This document shows, piece by piece, positions 1-64,000 of a DNA stretch of 64,000 nucleotides; position 1 is the stretch's first letter; each line of letters opens with the position of its first letter. Both the position numbers and the translations under genes were made by a program. The notes beneath the pieces are model-generated. The model searched no databases. It was not told where the DNA came from and saw only the letters and a list, made by a program, of their open reading frames with translations. The stretch is from Lytechinus pictus (Eukaryota). The stretch is taken from NCBI RefSeq assembly GCF_037042905.1, contig NC_087245.1, positions 9,240,001 through 9,304,000 on the forward strand, in the 5' to 3' direction.

Positions 1-726
1 CTGCAGTTTGGATAAAAAATGCAAAAAAACAATTCCTGCATATTACATAATAAAAAGACAGGTTTTATTGCAATACGATCCAATTAAAATAACTCACCGC
101 CCACACCTCTCAGTATCTCTGGTTTAATGCACTCTGGTAATTACAGTATTGTTATGTTGAGCTAAAGGGAAAATAAAACAAACTACAATCAACATCATGA
201 AACAGATCTGACGGTAAGTGGTTACAGTCGCATATTAGTGTAAAAACATTTATAAAAATCTTAACTTCAGAGGCATAAAATATGTCAGTTTACATATTAA
301 AAATTCATATAAAGTAATCCCATAGGCATCAATAATTATTTAGTAAGAGTAAAATACATGATCACACAAAGTTTACAAGTATACAGTAGTATAATAACAA
401 TAATAATTAACTCACTTGTACTTTGACTGAAACTAACACGGGAAGACAACCTTCTTCTTCAAAAGCTCAATCTCTTCTGCCCTCTTCCCGCCAATTTGTG
501 CTCTAGCTGGCTTCAAAAGAAAACCTCCTACAGCTATTGGGGGTACATTATTGCTACCCCCAACTGACTCTTGATTGGTCAAGAGATCAACCCAGCCAAG
601 TATATCCAGGGATGCTTAAATGCATATTTGAATACACTTTGAACAATAGCCATTGTTCACCAAACTACAGCAAATTTAAATAGCCTGATGCAACCCAATG
701 GGGGTAGCCATTTTCACATTACAACA
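1..726 (-). repeat. 3' LTR (partial)
   Basis: Matches 6769-7493; by eye only one 1-bp indel (~538) and one TT/CC change (~627). Begins TGTTGTAATG on the minus strand. Confidence 0.95.
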
Positions 727-740
727 AATTTCCCCCCAAT
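727..740 (-). promoter_or_regulatory. Polypurine tract (plus-strand primer)
   Basis: Minus strand ATTGGGGGGAAATT immediately precedes the TG of the 3' LTR. Confidence 0.75.
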
Positions 741-1059
741 TAATGAAATTGCCTGGCAATACATTAATTAAGCAATAAATAATTCAAACCGCCAATCACA
801 AAATGACAAAATATAAAAAAAATATACATGTATGATAACATCTGTTTGCAGTCAATTATGGTAATTATGACAATAACTGGTAGTAACCTGGTAGATAAGG
901 CAATAGAAAAATCAAAATACATGTAGCGAATCACAAATATCAAAATAAATAGAAACATTTGTTTGTTGTCAACCAAAATAATAACTTTTGACGATAACCG
1001 GTCAAAAAAACAAAATGAGCTTCTTGTTGTTCCCCCCTTATGGGGGAGACGACTTCCTC

Positions 1060-4000
1060 TTACGACTTTAGCACAGAACGAGGGAGATGATTCAGGTTAC
1101 TATGGATCCCTTTATTTATTCGGCTCGAACGCCGAGGACCATCACATGCATGTGCATCTGGTGACTGTACGACTGACTGGTCACCTGGGTGTGTTGAATC
1201 CCAAACAAAGATCAATGGGAGTTGTTCCTCATTACCAGCATCTTTGGCTTGGACCGTTATTGGGTCTTCGCACTTTTCATGCTGAAGGGAAGAGTCCTCA
1301 AATCCGCAAGGCATTCCATCATCCCTGGGGTCCTTGACGAGGAGTTTTCGATTCACTCTCATCATGCGACCACCCAACAATGGGCGGATTTCATACACGT
1401 CATCTGACATGTTTACCTTGGTAATGACATAGGGGTTGTTGTCAAATTTATCGGCCAGTTTATGCCTTCCGGTGAATGCACACTTTTTTAGGAGGACTCT
1501 AGTGCCAACTTTCAAGGGGTCACTCATTGGCAGTGCATCATGTCTTAGCTTCTCAGTCTGGAGTGTTGAAGAAATATTACTCTTAGCAGCCTCATGCGCC
1601 TGTTGAAGAGATATGGATTGCTCCTTGACATACTCTTCATTCCAGTCTCCATGCGTATTTCCTAGTAGTTGATCAAGAGGTGTGTATGGCTCTCTGCCAT
1701 ACAACAGATGAAAGGGTGAAAAACGTGTCACTTTATGTGGAGTGTAGTTGTAAAGTGACACTAGATGGCCTATAACATCTGGCCACTGTCGTCGCTCTGA
1801 TGAGGGAAGGGATCGGATCATTGCACAGAGAGTTCGATTGAACCTCTCAGTCTGACCGTTCCCTTGAGGGTGATACGGGGTCGTTCTTGATTTAGTGATT
1901 CCATACAACTGGCACAATTCACGTATGATAGCACTCTCAAAGTTTCTCCCCTGATCGGAATGGATCCTCAGGGGAACACCATAGTGTGCAAACCAGTGGG
2001 TCTGAAGAGCCTTGGCAACAGTAATTGCTGTCTGATCCTTACATGGTATAGCCTGTGCATACTTCGTAAATGCGTCTGTGACTATCAATACATCTTCATA
2101 GCCACCCTTCCCTTTGTCAAGTTTCAAGAAATCAATGGCCACAAGCTCCATTGGTTTGAATGCGAGAAGATGACGTCTTGGGGTGCGGATTGTAGGAGTT
2201 GGTGCTTTCGATTTGATACACGCAAAGCACTTTCGTACATGTTCTTTCACATCTTGATATAGTCCAGGCCAGAAGCATCGGTTGCGTAGCACTCCGATAG
2301 TCCTATCTACTCCTTGGTGACCCCATTCGTCATGAGCCATCTCCAGCATCCGTTTCCTCAACTTCTTTGGAGTGAGAAATTGCTTGGTTGATGTCTCATT
2401 AGCCTGTGGGGATCGACGATACAGTATACCATTCTCCTCCACTATGTGAGTATATTCCTTGAACCAGGATTTCACTTCTGAATTTTCTGTGTTCAGAATG
2501 TCTCCAGGTTTCCATCCTGATTGCCAACTCTTGCAAAGAACAGATAGTGTGTCATCTTCTTGTTGCATAGATGCTAACTGCTGCGGTGAGTACGAAGGAA
2601 ACACACATGGGACTGGTTTGGGAGATAAGTCCTGTTCCCTATCTTTGTCAACTACTTCTTCCGGGAGGATAGTGCTAACAGTTACCTCACCAATGATACC
2701 CTTGACCTCTTCCTCATTCTTTCCAGGATACCTACTCAGTGCATCTGCACAGCGATTTAGTCTCCCTGGTCTGTACCTGATCTCGAGGTTGAAGGGGGCA
2801 AGCTGCGCAGCCCATCTCTGCTCCGTAGCGCCAAGTTGTGCTGTCTGTAGGTGAGCAAGGGGGTTGTTATCGGTGAGCACAATGCATCTGGATCCCATCA
2901 GATAACCTTTGAATTTTTCAGCTACTGCCCACTTAAGGGCCAAGAGTTCAATTTTGAAGCTAGAAAAATCTGGATACCTCACTTCTGCTCCCCGTAGACT
3001 ACGACTAGCAAATGCTATTGGATGCCGTTGACCATCCTCTCCAGTCTGCGATAGGCAGGCTCCGAGGCCCTTTGAAGAAGCATCCACCTCTAAGGTGAAT
3101 TCTTGACCAAATCGTGGATAAGCAAGGATAGGGGTTATCGTTAGTTTGTCCTTCATCACTTGAAATGAATCATCAGCCTCCTCAGTCCACTCAAACTTCA
3201 TATCATCTTGACATTTGCTGCTCGAGTGTCTCTTTCCCGCTTTTGAGGATGTCTTGGCTCCAATCAGAGAATGGAGAGGGGCAGCAATTTTAGCAAACTC
3301 GGGAACAAATCTCCGATAATAAGACGCAAGTCCTAAGAACGATCGGAGTTCAGATGAAGTCTTGGGAGTTGGCCAATTTGCGACACGTTCTACCTTCCTT
3401 GGATCCACCATTACTCCCTTGTCACTGACGATGTGTCCCAGGTGTGTTAATTCTTTCTGAAAGAACTGGCATTTCTCTCCCCTCAATTTGAGGCCATGTT
3501 TATTGAGTCTGTCGAACACTTCCTCCAATCTTGCCAAGTGCTCCTCAAGTGTTTTCGAGAAGACAAGAATGTCGTCAAGATACAAGATAAGCTGTCTAAA
3601 GTTCAGGTCTCCAAATATCAGTTCCATTATGCGTTGAAAGGTGCAGGGACTGTTACAGAGGCCTTGAGGCATCCTTCCAAATTCGAAAAGCCCCCAGGGC
3701 ACCCGAAAAGCAGTTAGGGGGATTGAATCAGGATGCATGGCCACTTGATAATAACCATGAGAGAGATCAAGTGATGTGAAGTACTTTGCACCTTCCATTG
3801 CTTCCAAGGACTCATCTATCCGAGGCAAGGGAAAGGAATCCTTTACAGTTATTGCATTAAGCTGGCGATAGTCTATGCAAAGACGAATGGCCCCCGACTT
3901 CTTTCTCACCAGTACTACAGGACTGGCATAGGGACTTGATGAGCGTTTGATGATTTTTCTATCTAGCATGTCTTGCAGCAACTTTCGAACTTCTTCGGTT

Positions 4001-5214
4001 TCCCCAGGAGAAATCCTCCTATAAGGCATGCGTATGGATTTGTCAGCAATCGTTTTGATCTCATGAGGGATGAGATCACAGTACCCTAGATCAAATTCCC
4101 CGTTTGAGAAGGCACCAATGTTCTGTGAAAGGAGTACTGCTATTTGGCTGGCTTCCTCATATGGCATTCCTTCCAAGCTTATGCCAGCTGGCAATCTTGC
4201 TACGCCTCCATCTTTGAATCTGAATTCAGATACTCCTCTGTACTGGTTAGTTGATATCTGTTCCCGTATCACCTCTTCATGCTCAACGGCGTCACAAGCC
4301 ACGTTATCATTAGCAGTAGAGGTTATAATCTCATGAATGTCCACTTCGATTGAGCTCTCTACCAACTTTACACATACTTCTTTGCGTGATTCCATCAAAG
4401 ACGCAGATGCCAAATTCGAGTGAGGTGGTATGGTTACTTCAACTTCTCCAACATTAGCAACAAGAATATCCACTGTGTGATCCCCAGAGATGCAACCTTC
4501 TATCACTTCAAGGAAAGGTATTGATGCTTCCGAGTTAGCTTGTTTCACAAGCCACACATCATCTGACTTGTCTCCCTTGTTCTCGACCTGGGAACGATCC
4601 AAATGACACTGCATATGTCGGACTGTCCTTGGTGCAATCACCACCTGTTGTGACCCACTCACAACATGCTGTGTCCTTATCTGTTTCGTCTCACTCGCAA
4701 GATTTAGACAAGCCTTCGTTAACTCAAGGTCATCCATTTCCTCACCTAGAAGTGGTCTTAATCCATTGCTGCCAATAAGTATTGGAAACTCTTGTCGTTT
4801 GCCATAAGTTGACATCTTCTGTCCAATCAGAAATCCAACCACAGCTTCATGATCATCGATGCACACTCGGGCACGTACATACCCTTCAACTGGCACTTCA
4901 GTTCCCGAGATTCCAGTGATTTTTACTAAGGTTTCTAGCTTTTCAGGGCACCCAATTGCTGTTGTGAACTGAGAATGGAACACATCAGAAGGGATGATTG
5001 ACACTTCTGACCCAGTGTCTAAGATGCATCCAACATTAACACCAGCAACATTGGCTATTACTGTGGGGCTGGATGACACCAAAAGGTCCTTGATATTCAA
5101 ATTGGTGCCCTTCTCCTTAGCCTTTCCATCTGTCCCTTTTCCCGGGCTTTCAGTCCCTGTGTTGGCACACATGAAGTGGTCACTGGCCATGGGCTTTTGG
5201 TTCCTGAACCCCAC
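1060..5214 (-). CDS. pol: Pol polyprotein (aspartic protease, RT, RNase H, integrase); frame is open from 5256 and probably expressed as Gag-Pol
   Basis: 1384-aa uninterrupted ORF: LDTGS protease; LCIDYRQLN, MPQGL and YLDD in RT; VDAS...ELLA...TDNNPL RNase H; HDEWGH...CFAC zinc finger; AIDF/HSDQG/TERFN DDE integrase; GPY/F-like KLADKFDNNPY. Confidence 0.97.
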   Translation of the reverse strand: MGFRNQKPMASDHFMCANTGTESPGKGTDGKAKEKGTNLNIKDLLVSSSPTVIANVAGVNVGCILDTGSEVSIIPSDVFHSQFTTAIGCPEKLETLVKITGISGTEVPVEGYVRARVCIDDHEAVVGFLIGQKMSTYGKRQEFPILIGSNGLRPLLGEEMDDLELTKACLNLASETKQIRTQHVVSGSQQVVIAPRTVRHMQCHLDRSQVENKGDKSDDVWLVKQANSEASIPFLEVIEGCISGDHTVDILVANVGEVEVTIPPHSNLASASLMESRKEVCVKLVESSIEVDIHEIITSTANDNVACDAVEHEEVIREQISTNQYRGVSEFRFKDGGVARLPAGISLEGMPYEEASQIAVLLSQNIGAFSNGEFDLGYCDLIPHEIKTIADKSIRMPYRRISPGETEEVRKLLQDMLDRKIIKRSSSPYASPVVLVRKKSGAIRLCIDYRQLNAITVKDSFPLPRIDESLEAMEGAKYFTSLDLSHGYYQVAMHPDSIPLTAFRVPWGLFEFGRMPQGLCNSPCTFQRIMELIFGDLNFRQLILYLDDILVFSKTLEEHLARLEEVFDRLNKHGLKLRGEKCQFFQKELTHLGHIVSDKGVMVDPRKVERVANWPTPKTSSELRSFLGLASYYRRFVPEFAKIAAPLHSLIGAKTSSKAGKRHSSSKCQDDMKFEWTEEADDSFQVMKDKLTITPILAYPRFGQEFTLEVDASSKGLGACLSQTGEDGQRHPIAFASRSLRGAEVRYPDFSSFKIELLALKWAVAEKFKGYLMGSRCIVLTDNNPLAHLQTAQLGATEQRWAAQLAPFNLEIRYRPGRLNRCADALSRYPGKNEEEVKGIIGEVTVSTILPEEVVDKDREQDLSPKPVPCVFPSYSPQQLASMQQEDDTLSVLCKSWQSGWKPGDILNTENSEVKSWFKEYTHIVEENGILYRRSPQANETSTKQFLTPKKLRKRMLEMAHDEWGHQGVDRTIGVLRNRCFWPGLYQDVKEHVRKCFACIKSKAPTPTIRTPRRHLLAFKPMELVAIDFLKLDKGKGGYEDVLIVTDAFTKYAQAIPCKDQTAITVAKALQTHWFAHYGVPLRIHSDQGRNFESAIIRELCQLYGITKSRTTPYHPQGNGQTERFNRTLCAMIRSLPSSERRQWPDVIGHLVSLYNYTPHKVTRFSPFHLLYGREPYTPLDQLLGNTHGDWNEEYVKEQSISLQQAHEAAKSNISSTLQTEKLRHDALPMSDPLKVGTRVLLKKCAFTGRHKLADKFDNNPYVITKVNMSDDVYEIRPLLGGRMMRVNRKLLVKDPRDDGMPCGFEDSSLQHEKCEDPITVQAKDAGNEEQLPLIFVWDSTHPGDQSVVQSPDAHACDGPRRSSRINKGIHSNLNHLPRSVLKS

Positions 5215-5250
5215 CGTTTCGCCCTCAACAATGGAGCTAGTTAGTTTCCC
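5191..5250 (-). promoter_or_regulatory. -1 programmed ribosomal frameshift signal (G_GGA_AAC plus downstream stem/pseudoknot)
   Basis: Heptamer at 5250-5244 just before the gag TAA; pol lies in the -1 frame; a 6-nt spacer precedes an 11-bp stem. Confidence 0.8.
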
Positions 5251-6173
5251 GAATCTTCAATGACTGTTGTCCCAGCAGACATTTGCGGACAATTCCTTAT
5301 GTAATGTCCCATTTTATGGCACTTGTAACATGCGTCATTGTTCAATGATCTCTTCTTACCAGTTTTTAATCTGCGCACTGTTTCATTTAGTGATGTCACA
5401 TCTGTCTTTAGTCTTTCAACTTCAGACAAAATTGCCTTCTGTTGTTCTAGTATCTCCTTAAGGGTGCTTTGTTCAGACTTTGCTGTGGTTGTTGCTGTAT
5501 GGACAAACTCTGACTCCACCTCTCTAGCTCTAGGTTTTACAAAGGACATTGGTGCTTCTTGAAACAACCGTAGAGCTTCACTACGCACTGCACTGAAACC
5601 AGATTTTCCATGGTCAAGCTGGATACGTCGAAGTTCACGCCTAACAGAGGCATCGCGTGCTCCATTAACAAATTGGTCACACAACTCATGATCCTTCAAC
5701 TGTGTAAGGGCAGCTCGATCTTCCTTTTCTGCAGATTTCACCATCCTGCAATAGGTTCGCAAAAGTGATCTACTAAAGTCGCAAAGAGATTCTCCATCGT
5801 ATTGCTTGCGATTGTGAAATTCACTGCTAAGAGTTTGGGTTGTCTCTTGATATCCAAAACACAGTTTAAGGGCAGTCACAACTTCGTCGAAATCATGTCG
5901 TTTTTCATCCTGTAAGCACATAACTTCCTCTCGTGCTGAGCCTTCGAGATGATCAAGAAGTAATCTGGCCTTCTCGATGTTTGACAAATTGAATTGAGCT
6001 GTGACTTCCTCAAACTCTTCAAGCCATTCTGGAAGTGAAAGCTCACCCACACGTTCAGGATGCCCCTTAAACTTTGATAGGTGGCTCTGCGAGATTCCTT
6101 GCAGTCCCATTGATCGACGAAAGAATTGAGTCATCATATCTGTGTCAAGGGTTTGTCCTGACGTAGCATTCAT
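5241..6173 (-). CDS. gag: Gag (capsid plus CCHC zinc knuckle)
   Basis: 310-aa ORF between the PBS and pol; CYKCHKMGHYIRNC knuckle; retrotransposon capsid-like motif RKQYDGESLCDF. Confidence 0.93.
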   Translation of the reverse strand: MNATSGQTLDTDMMTQFFRRSMGLQGISQSHLSKFKGHPERVGELSLPEWLEEFEEVTAQFNLSNIEKARLLLDHLEGSAREEVMCLQDEKRHDFDEVVTALKLCFGYQETTQTLSSEFHNRKQYDGESLCDFSRSLLRTYCRMVKSAEKEDRAALTQLKDHELCDQFVNGARDASVRRELRRIQLDHGKSGFSAVRSEALRLFQEAPMSFVKPRAREVESEFVHTATTTAKSEQSTLKEILEQQKAILSEVERLKTDVTSLNETVRRLKTGKKRSLNNDACYKCHKMGHYIRNCPQMSAGTTVIEDSGN

Positions 6174-6461
6174 AGTGAAAGTAAGGCACTAATACAAATT
6201 AAAGGCACAGTTTGAAAGTAATAGGTATTGATACAACTGAAAGATTAGCTTAATTGTCACAACAGAGTTATATAATTCAGAATACTCAAAGTTCAAACCC
6301 GCCGTTAGTTTCCAGTGAACCGAGGCTGTCTCTTCACTTTCGCTACACAAAGTCCTAAAGTTTTTATCCGTTGATTCCACATTAGCTCCTGATCTTAATA
6401 CCCCATCGCAACAGTCTTGGTATTGCGTAGATCCTTTGATGAACTTGGTGAACAAAGCATC

Positions 6462-6480
6462 AATCCCACTTCTGACACCA
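6462..6480 (-). promoter_or_regulatory. Primer-binding site, tRNA-Leu(CAA)
   Basis: Minus strand TGGTGTCAGAAGTGGGATT, 1 nt after the LTR's terminal CA; complementary to the ...AATCCCACTTCTGACACCA 3' end of metazoan tRNA-Leu(CAA). Confidence 0.9.
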
Positions 6481-6481
6481 A

Positions 6482-7493
6482 TGAAAGAAAGCCAATTTCA
6501 GACTGGTTTGCAGTGGTAAAGGTATTTTAATCCATGAAAGACAGCCTCGCTGCAGAGACATAAATAATAAAAATACAATGTAAATACATATTGATAAAAT
6601 AACATCATATGACCCATGTAAAACATTTATTCCATGTGATAATTTACAATTATTTCAATAAATAGTTTATACAATATTATGATTATAAGTCTCAATATGA
6701 CATTTCTTTATTCTTGCTTCACACATAAGGGTTGATAAAAATATACATATATATCATCCATAACTAAACTGCAGTTTGGATAAAAAATGCAAAAAAACAA
6801 TTCCTGCATATTACATAATAAAAAGACAGGTTTTATTGCAATACGATCCAATTAAAATAACTCACCGCCCACACCTCTCAGTATCTCTGGTTTAATGCAC
6901 TCTGGTAATTACAGTATTGTTATGTTGAGCTAAAGGGAAAATAAAACAAACTACAATCAACATCATGAAACAGATCTGACGGTAAGTGGTTACAGTCGCA
7001 TATTAGTGTAAAAACATTTATAAAAATCTTAACTTCAGAGGCATAAAATATGTCAGTTTACATATTAAAAATTCATATAAAGTAATCCCATAGGCATCAA
7101 TAATTATTTAGTAAGAGTAAAATACATGATCACACAAAGTTTACAAGTATACAGTAGTATAATAACAATAATAATTAACTCACTTGTACTTTGACTGAAA
7201 CTAACACGGGAAGACAACCTTCTTCTTCAAAAGCTCAATCTCTTCTGCCCTCTTCCCGCCAATTTGTGCTCTAGCTGGCTTCAAAAGAAAACCTCCTACA
7301 GCTATGGGGGTACATTATTGCTACCCCCAACTGACTCTTGATTGGTCAAGAGATCAACCCAGCCAAGTATATCCAGGGATGCTTAAATGCATACCTGAAT
7401 ACACTTTGAACAATAGCCATTGTTCACCAAACTACAGCAAATTTAAATAGCCTGATGCAACCCAATGGGGGTAGCCATTTTCACATTACAACA
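6482..7493 (-). repeat. 5' LTR (~1012 bp, TG...CA)
   Basis: Bounded by TGTTG at 7493 and TTTCA at 6482 next to the PBS; near-identical to 1-726. Confidence 0.93.
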
Positions 7494-7494
7494 C

Positions 7495-7578
7495 TATTAT
7501 TAATACTATTATCTTCATCGTCATCATCATCACCATCATTATTTTCATTATTATTATTATTATTATACTGATGATGAA
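7495..7578. repeat. Degenerate (ATT)n/(ATC)n microsatellite flanking the LTR
   Basis: Runs such as catcatcatcaccatcattattttcattattattattattatt. Confidence 0.8.
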
Positions 7579-8764
7579 CTTTAAAAACGGAATTCAAAAG
7601 TATTGTTTTTATCAGCAGAAATAAAGTTATGAAAACAGTCATATTTACCTTGTTTCAATTTAGATGTATTATTAATATTTGATATGTTCTTAAGTGAATG
7701 TCACTTTAATTAGTGATATTTATTTTGTCATAAAATAGATGACCACTTGAAAATTTTATTAATAAGCATGTTTAATTACTCTTAGTGTTCATTCCATAGG
7801 AAATTTGTAGTTCTCTATTTCTATTGTCTGCCATTTATTAAAATTATCCTATTTAAGAGAAAATTATGTTTCTGAATAAGATTTTTTTTTACTTAGACCT
7901 TGTGACATTGTGGGTTGCTGTTGAATGTATAGTGATCTATAATTTGAATGAATATGATAACTTCTATGATGATGATGATGATGAATATGATAACTTCTAT
8001 GATGATGATGATTGGTGCTCTTGGTGGTAATGATGATGATAACAATGAAAGATGGTGATTTCATAAACATGCATCATTGTATTGCCACTAGTGCAGTGAC
8101 TTATCTTAATCCAGGAATTACATTATATTCACAATCTTAAATTAACTACTTCATAGGCTACTGGTAGGCAAATTTTTACCAAATAATCAATTCATCTGAA
8201 GGTTTTGACATTCAAACTTTTAGAGTCTATGTAGCAAAGCTTTTTTACCTATAAAATCATGAGAAATCAGCCCAGTAAACATCAAGTTAATATTGCAAAC
8301 AGAGATTTTTTGGAGATTTTAGAACAGACTTATGTATGTTTGCAGTTAATTCAGATTTCAAGTTGTGGGTCGTTCTGATCTGTTATCAAAATATGGTTGG
8401 AAAAAAAATGGAGTTAGATATATATTCATTATAAAATGTGAGTGAGATCCAGGAGGTAAATGAGTCTTCTTTTTAAGTTCACATGTATATTGTTCAACTT
8501 TTCACGTTGATAAATTAAATGTTAAAACTAGCAAATAAAAACATTTATGGTTATGGTCAACGACTTGCTAGTTCTTGTAAAAAGGTCCATTTTAATCAAA
8601 TTCACCTCTCCTCGTTTTGAGAAGGGCGCCATCTTATCGTCAAATTGCCAGATTTAAGATATGATTTTTTTCTCTGGCACAAGTTTTTACTTGAACTTAG
8701 CAATAATATGATTGTGGAATCATGTGTGACCTCACTTGATTACTGTCTAAAAGTTTGCCTCTTA

Positions 8765-9244
8765 TTAAGGAGAAGTTCACCTGGCAGATAGTTGGTTTTA
8801 ATCAAAGCAGAAAAAATAAAATCTGGCGAAATCTATCAAATATTAACAGAGTTATGGAATTTTTATATACATATATATTTTTATATTTTTAATATTTTAA
8901 CATCACATGTGATTAGCTCCCTCATGTGTTATGAAATATGCATTCCGTTAACTGCCATTGTCCCAGAGAATTGGAAAATGGTATTACTTGTAAATTTAAT
9001 ATAAAATAAAAAAAACAATTTCTATAACAAATATTTTCATTCATAAACCATACAAAATCAAAATTTATGAAATTTATATTACATGCCCTGCGGGACAGCT
9101 GCTTGATGTCACAAATTCAAAACTGAAAAAAAATATAACTCTTATTTTTTATAGGTTTTCATCAGACCTTCCATGTTTATCTATATTTTATATGTTTTTA
9201 ACAACAGCTTTATGATCTTTATTGTCATGGTGAACTTTCTCTTT
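8765..9244. mobile_element. Old non-autonomous TIR DNA element (Kolobok-like MITE)
   Basis: Imperfect TIRs ttaaGGAGAAGTTCACC ... GGTGAACTTTCTCttt around an AT-rich non-coding interior; superfamily inferred from the TTAA flank. Confidence 0.5.
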
Positions 9245-9853
9245 GTCCCTGTGGAATGAATTTCTGCTGCAGTATAAGTATGGGTACAAATGGCTTTTGA
9301 TAAAGATAACAGTTACGAAGCACAATGGTAATCTTGAACACCCCACCCCCTCCTATTTCCAATCTTCTTTGACTTTCATGCAAGGCAGTTGGCGCCTTAA
9401 TGGTGCACATCTAGTTGCATGAGATTGATGATGCCGTAGGCCTATATGTTCAATATTTTGATTTCGGAAATAAGGAAAAAAATTATAGTAAAAAAGGAAA
9501 AATAAGGAATCGAAGGGGGAAATGAACGGTTACGCCAAATTCTATTATAGAAATCAGTAGTATCTATTGATGAAGTCATAGGGATATAGTGAGGGGACAT
9601 GTCCCCTTGGTAAAGAGTCTGCAACTGTAACATTGTTAAATTCAATGTTAACTGCAATTCACCATAATTTTGACGAGTTGTTTTTCCCCCTTCGAAATTA
9701 GACAATCATGAGAATATTGCCTAATAGCGCCATCTTACAACGAGAATGCGTGCCCTCAACTCAAACCGAGGAGAAGAAAGACAATGACGTATCGCTTTCG
9801 TTCCCTCATTCCATAAAGATGTTTGATGTGTATTTCCTCCAAGTTTATTCCAG

Positions 9854-10007
9854 GAGCGCCCATGACGAGTTTTCACGCCTCGTCCACCAAGAGAGGTTAT
9901 CATGCGCGTAGGCTAAGAGAGCCGCGACGCCCCAAGTCGCCTTACCCGACCGCCCCGCCAAACGGAGCTTTGGTATACTCTCATCCCAATCACCAAAACC
10001 CATGTCG
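9854..10007 (+). other. Candidate orphan exon (unidentified)
   Basis: Acceptor-like tttattccag|G and donor-like CG|gtgaga; GC-rich; one open frame; no recognised homology. Confidence 0.25.
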
Positions 10008-10837
10008 GTGAGAAGCATATGCTAAATCGCTCAAGCGCAGCACTAGAGCTATCTGATTTTAACGACCCTGTCAAATTTTCCCAAATGAAATGTATGAAAA
10101 TGAGTGGAAAATATTCCCCTGAGTATATTGCATTGCCTAAAAGAAAAAGGAGATGCAAACGTTAAAGATGAAAAATAACGTGGCAATGTCTGCGGTAATG
10201 ATGATTTGCTGGCTTTCACATTTCTCATATTGGCATGAGATTTTTTTTTCTGATTTTGAGAGCGGGGTGAGGAAATGTAAATCTGTGTGATATGAGAAGT
10301 TGGGGAGTTAATGATTTAGTAATGGGAAGCTTCTCGTCTCGGCCCTCTTCTATAGTATGAGGATGAGGTAATTACTTCTTTTGACGCCTTCTGACGCGTG
10401 GGATTCGACCAAGCGAATCCAACTAGCCCATCGACATTTGTGAGAAAACTTAAAGGCAATATGACGCGTTTTTAAACACAGTCTCTACTCATATTACTTT
10501 TCAATCAAACATGCTTGGTTTCAGCCATTTTTTATTCGTTTTTAAGAATAATAAGGTTTGAATGCATTCATGTTTCAGCATGATGAAAACGTGCTCCAGA
10601 CAATGACACTCGCAAAAGAGAATTTATACACCATGAAGAAAGTGCTATAATGAGCAATATGTTATAGATAATTTTCATTTTGCTAATTACCCATTTAGTA
10701 TATCAGTCTTTAACATGGATTGATTTAAAACTAATATATGTTCTTAAAAAAAATGTACGCATATTGTTCGTTAAATAAGTAAAAAAAAAATATAAGCCGT
10801 TTTCGCTTCATAGCACGTTTATTTAAATGTGTATTAA

Positions 10838-10940
10838 CATCATCACCATCATCATCGCTATCATCGTCACCACAATCATCGCTATCATCATCACCACCAC
10901 CATCCTCATCACCACCACCTCCATGTTTCATTGCCACCAC
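10838..10940. repeat. Degenerate (CAT/CAC)n microsatellite
   Basis: Runs such as catcatcaccatcatcatcgctatcatc. Confidence 0.8.
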
Positions 10941-12344
10941 TACTGGACCCCTCAGAAGAACAACCTGTGGCTGAAGAGGGCAATCCAGCCAACGAGTGGA
11001 AAATAAATGAAGAAATAATTAAAAACACCATGACTATCATCCCCACTATCATAATCACCATCATCACTGCTACCACCATCGCCATCATCACTATTGTGTT
11101 TATTGCACTGGCTTTTAATTAATCAGTTTCTATTGAAAAATTTGTTGCAAATACCAATTAATATATTCACAATTTTCAACTGAAAATAATTTGTAATTAC
11201 GTGAATAATTCTCTTCAATTTATTGAATTCTAATTGTTTTTTTTTTATTTCTATTTATTGGATCTATCTATATTGACTCAACAATTGTATATATTTCAAC
11301 AAAATTACTGTCTGTCATCTCTCTAGAAAATTGATCTGTTTATTATTTTCATTTTCCTGACATGTGTTAGGTTATATTTAGAATACATTATTAGCTCTAT
11401 TTAAAGGTGAACTATTGTAATTATCTGTATTTTTTTATATTCAGCCATTGGCTGCCGCATGTATATTGTTGTTTCTGAAATAAATAAACCATGAAAACTA
11501 TCATCACCAACACCACCATCATTACCATCACATCAGGGGCGGATCCAGGATTTTCCAAGGGGGGACACGTTTTCTGAGGAAAAATTTAAAAGAAAAAAAA
11601 AGGTTTCAACCAAAAATTAAGGACATTTTGTCCAAAAAAAAAAAAAGCTATAGAATGCCAACCCATCACAAAACATGTTTTCAATGTATGCTATCCCTTT
11701 TTAAATCAAGTTTTACAGAAAATGTGCTGTTTTGTACTCTAAGGCCCACTCTGTTTTTTTTTTTTTTTTTGGTAATCCCCCAAGTGTCAGTATTAATCCT
11801 GGTTCATTACCACATTATCATTATGTGCTGAAAATAACTGCTTGTTTTTCTTTCATTCGAAAGCACATTTCAAGAATTAAATCGGCTGAAATTATCAGGA
11901 TAATCTTTGATTGCAGCTTTTTAACGGGAAATTTATTAAATGTGTAAGTCCTAAACATCATAAAAAAACATTACCTGTAGAGTTCTAAAGGTGAAGATTT
12001 AATTCTCACAGAGTATCAACCTATAAAAGAGATATCAATGATCACTGCACTTTGATTACATAACAGTCCCGTATAATAAATAGACGTGTTTTGCGGTATT
12101 TTTTTAATGTAAAGTAATAAAAGAATTGAAAATTACGTTAAAACGATTAAAATGAATGTTATGTTTGAAAACTCTTTGTGTTAGTAATGTTCATTATCTG
12201 CTCTGTATTTTGGTAATAATCAAATTAAGTTCGGAATCATGAATGTATAATGGAGTATAGGCCTACCATACTAAACTAGACTATTATTTTTTTTTTTTGG
12301 GGGGGGGGGTTGTGCGTATGAGTGACCACCACCCTTCACATTTA

Positions 12345-12495
12345 AGGGCCGCGGAAGCGGGGGGCTTCAGCCCCCCCCCCCCCCACTTTTTTCCAAAACC
12401 GTGTACAAAAACGTAAAAATGACCATATGATTGTGATTTTTTGCATGGTCAGCCCCCCCCCCCCCCCCACTTTGAAAACCGTTCCGCGGCCCCTG
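12345..12495. mobile_element. Short hAT-like MITE with poly-G/C tracts
   Basis: TIRs AGGGCCGCGGAA / TTCCGCGGCCCCTG; ACATTTA duplicated on both sides (12338-12344 and 12496-12502). Confidence 0.7.
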
Positions 12496-14730
12496 ACATT
12501 TACCACGTTTACGTATAAAGCAATGAAAGAAATATAAGAAAAAATCATAACAAAACGGTAACCCGTTTGTAGAATTCTTTGCAGAATTCATACTTTTTCA
12601 TGGAACATTTTTTTATATTTACGTCACTATTGTATTTATATATATATATAATGAAAAAAAAATATTGGCTTAGTGCGTTAAGTTATGCTCAGTTTTTAAG
12701 TGATAATGGCTACGTCCCCTAATTGTACTTTCAAGATTATTTTTTTTTCTTACTGTTATTATTGGTGTTGGTATGAATAAGTCGTAGTCACGGTTGTTTT
12801 TTTCTTCCTTTTCTTCTTCTCGATTTGTATTCGGGTAGTTCCTAAGTGCTAGACTGAAAACAAATAAAGAAGAGAAAACTCGTCTAACGTCTCGGAATTC
12901 ATAGATCACTTTAAAAATTTACATGAGGAATGGGTTGAAGGCCGTCAGAATGTGCACCTGTTAATTAAAAGGGACACCACTTAAACAACTTCCCGTATTT
13001 TTCTCACTACCAAATGGCATTGCGCGGGCGCATCAGTTTTCGCTGCACGTATAATCCTACCCTTAAAATCTTACGGTTGTTTCGGAGTTTTATTCAAAAT
13101 GTCATCTAGCGTGATCTATCATGGTATAGCGGTGGCTCATCATTTGATAAATCACCGTATTATTCAATGCGATAACGAGCCACTAAGAATCGTGATCTAT
13201 CAACCCCATTAGATGCCCCCCCCCCCCTTTCTTCTCATGCAGTTAGCATCCCGAAGATGTGTGTGCGCGGTGCTCGCCAACCCGTGATGTGATCGCAGTG
13301 ATGCAAGCGGGCTTAGCGAGGATATGAGAGCTTGTTGGGCCAGCTGACATGGGGAACGAGTGAAAGTGTCAACCGCACAGAGCGCACTTGTCCGATCCGA
13401 TAAGCTTTGCTCATGATTCATACTGTACGTGCTCGTTGAAAAGAAAAAGAGGGGAATAGAAGTGTCAAAAGAGATACGAAAATTGATATTTTCATCTTTC
13501 AAAAGAACAAAGCATAGATACATGTTTTCGTCTAAAAAGTGTGTCTCAGCGGTGGTCGGAAGGGGGGGGGGGTATACACTTAGTTAAAGTTAATCAGATA
13601 GTGATACAGTATAGGGTCCAAACTTGTTTCAAAATACTGAAATCTATCTTTTTTTTAACGGTATGGTTGTTCAAATTCAACATTAAATGAAATTACTGTC
13701 TTAAAATTCTAGAGGAATGCTAATAATGTTTCTAATTTCTACTTTAATTGTCTGCCTGTGAATTTCCCCGGGGTTCAGTGGCGGGGTTGTCGGGGTATTT
13801 GATAGGGAGACAAGGCGGTCTAGGAGTGACGTCATTTTTATTTTCTCAGTTAAACAACGGGGGTTACACGATCCTGCCCTCTCTTTTTAATATTGTATTT
13901 TTCTTCGGTTCCCCTTCCTTCTCCTCTTTTTTCCCTTTTCATCATTTTCTTGGAAAATCAAAAGGGGTAGTACCAACCCTGCATGTATCACTGCCCTGAA
14001 TTTTCGCATATTTTGCAAAATCTGAAGAAGAAGAAATATCCTAATTCCAAAATAATATTTTCTTTCTAGGTTTTTTCCTTTCAATGTCTATTTGGAGGTG
14101 ATCTGTTTTGCAAAACAGCATCATAATAAATTGTAAAAGACAACCTTGACACGAATTATTATTTATTAAACGATTCTAGATTAAAATTATCTTGATGTAC
14201 ATCGAAGAAAGTAGAAACTACTTGTCACATTATACGTCTTGACAAATCCCCGCTTGACGTGGAAATAATCATTGCTGTATTTTGGAATGACCATAGATAC
14301 CGCATAAGAAGTAAAGACCTTATTATCTTGAATTTGCCGGAGCGAATACGAAGCTCATGCATATAGAGCAAAACGTACGGAAGCGGACTTCCGATAAATG
14401 TGTTTTAAAATCATATGTTTACACGTGTTCTGTCGACATGTCTTATTCATATAGTCGCATTTGAAGTCATTCAATGCTTGTAACATTTATGCAATTATTA
14501 TGAATGCTTATGACATAGTTGCTAAGGCCTGTTGATTTATTCTATGTTATATTTATCACATTCTGATCCGATTTGAGTGTCGAAATTGTCATGGCGAATT
14601 TTATCTTGGTGTATTTGAAAGGGCCATCATATGAAATAACAGTAAATTAATGAATAAACTAATCATGAATACAATGATTGGTGAATGCAATGATAATCAT
14701 TTTGGTGATAAAAAATGATATATGAAGGGT

Positions 14731-15053
14731 TAATAATAATAGCCAAGTTTTATAAAGCGCTTTTCCCAGAATGGCTCAAAGCGCGTTACAACATGGTATT
14801 ACCCCGGTCTTTGGATTCATTTCACGAAAAGTGCACAATTTCCACTCCCTTGGTAGCATTCCTTGCAATCTTATTATGGCTCTGGCAAATTCAAACATAC
14901 AATATATTTCGCATCCTACCGGGTACCAATTTAGCACCTGAGATGGCAAAGTGTGGATTAACGCCTTGCCAAAGGACGCTAGACCGCGGTGGGATTCGAA
15001 CACACGACCCTCTGTTTACGAGGCGAGAGTCGGAACCACTACACCACGGCTCT
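14731..15053 (-). mobile_element. tRNA-derived SINE, near full length
   Basis: Minus-strand head with A box (TGGTGTAGTGG) and B box (GTTCGAATCCC); body; L2-type tail AGCGCTTTATAAAA...(TAT)n. Confidence 0.8.
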
Positions 15054-15239
15054 TCCACGGCTTAGACAACAGTCTCTGTCCTTTACAACTACAAAAAAAA
15101 TGTGTGTTTATGAATTTTAAACAATATTTTCCAAGTATTTCAGAGACAGACCGTAATGGTATACTGGAAAACACGGCAATTTAAAAGAAAATGTGAATCA
15201 AACGAGTTTCACTATTCATATAGATATTAAAGGGTAAAT

Positions 15240-15335
15240 TTCGTGCTGAAGGAAAACACGTCATGGCTTGGATTCGAATCAACGACCTTCTGATTTCAAT
15301 ACGAGATTCAGACCACCAGACCTCGACACACCACA
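15240..15335 (-). mobile_element. Degenerate tRNA-derived SINE head
   Basis: Minus strand has GGTCTGGTGG and a B-box-like ATTCGAATCC. Confidence 0.5.
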
Positions 15336-18279
15336 TGGGGTCAAGATTTTTTACATTTTGACACCAAGAGCTAAACGTGTTTTTTCTAGCAATATTTACA
15401 GTTTCTCCCCCTTTGTCTTCACTATCCTTGTTCTTTTTTTCAAAACCCTTCACATTAAATGACTACCGACCATGTTGGAATAATGTAATGAACCATGTCA
15501 TGTACATCGAACGACCTTGATCCGGCGAGGGGCGAGTTTACGGGGGCAGATGGTATGATGGGTGAATATGAATATCAAGGGCACCGGACCAAGTAATGTA
15601 TGTCTCACCTGTTAAATACATGGACGGCAAATGTAAAATGTTTCCATCTTAATATTCATTATTCTTTATTTCAATATTTTTTAGGTTTCTCTACTTGAGA
15701 AATTTCAGTCTCAATTATTCCATCTACGCTACATTCATTCTGTATATTTTGATGTCTCATCTTTCATGGATTCCAAGATACACGCCTGCATTAAGTAAAG
15801 TATATGTATGTGTATAAATGATGGAAAATCATCAATATGGTTATCAATTCAGATTAGATGATAGCAATTCTAAATGTGAATTAATATATTCAGTTATTAT
15901 ACAATTTGATCCAAACTCTAAAACAATTTTGTCTTATTTTCTAATAAGCGATCTTCATTCGGGCTTTTCCCCTTGCCCGTTTTTTTTTTTAATAAGCACT
16001 TCGTCTACTTTTCAAAGGATCTGATGACCATTTTGTGCCAAGCATCACTTGACCTATGACTGATGTAATTACAATTTCGTCTTAGCCCAAGATAACACTT
16101 TAAGTAAGATTACACTTTACATACTAAGAATGTCGCTGTCCGGTTGATAAAAATTGAATTAAATAAAGTAATAAAAGATTGAATCAATCATCAATTAAAG
16201 ATGGTGTTCTGCACTTTGCTTATATTTTAAGTTAATAAAGTTGATATAGAGTCTTAGCAAACGTTTTTATTACTTCAGAATTCGCAAAATGAAAGTGTGT
16301 TGCACTGTGCACAATATTTGTTGAAAGTGTGTTGCGCTTAGATTAGAGTTCTTTGCTCTGTATGATTCCAGTTTAGGGGTCATTTTTAAAAGAAAAATAT
16401 GATCCCATTTCTCACTATTATCAAATCATCGTGGATGAGGCAAACTATATCACTTCCTAGGCGATATGATTGTTGACGCCAAAAATAGACGCTGTCTTTC
16501 CTCAATTTTGCTTCGGAAATGAAAGTTTGTCCCATCACTTTCATCAATGATAATAATCTTGCTCACTGGATATTAGACGTACTGATTTTAGGCTAAGTGG
16601 AAATTGGTCAAAATGGTGGGTATACAATCACATAGGCCTACTCATTTTATATAATGAAAGTTGATGTGAAATGGATGCTAAATATGCATGATATAATATA
16701 CATATCAAACAACTGCTGGACCTCAAAAGAAGGTGATAAAATCATGGAACTGCATACTAAAACAATGCGATGAAAAGGTTGATGGAGGAGGTCGAGAACG
16801 AAAGATTTGTTTTTCAAATAGGGATCATTGCCTGATGTGGAAAAATAAAGAACATTCGACCAATAGTTAGTGTAAATATTATTTCTAGCCCTCAAATCAA
16901 ACAGTTTACTCTATTCATATGCGATTATGGTAATAGAACTATATATATAATATTGGGGAACATTATTCTATATGATTTTAAAAGTACCTTTACTCTGGCC
17001 CCTGAGTTTGGAAAAGTCTTATATCTACCAAAAACGAAGACCGCGAAAATAGGACAGCATCATTGCTCAAAATTAACAGTCGGCTGAGACTAAGCAAGCT
17101 TGTAATAGCCTTTGACAAGGAGTGTGATATTAAGTATCCGATCGCTCAAGGAAAACGTTGAATTCAAGGAAGATTAAAAGACACTTGAGGAGGGCAAGAC
17201 CATGTTTATTAAGGTTGAGACGAAATTAGGGTTTGAAGGAGGACCTAAACAGCCTGGATGAAGGAGGAGGCACCGGAGTGAATCGTGTATAGAGTACGCC
17301 TCGTTAATGAGTCTCTGAAAAGACGTGTCCATGATTCATTAAGCGTTGATGTGGACTAGGAGTATCTGTGTCTTAATTAGGATGACACGTCTTACCTTAT
17401 AAATTATGGTTAAAATTGGAGAATGAAAAATTGCATATGAAATTCTGACCTTGAAATAGGAACAATAGAATGATAAGTTCAAGAACAAGAATGAAAAGAA
17501 GTGTGAGATACGCGTCTATGTCTCTTGAAAAGTACGAAAAACGATAAGTCATCAATGACGAATAAAATTTAATTTCGAATACTGTGCTTATCATTCGTTT
17601 TAATCGGTTGATAAACATTATTGGTTAATGTTAAGATTAATCAACTGCAGAGGATCATTGTAAACCATGATACCCAAACATCTTATAATGCTTAAGAAAA
17701 ATATTGTATTTTTAATATCTGTTTTCTGTAAACTGCACGGTAAGAATTGCAACGATAAATCAATTTGTGAAATATAAAAAGCATTTGTTATCCCATTAAA
17801 AATCATTAATTCATCAATAAAAAAATCAGATACATTTAAAAAAGAGTTCTTATAGTCATAAAGAGAAAAGGGAAAACGAATATTGGGGAAAGGATAAGGG
17901 TAAGAATTAGGAGGGAGAAAAGGGAAATTAGGTTAGCTGAGAATACGATGATACAAGTAGATGATTACCGATGGAGGAGGGAGAAAACGAGGGTGACGAA
18001 ATGAATCTCAGAACGATTATTATTCAGCTTTGAAAGTTAAAGAAAGAAAAAATTGTCAGGCAGTTGAGGGGTCGTACTCTATTTTTGATCAAGGAAGAAG
18101 AGAAGGATACGCCTTACGCGGTTAACATATAGCCCACAGGAGGAATAGGAAAGGCTTTGGCATCATGAATATATTAATATTGCATTAGGGCGGCGTGCAC
18201 CGCGCGGAACCGTAGTCAAGATACGCTGACTTTTCAGCAATCCCAAAGGTGTAAAGGTGACGAGCGTTCTCTCATAACC

Positions 18280-18600
18280 GCTTTCATTCTTTCCATCTTT
18301 CTTTCACTTCTTTACTTTCTTTCCTCCTTTAATATATTTATGTTTTTCTCTTTCTTCTTTCCTTCATCCCTTCCTTTCCTCCATCCTAGTCGTTCCTCAA
18401 ATTTTATTTTATATTCATTCTTTATTTATTCTACTTTATGTCCCCCTCAGTCAATTTTCTTCCTTTCTGTCTTTCTTTGTTTATTTTCCTTTCTTTTTTT
18501 CTTTCTCTCTTTCTAACTTACTTTCATTCTTTCTTTCATTCATTCATTCTTTTTGTCTTTCTTTTTTTCTTCAGCCTTTCATTCTTTCTTCCTTTCATAT
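18280..18600. repeat. Pyrimidine-rich (CTTT)n-like low-complexity tract
   Basis: Runs such as ctttctttcattcattc. Confidence 0.8.
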
Positions 18601-21600
18601 CTCTGTCATCTCGTTTAGTTTTATTAACCGTCTTCTTGAAATCTTCTTTCCTTTTCTATGTGAATTGAATTTTCTTTAGTAGGTGAGTCGTTAAGATGTG
18701 CATGCATAGATCGCTTTCTTAATAGATGAGCCAGAATACCATACAGAAAAAAAACCCAGATCATGATTCGACACACTTTGGATTCCTTATTTTTATTTAA
18801 CATTTTTTTATTCAGGTGGCTGCTCGTCTTAACAGTATATAGAAACATTTCAAAACTTTGTTTTGATTTAAGAAATATTCGATTCCTGTCCTGCCTATAT
18901 GTCGCAATTTTGTCAAATAAGAACTATTACTGAGAGTAGCGACAACTTATCACATGAACGCCTTTTTAGAGACTTTTACATTAATGCATCTTCACTTTTA
19001 ATAAACATATTAAATTTTCACAGTATCATTTCAGGGCCAATATGAAACCATACAAATTCATTCGAGATCTATTCAAGTTCGATGAACACCTGTTTATTTT
19101 CATTTTTTTTCTTTAACTTTTTCATGAATTTACTAATGAAACGACATTTACTCTTTAATTACTTTTCGAATAGTCCACCTAATACTTTTTTTCAATTTTC
19201 TTATGATAAATCATTTTAATCTTTACACAAACTATATTCATCTTTGAAAGTCATGGAGCATAATTATCTCCGAAGAGTGAATCCTTTACTGATGAACAAT
19301 AAATTTAAAATAACTTTAGATAGAAGTAGCGAAAGTAGGATTCAAGAGCATGAAAACTCCTGCCAATAGCACACTGTAGGTCACTATGATTTATAATTAT
19401 TACATATTGTTTGTTTGTATGTTTATTTCCCCTATATTAGCTCATCGTTTCTTTTTTTATTGTATTTCAGTGTTATTTGTTGTTCACTCTTTATAGTTGT
19501 CTTATATTTATTTTTATTTAATTGTATCATGGTTGTGCCCCACCCACAAGTTCTTTTAAATGAAAACTTCCAGGGGCTCCCATCCCATGTTTTTATCTAA
19601 AATAGTTTTATGATTGATTGATTGAAATAAATTTTGAATTGAATTGAATTGAATTATATTGAAGGAGAAATGGGATCGAGGGATATTTTCCCTTTTTCTT
19701 ATTCAGAGTCCTTAATATCCATCTCATTATTGAATAATTATATTGGTAACGATGATGAAGATTATTACTAACATGTTGATCAATGCGCTCCAGTCATGAC
19801 AATATTATTGAAGTAAAATTTTTCATTCATATAGAAATATAAAGATCTCATTACCATGATAACGTGTTACTGTTATTACGAAACGAGATTAAACAATTTT
19901 CTGCTGTTTTTTATGATAGCATTATCTTATTTAAATAAAACATTATAATGGAAAGATGAAAACATTCAATATTTAATACTTTATTCTCAATTAAGCACGG
20001 TTATTTATAGATTTTTGCCAAAACTGTTACAACTACTGTAAGGTCCATATAGTAAACAGCGTGGTATTAAACTTTAAAAAAGTTATTTTAGGGGGAATTA
20101 TCCCTGTCCACGTGGAAAGGGGAAGAATACTTGAAAAAAAATGTAAAAATCTTCTAGTTTTCAAAACCTAAACAGACATGTTATATCTCAACTTCCGACC
20201 TAAAGTAGCCTATAAATAGAGTGATTTTTAAAGACAGTTGCGATCTCCATACCTGAGGCTATATAGAATAAACGGATAAGATACTTTTATGTATCTGATA
20301 AGCTCAATAGGACGAACGCCAGCCAAAACCACACAATAATATTAATTTTGTTTGCATTTGGAATCGGTATCGAATTACATTCGCAATGAATCGTTTTTTA
20401 ATCGAATAATTCGTTGATTAAAGCTAATATTTGTCTCTGGGCCATTCATTCTGGCCGATAGATTTGGTCAAGACACGGACCACAGTGGTCAGAGGTCTGG
20501 GGCAGTGGTCAACCTGTGGTTTTAATCTAAATCTAATTAAATTCTTATTCAGTATGTAACGGAGCCAACTTTTGAAGAGAATGATGGGAAAAGTGTTTCA
20601 CGCCTCGCGCGCCGCCGCGACTGCTTGCAATTTTGTTAATAGTTGGCCGAAGGGGATGTAAAACGAAAGAAACTGAGTCTATCTATCCATCTATCATTAA
20701 GCGCTAATTACAGGATTGAACCAACGAAAGAAAATTTTGAGGAAACGAGCAATTTCGATTTAAATATTTGAAAATAAGTTTCGAATACAAATCAAGGTTG
20801 ACGATCGGAGCACTACAATGGTGATTTTATGCTTTTGTTCTGTAAGTAGCAACAACTTGAAAGATGGATTTATTTTTAATATTGGTGACGCAGATCTGAT
20901 CATAGTTCTTAAAGTAAATTCGCAGAAAGTTATTGTAAAGATAATTTTGAAATTAGCCATTGAATTTGAACTTAGACTAGGCCCATTTAATATAAATTTA
21001 TTTAATCAAGGTCATTCTTATTACATGTACTCCAATAAAACCAAAACATGCACTTTGTGTGTTTATTTGCAAATATAAACCCTTTTTTCGTTTTTAGTCA
21101 TAAAGGAAGACAACTAAATCTAATATTTAACCACTGGGAAGATAGTAGAAGATTTTGTCTTTAAGAGACAGCTGAGCATCAAGCTTCGTGAACTGATGTG
21201 ACCCGAAGCCTCCTACAGTCTCGCCCAATCCCAACTCAGGGGCACTTTATGGCGTATCAGACCCGCCGGCTAGCGCAGCCCCCATGGAACCGCCTCGATA
21301 GCTATCGGTTTGCTAGTATTTTCCAAAAACCCGCTCGACTCGCGAACCGCATCCAGTGTGCATGCGATCGGACACGCATTGGTAGCTCTATGGCGTCCCG
21401 CGAGGAGTGGGGTGTGAAAACTAAGGGCCGCGCTGGGTCCCTAGCGGAGTTAACATGTCTCCACAAAATAGTCCCACGAGAAAATGCTGTGATTTTGGAT
21501 TATTCAGGACAATTATTCTCCGTTTCCTCGCGTCTCGTTATTTATGAATAAACTCGTCAAATTCTCACACCTCATGATCCTACGTCAGGCACTAGCACGT

Positions 21601-24474
21601 CTGTTCTTGGCTAAAACTCAATAAATAAAGCGCATATGACATACATCAAAAGAGTATTTGGATGACTAGGCCTATATTATGCAGTAATTTTGTTCTCATT
21701 AATGAGTAAAATGAAAATGAATGCTTATTACGTTTCAAGCTTATCTTATTAACTAACGTTGCGAATCATTTATGATCGGAGAATGGGTTTAACTTTCCAT
21801 CAACTACTAAACTAACTAAGTTATGCTGCATTAAACGGATATAACCATGCTCCTTATACTTTATGAGTAAGATGTTTATACCATCTCTGATTCATACTTA
21901 GGGTATATTTTTATAACTGCGCTTGTTCATAATTATCTGCCTTAATTGATCGGAATTTCAATATGCTTGGATTATAGCCCGCTTATATGTTTTACGGCCC
22001 TTTTGCTACTTGTTTCACTTTTTTATGTTTTACTTAAATGAATTTGTTCCCTATCATGACTCTATACGGATACAGTTTATTCATAATAATAATCCCCTCG
22101 TGAGTAGGCCTTCTATTTTGTACACAGATTACTTGTATGTCCAATAGAGCATGTTCCAATATGAAGATTATAAACAATATTCATCAAAAGTGTAAAGATG
22201 CGCTCAAGATTCGCAGGGGTACACCACAACGGGGTGTTCATATTTCCTTTCCGTTTTGATTGTATCTGAGCAGGGAAAATTTGTTTAACCATATTTTATT
22301 TGCACTGTGGTGAATAATGTTTTTTTTTCTCTAGGTGGGATATTATCGTCGCTTTTTTGAGGGGGGGGGGGGCTGGTCAAGCAATGAAGGAACATCAGGG
22401 ATAAACTGAAAATCAATTTGCTAGATGATAATAATAAATTGTTGCAAATAGCCATAATGGGGACGGGTTTACCAGCCTTGCTCAATCTTTCGATTTCCTT
22501 TGCCCTATTACGTCATTAAGTAATGTAATTCGTACTATAATCGATGTTTATCAAAATCTCATTGAATGAGGCAAATGGCCGTTTTCATAGTTACAATTAA
22601 AACGAATAGTTCATTTATGGTCTACCCCAAAAACGAGCCTGGCACTGGAAGAGTTTACCAAACTTTTCATCCAATAGTGCGAAAAATGGTAATTATCTTC
22701 CATTTACATGATTTAGACCTTTGATCTTCTTTCTCTGGGGATTGGTGTAGATTTCAGCGTTTCATTCTCATCACAACTCCTGAAATACTTGGACAAGGCA
22801 AATTATTCAAATACACAATTACAGACAGAAAACCACATCTATGAAGCGTTTTCTTAAATAATGATATTGTAATAGCTTCCTTGGTTAAACCGCACACACC
22901 ACGTCTTAAAGCATGCGCGGAGACTTCAAAGGAAATCACAGAACGATTAGAGTGGGAGAGTTAAAGATGTAATTATATCCCCTCTCTCTCGCCCATCCCA
23001 AATTTCTTTTTAAAAACACTTTCAAACAAGGACCAAAACACCCCTCATAAAGATAGAGGTAAACACTATCATTAAAAGAAGTTTTAAAGTTGACCAAACT
23101 CGTATTATCCCAATAAAATCTCCCTCTTAGTCGAAATCCCTCGACACCTTTGGCGGGAAAATGAATTTCTATCGAACATCGAAAATGGGACGTTAATGAG
23201 ATTGATGAAACGACAATAGACCATTAGTCAGGATAAGGCAAGATATTTGGATATCATTTGGGAATAAGGTACTTAAATATGCCCATTTAAGACCGAATTG
23301 GTCCGCCTGTAGAGTTGTAGCAGCAAATTGGGCTCCTTTTCGTTCTACCAATTGGTGTTTGAATGGTGCGAGGTCGAATGGTTCAATCGCCTGCTATAAT
23401 GGTCCCACACGTGTAATCTCCTGCTGGACAATAGAGTGAATAGAACTATTTATTTCACACAGACGATATTGAATACATGAACACTGTTTAACAGGTAAAC
23501 AACCTCTCACTTAATAAATATCTTCGTGGGTGTTTTGCCCAAAAATGAGAAAAGGAAAAGATTCATTTATGTTGAGCCTATTTTTTCTAAAAGCATGAAT
23601 AGGTTTCGAAAGGCTTCATTTTCCTAATCGAAGTTATAATTTAGATAAATGGTTTATTGGTGATTGTCATTAGATACAGTTTAATTTTTTCATCTAATAA
23701 CAATTTTTTTTTTTTATTATATCAAAAAGATGGGTTTTGTTCTTTTCTTGATGGACCAGATTAGCCTAAGAACGTTACAAATAAAAAAAATCAATCATTT
23801 GCCACAAAAAGAGAATAATTAAAAAAGATTGAATACAATTTGCAGAAAAAGGATATTGTGATATAAAATATGCTCCGTCGATGTGTATTTCATTTTGATG
23901 ATATTTTTTTTGTACATGTTACGAAGTACACTTCATGGTCTAAATTAAAATTCAAAATAAAACAAAATAAAGAGCAGTTACAACGGAAATGAATGATGGA
24001 TGAACAAATTAAGGCCCTATTGAACTAGATACAGACATTAAAATGAAAAGAGCAAAATCAAAGAAGCATAATGGTGAAAATTTCATCATAATCGGATGTA
24101 TGATAATAAAATAATGTCACACACTCACTACTTCGTTTGTATTTTATTATATAACAATGTTGATTATTTCATTTTTTTGCAAATGCAGATTTGACAACAA
24201 AGAAGCTCTTGATTGAATCACGATAGGTTACAAAACGGTGATTCTACATAACTGTTAATGAATTAATCTGAAACTGGTTTGATAGCGTCTTAAGCTGGTT
24301 ATTTAGAGTGCACCAATTGAAATAAAAGACAAGTAAACATAAAAATTATTTACACCATTCAATGCTACTTATTACAATGACAAAGTAACGGCCCATTTGG
24401 GTAAAGAATAAGCCTAACCATCAGTTTTGTGTGATAACTTAAATTTACTTGGTTACAACAAAATATTGTAAATA

Positions 24475-24582
24475 ATAAGTCAGAAAAAATTGGAACCAGT
24501 GGGATTCGAACTTGTCATCTACTGCTTTCCGGGCAGCGACTTAACCACCAGGCTATTCTGGTTCCAATTTTTTATGACTTAT
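24475..24582 (-). other. tRNA-like sequence enclosed by 25-bp inverted repeats
   Basis: Arms 24475-24499 and 24558-24582 match at 24/25; inside on the minus strand: A box TAGCCTGGTGG, stem-loop GCTGC-CCGGAAA-GCAGT, B box GTTCGAATCC, then T6. Confidence 0.7.
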
Positions 24583-24764
24583 GATTTTCATTACAGATCA
24601 ATCATGCGATCTTAAACACATAGGAGTAATGCCGAAAAAAATTGTTTACACATAACAAACTATTGGTTCCATGATGAAATGACCCAAACTGCAAATAAGC
24701 ATATAGAAGTAAACAAAAACAAAACAAAAAAAATCAACGGAATTTTATTCGGGCAAATCTGCGC

Positions 24765-24965
24765 GATGTGATGTGTGAGAGGGTGCGTGTGTTAAGATTT
24801 GTGGGCGGAAGGGTGTATGTGTGTGTGTGACCATGTATGTATGATGGTGTGTGCGTAAGGTTGGATTGTGTGGGCGAGCGTTTTTGTGAGGGTGTGGACG
24901 AATAGGTGTGAGCAGTGCATTTGCCTGTGTGCGGATGTAAGGGTGCGTGGAGAGGTGTGAGCGTC
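24765..24965. repeat. Degenerate (GT)-rich repeat
   Basis: gtgt-rich low-complexity tract. Confidence 0.7.
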
Positions 24966-27900
24966 TAGAACGTCTATTGCTACGGCTGTGATGAATATAT
25001 ATACATATTAAAAAAAAGTAAGCAAACCACATCTCTAATAAAAATATTAACAAGTTACAATAAAAAGTCTGATTAGGCATCGATTGCTTGATTTAATGAT
25101 AAGACCCATCGCATATTATGTGAAATGAACATGATTCCCTTAATCATAGCAAAATGAATAAAAACTGTAGGTATCTAAGAGGCTTGATTTTAACTTCTTT
25201 TGATTCATCTGTAATTATATGTCGTTACACCATGAATAAGCTTGCCTTATCCTGATAGAAGTCTTTATGATAATTATATCTTTTCTATCGTTATTGTGTG
25301 ACTGTTTTGTCATTGTCATTTATTAATAGGGCTAATATTGTTCTCAAAATATTTTTTTGATACTATGTCTTTCAGTTAATATCCTGGACATCGAGACAAA
25401 TCGTCTGCACACCATCGAAAATAAAATGATAAAGGGCAACGGCAATAGACGCCAGACCAGTCGCGACAAGGCGTGAGGTAAAGAGAGAATGAAATCTTCT
25501 ACCAATCAAATAGGTTTGATGCCATGATAAATTATGAAAAAGACAATTTCTGACGTGCAATAAACGCCAGAGTGACCCTTCAGAATACACACAATAGTAG
25601 TAGCCGAAAGCCCACCAATTAATATACTTTCTTGTACCATGATGATGTGGTAATGGTTGTGGGGGCGCTACACTCATACAAAAGCTGCCCTTTAGTGACT
25701 CGAATATAGAAGTTAAAAGGAGACAGAGAGACACGGAAAGAAGGAAAGAGAGAAAAGGCTGAAAGGGCTGATATTTAAATGCTCTTGAATAAAAGTTGGG
25801 AAAAATTACGCCTATGGGTGGGACCCTTTCACAATGCCCATTTCCCGGGTCAGTAGAAAAGAAAATAAACAAATAAAATACAAGGGCTCGTGTCCGATTA
25901 AGCGCAACAAGCGGATTTGGTGAAAAGTTTTGAAAGGGGACCCCCAAACACTGACGTGTGCAAACACAAGAAACCATAGTATGCCCTCCACCGAACCAGG
26001 TTCTCAAATAGCAAGGTAAACTTAGAAGGTGGAAAGGTGGTGTTGGTTTTTATTATCGGGAAAGTATTTGAGAAAACCAAGATCAACTGTCCCCCGTTCT
26101 TATCCCCATCTCTCCCCTCCCCCTTGCAATCTTTCTCTATCCCCCTCCACTCCTGCCCCCCCCCCATCCCCCCCCCCCCCCCTCTCTCTCTGCCACTTGT
26201 TGATCTATATAGCCTATCTTTTGTCAGATAACCTGGTATACTATGTAGAGCACTTTAATTTTTTAAGAATATCTGAATCAGATTTCCATATTCCCGAAAA
26301 GTAAAACAATTGAAGCACCGAATTCAATGTTTTTTTTACTTTTCGAGCTATAATTTTTTTTCGATGATTGCATTTACTGTCGTAATTGCAACTTAATTTT
26401 CACATATTTCAGACATTGGAAACAATATTGGCATTATCTGTTTTTTCTTCAGTGTATATCTACCTTTATCCCCAATTGTTCGTGGTGCATTATTTTTCTT
26501 TACTATCGACTATTCATTCTTGGTTGATCAAAATTTCTAATTATTGGCTTTTTTGTCCGACTTCCCTTTGCAGAACGTAACAAGGATACATAATAATATG
26601 CACTAGAGAAATGAATCACACAATATCCATAGCTTTATGCAACACCGTTACAGGGGAGTTTAATTGGGGGTAATGATCGTAGTGCTTCCTATTCTGATTT
26701 AAGACTGCCGATGAATAAACAGTGTAGACGTATTGTAGATGGAATATAATAAAAAGAAAGAAAACTCAGCCTTTATAGAAATGTCCTTTGCCTTTTTCCC
26801 TTTTTATACTGGTATGTTGATGACTAATCGCTGGCTTTTTTAAAGTGAATAACAAAGCAGATGATCAATGCATCAGGAGTGAAGTGAAAAACATGTTTGT
26901 TAATCCCTGCCAACATATTCATCATGTTTTGTTCCGTACGCCTGCATTTTTGTGTTTTCTTTCTTTCCTTTCGTGAAAGAAAAATTGGAGTTCAAGATCG
27001 GTATTTTGTGAAGTGCACTAACCGCCCGGGTACAGCACTTCGAACTCTCCAGTGCCTGTTATCCACAGCTCATCTAAGGGGTTTCTTTTGCGATGTTTTA
27101 ATACAAGTTTTTAAGATTAAATTCATTAAAAGAAAGTTTGATTATTCTTCGTCTATGGGTGTACGGAAGCGGGGGATATTGCCACCCATATCAATGATTC
27201 AAAAGCTTTTTTTGTTGCGAATGATAAAAATTCCACCCAAAGTAAGAACAATATTGTTTAGTTCAGAATAAAAGTTAAAAACGTAAAAAGAAAAACCTGG
27301 TTATCATCTCGGTTGCTTTGCTTCCTTGCTTTGCACTCTTAATGCTTTATATTTTCTTGCCCCTTTGAAGAAAAATCTGCGTAGAGGCGTGTTTTCGTGA
27401 GATCACTTTGTAAATTACAAACAATACTCAGTTACCTGCTTGACTTTCAATATTAGCTTGTCTCTTATAAGCGAAAGTGAGATTTTGTACATGGGGGGGT
27501 TACGATTTAATATTTTACCCGTCTTTCCCTTTTCTAAATATCATTTCATGGTGTTTTATCTCAGTAACTTTTCTCTTTTAATTTTTAACTCAATAACTAT
27601 TCTCTTTTAATAATCTTTTTATACTCGAGTAAAATATGTAACATAAGGGACAGAAAGAAAAAGAAGTAGTTTTCTTGTGTCAATAGACACAATAAAATGC
27701 TTTGTGTATAAAGACAAATGGACAGAGAGAGGGTGCAAAGGAAATAGCTCTTACAGGGCGAAATAAAGATGGAAGAAAGAGGGAGACAGGGGTATGTTGT
27801 GATTTTCTGGATTGTTGAGGGAAGGAAAGGGGGAAAATAGAGCAGAAACCTGAACCGTTGGTGGTATGAAAATAACCCTTGTGGTCCCTCCCCCTGGGCG

Positions 27901-30900
27901 AGAAACTTAGCTTTTCACCCCACACCGTCGCCCTCCCATTCCATTGAAAAAAAAGTTTTGACTCCACGCTGAATAATGCTCCTTCATATTGAGTGAGAAA
28001 AGGGAGAGGGAAAGGGGGAAAAGAAACACGCAAACCACGCACTTTGTGTTCTTAGTTTCCTCGTTCTGTGTATCTATGGTGAAAGGTGCGCGGGGTTGGA
28101 CATACAAAACGTGGGGCAGGCTTTTGTAGTTATTCAGCAGAAAGGTCAGGGAAGGTGAAACCCGTCCCAGACATCACGGAAGAATTGAAAAAAAGGGGGA
28201 GAGGAACTGTGCTGAACAAATGTCAATGACCGTGCGTACAGCGCACTCTTCTGGTTCTATACGAAGAATACTGAGTGCTTTTGACGCATGACGGTATAAT
28301 AATGAGAGTTGAAGTCTCTTTGGGTGTGTGTGGGGGGTGTGTGTGAGGGTGTGTATGTGTGTAAATGTCTTGATGACAGAGCGAAGGCAATGACCTTGTT
28401 CGTAACAATAAAAAAAATGATACAATTAAGCTTTGCTAAAGTCCTTAAATGATTCTTAGTGGGGTTTGGTGGTAGGTGGTTTGAGCCGAGTGTCTCTTAA
28501 CTCAAGAGGGTCTGATTGATTCTGAAGATCAAGAGATTGTCATCTAATGAAGATATTAAAATGGCGATTGTCAAGATGACCCATTCCTGTGGATATCCAA
28601 TGTGTATTTGATCAGCCCTGTGTTCTTTTTACGATATCTAAATAAATTGCTAGCCTGCGTCAACATAATATAAAATAATTATGCTGCCATTTTTATTTGT
28701 CTTTATCAAAATAAGAATACCAGGACAGCATGGCAACTGTAAACACAATATCCTATCCTTTAACATATGGATAATATACATCTAGATTATCATGCAAACC
28801 AAAAGAAATTCGAAAACTGACTTTCGATACCAACATTGAATAAAGAAGAGACATAATATGCTGGATTACTTTAAATTTCTCTCTTATCATCAGTCGTCTT
28901 TTAATACTATAGGGTTAGCAACCCTTAGAATTGATATGCCTCCAAAGTGCATCCCCTCAATTCAAAATGAGGAAGGGGTAAAAAGCTGCACTCCTAAGAA
29001 AAAAGGGGGAATATCGAAATAGTAGGCTGCCCTAAGAAGGTCACTGATCGAGAGGTTATCGATCTCTCTTATTGTAAACTTAGGTCATTAATCTGGGTTG
29101 CAAAGAACTTTATTCTAGCTTCATTAAAAAAACGATTCGCAGGTGGTGATATAGGCCTAAATAAATCAGTCATTACCACTGTAGATTATATCCCAATGTT
29201 GAAACATTGCATACCCCAAAAGTCGTCAGACTATATTTCTATTTCTATTTTTTGATCCCATAGACACTTTGTAGATGTTTTCGTCAATGGAAAGTCAAAT
29301 GTTATTGATGGATCTTTTAATTTCTGAGTACATGTAATGATCTAGAGGCTATTTCACCTCATGACCACCCTTTGCAATATCCCTGGAAGGTCAGACATTA
29401 TTTTGGCGAAGTACAGAAATGAATAAAAAGATAACATCTTTAAAAATTACAGCGCCTAGGCACCAATTCATCATAAAAGATGAAAAAAAAACAAATGAAA
29501 GCCTTAAAGAGAAGTCCAATCACACAATACATGAGTGTTTTATGTTGATATCTGTATTCAATGGATCTGTTTTGCTCACAACTAAATATGTATTTCTGAA
29601 GGGGCAAAATACTTTATTATTTGACAAGAGGTGAATGACCTAGGATACAATTTGGTGGGAGCATGCACAATCAAACGTTAAAGCATGGTTTTCTATTAAG
29701 AGATCCCGATTAGGGTGATGCTGGATAGGATGTTGATGACGTCATAATTGGCGCCTGCTATGAATGAAGGTGCTACGCGCCTTGAATGAATATGAGGGGA
29801 GTTATATGATGCTTGGTGATATCGTTTGACTGGTGTTTATTTGGGCCGCTAAGCAGCATCGATTTTCTATTCATTAGGCACACGCCTTGTGATGTAAGTA
29901 TTACGTTCGAAATGACCGTTGCACCACGTGTCCAAACGGTCGCCATCATTGTAGCCCCTCCCTAGGAAGTGGGTGGGAAAAGGGCCTACAATTTAAGGGT
30001 GGCACGTAATCTTGAAGTACTCCTATTGTTCAATAGGATTCATTTTCCATTCTCTGATTTTATGAACAAAAGCACCCTCCTCGTCGTTTAGGCATAGTGA
30101 CGATTTTAATTTCGAAAACTAAAAAGCGAATTTACTCCGATGTCACAGGTGCGTCACCCTAACGTCACATAATAGAATGAAACCGCCTTGGTTGCTGATA
30201 CTTGGGGGTGTCTTGGGTGACCGTGAGCCGGTTGTAAAGGGACGTTGAGTTGTTAGGGGTCCATTCCATCTCGTTGCTTTGTTCTCTTCACCAGTCCATT
30301 ACACATGCAAACACGCGACATGGGTGCCTTGTTATTGTTTCCCGCAAGCAGGTTTTAACCCTACGAAAGTACTGGGGTTCAAGACCCTCCAAATTAGTTT
30401 AGGGAAAGGGAAAACCTATCGAGATGCTAACCAATTGCCTACTAATTATATAATGTTGAACTCAATCTACAGCCTTCTCCTATTAGCTTACTAAGGCTGC
30501 TTCAGTTCTATCACTTTTTGAGGCGCCAGAGTCCACTGGTAGATCCCCTGATTAAGTAACCCCGATAGAGCGTTTTTAGCTGACTGATAGAAGCTTCTTC
30601 TATTTGGCTTGTAGATGATTTATCGAGCTTAGAGTGGCATTGAAATAAAGTCTAAGTCATGGAAAGGCCAGACATTGATGATTGGGTCTCGACCCATGCT
30701 CACCAGTTGTCCCGTACATATAGTTTGTAAATAAGTTTACAAGTAATTACTGAAGACTTAACTGTATTTGTATTGATCCGTCCTCCAGGAATAACTAGAA
30801 TTTGTCGGTCATGCCGAAAAGGAAGAAATGGATGTATTTCCAAAAGATCCGCACGGCCCATGTTAAACAAATAATGCATTTTAGCTAATCAAAGAAAAAA

Positions 30901-31239
30901 AATGTGGTGGTGTTTAGTTAGAACAAAAATACATTGCTGCTTAACTTTTACGACTTGAATAAGCATAGTCAATAGGATTCTCAGTCATCAAAATGTCTAA
31001 AATATGCTTTAAAATAACTTGTAAGTTATCATTGCCGATTTATCTCCAGTCGTTATTTGTTAATTAAGGAACAAAATTACCGGGCAACCTTTTCACTCAC
31101 CTTGGTCTAATGCAGAGTAGTACGATACCTTTATGAAGAAATCCTATGATTGAATATTCGAATGATTTAAGTAAAGGCTTTAATGGTTCGCCGGATGTTC
31201 AAACATGCAGAATATACATGAACATCCGTAATGTGCAGA

Positions 31240-31625
31240 TGCGCGTGGATTGGTGTGGGTTCCTGGGCGCGCGGTGTGTGTAGATTACATAGGTTGGATT
31301 CGTGTGGGTGTACTTATGGGTGACTTAGGCATGTTAGGGTAGGTATGTGTGGGAAGGGCTTTATTCGGGTGCTTGGGCACACTTTATGTGTGTGGATGAG
31401 GGTGAGGGTGGGCATGTATCTGTGTGTATTTAGGCGTGGATATTTGGGATTCATGTGAGTAACTGAATGTGATGTGCGTGTGGACTCGTATTGCTAATTT
31501 GGAGTGGTTGTGCATGTGGATTCGCGTTGGTGACTCTGTCTAGGTTTGCTTGCGTGCATTCGTGCTGGTTACTCAAAGCTGTGCGTGTAGTTATGTGCGA
31601 GTGAATTAGTGGTGCGTGCGTGTGA
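31240..31625. repeat. Degenerate (GT)-rich repeat
   Basis: gtgt-rich low-complexity tract. Confidence 0.65.
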
Positions 31626-31639
31626 AAGATGTAGATCAT

Positions 31640-31740
31640 GGGCGCCGTGGCCGAATGGTCTAAGACACCTTAAAAAAACTTGAACTTCTGGGTCCGATCC
31701 CAGCTAGGACATCTTTGCCCTTGGGTAAGGCATTTTGTAA
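31640..31740 (+). mobile_element. Degenerate tRNA-derived SINE 5' part
   Basis: A box TGGCCGAATGG, degenerate B box GGTCCGATCCC, then GCCCTTGGGTAAGGCA; related to the SINE at 50930-51105. Confidence 0.6.
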
Positions 31741-33654
31741 ACTATTATCTTCCAAGTTACAAAAATCAATTGAAATGTTATGGATACATATTATGTTTGC
31801 ACAAGTTGTTTTGTTGTTGTTGTTTTAGGTGGTTAAATTGGCATGATCATCAATACTTGTGTGAGAGGGAGAGGACAAACATCAGTATAGAGATGAGGGA
31901 TTATTAGTGAATAAAAAGGGGTTGTTGAAACAAAAGCTTAGTAAAGATAATGTCTAAAAGAAAATAAGCAAAATAAAGATTGTATGCAATATCTTGAAAA
32001 GAAATCAATGGGTAAGTAGAAGTTGAAGAGTCATAAAATCAAATGTTGAAATCAAATTTGTTGTTAAAGATTTTCTATTGCCATCCCTCCAGATGTTGGA
32101 GTGCATTATTCCTTTTTGTGATGATATGGGATACTTATTACGCTTTTGAAAGTCATCATGAAGACTGATTGTAGCTTCAAAGTCATCATCAAAGTATAAT
32201 TTAGATGCATTGCACTTCTTTCAACACCTACTTTTAAGCTCATATTTTTTCTCATTTTAAGCTCATATTTTTCTCTCAAGGTTTTCAACCTCTTTTTCAT
32301 CTACCCTATCATCCACCGTTGACAATCATAAAACATACTTCCATCTACTTTGCACGGAAACAAATGACCTCCTTCGTTTTATTTGCTGTAATGACCAATT
32401 AAGCATTTTGACAATAGAAACACATGCAGAAAGTTACAATCATCATTTGGTGGTAAATTAGCTCGTTCACGAATAAAAAAACTAATGGTTTCTCCACCTG
32501 AACCAGAAGAGGTCGGACGAAGGTTATCATTTATCATTTTGCTCATCGCTTTCCTAAGTGGTGTGTTCGCGCCATGTACAGCATTGTGAAAACAAACATT
32601 CTCTTGCGTTTAGAGGAATACATAATCCAAGAATGGCTCTCTTTTCCATGTTTTACAACCATGTTCTAGGATTTAGAGTTTACCAATAATTCCAAATGAA
32701 TGTATAGTTATAATTGAATTAATAAATATTTCATGAATTGAGTATGAGTTGTGATGAAAACAAAAATCCTCAATAACCTGATAACTAATGAATCAATGCC
32801 ATTGATATTTAGATAGATGTCGGAAATATGTGGCCGAACAGAATGGTGACATCAATTCAATTAAAATGAATTAATTTTCCACTAATCAATATAAAAAAAA
32901 CACATCAAAATTGCACAATCATCAACCAAAGAACAATGAAACAATAAATGGAAATGCTATACTAAACAACGGTAAACAAAGCACACAACCGTTAACAAAA
33001 TATTGAATACGTGAAGGGACAAACAAAGGCCTAATTTCATTATTCAAAATAATTTAATTTGAACGCATCTGAAAGAAAAAAAAAACACCTTCATGTTGAC
33101 ACAAAGGCCCATTTTTCTATCAAACCTAAGTGCCTGCCATCTCTCACTGAACAAATGTAATGATATTCTTCTTTTTTTTGGTAATAAGCCTTTGATATAC
33201 TTATCGTCAGGGTTTTTCTACTCAATGCCTTAAATCTCATTTCTTATAATACATGTAGTACGTCATTACTTGAATAAACAGAGAAACTAAAATAAAACAT
33301 ATAGTCGCAGAAAATGTTTGAAAAATAGAAGACAATAAATTTGACCCCATTTGTGATCAAGAATATGGAGGAAAGCGGTCAATTCATCTACCAGATCTCG
33401 GGCAAGGTGTCAATATTTTGATTCCAAATTTACAGAGGACTGAGCTAAAGACCTCCTTTAGTAGGTCACATTCACTTTCCCTCAGCCATGATAAAGTGAT
33501 ACTACAGATTACTAGGTCACAATCCCCAATAAAATGAAAACTAATCATTTTATAGTAAGGATAGGAATATAAATAGAGAGTCTTTATTATTTTGGTAAAT
33601 GGTGGTGATTTTTTACCTGATTGCTAAGAAATCGTGAATGCTTGTAAGCAATCA

Positions 33655-33812
33655 ACCAACCAGAGGACCGACGGCCTATGGTCCTCTCCGAGGGACCTGG
33701 TAATAAGGATAAAATGCCTTACCAAAGGACATTAGCACACCTAGTGGGAATCGAACCCGGGGTCACTGGAATCCGAAACCCCCGCTCTACCTACTGAGCT
33801 ATCGCGCCTCCC
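33655..33812 (-). mobile_element. tRNA-derived SINE with a conserved central-domain-like segment
   Basis: Minus-strand A box TAGCTCAGTAGG and B box GGTTCGATTCCC; then GTCCCTCGGAGAGGACCATAGGCCGTCGGTCC, resembling V-type SINE central domains. Confidence 0.75.
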
Positions 33813-34584
33813 ATTTTTATTAATTTTAGCACAGCAACAATATGCTATATGGGGAAAAATAAATGTTCACTTGAAGTGAAAATAAGTAAACTTATTACTT
33901 TAGTATAGGGTAGTAGTGACTTTCGAGGGTGTTTTATTATTTTTAAATGCTTTATTATATGCCTATACAATATAACATCAATTAAATCCGCAAAATAAGG
34001 CCAAAATCTGATCATTTACTGTAGTTTTTTGTACGTCAGCGATATATACGTTAAAACTACCCAATATTACATAAAAAGAATATATATATATATATGGTAA
34101 AACAGAAAATAAATACCTTGGGGCCCTACTCCTTATTTTTAATAAAACTGTTGGCTTGGGAATTATAAACATGTTTTATTAAGCAGGGGCATGTATACAT
34201 CGCCAAAATTCAAACACAATAAGAGAGAAGTGGGAAAATGCAACAAAGAATATGACCTTCACCATATGCAAAATAATTATGATAAGATATGGAAACGAAT
34301 TCATTGGAAAAACTCCGACCTGAAGTATATCAATAGAAGTCTTGGAGTCTGAAAAGTAAGCATATAGCAAGGAGAGGAGGAGCGATTATAGGAGGGTTGA
34401 CCCCGGGCCATCCCTACCCTCCCTGCTCTAATGGTCACTGCCGGTCAACATGGTCAAGTTGGCCAAAGACAGCGGTATACTACCCCTAACTGATCACTAT
34501 CGCAGATATTTAACAATTACCAATGAAGATTAGAAGTAATAACAACGCTTAATTGCTCTGTTTGTGTGATTTTTCGCCAGTTAT

Positions 34585-34600
34585 TGACCTTCTTTGACCT
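34585..34600 (-). promoter_or_regulatory. Perfect DR4 nuclear-receptor element (AGGTCA-AAGA-AGGTCA)
   Basis: Plus strand TGACCT tctt TGACCT; function untested. Confidence 0.35.
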
Positions 34601-35199
34601 ACATCCCAGTTTCTTGAGAAAATTGGTCTCTCCATCTCCCTGAGGTCGATTGTCGATTATAATTTGGATAACCACTTAGTAGTTTTCTTCACCTAATATA
34701 CCGTTCGTGCTGTAATTACGCTAATGTAGAAAGTCAATCCAATTACCTTTGTTCCTAAGTAACTGACATCAATCACATCTGCATCTATTTTAATCGTCTC
34801 TATCATGTATTCAGTTTATATTATTTCATTCATATTGAGATATCGATCATAATTCAACATTTCTAATATAAATGAAAAAGTAATATCTCAATCGATGAGA
34901 GGTGTCATAGATTAATCAACAATAATTTGGAAAGTCGTAGTCCTACTCAAGTATACAAAAAATGTTTGGTAGTATGAACATAAACTCTCTTATCATTGAA
35001 AAAAAGTATAAATGATGATATATATACGGTTCTCAGTCTGTAAAAATAATAACTTTATGATGGCACTACACCTTAAGATAAAATATTCAATTAAAAAAAT
35101 ATTCATATATTTGAGTGAGATCACGCCTGAAATTAAAGCAAAAGCAACAAAAAAGTGATATAAAACCAGACAAGGAAAAAATTATAGAGAAGAGAGTAA

Positions 35200-36371
35200 A
35201 GCCCCTTTCACAATTGACGTACGACCATTTGCGACCTTTTGGTCGTGCGACAGGCTGCAACAGGCATCAATCGCTAGTCATCTCATAAGATCGCACAGAG
35301 GCTTTCACAGTTGCAACAGCTGTCGTACAACAAAAACAACCAGTAAACCCCGTTGCACGAGTAAGTCGCATATGCTCTTATTGTGCTCGTGCGATCACAT
35401 GCCAGTGTTGCACGAGGGATTGCGAGTGGAACGGTCGCATACATGCGAATGAAACGGTAGTGCAATGTTGTAAGCCGTTGCGATCGGTCTTGCAACAGTC
35501 TTATGGCCCATATTATTATCGCAACCAGTCGCAAGACGGGTCTCGGTACATGTAGGTCGCTTGCACATGTGCAAGTGTTGCACGACCTCCAGTCAAGTAA
35601 ATGCGACTACTTAGTTGTGCCACCTCTCGCACCAAGTCGTACAACGTTGAACAACACTCGCACGATGATCGCCCGACCGATGGTACGACCCCGGGTACGG
35701 CCTGATGCGAGTGAATCGATCGTATTTGATCGCGTTCGGATTTTGAACATGTTCAAAGTTCAGATGTGACCAGTCACGACCACCTCGAGTTCGTGCGACC
35801 GTCTACAACGACTGCGAGTGCTCGCAAGACACCAAGATATCGATCGTGCAACAACAAGAAAAAACTGTTGCAGGCGGTCGTAAACGGGTCGGACGTCAAT
35901 TGTGAAAGGGGCTGAACGGTCGCTTACATGCGAATGCAACGGTAGTGGAATGTAGTAAGCCATACTTTCGATCGGTCTTGCAACAGTCTCATATTATCGC
36001 AACCAGTCGCAAGACAGGTCTCGGTACATGTAGGTCTCCAGCACATGTGCAAGTGTTGTACGACCTCCAGTCGACTAAATGCGACTATACTTAGTTGTGC
36101 CACCTCTCGCACCAAGTCGTACAACGTTGAACACCACTCACACGATGATCGCCCGACCGATGGTACGACCTGTTGCGAGTGAATCAATCGTATTTGATCG
36201 CGTTTGGATTTTGAACATGTTCAAAGTTCAGATGCGACCACCTCGAGTTTGTGCGATCGTCTACAACGACTGCGAGTGCTCGCAAGACACCAAGGGATCG
36301 ATCGTGCAACAACAAGAAAAAACTGTTGCAGGTGGTCGTAAACAGGTCGTACGTCAATTGTGAAAGGGGCT
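35200..36371. mobile_element. PIF/Harbinger-like MITE with a tandemly duplicated right half
   Basis: TIR AGCCCCTTTCACAATTGACGTACGACC at 35200, inverted at ~36345-36371; TAA TSD (35197-35199 and 36372-36374); extra internal right TIR ending at 35913. Confidence 0.88.
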
Positions 36372-36424
36372 TAAGGGAGACGGGTAATTCGCGATAAGGA
36401 ACAGAGCTTTCTTTAGATATGTTA

Positions 36425-36840
36425 AGGCGACCGCACACCTTACGATTGGTCTGCGACCCGATTTCAGAATAAAATGTAGTAGAATTTGATGATAATATTG
36501 AGACTTGGAATATCTTACTGTTTAATGTTCTAAATCATCGTACGAATACCTATGTTAAAATCTGTGACTATGCTATCATCCTTCTTAGAATAAAAGCGAA
36601 TATAATTTTTTAGTCGTAATGACGTCATAGCAGTCGTACGATTGGCTACAATTTGAAACTAATGTGGCCTTTACTCCAAAATAAAGGCTTTTAATCTTTC
36701 AAAATGGATATATTAGTATTCTTTCAATTAATTTTAACCTCAAATAAAATGATATGTTCCATTCACATTTTCAGAAAATGAGTAAAATGCGATTTGTTCC
36801 AAAATCGGATCGCGAACAGTCGTAAGGTGTGCGGTGGCCT
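36425..36840. mobile_element. PIF/Harbinger-like MITE
   Basis: TIRs AGGCGACCGCACACCTTACGA / TCGTAAGGTGTGCGGTGGCCT; TTA TSD on both sides. Confidence 0.85.
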
Positions 36841-39800
36841 TTAGAGGTGAAATCGTAGTGGAATATTATCCAACAGTACTTGATTACAATAACGTTTTAA
36901 TTCTAATCCTGATTATTTTAGATAATAATCAGATAATGATATTTTTGGCATTCGAAGGAGGATCCGTATTTTTGGCAGTGCAAGCATCTTCAAAACACTG
37001 CTGTTGGAAAGTCAGTCTGTATCATTATTGCTCCTTGCATTTCCCTTCCAAAAGGCTGCCTCGTTTTGAAAAGACATTATTTTCGCCCAAATCTACCCGA
37101 TTATTGATTGTTCGGAAAAGGTGTGACGTGGACCCTTATGATTGTAATCACGATAAAAAAAAGGAAAGCGTCTTACAATCGTATCAGTTCGACCATCTTT
37201 TCAAGGTGTGATAAAGAAACTTCCGAAACGAGCCCAAGTGTCTGATGTTCACCCCTCCTATCATTTTGAATTCAACCCATTCTCTGAAAATCCAATCTTT
37301 CATGATTGACTATCTTCACATACGTGGAGGCAAATCATTTCCTGAGTTTAACATTAAACGTTGATACTACGATCAGACGTCAGTGAAAGTAAAAGTGATT
37401 GCCTTCTGTGTTCATGGTTTCATGTCCGTCACGAGTTCCCCCTGCCCACAAGACAATAGCCCAATCCGCCACCTGCCACCAAGCTGTATTTGAAAACATT
37501 TTATGATTTTCCATTCAAAATCGGATTTTTAAACATTGTTTTCTGATAAGGCAAGTAAATGTGAGGTTACTGACACCAAAGATTTATATACATGTATCGT
37601 TTAAGATAAACTCTTTAAAATTTACATTCGATATAGCGCTTTGGTGACAGACGATTTATAGTTTACTGTTTAGTTTACCAGCTTTCCTTTTGAATGAAGA
37701 TTTATATAAATTACATTACACTGTCTTTCGAATTACAAGGGCAGGGTGGGTCGATTTATATTACATTTTTTATTATTCTAAACGGGAACAGTTCTTGTAT
37801 CGTCATTGTTCTCTTCACTAATATATTTGTAAACACTGATTCAATATAAGTAGTCTTTTACGGTGTACGTCAGTCATTAAAATCGACGCAAGTTTCTTCC
37901 AACGGGTTTTACCTGCTTTACTACGAAAAGAAAGAAATAATGAGAAACCGTAACAGAGCCGGAATCGTGGTTTCACTTGCTTTGAATATTCCACCGGTTT
38001 CTTTACAAACCATATATGTTATTAATGATTATTTCCTCGATCTTCTTCGAAGTATGGTTAAAAGTATCCACCAATCTAATAGTTTTGAGGTATGGACATA
38101 ATTAAGTATGACTATTGGAATATGGAATAATCTATCCGTTCAAATAAGAACATGTACATCGCTCACTATATTAAAACGAATCTTTTTTTTAAGACCGTCT
38201 TGAAAAAAAAAACAGTGGAAAACAAATAACAAACTTATCAGCTTTCTTTAAAATCACAAAAACCAAAATAGGCAGTTTTTAACGAAGTAGGAAAAAAAGA
38301 GAAAGTAGAAAATAAACAATAGAAATATTCATATGACGACTAAAAGATTGTGAAGGGAAATTCCAACCGAAGGATTACTGTCAATCTGGGCAGGTGACAA
38401 TCTTATGAATCCTATTCTTTTCACTACCCAACCTGCAGATCACTGAATTATCACTTAAGACCATCACCAGGTTAGCGTGATGAACAGTATGGTATCCGCA
38501 AAGATTACGTTTGAAATGACTGTCAATGTTTTGATCCCATACCATTCATCATTATATTCCATTATCATTTTCCTAGACGATTTTATAAATCTTTTATGGC
38601 TGATATTAGGAGATATTACTCGGGGCAGTTTGGGGATAAGCAAGAACATTCATATACCAAACTTTCTGATTCCTCCATTAGGATGTACGTAATTCCATCT
38701 TATCGGAAAGATGAAAGTTATTCCATCAAGAGAGGGAATCAACGCTGTGACAAAGCCATAAAATCTGCTTATTAACTGATTGAGAAAGATACTAATAACC
38801 CCCTGAAACAAGGGCCTCTTTGATTCTTCAGCACCAAACCCAAAGATACTTTACACGACTCAGATCAAGATTCAATACATGAATAAGCTTGCCTGCTTCC
38901 TAATGCTCCCAATTCCTCTTTTCTTCCCTCGCGAGCACCTCTTCAATTTTTCCCTCCAGAAAATCCCACCTCGACGGGGATTTTTGGCGCCCAATGTCGC
39001 ATCGTCTGGCAACTGTTTCCTTTCCGATTTCATTTCAAGCAAACCGAGCCTAATATCGTCGCTTTTCCCTCACTAGCTCTTTATCCGCCACTGCAATTTG
39101 CTGAAATAGTCGCTCCTACGAACTAAATAAGTTCAAATCTTGCAGTGCTGGGAGTAATTTATCACGAATATTCCTCCCCGAGATGGAAAGGATGTGCTAT
39201 CATATATATTTTTCTAGCATCTCTTGGTGAATTCTTCTCGGATTCCTCTACCACCTGCCCAGAATCCATTTAATGGTGAAACAGTAAGCTCCTCAGATAG
39301 ACGAGGGACCTCCGCGAGGATAGCTGGGGGTAATTGGACTAGTTTGCTAGTTCTTTGATTTGAAGTCCATTACCACCAAATCACCAAATTACTATGTATG
39401 ACAAAGTCATCAAGTTGGGAGCAAAAGGCACAATTAAGTGTTACATTTCTTTTGAAAAGAACAATAAACTAGAAAATATTCGAAATCCGAAATGGATTTT
39501 GATATAATCTAATCTTATTGTAAGATTTAGACGGGCAATTCAAACTTTATTTCTCTACATTTTTTTTTCAGAAGGTTCAGCGAAACACTATACAAATTAT
39601 ATTAATCAGCACAGATCAAACAAAAATAGTTAATCACAGGAGGTACTCTTGCCAGCTTTCATTGTCTTTCCAATATAACTCTTCCGATCATTAATTCGTT
39701 ATCTATAAAAAAAAAATGTCTTCTCTGTATCCAAAAAGATATTTTTATTTAAAGTCATGATAATAATGTTAATGATGAAATTAAAAGATGACAGAATTAT

Positions 39801-42234
39801 ATCTTTATTTTTTCTAAAACACACCATACTTTTTTTCTTTTTATACGTTTCAAAACAACTCGGCCGGTTTCTGATCTGAACAATTCTGTTGTTCAAAATG
39901 TGACAAAAAGCAAGGCATATTGGATGGTAATGACGTTAATTTCATTTCATCTATTGCTATTATTTCGTCCGCGCAAAGACGATGTTGTATCTCTAAAAGT
40001 TGACTGAATTTTCAACTAAGTTCTAATAAGAAAGATGGATTTCTCTTATACTGGTAAGTTGGAAAAGTAAATACATAATATAACATTTATCTTATTGTTA
40101 CTAATCATCAAAACCCTAAAGGAGAAACTTCACTTTTTTAAAATAACTTCCATTATTATTCCATTTTGATTTACACGTGACGTGGACAATTTAACACACA
40201 ATTTAGAGAAAACTACAACCTCTAATTATTCGATTACATCTATGGCCGACGAGAATTGATTAGTACATGTAATTACATCTTGCTTTGCGTGTTTCTCTGA
40301 CCCCCGGGGCCGCACCTGATTTTGGCGGGAAATCCTTGCCTTGTGTCTACGGTGTCGTTTTGCAAGAAACAGAGAAAACAAGTCGATTTTATGTCTTAAT
40401 TAGGGAGAGCAACCATTGTTTGTTATATTGTGTTTCTAAACTTGTATCGTCTTAGTTGAATTCATTTCCACTGGTATCTCATCGTCACCTATAGATTACA
40501 TAACCGTGTTGTTGAACTCCCTGTTGGAATGGTTGAATTTTTTTTCACCCTTGAAAATATAAATGTGTTTGCATATCTGGGGTATTTAATTACTGCTTTA
40601 AGATTGGTAATTGATATTGTGGTCCTCTATCACGTTTTATAGATAAATGAAGTAGTATTTCCTTAAGTCACTATTCATGTGGTAGAGGTCTCAATGACTT
40701 TCTTCAGATTGTCTTGATCAATATGCCATTGTCTTATTCATACCTGTCAGTCTTGCTGACCTCTCGATTTCTGGTACAGTAAGTTGTTTCATGCGCAGTA
40801 ACTGTTCTTTTATATGAAATCAATAATTTTTACCATGCACCCCGGAGAGTACCTTAAATTGGGATATCTTCTGGTCTATCAATAACAGGTATTAATGCCA
40901 ATATTTAGATAGAACCGTACACCGTTATAACCACTAACCATAGACCATCCCAGATAGACAGCCATCGAAAGATCCAACCCATGGTTTTAAGAGATATCTT
41001 ATTCACACGTGAAAAGGCATAAGAACTAAACCAGATCCGTGTTTTACCTTTTTTTTAATAATAAGCGACTGAACGATATCAAAGAAGACATACAACATAA
41101 AGTTGCGAATTAGCCAGGGCCTAGTGGAATAAATAAAGAAGCGTAGTTGATAAGGAAAGCTAGGCTACATCCACCTGTTTCTTCCCTCAGCCGGATGTAT
41201 GGGGATGAGGTTAAGAGACAAGACTGGACATCCCGGATGAGCCACGCCCTAATCCTTCTTTTCCGACAAGACAAATTAAAGGCCGTTTTAGAAACGGAAA
41301 GAGAGTTCAATATTCTTCTCATGTTTTTATTACTATCCTTTTTTGTCTTTTTGTATTGTTCTTAAAGGCGTTCCTTAACGAAGAGAATGGTGGTTCTATC
41401 ATTCAACTTGGTCAATAAAATATAGAAAATCTAACTTAAAAGAAGGCAGAACACTAAAAATTAAATTTACCCATTTTGTTGGACACCCTATTTTCGTTAT
41501 TGTTACCGCTGAACTTTTAAGTCATTTATTCAGTAAAGGTAGAAATACTCCGGTAAACATTGTTTTGTCTAGACTTGTTTTGTAAAAAAAGGTTTAGATA
41601 TTTGAAGAAAAAAAAGTTTACTTTTAAGTTTGATGTTTGGACACCGAGGACCATGCATTAAATTTGACCCTCCCATTTCCTCCCATTTTTACACCTCACC
41701 TCAGTCATTAACCTCAAGATATTGTTTTATTGTCAAACTATGACCCTTCAGCGCATTTTGCTCTACCCTTAATATTATGATTTTGTAAACGTAAGTGTTG
41801 AATAACTGTAATATTAGAATATAACCTTGAAATTAATGATGGTATTATATCATATTCCTTTACGAAATGAATATTGTTCTACAATACATTATTGAATGGT
41901 TCGGTATGTTTTTTTATCTATTAAGTTATGTGAACTATTATAATTAATCAGAAGTCTTTATGATTTCCATCAACAAAGATGACAAATATGCATGTAGATC
42001 TATGCAAGCTATATTATGATTTACATGATTTATATCAATATGTGTGTATGTGTGTGAGGGTATGTGTGTATATACATAATAATAAATGGTTTAGTAAATG
42101 CCGTAGAAATAAAATCGTGAAAACTCGGCACTCCAAAGTGCAATCACTATACACGTTCTATAAGAGCTAAATTAGCTCTTCGTTTTCTTTAGAGTGTACG
42201 TATATTATATATGTGTGTGTGTGTGTGTGTGTTT

Positions 42235-43470
42235 ATTCAAGAGTGCCTCATGGCTCCATTTTGGGACCCTTGATTTTTTGCATGTACATTAATGATATTA
42301 CTAGCTTACCCTTCCAACCTAAAACACACCTATCTTTATACGCAGATGACACAGCTTTGAAACTCTGTATACACAAAAACAGCTGCAAAGAAACATTAAT
42401 ATCCTTACAAAATGGTTTTGGAAGAACGGTGTGTTTGTTAACACAGATAAGACCAAGGTCATGTTGTTTTCAAGCAGAAAGAAAAAGATATCCAAATTTA
42501 GAAATAAAAATGAATGGTGAAATGCTTCAGAATGTAAATGAGGTTAAATATCTATTTGTTGTAAACCAGCAGACTGGTCTCCTCAGGTCAACGAGGTTAT
42601 TAGAAAAATATCCATTCTATTAGAAGAATTAAACAGTGCCTGAATGAAGTATCTTTAAAACAATTGTATTATACATTAATCCTTTCCCACATTGATTATT
42701 GCAGTACAGTCTGGGCGTCGTCAACTAAGAAAACCCTCTTAATATTACAAAGATGTCAAAATAACATGCCCGCCTCATATTAAACGCTGATTATCATACC
42801 CCTACTGTTCAATTACTTGATAGTTTAAAATGGCAGTCCATATACACACTAGATTTAATTATCAATATTGCGTTTTAGTTTATAAAGTATTAAATGGATT
42901 ATCCCCTCCATATCTCAGGAGACTAATTACTTACCGTCATACCATCTACCCTACTCGACATGTTCTAACCAATCAATTATACCTGCCTAAACCCAAAATG
43001 GATTTAAAAAATGTTTCTTTTCTTATATTGCAACCAAACTTTTCAACTCCCTACCACTTCATATTCAAACATCCCCTTCCCTCCAAATCTTCAAAAGACG
43101 CCTTAGGCAACACCAGATCCATTTAAAAAAAAAATCTATGTAACCATAATGACCACTGTCTTATCGTGTGTTTTTTTTCCTTATTTGAATGATTTTTGCC
43201 CACCATGCTTTGTCTTTGTGTTTATATATCATTTCCTTGTTTATACTTATTTCATTTATGATTTTCTTCTATGAAAACCGTAGTCTTTTTTCATTTTCAT
43301 TCACTGTTTTTATTTCTATATATGTCTATATGACATGTTTATTATGTATGTACATTTTGACAGGGCTCTCTTGTAAAGCAGGCCATGTGGCTTGAATGGG
43401 ACAACCCTGTCTTTTAAAGAAAACGTGAATAAAAAAAATGAAAAAAAAAATATTAAAAAAAAAAAAAATA
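42235..43470 (+). mobile_element. 5'-truncated, frameshifted non-LTR retrotransposon (CR1/L2/Crack group)
   Basis: RT motifs VPHGSILGPLIFCMYINDI and LYADDT; C-terminal VYKVLNGLSPPYL; 3' stem-loop ACAGGG...CCCTGT; AATAAA and poly-A. Confidence 0.9.
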
Positions 43471-43487
43471 TATATATATATATATAA

Positions 43488-43718
43488 GAATCCCAGACTT
43501 TCTATGTGTATTCAGGTGCCTTAGACCACTCGGCAACGGCACCTCCATACACCCACCCACACACACCCACAGAGTAAAATCGGGGGCTCACTTATGATTA
43601 ATCGTCAAAGTAGGGACATATGTATATATATATATATGTGGATGTATATGGATATACATATCTATACACGCACACACACACACACACACGCATATATATA
43701 TATATATATATATATATA
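43488..43718. repeat. Dispersed duplicate of 51046-51258 (partial SINE head, unique flank and microsatellite)
   Basis: Shared gactttctatgtgta...agagtaaaatcgggg...agtagggacatatgtatata, then (TA)/(CA) runs. Confidence 0.9.
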
Positions 43719-43892
43719 AGAATGTTGATGATTTGTGTTAATCGCCATGTTTTAAGAATTATTTTTTCATCGATCAATCAATACATTACTTGAAATATGA
43801 GATTTCATTCATTGTAATTCCGATTGTTGTATCAACTTTCTGTCCTTTCCACCTACATGCTCGCGTATGAGGACGGGGGAATGTGTGAGAAG

Positions 43893-43943
43893 CAGTGGCG
43901 TAACTACGGGTGGGCCATGGGGGCACGTGCCCCCCCCCCCCCC

Positions 43944-43976
<33 letters not shown>

Positions 43977-45418
43977 GAGGGAGAAAGGAAGAGAAACGTA
44001 GTGGGAAAGAAGAAATTATTATTCATAATAATGTTATATTATATCATAATAATGTTAGTTATATTACATAAGAAGCATTTCATCATAACTTTATGAAACA
44101 TAATTTGCTCAGGGCCTATGTCTTCATTGTTCCTGGCGCTCGTATTGTCTGTTTAATGAGATTTATTATCTTGTTGTACTAAAACCTCCCGTTTTCAAGT
44201 CTATATACACCAAATATATTTCCTCGCACTTCGAGTTATTGTTTTATGTAGTGACATATGCTTCTATTTCATGACTACTTAAAGTGATTGCCCCATGTTA
44301 AGGTCTGAATATGAAACATTTCCTGTCCGTGATTAAGTTCGCATTAGTGGATTAATGAGATATGTCTGCTCTCCATGAATTCCTAAAATCAGTCCTTAAA
44401 ATGTCCCTTTTTCTGATCCGAATATCAAAAATTTTCAGCTCGCGATTCGCGCTCGCATCATTTGGTTAGTGAAATACGTATGGTCTTAGTGAATCCCTAG
44501 AAACAAGCCTAGAATGCCCCACTTCAGGTCTGAATTATCAAAATTTTCAGCTCGCGCTTCGCGCTCGCAATATTTAAATAGTGACATACGTATGATAATC
44601 ATGCAATGATTAGAATGACTACAAAAAGTGCTTCATGTGTTCAGATGTAATTCTAACAAAATCAGCAAGCGCTTGGCACTCGCACTTCATGAATATGGGT
44701 GAGATATATATATACTATTAATTAGTTCCTTTAAAAATAGTCCTTAAAATATTCCTGTTTGGGGTCAATACAAAAACTTAAGCTCGCGTTTCGCGCTCGC
44801 ATCATTTAATTAGTGAAATAATTAGGGTTTCGTGAATTCCTACAAACAAGCCTTAAAATGCCCCTCTTCAGATCTGAATTTCCTAAATTTTCGCGCTCAC
44901 AATATTTGATTAGTGAGATCATTGAGATGCGTATGTTATTCATGATTACAATGACTACAAGTGCTTCATGTGTTTAGATGTAATTCTAACAAAATTAGCA
45001 AGCGCTTGGCTCTCGCATTAGATGACTATGGTGAGGTATGTATACTCTTAATAGATTCCTAAAATATAGTCCTTAAAATCTCCCTGTTTGGGGTCAATAT
45101 ATCAAAAAAAATTTGCTTCGCGCTCGCATTGTTTAGCGAGACAAGTACGTATCATGATTACAAAAATTTGATTATAATCTCCCTTTTTAGGTCTGAATAT
45201 CAAAAAATTTCAGCTAGCGCTTCGCGATCGCATTATTTGATCAGTGAGATACATATCCGTTTAATGGCATTGTCCTTAAACAGTTAAAATGTATCTTTTA
45301 GGTCAGTATACCTGCAACTGAGCTCGCTTCGCGCGCTCACTAAAGTGACTAAAATATTTTGCTGGTGCCCCCTCCCCCTCCCCCCCCCCCCAATGCCGTG
45401 ACCCACGGTACGCCACTG
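43893..45418. mobile_element. hAT-like non-autonomous DNA transposon with an internal ~110-bp degenerate repeat array
   Basis: TIR CAGTGGCGTA / TACGCCACTG; perfect 8-bp TSD GTGAGAAG (43885-43892 and 45419-45426); repeated GCTCGCGCTTCGCGCTCGC motifs. Confidence 0.9.
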
Positions 45419-45659
45419 GTGAGAAGGGTTCTGATGACATCACGGGGTACATCGAGGGAGATAGTGAGCTGTCCGCCAACACATCTCAAGATGTAACAGA
45501 GCCAATAGGAAAGGATTAGCGGGGTAACTCCCTGTGGTGTCACCATCAACTTCTGGTGCCAAATTGACGAGAAAAGAGCAGTCGTTTCAAAAAAATTTAA
45601 CCCAAAAGTGAACCGTTTTCTTGATTTGTGTAAATCCTAAATGTACATTTCTCTCTGTA

Positions 45660-46170
45660 TCATACCAAATAGTTCTACTCCTTTCCTATTATTCTACTTC
45701 GTATTTTAATGACGCTTATTTGTCTTATTCTTTCTTCTTCTTCTTCTTTTATACTTCTACTCCTAGTTCAAATTCTACTCTTACATGTCTTCAACTTCCA
45801 GTTTTTCTCATTCCCACTTCTATTTATTTTACTTCTTCTCCTTAACTTCTATTACAACTTTTTAATTTATTTTCTTCTCCTACTCCTACTTCTACTTTAA
45901 CTTCGTCTTCTTCTATATTTTGTTGTTTGTGCTTTTATTTTTATTTTTATACTTCTTCTCTCCTACTTTTACTCCTTTCTACTTCTACTACTACTTGTAC
46001 TCTGTGATACTTATATACTTATACTTACAATTTTACTTATAACTTCGTTATACTAATTCCTATATCTATATTTGTATTTATACTTGTATCTTAACTTCTA
46101 CTACTAGCTTCTTTTTTATTCTAATTTGATTCTACTTCTTTACTTCTACTATTACTATTTTTACGATTAC
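45660..46170. repeat. Degenerate (CTT/CTA)n low-complexity tract
   Basis: Runs such as tacttctactcctacttc. Confidence 0.8.
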
Positions 46171-48053
46171 ATTAAGCAACATCTATAAAATAAGCAATCA
46201 ACTTAAGTACTTATATGCACTACATGTCATTATATGCAAGTCGAATTCATTTATCTTGTTTATTGCCTCTCGACTTGGTCCTTCTCTCATATCTTGACTT
46301 TGACTGCAGCTGTTCTCTTGGTTCCTAAGAAATAAGAAAATCAAGAAGGACGACTGGGAGAGAGTCTAGTCCACGCCCTATCACCGTGTACTTCCGTCTC
46401 TCATGTCGCCAATTTCCTCCAATTCAAACACGTCTTATAAACGCGTAAGATATAAGGAGAAAGAAAATAGAACGAAGGGGAACCTAAGCTAAAGAATATA
46501 AAAATACAACTATAGAGAATTTCATACTGTAATTATTTTACAAAATTCAATAAATCATCAATAAAATGTGGGTACCTATTATATTTACGCTAAATCTGCA
46601 GTTGTATTCATACAAAATGGAAAAGGTAGGGAATGCGTGGGAGTAAAATAATTGCATAACAAAGGACTAATACCCTTCTATCAAGACGTTATCAATCTGT
46701 GCCAATAGTTTTTTTTTTCTATGTTTCTATTCAATAATGCAAATTAAACCAGAATTATATTTTCGACCCTTTTGGAAAGTTCAGGACAGAATTTATCTTT
46801 GTATTTCAGAAGCTTATAACTCCAATCTCAGGCTGATTCTATTACATAAAATCTTACATATGTATGTGTTAATGTATCAACCAATCAGCTGTTTTACTTT
46901 CAAAATGGAGATAACTTTGATATACAATCTTTGAATGTAAATCATATTCTTATGTAAGCATTGCACAATTACTCCTCGGAATACTGCGTTGTATTATTTT
47001 CACATTTCTATATGACTGAACCGAAATTGAATTGAAGTGATTTAAAATGCCTTTTTAAACAAATAGATAAACATAAAATTTTACTGAAAAGCTATGAACG
47101 GAAAGAAGAGCATAAAGTAGAGTAAGGTGTGGGAAACGTCTAAACGAAATGCCAAATGTTATATCGGATGAGATAATCAGAGCCAATCTTCCCTTAATCC
47201 CTTGTAGTCACTCGAGAATATGATAGAGAGGAAGAATTAAAAAACAAATTTGTCAAAAGAAGTGAAGATGACAAGAACGAGGGGAGGGTAGGATTAGATG
47301 GTGAACCCTCTCTCACCCATCCCTGTCCCTCTGCATGAATAATGGCGTATCAAGTAAGGGGTACTTTTACAATTGGAGGGGGGTGTTTTATGAGAGCTAT
47401 GTAAATGGGAATTTCAAGAAAATACTGAGCTATATGATGACGGAGTGGGAGGTGGGTCCTGATTTCTTTTCCGGGAAGGTTGTTCTTTATTTGACATGTG
47501 AAATTAAAAAATAAATAAAATCACCATTCAATCACAGGAGCATGCTTCCCAACTCCCCCATCTTAACCAAGAGCACTCAGCTATCGTATTACTTAACGAT
47601 TCGATGTGGGTTTAAAACTCAACTTCCGACTGAATCTCCCTGCTCCTGTCTGCCAGTCGAGCTCAATCAAACCTGAGTAATTTGAAGTCCATAACAAACT
47701 AGCATGGGAAGACGAAAACAGGGGAAGCAACTTAGATAAAGATCCCCTTTTTAAGGAGATCGCGCGGAGATTTGCTGGCTCGTTTGGAGCTTGTAAAACT
47801 CGGATTGAAATGCAATTTGTCGAAATCATTCGGTTATTAAGGAAGTAAAGCAGCTCGACGTGTTCCACCTTTAGAGGATAAGGAGGGCTGATACGAGCAG
47901 GCATTCAGCGGAAGGTGCACGAGGGGAATTGGGCACGCCCTTACCAAAATCTTTTTCCGTCTCCTTATCCTATATGTGAAAAAAAAATTGGCACATATCT
48001 TTGATTCAACAGGTTTGTACATATCTAGTTGTGATACATGTATAGTTATGATG

Positions 48054-49766
48054 AGGGGCGGATCCAGCCTTAGTCAATGGGGGGCAGAATTATTTTCAGC
48101 AATATTTTCCCTGATCGGCCGCTCGAAGATGATTTTTGTTTGTTTCTTTGAAGGGTTATTCCTAATAGTCACTTCTTAGCTTTATTCTTATAAATCATCA
48201 TAAATCTATATCATAATCATTGTTTATATAAAGCGCGAGCTTTTTTGTTGTTGAAATTTTATGTATTTTTCCTAAAATTTGAACATTCTGGGCAATGTTT
48301 GTTATCCTGAAAAGATGTGTTTGCAACTAAATAATTACTGACTGCTTGCAGTTAGCCATGAAGAAGTTACATATTTCAACAGTGAAATAATACGAGCGCG
48401 AAGCGCGAGCTGACATTTCTATATAATCACTTTTTGTAACGTAAACAGAATAGGTATATAAATAAATGATGCGAGTGCGAGCGGAAAAAATCGAGATTTA
48501 GACCTAAAAACGGGACACTTTATTCATGTTTTGCAAATCATGAAAAGGATGAATAACATGGGAATTTCCTACATTAATAATGCGAGCACACAGCGCGAGC
48601 AGAACATTTTTGATAAATTGATCTGAAACTGGATAATAATTTAAATAGAGAACAAGTTGAGTTTCTGCACATGCGCGCGCGTGCTTCATATTTAGACCAA
48701 GAATCTAGCTATGCATTCTAAATACATCTTTTATCATAAAAATCTAAGCGAGTGCGAAGCGCGATCTTAAACTATTTGATATTTCGAGCTGAAAAAAAGA
48801 GTCAATTTCAGCTCTATTTTCAAGCACTTTGTAGGAAAATTGTGAGGTGGATTTGGATCGCACTTAATAAAGAGCTGATAATTTTCATTATTATTACTTT
48901 GAGTTTTGACGTAGGACCGGTACACCCTTACGACATGTCATCATACGAAAATGATGACTATCTTCCTATTCCTCTTGCTAAGCGTGAGATGAAACAAAAG
49001 GGACAATTTAATGATTAAATTAATATCTTATTTATTAATGCCTAATAAGGGCGCGAAATCTGATGATATTATGGCCTGAAAACCGGACATTTTAAGCACT
49101 TTTGAAATGAATAGGATGCATCAGTTAATACATCTTTAACCATTAATGCGAGCGCTAATCGCGAGCCAAAATTTTTGATAAACTGTCATGAAAAGGGTAT
49201 TTTAAGTAGTTTGTTGTATATAATCAATATTGAGACATACATAACTCGCCAAAATGTCAGCGTACAGCGCTAGCTGATCCATTTTGACAATCAGACCTGA
49301 AAAGGGATATTTTAAAAGCTTTATGGAATACACGAAATAAATAGGTACCTGATAAATCAAAATTTGCGAGCGCGCAGCGCGAGCAGAAAATTTTAATATT
49401 CAGGCCATTTAACTGACATTTTTACCGAGCAGTTTTTAAAAATCAATTTGGAAACCACACAAAATAATGAAAGTTCAACTTCCGAGGTGAAATATGTTTT
49501 GAATATTGAATCCAACTTGATATTTAAGCTCCATATTGAACAAGATATGTAAATCACCTAACAGGCAATGCGAGCGAAAATTTTATATAGTGACATGAAA
49601 GATTATTTTTATTTTCCAAGTCTCCCCTCAACTTATTTTATTCACTCGTCTTCCTCCTCTTCTTTTTTCTCCTCTCTTTTCACTCCCTTTTTTCTTTCTC
49701 GTCTTTTTTTTTTGCTCCGCCAATGGGGGGGGGGGCGGGCCCAGGGACCAAGCCCCACCCCGGATT
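48054..49766. mobile_element. Non-autonomous DNA element (hAT-like), right TIR eroded
   Basis: Left end AGGGGCGGATCCAG followed by a G-run; right G/C-run ending CCCCGGAT; periodic GCGAGCGCGAAGCGCGAGC motifs; TTATGAT on both flanks. Confidence 0.65.
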
Positions 49767-50929
49767 GATTATGATTCTTGACAAGATCTTGAAAACTTGT
49801 AATTTAGACCATTAAATATTAAAATGCTATCTCAGCATTGATAAAACAGAATAGATATACATAAAACCAGCTGCAAATTTCGAATTAACCGGATATTGCG
49901 CCCATACTTTTTAATGGCTAGAATACCCTTTGTTTTCCATGGTTTCAATCATTTCAAAAGATAATATTACCAAATTTATTTATGATATTTATGACACAAT
50001 CAATCATTTCTGTTGACAGTTTATTTCACATATCAATCATGGCCGGTACTAACTTCAAATTTTAGAGTATATAAATGTCAGGTTAACAAGTAAAAGGGCG
50101 AATGAGCTTGGAAAGGTGAACATGAAACTAGTTTTACGAGTTTAACTGCTTTTATCACTCTTTGTCGTAGATGTAAAGAGAGGGGCGTTTGGATAGTGTT
50201 GTTGACGAGACATAGAGGCGGGCTAATGGACTAGGAACAATGGGTTTACCCTCCATTAACATATCTCTAGCCTAAGTAATAAAAAATAGTGGACTGTAGA
50301 TCATTCACCCACACATCACAATAGGCATAAATTCAAAGTCACTGCACATGTATACAGTATTTAATTACAGTATAGCTGAATGAAATCGAATACCTTATTT
50401 ATTTTCATATCATAAATGATACGATTCACAATGTAACAAAGAGAAAGGTAAAACAAAATTCATGAAGAGTAATAATCTTTGTATACACATTTTTCATCTG
50501 TAGGTGTCGCCCGTCACCCCTTCTACCACTCACTACTCAACCCCCCCCCCCCCCACCCCCTCCTCTATCCTCTTACTGACTCGCATACACTGATATTTAC
50601 ACACAGCACTAAACACATCACACATTTTCACATTCAGATCCTTCTTTACATTAAAAAAGTCTCCTATCTCATTCTATATAATGTTTATATTGTATTCACA
50701 TCCATGAATAAAACGTGGCATTGAGCCCTAGAATAAAAAAATAAAGTTAACATAATCAGAGATTATACACATGTATTTTTATTCAAGCAAATCTGTGAAT
50801 GCTATCCCCCGTTTCATAATTTTTTTTTTATTCAACCAAACGTTCATCCATTTCAGAAGTAAATGAAGGTAAGACTTGGTCTCTCTCTTTCATCCCCCGC
50901 ACCACACTTTTCTGGGTTTTTTGTGTTTT

Positions 50930-51105
50930 TAACAAGTGCACACCTAGATACCAATAATAGCATTTTCATTTATTTGAATGCAGGATAAAGGAGCATTGTC
51001 AATTAACTGCCTTGCTCACGGACATAGGTGCCGCGGCCGGGGATCGAACCCCGGACTTTCTATGTGTAGTCAGGTGCCTTAGACCACTCGGCAACGGCAC
51101 CTCCA
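50930..51105 (-). mobile_element. tRNA-derived SINE
   Basis: Minus-strand A box TTGCCGAGTGG and B box GGTTCGATCCC, then GTCCGTGAGCAAGGCA. Confidence 0.75.
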
Positions 51106-51193
51106 AACACCCACCCATCACACCCACAGAGTAAAATCGGGGACTCACTTATGATTAATCGTCAAAGTAGGGACATATGTATATATCTATGTA

Positions 51194-51260
<67 letters not shown>

Positions 51261-51269
51261 GTCAGATGT

Positions 51270-51336
51270 GTCAGATAGACAGATTTTCGACACTACACCA
51301 ATAATTGGTATAGTGTCGAAAATCTGTCTATCTGAC
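51270..51336. repeat. 67-bp near-perfect palindrome
   Basis: 33-bp arms around a single central A (51303); one mismatch (51296/51310). Confidence 0.97.
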
Positions 51337-51372
51337 GGTCAATCGGATCGGGGTCGCCCTAGCCACTAACCC

Positions 51373-51444
51373 GTCTCTGTGGTCTAGTGGTTAAGGCACT
51401 GGCGTTCAAAGCTGGGGGCCCGGGTTCGATTCCCGGCAGAGACA
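51373..51444 (+). tRNA. tRNA-like gene with anticodon TCA (opal-suppressor-like; tRNA-Glu-like scaffold), followed by T6
   Basis: Acceptor GTCTCTG/CAGAGAC; D stem GTCT/AGGC; anticodon stem CTGGC/GCTGG with loop GTTCAAA; 4-nt variable loop; T stem CCGGG-TTCGATT-CCCGG; discriminator A; TTTTTT at 51445-51450. May be repeat-borne and non-functional. Confidence 0.65.
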
Positions 51445-52498
51445 TTTTTTCGGCATCACCAATTTTTCCAAAGGGTAGATAGCTCTGGGGAACCTTGATT
51501 TAAGCTACGCCTACCATTGTTCTCTTCATCCATTTCTTTACAATATATATATTTCAGCCCATGTCAGCACCTCCACTGAAAAAATCCTTCCCAGGGCCCT
51601 GCCAGGGAGGTCCCCAGAAGCAGGTCATTACAAACTCACAAATGAAGATTCAGAGATTGACATTGTCAGTTTGGGACAATATTAAAATATATCTATATTG
51701 TTGACGTTGGTATTTGCAAGAAGGGTGTGAAAAGAAGGAAAATGTGAACAAAGAACCGAAAATAATGTTATTCAAGCGAATAGCAGAGGAAACGAAAGAA
51801 TAATAAGTCACAGATGTAGAGAGAGAGAGAGAGAAAGAAAGGAAGAAAGGGAGAGTAGTTGAGTGGCTTACGGTTTAGTGGTACTAAGCCTGTCATTCCC
51901 GCCTGCTCCTTCCCATTGTAACCACGATAACAGCCTGCTAACAACAAAACCTCAGCAGCTGTCTGAGTATAGATGTCATTAGAATTATGGTTTTAGACAA
52001 ATCTCCCTTAATCTCGAAGGAAATTTACCTGCTACCTGTGCGTAAGGGATCCTAAATGGGGCTGGTGTCACACTCCCAATCATCAACCCTATAATATACG
52101 TAAAATTTTCTTTCAATTGTATGGAATCATAAGGCCTTAGACCGATATGCGAATTTTCATCAACTGCAAAGTGAGGGTCTTTTTAACTATGCGCTGATAT
52201 GCAAGAGCACATAGTTTGGGACTGTTCGCAATGGGATCAGGTACGTCCTCAGTCTGCAATGTGTCCTTGGTTCAAATGTGAAGTTCGTGTGGGTGTGTGT
52301 AGGGCGTGGGGGTGACCTCCCTTTTACCAGTGTGTGTGCCTTCACACCTCACATACACTCACATGTATTTCACAGGTCTACCAATTCTTCATTTTAATTT
52401 TGATTGTGTAAGGAGCATCAAGGAACAATGATTATGAATGTGCAGAATTTTAATTGTTCGGTGGGGGGAATCCATTGAGCGTGACCTCTCCATCAAAA

Positions 52499-53190
52499 GG
52501 CCCCCTCACACCTAACCGAATTGCCTGAAATATGCCTTGCGATGGCTGGCGAAAGGCATTTATTAAGAAATCGCTTTCAATGGTGACTGATAGTAAATCA
52601 TATTTGCCCTTCGTGTTTGGGTTCGTACACCTTCTGAATTAACAGCTGCAATTATTCAAATTCGCGCGGAAATTTTGAACATGTTTAATATTTCCGACGA
52701 ATTGAGAAATCGTTGGTCATCTGTTTGAATTCGCATCTCTTATTTAGTCTGCGGTAATCGTTAGTTTATCGTTCGTGTTTTATTATCGCGCATAGTCCCT
52801 CATCGCGCTTTTGCCAAAGTGGACCGATCTCGAAAGAACCCGTAACGAAGCAACACGATGACACAACGAACAAGATTGCCCGATCTATTCCCTCGTCTTC
52901 GTTTCTAATCGCACGCCATATCAAACCATTGCTCACTGTTCGTTCGTCTTATTGGGTTATATCAACCCTACGCTGGCCTTCGGCCGCAATTTTCTCAAAA
53001 AGGTGAACCGAAAAATCGATATCCTTCGCATGTCATAATTATCCTTCGCTTACCGTTCGTTGATAAAATTTGACAAGAGTTACTGATCGCATGATTTGAC
53101 TGAAATTTTATTTGAATTCGCGTGCATTTCGTTAATTTTTCCCATTCGTCACCCTTCGTCCGCCTACTTTCGGTCAGGTGTGAGGGGGCT
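52499..53190. mobile_element. PIF/Harbinger-like MITE (older)
   Basis: TIRs GCCCCCTCACACCTAACCGAA / TTCGGTCAGGTGTGAGGGGGC; flanks AAA and TAA. Confidence 0.75.
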
Positions 53191-55189
53191 TAAAATGAAG
53201 TGTTACGCAGAGCTGTAAAGGCAGAACATTAGTTTTAAAAGCTTTCACATCTATTTGTAATTGATAGGAATACAGTGTCCTTGAATGACATTTGTTATAC
53301 TGTTCAGCTAGACCTATGATTTTTATGGGCCATGGATTAAGACGAATTGCGTCATGATGAGGGTATCATTAAATTATGAAAGTGATATATAAGAAAGATA
53401 TCGGGTTGGTTTTAACTGAGAACAGTTATGGGGTCACGTAAATAACAGGATGCATTTATGATATTTTTACGGTGCAACAGTAAATTATAATGGTCTTATT
53501 TATTTTAATACATGACAGTAGCTTTTATGGGATACTAGACATTTTTAACACTGGGTTTGAAATTATCACAATAACTGTTAAACCATTCGTCTGTACTGTG
53601 TGCCCGTCCGCTTTTCAAGTCTTGAATAATGTGATGTTTTAGGGCTATTTCAAAAGTGCCAACTCCCGGCATATGAAATGTCTATGAGGAATATACATTT
53701 TATTCAATTTACTTCTAAGTATTTCGAAATTCTTAACGCACACCTTACCAAATATATTGGACATAAAGTTTATGATACTGACATGATTTCCAAGCAAAAT
53801 TACTTGATGAAATATGATAACCCAACACGATTAACATGGTACATTAATATAGAGTACATTATATATTTCTAGTTGGTTTTTAGATTTTCTATGAAATAAG
53901 GAAAGATAATTAATCTTTTTGTTACGATCAAGACTGTTACAGAATAGAGCACCCGATACGAAAAAAGATATTGTTAACCTATAGTATTTTAGTTGGAGGC
54001 GCATCCCTAGAATACACCAAACTATTTGAAATTTAAGTGCGGTCATCTTTTCATTTTATTCATTTACATTTACAGTATGTTTTTTTTCCTTACATCTTGA
54101 TATATAATCATGAAATCAAGGAAATGTTATATTACAATAATGTATATAACTATTAAAACAGAATAGAAAAGGAGGAGGCTGCTAAAAGCGGAGCTTGTAG
54201 AGTTCAGCCTCCTATGTTACACTTTGCTCTTTTTTAACACCTGGATCCATTCATCAGTAACTTAACAGTCGAGTATAATTCTTATCCAAATGAACTTACA
54301 AAGTCTACAAACTTTACTTTGCAGTTTTCCATAAATTAAATTTCGGGAAATAGCGTTGAAAAAGGACAGACTGTAGTTTTTCGTCATGCACTAATCAGAT
54401 TAAAATCACACGAATGAACAGAACGCTATTCAAAACAAAGCAATATCGAATTAAATTCATAATAAAATTATTAAAATGATTTAATAGGCAGACAACACAC
54501 CAGCCTATTGTCATTCTCATGCGTCCTTTGCTAAAAAATATTTCATGATTGTTTTGTACCTCCTGTCAGATTTTTTTAGGGGTACGTTTTTCAAGTTGTG
54601 GAACAAACAACCTTCTTGAATTGATTTGAATAACAAAATGATGTTCGTAGATTTTTCAACGAAATATTATTTTTGTATTCATCACTATTACTAAATATAC
54701 AATAAAGCACTATGCATTTCAAATAGCATTTTCATGTATATGTTCATTTCTACCATCAAACATAACATAATTAGCTCTTGCTATAATGTTCTTTTAGCAT
54801 GATTAGTTATATTTTCTTAGAAGAAAATGACATTATTACCGAATTCCAATTTTCTCCAATTGGGTATGTCCATTTAAATTGTCTGGTCAATATAAACTAA
54901 TGACTTCTTCTGAGAAGATATTGTAATTTCCGAATCTCATAATTATATATTTCAATTATATACATGTTAAGTACATGTAGTAGGTGAAGGTTGCAATAAT
55001 CAAATAACAACCAGGACGGCATACATACTGGTTATATTTTTATCACGTTTCATGATGTATGGAAACCAAGTATAATGATCATTCTGAAAAATTATTATAT
55101 AATAACCAACAATCCACGGATCATGACGTGTGTCATTATATTTGAATTGATCGTGGCAGTTGATGAAGATGTATGTCTATTGAATAATG

Positions 55190-57720
55190 ACAATAACAAT
55201 GGAATAATTTACTACGACATTTCAGACCATTTATCCATATTCACAATTTGTAAAGATAATAGACATTTACAAAACAACAAAATATAGAAAATATTACCCG
55301 ATGAAAAGAGACTAAACGTAACATAGAAACTTTTAAAACTGATTTGAGTGCATATGATGTATTTTTAAATTTACTATGATAAAAATGTACCTCTGATAAG
55401 AATTAAACTAACTAAAAAGAAGAATAAACAACCATGGATCACTCAAGGCATTATTAAATCAATACTCACTCGTAATAGATTATATAAAATATCACTAAAA
55501 TCACCTACTCAAGAACATAAAAACAAATACAAAAAATATCGTAATAGATTAACGTCAATAATCCGTTTGGCACGCAAATCGTACTTTTCGAACAAAATTG
55601 AAAATATTAAAGATAATAATAAAACATTATGGCACACAGTAGACGAAATGTTAGGTAAGAAAACGTATGATCTTAACAATGTTGATTTCCTTCTAAACGG
55701 ACACACAACGAAAAACCCCTCCGAAATTGCTGAAGCATTTAATTCTTTTTTCTCCAAGTTGGTCCTAACCTTGCATCTAGCATTGTGACTAATACCAACA
55801 ACTTTTCTACATATTTACATAACAATGCCGAACATTCTTTATTTTTTAATCCTTCTAATCTTCATGAAATTTTAGAAATCGTCCAATCCTTGAAATCTAC
55901 TAAATCTTGTGGCCATGATGGTATCAGTGTACATTTACTAAAACAAATTATTCATTTTGTGGCTTCTCCCCTTGTGCATATTTTCAATTTATCTCTTTTA
56001 AAGGGAATTTTCCCGGATCAACTCAAACTTGCAAAAATAATCCCCATATACAAAAAAAGAAGACCCTTGCCAAATTGCTAACTACCGCCCTATTTCATTA
56101 CTACCAAGCATATCCAAAATACTTGAAAAAAATTGTTTATAAACGACTATATTCTTTTCTGGACACAAACCAATTATTAATTCCCAACCAATACGGCTTT
56201 AGGAAAAATCACTGAAGTGACTATGCAATCTTACAATTATATGATAAAATAACAGATTCACTTTCCAAAAAAGAGCACACCGTTGGGGTTTTCATGGATC
56301 TATGGAAGGCATTCGATACCATTAATCATCATATATTGTTGTGTAAATTAAAGACATATGGAATTAGAGGAATCGTACTTTCTTGGTTTAAAGACTATTT
56401 AAATAATAGACGTCAATTTGTTAATTTTACACCCAAATCATCTAATACATGTCCCGTTAAATGTGGAGAACCTCAGGGTTCAATCCTAGGCCCCTTATTA
56501 TTTTTAATCTATATGAATGATATTGTAAATGCATCACCTTTACTTACATATGTTTTATTCGCAGACGACACTTACATATTTTATTCACATCAGAACTTAA
56601 AAATTCTTGTCGCAACTCTAAATCAAGAATTAAAAAAATATCATTAGGGTTAAAATCAAATAGACTCTCCCTTTACATAAATAAAACAAACTTCATGTAC
56701 TTTAAACATATTAATTCTAAACACGTGTTTCGCGATATCATTTATCGAAAAACAGGAAACAAAATTTTTAGGTGTATTGATCGATTCTAACGTAACATGG
56801 AGTAGTCACATTCGTAATATTAGCATGATGATTGCAAGGGCCATAGGCATTTTGTACAAATTGAAATATTATCTCAAAGATCATTACTAATGCTTTATAA
56901 CTCCTTTATTTTGTCACACGTTTCTTACTGTAACATAGCATGGGGAAATAGTAACAAAATAAAAATAGACTCGATATTACGCCTTCAAAAGAAAGCTCTT
57001 CGTATTTGTTTTCACTCTCATTATCTCGCCCATACTGATCCAATATTTCATTATTTTAAGACATTAAAAATTTACGATATTCACACTTATCAAACTGCCA
57101 TTTTCATGTATAAATTTTCCAACAACACTATTCCAGCATCCTTCCGTAATATTTTTGTTTACAACAGAGACATTCATTCATACCCTACACGACATTCATC
57201 TGACTTTCACCTAACAAATCCAAAAATAATAATTGCTCACAAAACAATACGTCATCACGGTCCTGAAGTTTGGAACACTTTGCCTAATAACATTAAACAA
57301 GCTACATCTCTTTTTTCCTTTAAAGCTTTGTTAAAGAGGTTTCTTGTATCAAAGTATTTGTAACAATCTCACCTGCACGTGCACCCACATCTGCACCCAC
57401 TTCACCTGACCTCTATACCCTCTCCCCTTTTTTTCTTAACATTCCAAATAATTATGTGACATCATTATTATAGATCCGTGAATTTTTCTGTACAATGGTT
57501 TTCATGTAGCCCCCTTCCTCTGGCTGCTATTCTCTCAAGCATTTTGCTTACGATAGCTGGCCACTGCATTTTATTTTATATATTATTGCTTACATGTATA
57601 TCTATGTAAATTATTCTATTATGTAATCGTCACAATTTGTAATTCTTTCATTTATTTTTGTATTTCTTTATATTCATTATGATTACTGTGTTTCATATAT
57701 TTTCAATAAATGCAGAAACA
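55190..57720 (+). mobile_element. Decayed non-LTR retrotransposon ORF2 (CR1/Crack/Daphne group) with 3' UTR
   Basis: End of APE domain ISDHLSIF; KSCGHDGI; FPDQLKLAKIIPIYKK; MDLWKAFDTINH; PQGSILGPLLFLIYMNDI; LFADDT; many frameshifts and stops; AATAAA near 57706. Confidence 0.93.
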
Positions 57721-60700
57721 CCTGCAAAAAAAGAGATGATTAAACTTTCTTATAAAATGCGTCGATAAGAGATTTATTCATAAAATGTTGTAAATATTAT
57801 AACATGATATTCCAACCATATAATTTAGTAATTAACTAATTCAATTTTGAATATGTATAAACATTTCCCAATTTTGAATCAAGCCACGTACTTAATCCTA
57901 TCCACTCTGGTCATCTTTCTTTTGTTAAAACTTTATTTTCAAGCGCTAACTAATCTGCAATGAAAAAAAAAACCACACAGTCTTTGTATAATTGAGATTT
58001 TATACATAATCCCTGTAACATGATATCATTCCTTTCCCATTATTAAGTTTTGATCATTTGCTTTTTTCTATATTTGTGATGATTATTAAACTAATATGAG
58101 CAGGCTTATGATTTAATAAGCTAATACAAAGTTTAATCTGAAAACTTATCCAGGATTTTGTGAGCTCATTTGATTTCGCCTTATCCCCGAAATACTAAAA
58201 GAAATGAACTGTTTAATCATTGTAATGATGACTTATGAATATGTTTGATTGGTGTGTCAGCTGTATACAATATTGATACCTTATCCCGTTGTAAAAACAA
58301 CTAACCACAGTATCATGAAGAGATTAATTTCTAACATTTTGTAAGAGGAAACGATCATTACAATGATTAGAAAAATTCAACTCGCATGAAGAGATTTCTA
58401 TGTATAACTATTGCGGTGGGGCGATAGTTTTGAATATAACCTACTCAGTTTTGAGGAAGACAAATAGAAAAAAGGGAAATATATTCCGGCCCATCGATTA
58501 AGCCTCCGTCTTTAATAATTTAATTGATGAACTCAAGATTAACATTGATTCACGTTAATCTTTTTACCAGCTAAGGTCCGCAGTTCCATTCCTTCATTTA
58601 CAATATAACATAAAGTTACCACTGCAGACTGTTTAAATGGTTCCGGTGCTTGGAGTAGAGACGATTCAAAATCTTAGGGACATTAAAAGAAACAAATTAT
58701 ATACACAATAGAATATAAGATTTCCATCCTAATAACTAAAGTAAACATTGATTATGTTTTTCAAATGACAACTTATAATAATCATTGTAACAATTATCGC
58801 ACATTTCCTAATCTTGTTTTTATTAAATGCCAGAGCTATGTTCCAGCCATTGATAAAGGGAACGACAATGTTCATGTAGCAAGTGGAATGTTCCTGCCAT
58901 TTGTTAGACCATGGGCATCAAAACCATGAAAACGGACTGATAGCCAAGCAAATATTCGTCAATGACTTCCAGGACGATTCCGGTTGTCACGAGAAAGGAA
59001 AAGGAGGATGAGTTCGATATCAGCCTCCTTTTCTTTTATAAAACAAAGGCGGTTCCCGTTCGATGTTTCCTCTGATTTTGGCTGTCTGCGTATTTGCTAT
59101 ATTCTCCATACGCTTCCCGCCTTTGCGAGATGTAACTGGATATTGATGCCTTAATCCCACCTTAATAGATTTCAAATTTTATTTTTTCAAACTTCGCGAA
59201 GAAGAAAGAATTGTCTGTTCCCATGACTATAAGAGTGTCATACTGTGGAGGCGGGTGACAGACTATGTGTCAGAATTGAGGGTCTTTTCCCAAGGCTATT
59301 GAGTTCAAAATGGTCATTTTAGTTTTCAGACTGAACGTTTGTGACAACTTTCAAAGCATTTCACCAATAGCAATATTGACTACACTATTTTCAACGTGGG
59401 AATGATGTGTCTTGTCTATATCTATCGTTTGGAATGATAAAACTAGAATATGTGTTCTCGTGATCTTTGATATAAATATATCGTCTCGATATTGAATTTG
59501 TTGATTAATTATCTGCTCACAAAACTACTTTTTTTTCTACACAATCGATTGATAAGCAATCTTAAATCCAATGGATAGCAGATAATGCACTAGTACAGTA
59601 ACGGTGTCTACCACTACAAACAATGCCGTTACGAAATTTCGTGGCTCTATGTGGGGGGAGGGGCAAACGACCCTCTCCCATATATGTTGCCATAAAGAAA
59701 ATCGAAATTTGAGGGTGACACTTCCCTGCACCCCCTAACGAAATTAAATTGGCATATATACCTTGGGGGAAATACTCATGACATATCAACAAAGGATGTA
59801 AATGTACAAAGCCCCTACTTATTTCATATAACATAATCCCCGTATATGACATAACATAACAAAAAAAATAAAGCAGAACAATGTATAAAAACAAAAGTGA
59901 TCATGATAACAAAGGAAATTTGGAGAAAAAAATTACTGCAAAATCAAGAAGGGTGAAATCCAGGGTTTCTATTGAAGCTACAGTTGTTAATGATTTTTTA
60001 TTAGAAATAAAAATGGGGAAGAGAACATCAAAGAGATGAAAACAAAGAAATTTACATAAAAGGGCGCTTGTAATGACACTAGTCTCCAAAGCACTTTGGC
60101 AACTATGTAAAATTAGCCAAAGTGGTTGGAGACTAGTATCATTGAACCATGAAATAGTTAGACCTCTTGATTATTATACCAAATGTCTATTAGACCGAAG
60201 TATAGTTCATCATTTGGTTATTGTATGAAATGGGTTAAATGGTGGATCAATAGGCGGGGCCATGATATTTCATAGGGGCAGGACATGCCAAAGGTGACGC
60301 CTTTCGATTTTTCTTTTTAAGTATACGCGTGCTACCCACCCCCCCCCCCCCACCCCGGCGGAAAATTTCTGCGTATACGGCCATGTATTGAATAATGATG
60401 ATGATAGGGGTGTTACAGAGGTAAATCACTTTCTCATATGCTCTTTCCCCTGTATTGTCTCCTCTCTTACCTTTTTTTTATTTTCACTACCTGAAAAATG
60501 AAGCGAGTACTATTGCTATTGTCCATCTTAGCACTTCCCCTGGATGGTCTAGATTGGTCTAGATGGGCACACACCACTAACTTTTTCCCCATAGACTCAT
60601 GTGTTAAAAATGAGATTTGAAAAAATCGCCAAAAATAAGTCTTAAAAATGACATCATCCACACCTTTATCGTTTGGTAGTTCATCTAATATCCTTCAAAC

Positions 60701-62744
60701 GCTAAAGATATGAAGAGGTGTTTTGCAGCATTTTTTCGCGCTACATGGGCTCAAAACCAAGACTACATGAAAACTTGGTTGCAGTCACAGTGCTCACAGG
60801 GTTTCTTGGGCAACTAATTAAGTTCCCATAAAATCCAGTATTGACAAATTACTGCTCTCCCATGGGACTGAACAGATTCAGTAGTAATCCCTCTTTGTGC
60901 CCATATGAAAAAAAAATTGTTCAGATATGCACCGTTGATTTTATATGAATATTTTTCTAACCATTACGTCATTTTACGGGTACGGGTCTAAAGGGGATTC
61001 CCGAAAAAATTGCCGGATCCTATTAGTGGTGTGCGTCCAGATGGTCATTGGACAAGTTACAATGGCAGTTGAGCCACTCGATTTATGGACCACAATGTCC
61101 CATTGGTTATAAGACCAAAGGAACAGGTATACACTTGGAGTACCTTCGTATGATCCAGAGTTGCCCAGTTCACGTTCTGGTTAAATAAATTGTTTCAACA
61201 ACGTCATATGTATTTTCTAAAAGATTCTGACTATTGTTATATAGCCAACAATAGTTTTTATACCCATCAGAGAAGGCCGACGTAAAACGAAAATCTAAGA
61301 ATAAATAGTAAAAGGGTAACATTCTCATTAATAATATGCACAAACAGTGATAGAAAATTCATATAGTCATAAATCTAAAGTTACAATTAATTTTCATTGT
61401 CTGTATCAACCAATATTTTTAGGCAAGGTATCATTTTCATGGTGACAATCTTGATGATTTTTATCATTACTCTTAATTTGACTTGTGCTGAATTTTCTAA
61501 TCACCCTTAAGTCCTCTGATTTATTAAGCTCGAGATCCCTCGTTGAAACTTCTTAATTTCCCGAAATGAAAAGAATAAATAGGAGAAATTATATTCATTT
61601 CAACATCTGGTAGAAATGGAATCTCCTTTCAAAGTCAGGCAATAGATGGAATTTGTAGAAAAGGAAACTAAACACAAATGTTTGGGGGAAAAGTGACTCT
61701 GCACATTCTATTAAGTTTCAAATTCTCATTTTCATTCTCTGTCTCGGATGTCTTGCTGGATGAAGAGCATAGTTTTGCAGGGACACTCCCGCTTACAATT
61801 TCATCCTAATTGCAGCAATGATTTGTGTATTCAAGGCAAACGTTGCCTTAATAAAAGCCAAATTTAGTTAAAATGTCGAGTTTGTGTAAGTAAAAACCGC
61901 GTTAGTTCTTTTCTCATGCTCGGGGCTTTGTATGAAGAAAAGACATCATGTATTGCCGCAGTGACCGTAGACGCCGTGTTTGCATGTGCACGTACCCATC
62001 TCGAATTTCCCGATGTTACGTTTCTCGCGCTAGAAATAAGCTCAATTTCTTAAATCGTCTGAAAAGGTTGGCGGTAGGCCTTCGTCTTCTCCTCCCTGCT
62101 CGCGGCAGAATTTTCCCCTCCACCTTTCGAGTGAGGCAAAAAAAAAGATCTAGCATGACTCATTATCCCGCTATTAATCCGCTTTTCTGTTTCAATTATT
62201 AGAGCTAGTATTACATACAACAGCGAATGTTAAGAGTTTTCTTTTCTGCTGTATATGCATTATTTTTTTATGAAGTTGTGAATATAGGCGTGTTATTTTT
62301 TATGAAGCAGCAGTTAGTGTTAAATTTTCCTCTCTATTACTCGAATTTCTATTCGGGAGAATAATGTCTACATTTCATCTACCCATGTTGTTTTTATTTT
62401 ATATAAGGTTTAAGTGAAGGGACATTGGCTAGATCTGTCAAGTTATCACAATTTCTATGATTATGATTAACGATAGATTTATATACTCAGCATTTATTGT
62501 ACATGATGACACTTGTGAGAAGATTCTTTGCAATGTTTTTCCTTCATTATGAATTTTTCTTTCCATTTTTAATAAAGCAGTGGTCTAGTTTCTAGTTAGG
62601 CTGTGTTGAATTGATATTCTTTTGGCTTTTTAAGTTTGTTGTGTGCTTGTTTGATTTTCACAGTTCTTGTTTATTTCATGCCTGTTTATAGCTGTATCAA
62701 CCTGTGAAAGAATAATTATTTTCCTCAAATATTTTATGTTATTC

Positions 62745-62880
62745 AGAGAAAGTGTTCCAGTGACATTTCGGTCCTCACTGAAAGTTGTCTTTCTGAAATT
62801 ATAAATATTTACGTTATGCAGAGAAAGTATTCCATTGTCATTTTGGTCCTCACTGGAAGACGTGAAAGTTGTCTTTCTGA
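62745..62880. repeat. Imperfect tandem duplication (~75-bp unit)
   Basis: cagagaaagt...ggtcctcactg...gaaagttgtctttctga occurs twice. Confidence 0.75.
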
Positions 62881-64000
62881 TTAATCATACTACATAATTA
62901 TGTTTTGAAATGACATTGGTATTGATTATTAAATGCCACTTTCGTGTATTGGCGAAGTAAGTTCTACTTAGTTAATATGTTAATGATACAATAAGATAAG
63001 TGTGATGTTTCAGAATTACACTCAGATGGTCTTGGACCTGCTTTTGAAATTACTCCCTACCATTTAAGATAATCTGGAGTTGAATGTGAACTGATATAAA
63101 TTACCGTTCTGTGTGAGTTGTACCCGTCAAACCGGTGTCACAAAGAAATATGATAGACGGTAGGAGAGACAATGGTTACCTATTTCTTTACGAAAGAAAT
63201 CAGGAGAGGGTCAAAATTTAAGATCAATGTGCATGACTTGACTTGGCGTCGAAAGTTGAGGTAACTCCCTAAAGAACCGTTCTTAAAAGCATCTCCGAGC
63301 TTTCAAAGTGATCTGATACAGTGATCGAAGGAAGAAGACAGGGAATGGGGATAAGCAGGGAAAGTTTGAACAAACGGAGTTGTGTACATACGAGCGAATT
63401 CGGGGAGCAATTCGTTACCCCCTTTTCTGGAGTCAAGAGGGTGCAGTTTCCCTCCCCGCGGGACCACCAGTCACCAGGAGTAGTCCTTGCTCGCACCCCT
63501 CTTAAGGAGCCGTGTCAATATAATCAGCGTCCCCCAGCACACAAACACACTTTCCATCATAGTCGATTTTCATCTATTCGTATCATTCTAAAAAAGCTCC
63601 AAATCCACCACTGCAATTTTAAATGAGAAATTCATGTAATCCTTACACCTGTTTACCAAAGTTTGTGGTGAGAAATCAGTGTAGCAATTGGAGTGCACCT
63701 CCTCGGTGAACACGACGAGGATTCTGCAATGTGCGAACATCATCAATGTTTGATCGATAAGTAGACCGTTCAAACACAAGAGCAATTTTAAATCTCACCC
63801 CGGTGCCCGGAAGCAAAGAGTTAAGTAGAAGAAAAAGAAACTCTCAGGCACATATTATGGAATCGATATTTTCTTTGCTCTTTCACTTTTTTTAATTTTT
63901 CATATTTAATCATATTTGTGTGGATTGATGGCAGGTAACACATGCAGAAATCCCGCTTTAAACTGCGTCTATGAAACGATAGTTTGGCTTTTGACAAACT

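Follow-up and report, generated by a model that had tools for sequence, protein, structure and literature searches.

A tRNA-like module and its surroundings

The 64-kb stretch of DNA analysed here (the window) contains a single tRNA call, a 72-nt cloverleaf with stems of 7/4/5/5 and a variable region of 4 nt, for which ARAGORN reads the anticodon tca and the Rfam model RF00005 gives 57.7 bits (E 7.6e-10). The anticodon TCA occupies positions 51406-51408, with C35 at 51407 and a G at position 32 (51404). The cloverleaf, the A and B boxes, U33, A37, TCA, G32 and the T6 run were all as described in an initial annotation made from the sequence. Both of the wobbles that it had listed in the anticodon stem are present in this copy, but U28-G42 is a private decay of the window copy and not a family trait, the majority in genome matches and RNA-seq reads being C28-G42. 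Folded alone, the window copy does only moderately better than shuffled sequences (z -2.1). The module has the UCA anticodon in common with tRNA-Sec (RF01852), from which it had been set apart in the annotation, and rightly so: the 35 matches to RF01852 exclude the window copy, which is 72 nt long with a 7/5 fold and a short variable region, and the genome holds a separate true tRNA-Sec of 86 nt (G000:C2:54020026; RF01852, 76.9 bits).

The other elements found in the window are listed with the module in Table 1. The Gypsy-type retrotransposon encodes a Gag of 315 aa (PNMA, Retrotrans_gag, zf-CCHC) and a Pol of 1398 aa (RT, RNase H, integrase). The AT-rich stretch is probably a non-autonomous DNA element.

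Table 1. Features of the 64-kb window, with positions counted from its first nucleotide
Feature	Position	Strand	Basis or remark
Gypsy-type LTR retrotransposon	1060-6188	-	Open gag and pol frames
AT-rich 1.7 kb, G/C-rich at its ends, in which GCGAGCGC-type motifs recur	48040-49770	none	Sequence
Ordinary tRNA-headed SINE-like repeat, unrelated to the unit	50990-51103	-	Insertion follows 170 bp downstream
(TA)n/(CA)n microsatellite target, 5' side	51175-51257	none	Sequence
Inverted 5' piece, unit positions 339-374	51270-51305	-	Same unit as direct segment
Directly oriented segment of the insertion, covering unit positions 339-410 and 1-185	51301-51552	+	Ends at the first fixed 3' end
Masking arm; predicted partners are tRNA nt 7-25 and 45-80	51317-51372	+	Folding; register same in subfamily B
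tRNA-like module, cloverleaf with A and B boxes	51373-51444	+	ARAGORN, Rfam, comparison of subfamilies A and B
T6 run, Pol III terminator-like	51445-51450	+	Predicted partner of the upstream arm in the rod
Putative relic of a Neptune hammerhead (stem III, cleavage-site motif) that lacks the catalytic core	51478-51509	+	Motif comparison
MITE-like element, 21-bp inverted arms 648 bp apart	52500-53189	none	Inverted arms
Broken LINE-type reverse transcriptase pieces	55369-57363	+	ORFs, Pfam

The module belongs to an abundant repeat family

The cloverleaf is one module of an abundant non-coding repeat unit of 406-412 bp, which we number from nt 1 of the tRNA. A pattern running from box A to box B, with the anticodon arm left free, gave 1,946 matches in the genome. 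Among the first 100 matches listed, 97 belonged to the family (94 TCA, 2 TCC and 1 TTA; 33 of them sit in one array) and 3 were true tRNA-Glu genes. The exact 77-nt sequence, that is the 72-nt majority followed by five T, is present in 1,165 copies (744 on one strand and 421 on the other), a number inflated by arrays. These arrays are near-identical: the one on C2 runs to 44 units of 406 bp each (G000:C2:8866121-8883655; L092, L130, L131), and another on C4 (L342) has at least 8 units. The strand bias of the exact copies hints at larger arrays elsewhere. Four pairs of loci with near-identical flanks on the same contig (L146/L147, L009/L010, L021/L022 and L111/L113) are either segmental duplications or uncollapsed haplotypes, and they also inflate the copy counts. 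The metagenome contigs searched for the family gave 0 matches.

The insertions consist of partial head-to-tail runs with scattered 5' ends, and an inverted 5' piece is often present. Their 3' ends are far more regular: 152 of 201 distinct ends fall into two clusters, at unit positions 180-188 (66 ends) and 222-240 (86 ends), and 142 of these 152 continue into a (TA)n or (CA)n microsatellite. The window insertion runs on its 3' side into (TA)n at 51544-51553, and its inverted piece forms with the direct segment a 33-bp hairpin (51270-51336). Outside the C2 array, which was left out of this comparison, units have variants in common about 7-fold more often within an insertion than between insertions (1.09 against 0.16 per 100 nt), as would be expected from a rolling monomer or from a homogeneous source array. 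The copy number and this anatomy bear out the suggestion in the annotation that the module is carried by a mobile element. The fixed 5' end at a tRNA head and the body leading to a 3' tail that mark a SINE were not found in the unit.

Affinity with Penelope-like elements

Penelope-like elements (PLEs) are described as inserting in tandems with 5' inversions and an optional tail at (TA)n targets, and two 3' ends lying 40-50 nt apart correspond to the PLE "tail" in the same accounts (PMC8557442, PMC11167929). The unit shows both sets of traits: partial tandems with scattered and often inverted 5' ends, and two 3' ends with an optional tail in a microsatellite target. Because of its partial tandems, 5' inversions and two fixed 3' ends in microsatellites, we assign it to the Penelope-like passengers; the family is almost certainly a tRNA-bearing, ribozyme-less passenger of these elements.

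Many PLEs are present in the genome, with open frames of 726-1026 aa. Pfam searches on two of them returned RT together with a weak GIY-YIG match for one and no match at all for the other, and the clade names used here, Neptune and Hydra/Nematis, reflect our own reading of the domain order. The family was found in 26 of 130 loci around PLE ORFs (678 kb; some of the loci overlap or are duplicates, and two had seeded searches), against a density on C1 of roughly one to two family insertions per Mb. The PLEs neighbouring unit copies are separate insertions into the same microsatellites. At one locus (L091:3524-5640) the inverted end of a Neptune-type PLE directly abuts position 150 of a unit copy, through either insertion into the PLE or a template switch.

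A short motif may link the unit with the Neptune-type elements of this genome. Four types of Neptune pLTR carry GA(A/T)AGCT...GC(T/A)ACG 26-37 nt upstream of the (TA)n junction, and at the end of all four stands a hammerhead with GAAAGCT...GC(T/A)ACG as its stem III. The counterpart in the unit, GATAGCT...AAGCTACG, stands 37 nt ahead of the first 3' end. The CUGANGA core of the hammerhead is absent from both strands of the unit and an Rfam ribozyme search of the unit gave no match, so a hammerhead or other ribozyme in the unit was rejected. The unit presumably descends from a retrozyme of the Neptune type whose catalytic core has been lost. Its likeness to the 3' ends of autonomous PLEs is confined to this short motif, with no extended similarity across 80 PLE loci. 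An autonomous element using the unit as its pLTR was sought as well, and none was found in the loci with paired copies or in the 80 PLE loci.

The cloverleaf is conserved by compensatory change

An older subfamily, B, gave 57 matches, and 28 of its loci were compared after two duplicates had been removed. Subfamilies A and B are identical at 62 of 72 positions in the tRNA, against 61% and 68% in the flanks, and the 10 differences in the tRNA leave all 21 pairs intact. Three of the stem changes are two-sided (2:71, 6:67 and 28:42) and two are one-sided, none of the five being disruptive. With the boxes held fixed and the differences placed at random, all pairs were kept in 0.8% of the trials, and the three two-sided changes arose as well in only 0.02%. 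In a set of 12 natural copies, which covers two lineages and hence few independent events, 96.8% of the cells pair, a value that none of 500 shuffles reached. Since the stems covary between A and B, the cloverleaf fold is, judging from these alignments, under selection, in agreement with the earlier proposal that the structure is maintained. A third, more distant subfamily was not found in ~1.5 Mb of loci searched with a profile of A and B, nor among 27 further matches.

The origin of the module is harder to assign to one gene. Its D loop and T arm are those of the genome's tRNA-Glu, as had been noted, but they are equally those of tRNA-Gly(TCC), and in subfamily B the 5' strand of the acceptor stem and the 3' strand of the D stem are those of the host tRNA-Arg(CCT). 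No single parent stood out among the host tRNA types retrieved, with Arg-CCT, Gly-TCC and Glu matching at 43-53 of 72 positions. Read from these matches, the parentage of the module is mosaic.

The anticodon looks like a passenger

Over 194 distinct contexts the anticodon is TCA in 181 and TCC in 6, the latter at different loci, so that TCA stands as the consensus anticodon, as it does among the family matches listed above. Subfamily B also has TCA; this retention is unremarkable, since at the divergence of the flanks three bases would stay unchanged by chance about one time in three. As the TCC branch of A is mobile too, the UCA anticodon looks like a passenger. In the loop, G32 is found in 179, C35 in 191 and A32 in 8 of the 194 contexts, the A32 copies forming a cluster on C21. 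Copies at L059/L060 and L013 carry U33A, which turns loop positions 32-35 into a perfect palindrome that would fully pair the splice helix predicted below.

These data bear on the opal-suppressor role raised in the annotation, in which the module would be a working UGA suppressor tRNA, for instance for stops in a partner ORF. Such a role would agree with the presence of TCA in both subfamilies and with a fold, boxes and terminator that are complete in 1,165 identical copies, and some Naiad PLEs are described as encoding UGA-containing selenoproteins (PMC8557442). The module has the cloverleaf, A and B boxes and terminator of a decoding tRNA; however, it lacks the pyrimidine at position 32, which the host tRNA types examined have, as well as a full synthetase identity set. 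With no A20 (Arg), no long arm (Ser/Sec) and no C36 (Gly), it would presumably not satisfy the corresponding synthetases. The mobile TCC branch and the chance retention of the anticodon also argue against decoding. Moreover, the long PLE frames are open without UGA, the stops seen in 26 of 150 endonuclease matches are of mixed type, and no partner ORF needing UGA read-through was found in the two PLE clades. We therefore regard suppression as very improbable.

A predicted rod-like unit and a predicted hybrid tRNA in two-unit transcripts

The unit as a whole is predicted to fold into a rod (z -6.7 as a linear and -9.9 as a circular RNA), a short and highly self-paired tandem unit like those of retrozymes. 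In this rod the 56 nt upstream mask the tRNA: the acceptor, D and T stems are lost and the anticodon arm alone remains (probability 1.0). In A and B alike, 41 positions of the tRNA find their partners in the upstream arm, 12 of them with a changed type of pair, and five decayed natural stretches of B gave z values from -0.6 to -6.5. The rod could be retained for stability alone. The changes in the 5' strand of the acceptor stem fall in the rod's loop, which argues that selection acts on the cloverleaf independently of the rod.

A transcript of two units, from nt 1 of the first tRNA to the second T6, is predicted to fold differently. In 4 of 4 natural dimers a hybrid acceptor stem forms between the first and the second tRNA (probability 0.65-0.99), the D arm of the first and the T arm of the second are partly formed, and the rod lies in between. 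The two anticodon arms favour their own hairpins, the form with exchanged partners costing ~0 to +2.8 kcal/mol and the pairs of a bulge-helix-bulge 5 more.

We propose a model in which the unit is matured by TSEN, the endonuclease of tRNA splicing, instead of a hammerhead, the module also starting Pol III transcription; we hold the chances of this to be about even. Pol III would start at the module and pass the first T6, and the rod, by masking one tRNA in its 3' half and the following one in its 5' half, would leave one hybrid tRNA body. If the anticodon stems then exchanged partners, the outcome would be a pre-tRNA in which nt 37 is followed by an intron one unit long. Its two GUUC loops could pair as G32:C35', two U-U and C35:G32', with flanking 3-nt bulges (36-38), that is as a bulge-helix-bulge in which G32 and the C35 of the next copy would make the anticodon-intron pair. 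TSEN would cut twice at 37/38 (between 51409 and 51410 in the window copy), RtcB would close the unit into a circle unless a linear rod starting at nt 38 persists, and a Neptune-type RT/GIY-YIG protein would copy it into (TA)n. The fuller history, in which a retrozyme lineage gave up its hammerhead in favour of a tRNA mimic, two tandem copies pass for a single intron-containing pre-tRNA, the unit is excised and made circular by the host's TSEN and RtcB, a Neptune RT inserts it into (TA)n and a spliced UCA "tRNA" is left as a by-product, we put forward tentatively, with slightly less confidence than the splicing step itself.

Several known properties of tRNA splicing agree with this proposal. 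TSEN is described as reading the tRNA body (PMC10485636), RtcB as circularising introns (PMC4536317), and a proximal G-C pair was found in flies and in human cells to serve as well as C-G, weak middle pairs being favoured (PMC6614914). The odd G32 would be accounted for by its pairing with C35' at the predicted splice site, base 36 staying free. Other observations count against it. The natural metazoan tRNA introns described reach ~250 nt (PMC4536317), less than the 408 nt here. The model requires read-through of T6, which is also found in subfamily B, and of a T5 15 nt later; in yeast, T6 is leaky and a second signal lowers read-through (PMC4937561). The A32 cluster on C21 and four loci in which the pair 3:70 is broken also speak against splicing, as does the folding cost of the exchanged anticodon stems.

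Insertions that begin at nt 38

A cut at 37/38 should give rise to insertions beginning at nt 38, a prediction that was set beforehand. The pattern used, nt 38-71 with any base but A in front, matched 12 times, and 4 of these matches are insertions that begin exactly there. All four follow directly on (TA)n at separate places (two on C4, one on C5 and one on C8), two being single pieces (38-227/235) and two arrays. Three of their junctions can also be read as nt 39, one A being common to the unit and the microsatellite, and two of the four insertions have private variants in common. The remaining 8 matches were six point changes at nt 37 and two irregular cases. Among other 5' ends abutting a microsatellite only 1 of 36 lies within positions 1-75, and in the PLE-neighbour set 0 of 8 lie below position 130. 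A rough expectation of 0.2-1.2 starts gives P of 0.0001-0.03, and an expectation of 2 gives P 0.14. As the count has no control position of the same design, we take these starts as support and not as proof. The inversion junctions show no clear excess at 37-41; one unselected copy of A and one of B start at 37-40 at inversion junctions with microhomology, which is within chance. Three candidates for 3' ends at nt 37 (L082, L308 and L331) were not clean microsatellite junctions and were left uncounted.

The 5' ends also bear on the processing by RNase P and RNase Z proposed in the annotation. These enzymes read the acceptor and T stems, which in this family covary or stay invariant, and by cutting out the cloverleaf or cutting its ends, in a mascRNA-like manner, they could define the unit RNA. 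A 72-nt contig in RNA-seq run X1 (record 6) spans exactly 51373-51444, as such a product would, although contigs cannot show RNA ends. However, the 199 5' ends are scattered, with only 5 at 408-3 and 5 at 72-77, so that there is no excess at nt 1 or 73 and the data point instead to the anticodon loop. Cutting at both ends would remove the tRNA from the progeny, yet the arrays keep it, and the acceptor stem is predicted to be masked in the long RNA. We consider this route improbable.

Presence in long RNA

In three RNA-seq runs, with reads mostly 90-95% alike, the unit was covered evenly on both strands, which shows that the family is present in long RNA. Reads cross the unit junction, as reads from arrays and from circles alike would. 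TCA is the majority anticodon in the reads; among the matches listed, 23 of 595 reads carry A>T at base 36. The read ends did not pile up in the three runs, and neither cleavage nor a circle nor a Pol III transcript was seen.

Such data are in keeping with a rival reading, in which the module does no more than act as a Pol III/TFIIIC promoter and form part of the rod, and the templates come from read-through or host array transcripts with no TSEN step. The whole insertion anatomy fits it, the two subfamilies have the same A and B boxes, long RNAs span the arrays on both strands and across unit junctions, homogeneous arrays of up to 44 units are at hand as possible sources, and a PLE protein is described as using uncleaved RNA in vitro (PMC11167929). 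A promoter, however, needs the boxes alone, and the two-sided changes in the 5' strand of the acceptor, within the rod's loop, would be superfluous; G32, the spared anticodon arm and the starts at nt 38 are likewise left unexplained. We consider this reading less likely than maturation by splicing, to which it is the strongest rival.

Significance and comparison with known systems

If maturation by TSEN is correct, the family would be the first mobile element living as a tRNA intron circle. A selfish RNA would then mature via tRNA splicing, giving tricRNA biogenesis a natural parasite and Penelope-type passengers a new route to unit-length templates, and the unit would offer a natural design for expressing a circular RNA of 400 nt. 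Even if it is false, annotation of this genome will mistake more than a thousand perfect UCA "tRNA genes" for suppressor or Sec tRNAs, and the host's tolerance of so many is a fair question. In searches of an open-access literature library, neither this family nor a TSEN-dependent retroelement came up.

The closest known systems, from the accounts available, include the animal non-LTR retrozymes (Cervera and de la Pena 2020, PMC7229834; Li, Clavereau and Pollet 2026, 10.64898/2026.07.22.740005). They are likewise non-coding head-to-tail repeats of 150-450 bp and low GC, with highly self-paired RNA, derived non-autonomously from PLE pLTRs, and their circles are closed by RtcB, a step that we propose for the unit. 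Each retrozyme unit has a type I hammerhead, whereas ours has no hammerhead core and carries a selected tRNA fold in its stead; the word "tRNA" never occurs in the main text of the 2026 report. The EN+ PLEs (Neptune, Naiad and Hydra) and the non-autonomous Chlamys such as MRC1, as portrayed in PMC8557442 and PMC11167929, resemble the unit in that they insert at (TA)n as partial tandems with 5' inversions and may carry a 3' tail, and the short 3' motif of the unit is like that of the Neptune-type pLTRs of the genome. Unlike the EN+ PLEs, the unit has no ORF, resembles autonomous elements in a short motif only and contains an internal tRNA module.

The tRNA-derived SINEs, too, are mobile non-coding repeats with Pol III boxes of tRNA origin. 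In the unit, by contrast, the tRNA is internal and followed at once by T6, its cloverleaf is selected, there is neither a fixed 5' end at the tRNA head nor a poly(A) tail, and insertion is tandem and inverted. The tricRNA pathway, as far as it is set out in PMC4536317, PMC6614914 and PMC10485636, would be alike in the predicted pre-tRNA body, an intron after nt 37, strong proximal and weak middle pairs and a circular product; here, however, the predicted "intron" is a mobile unit of 408 nt and involves two tandem copies.
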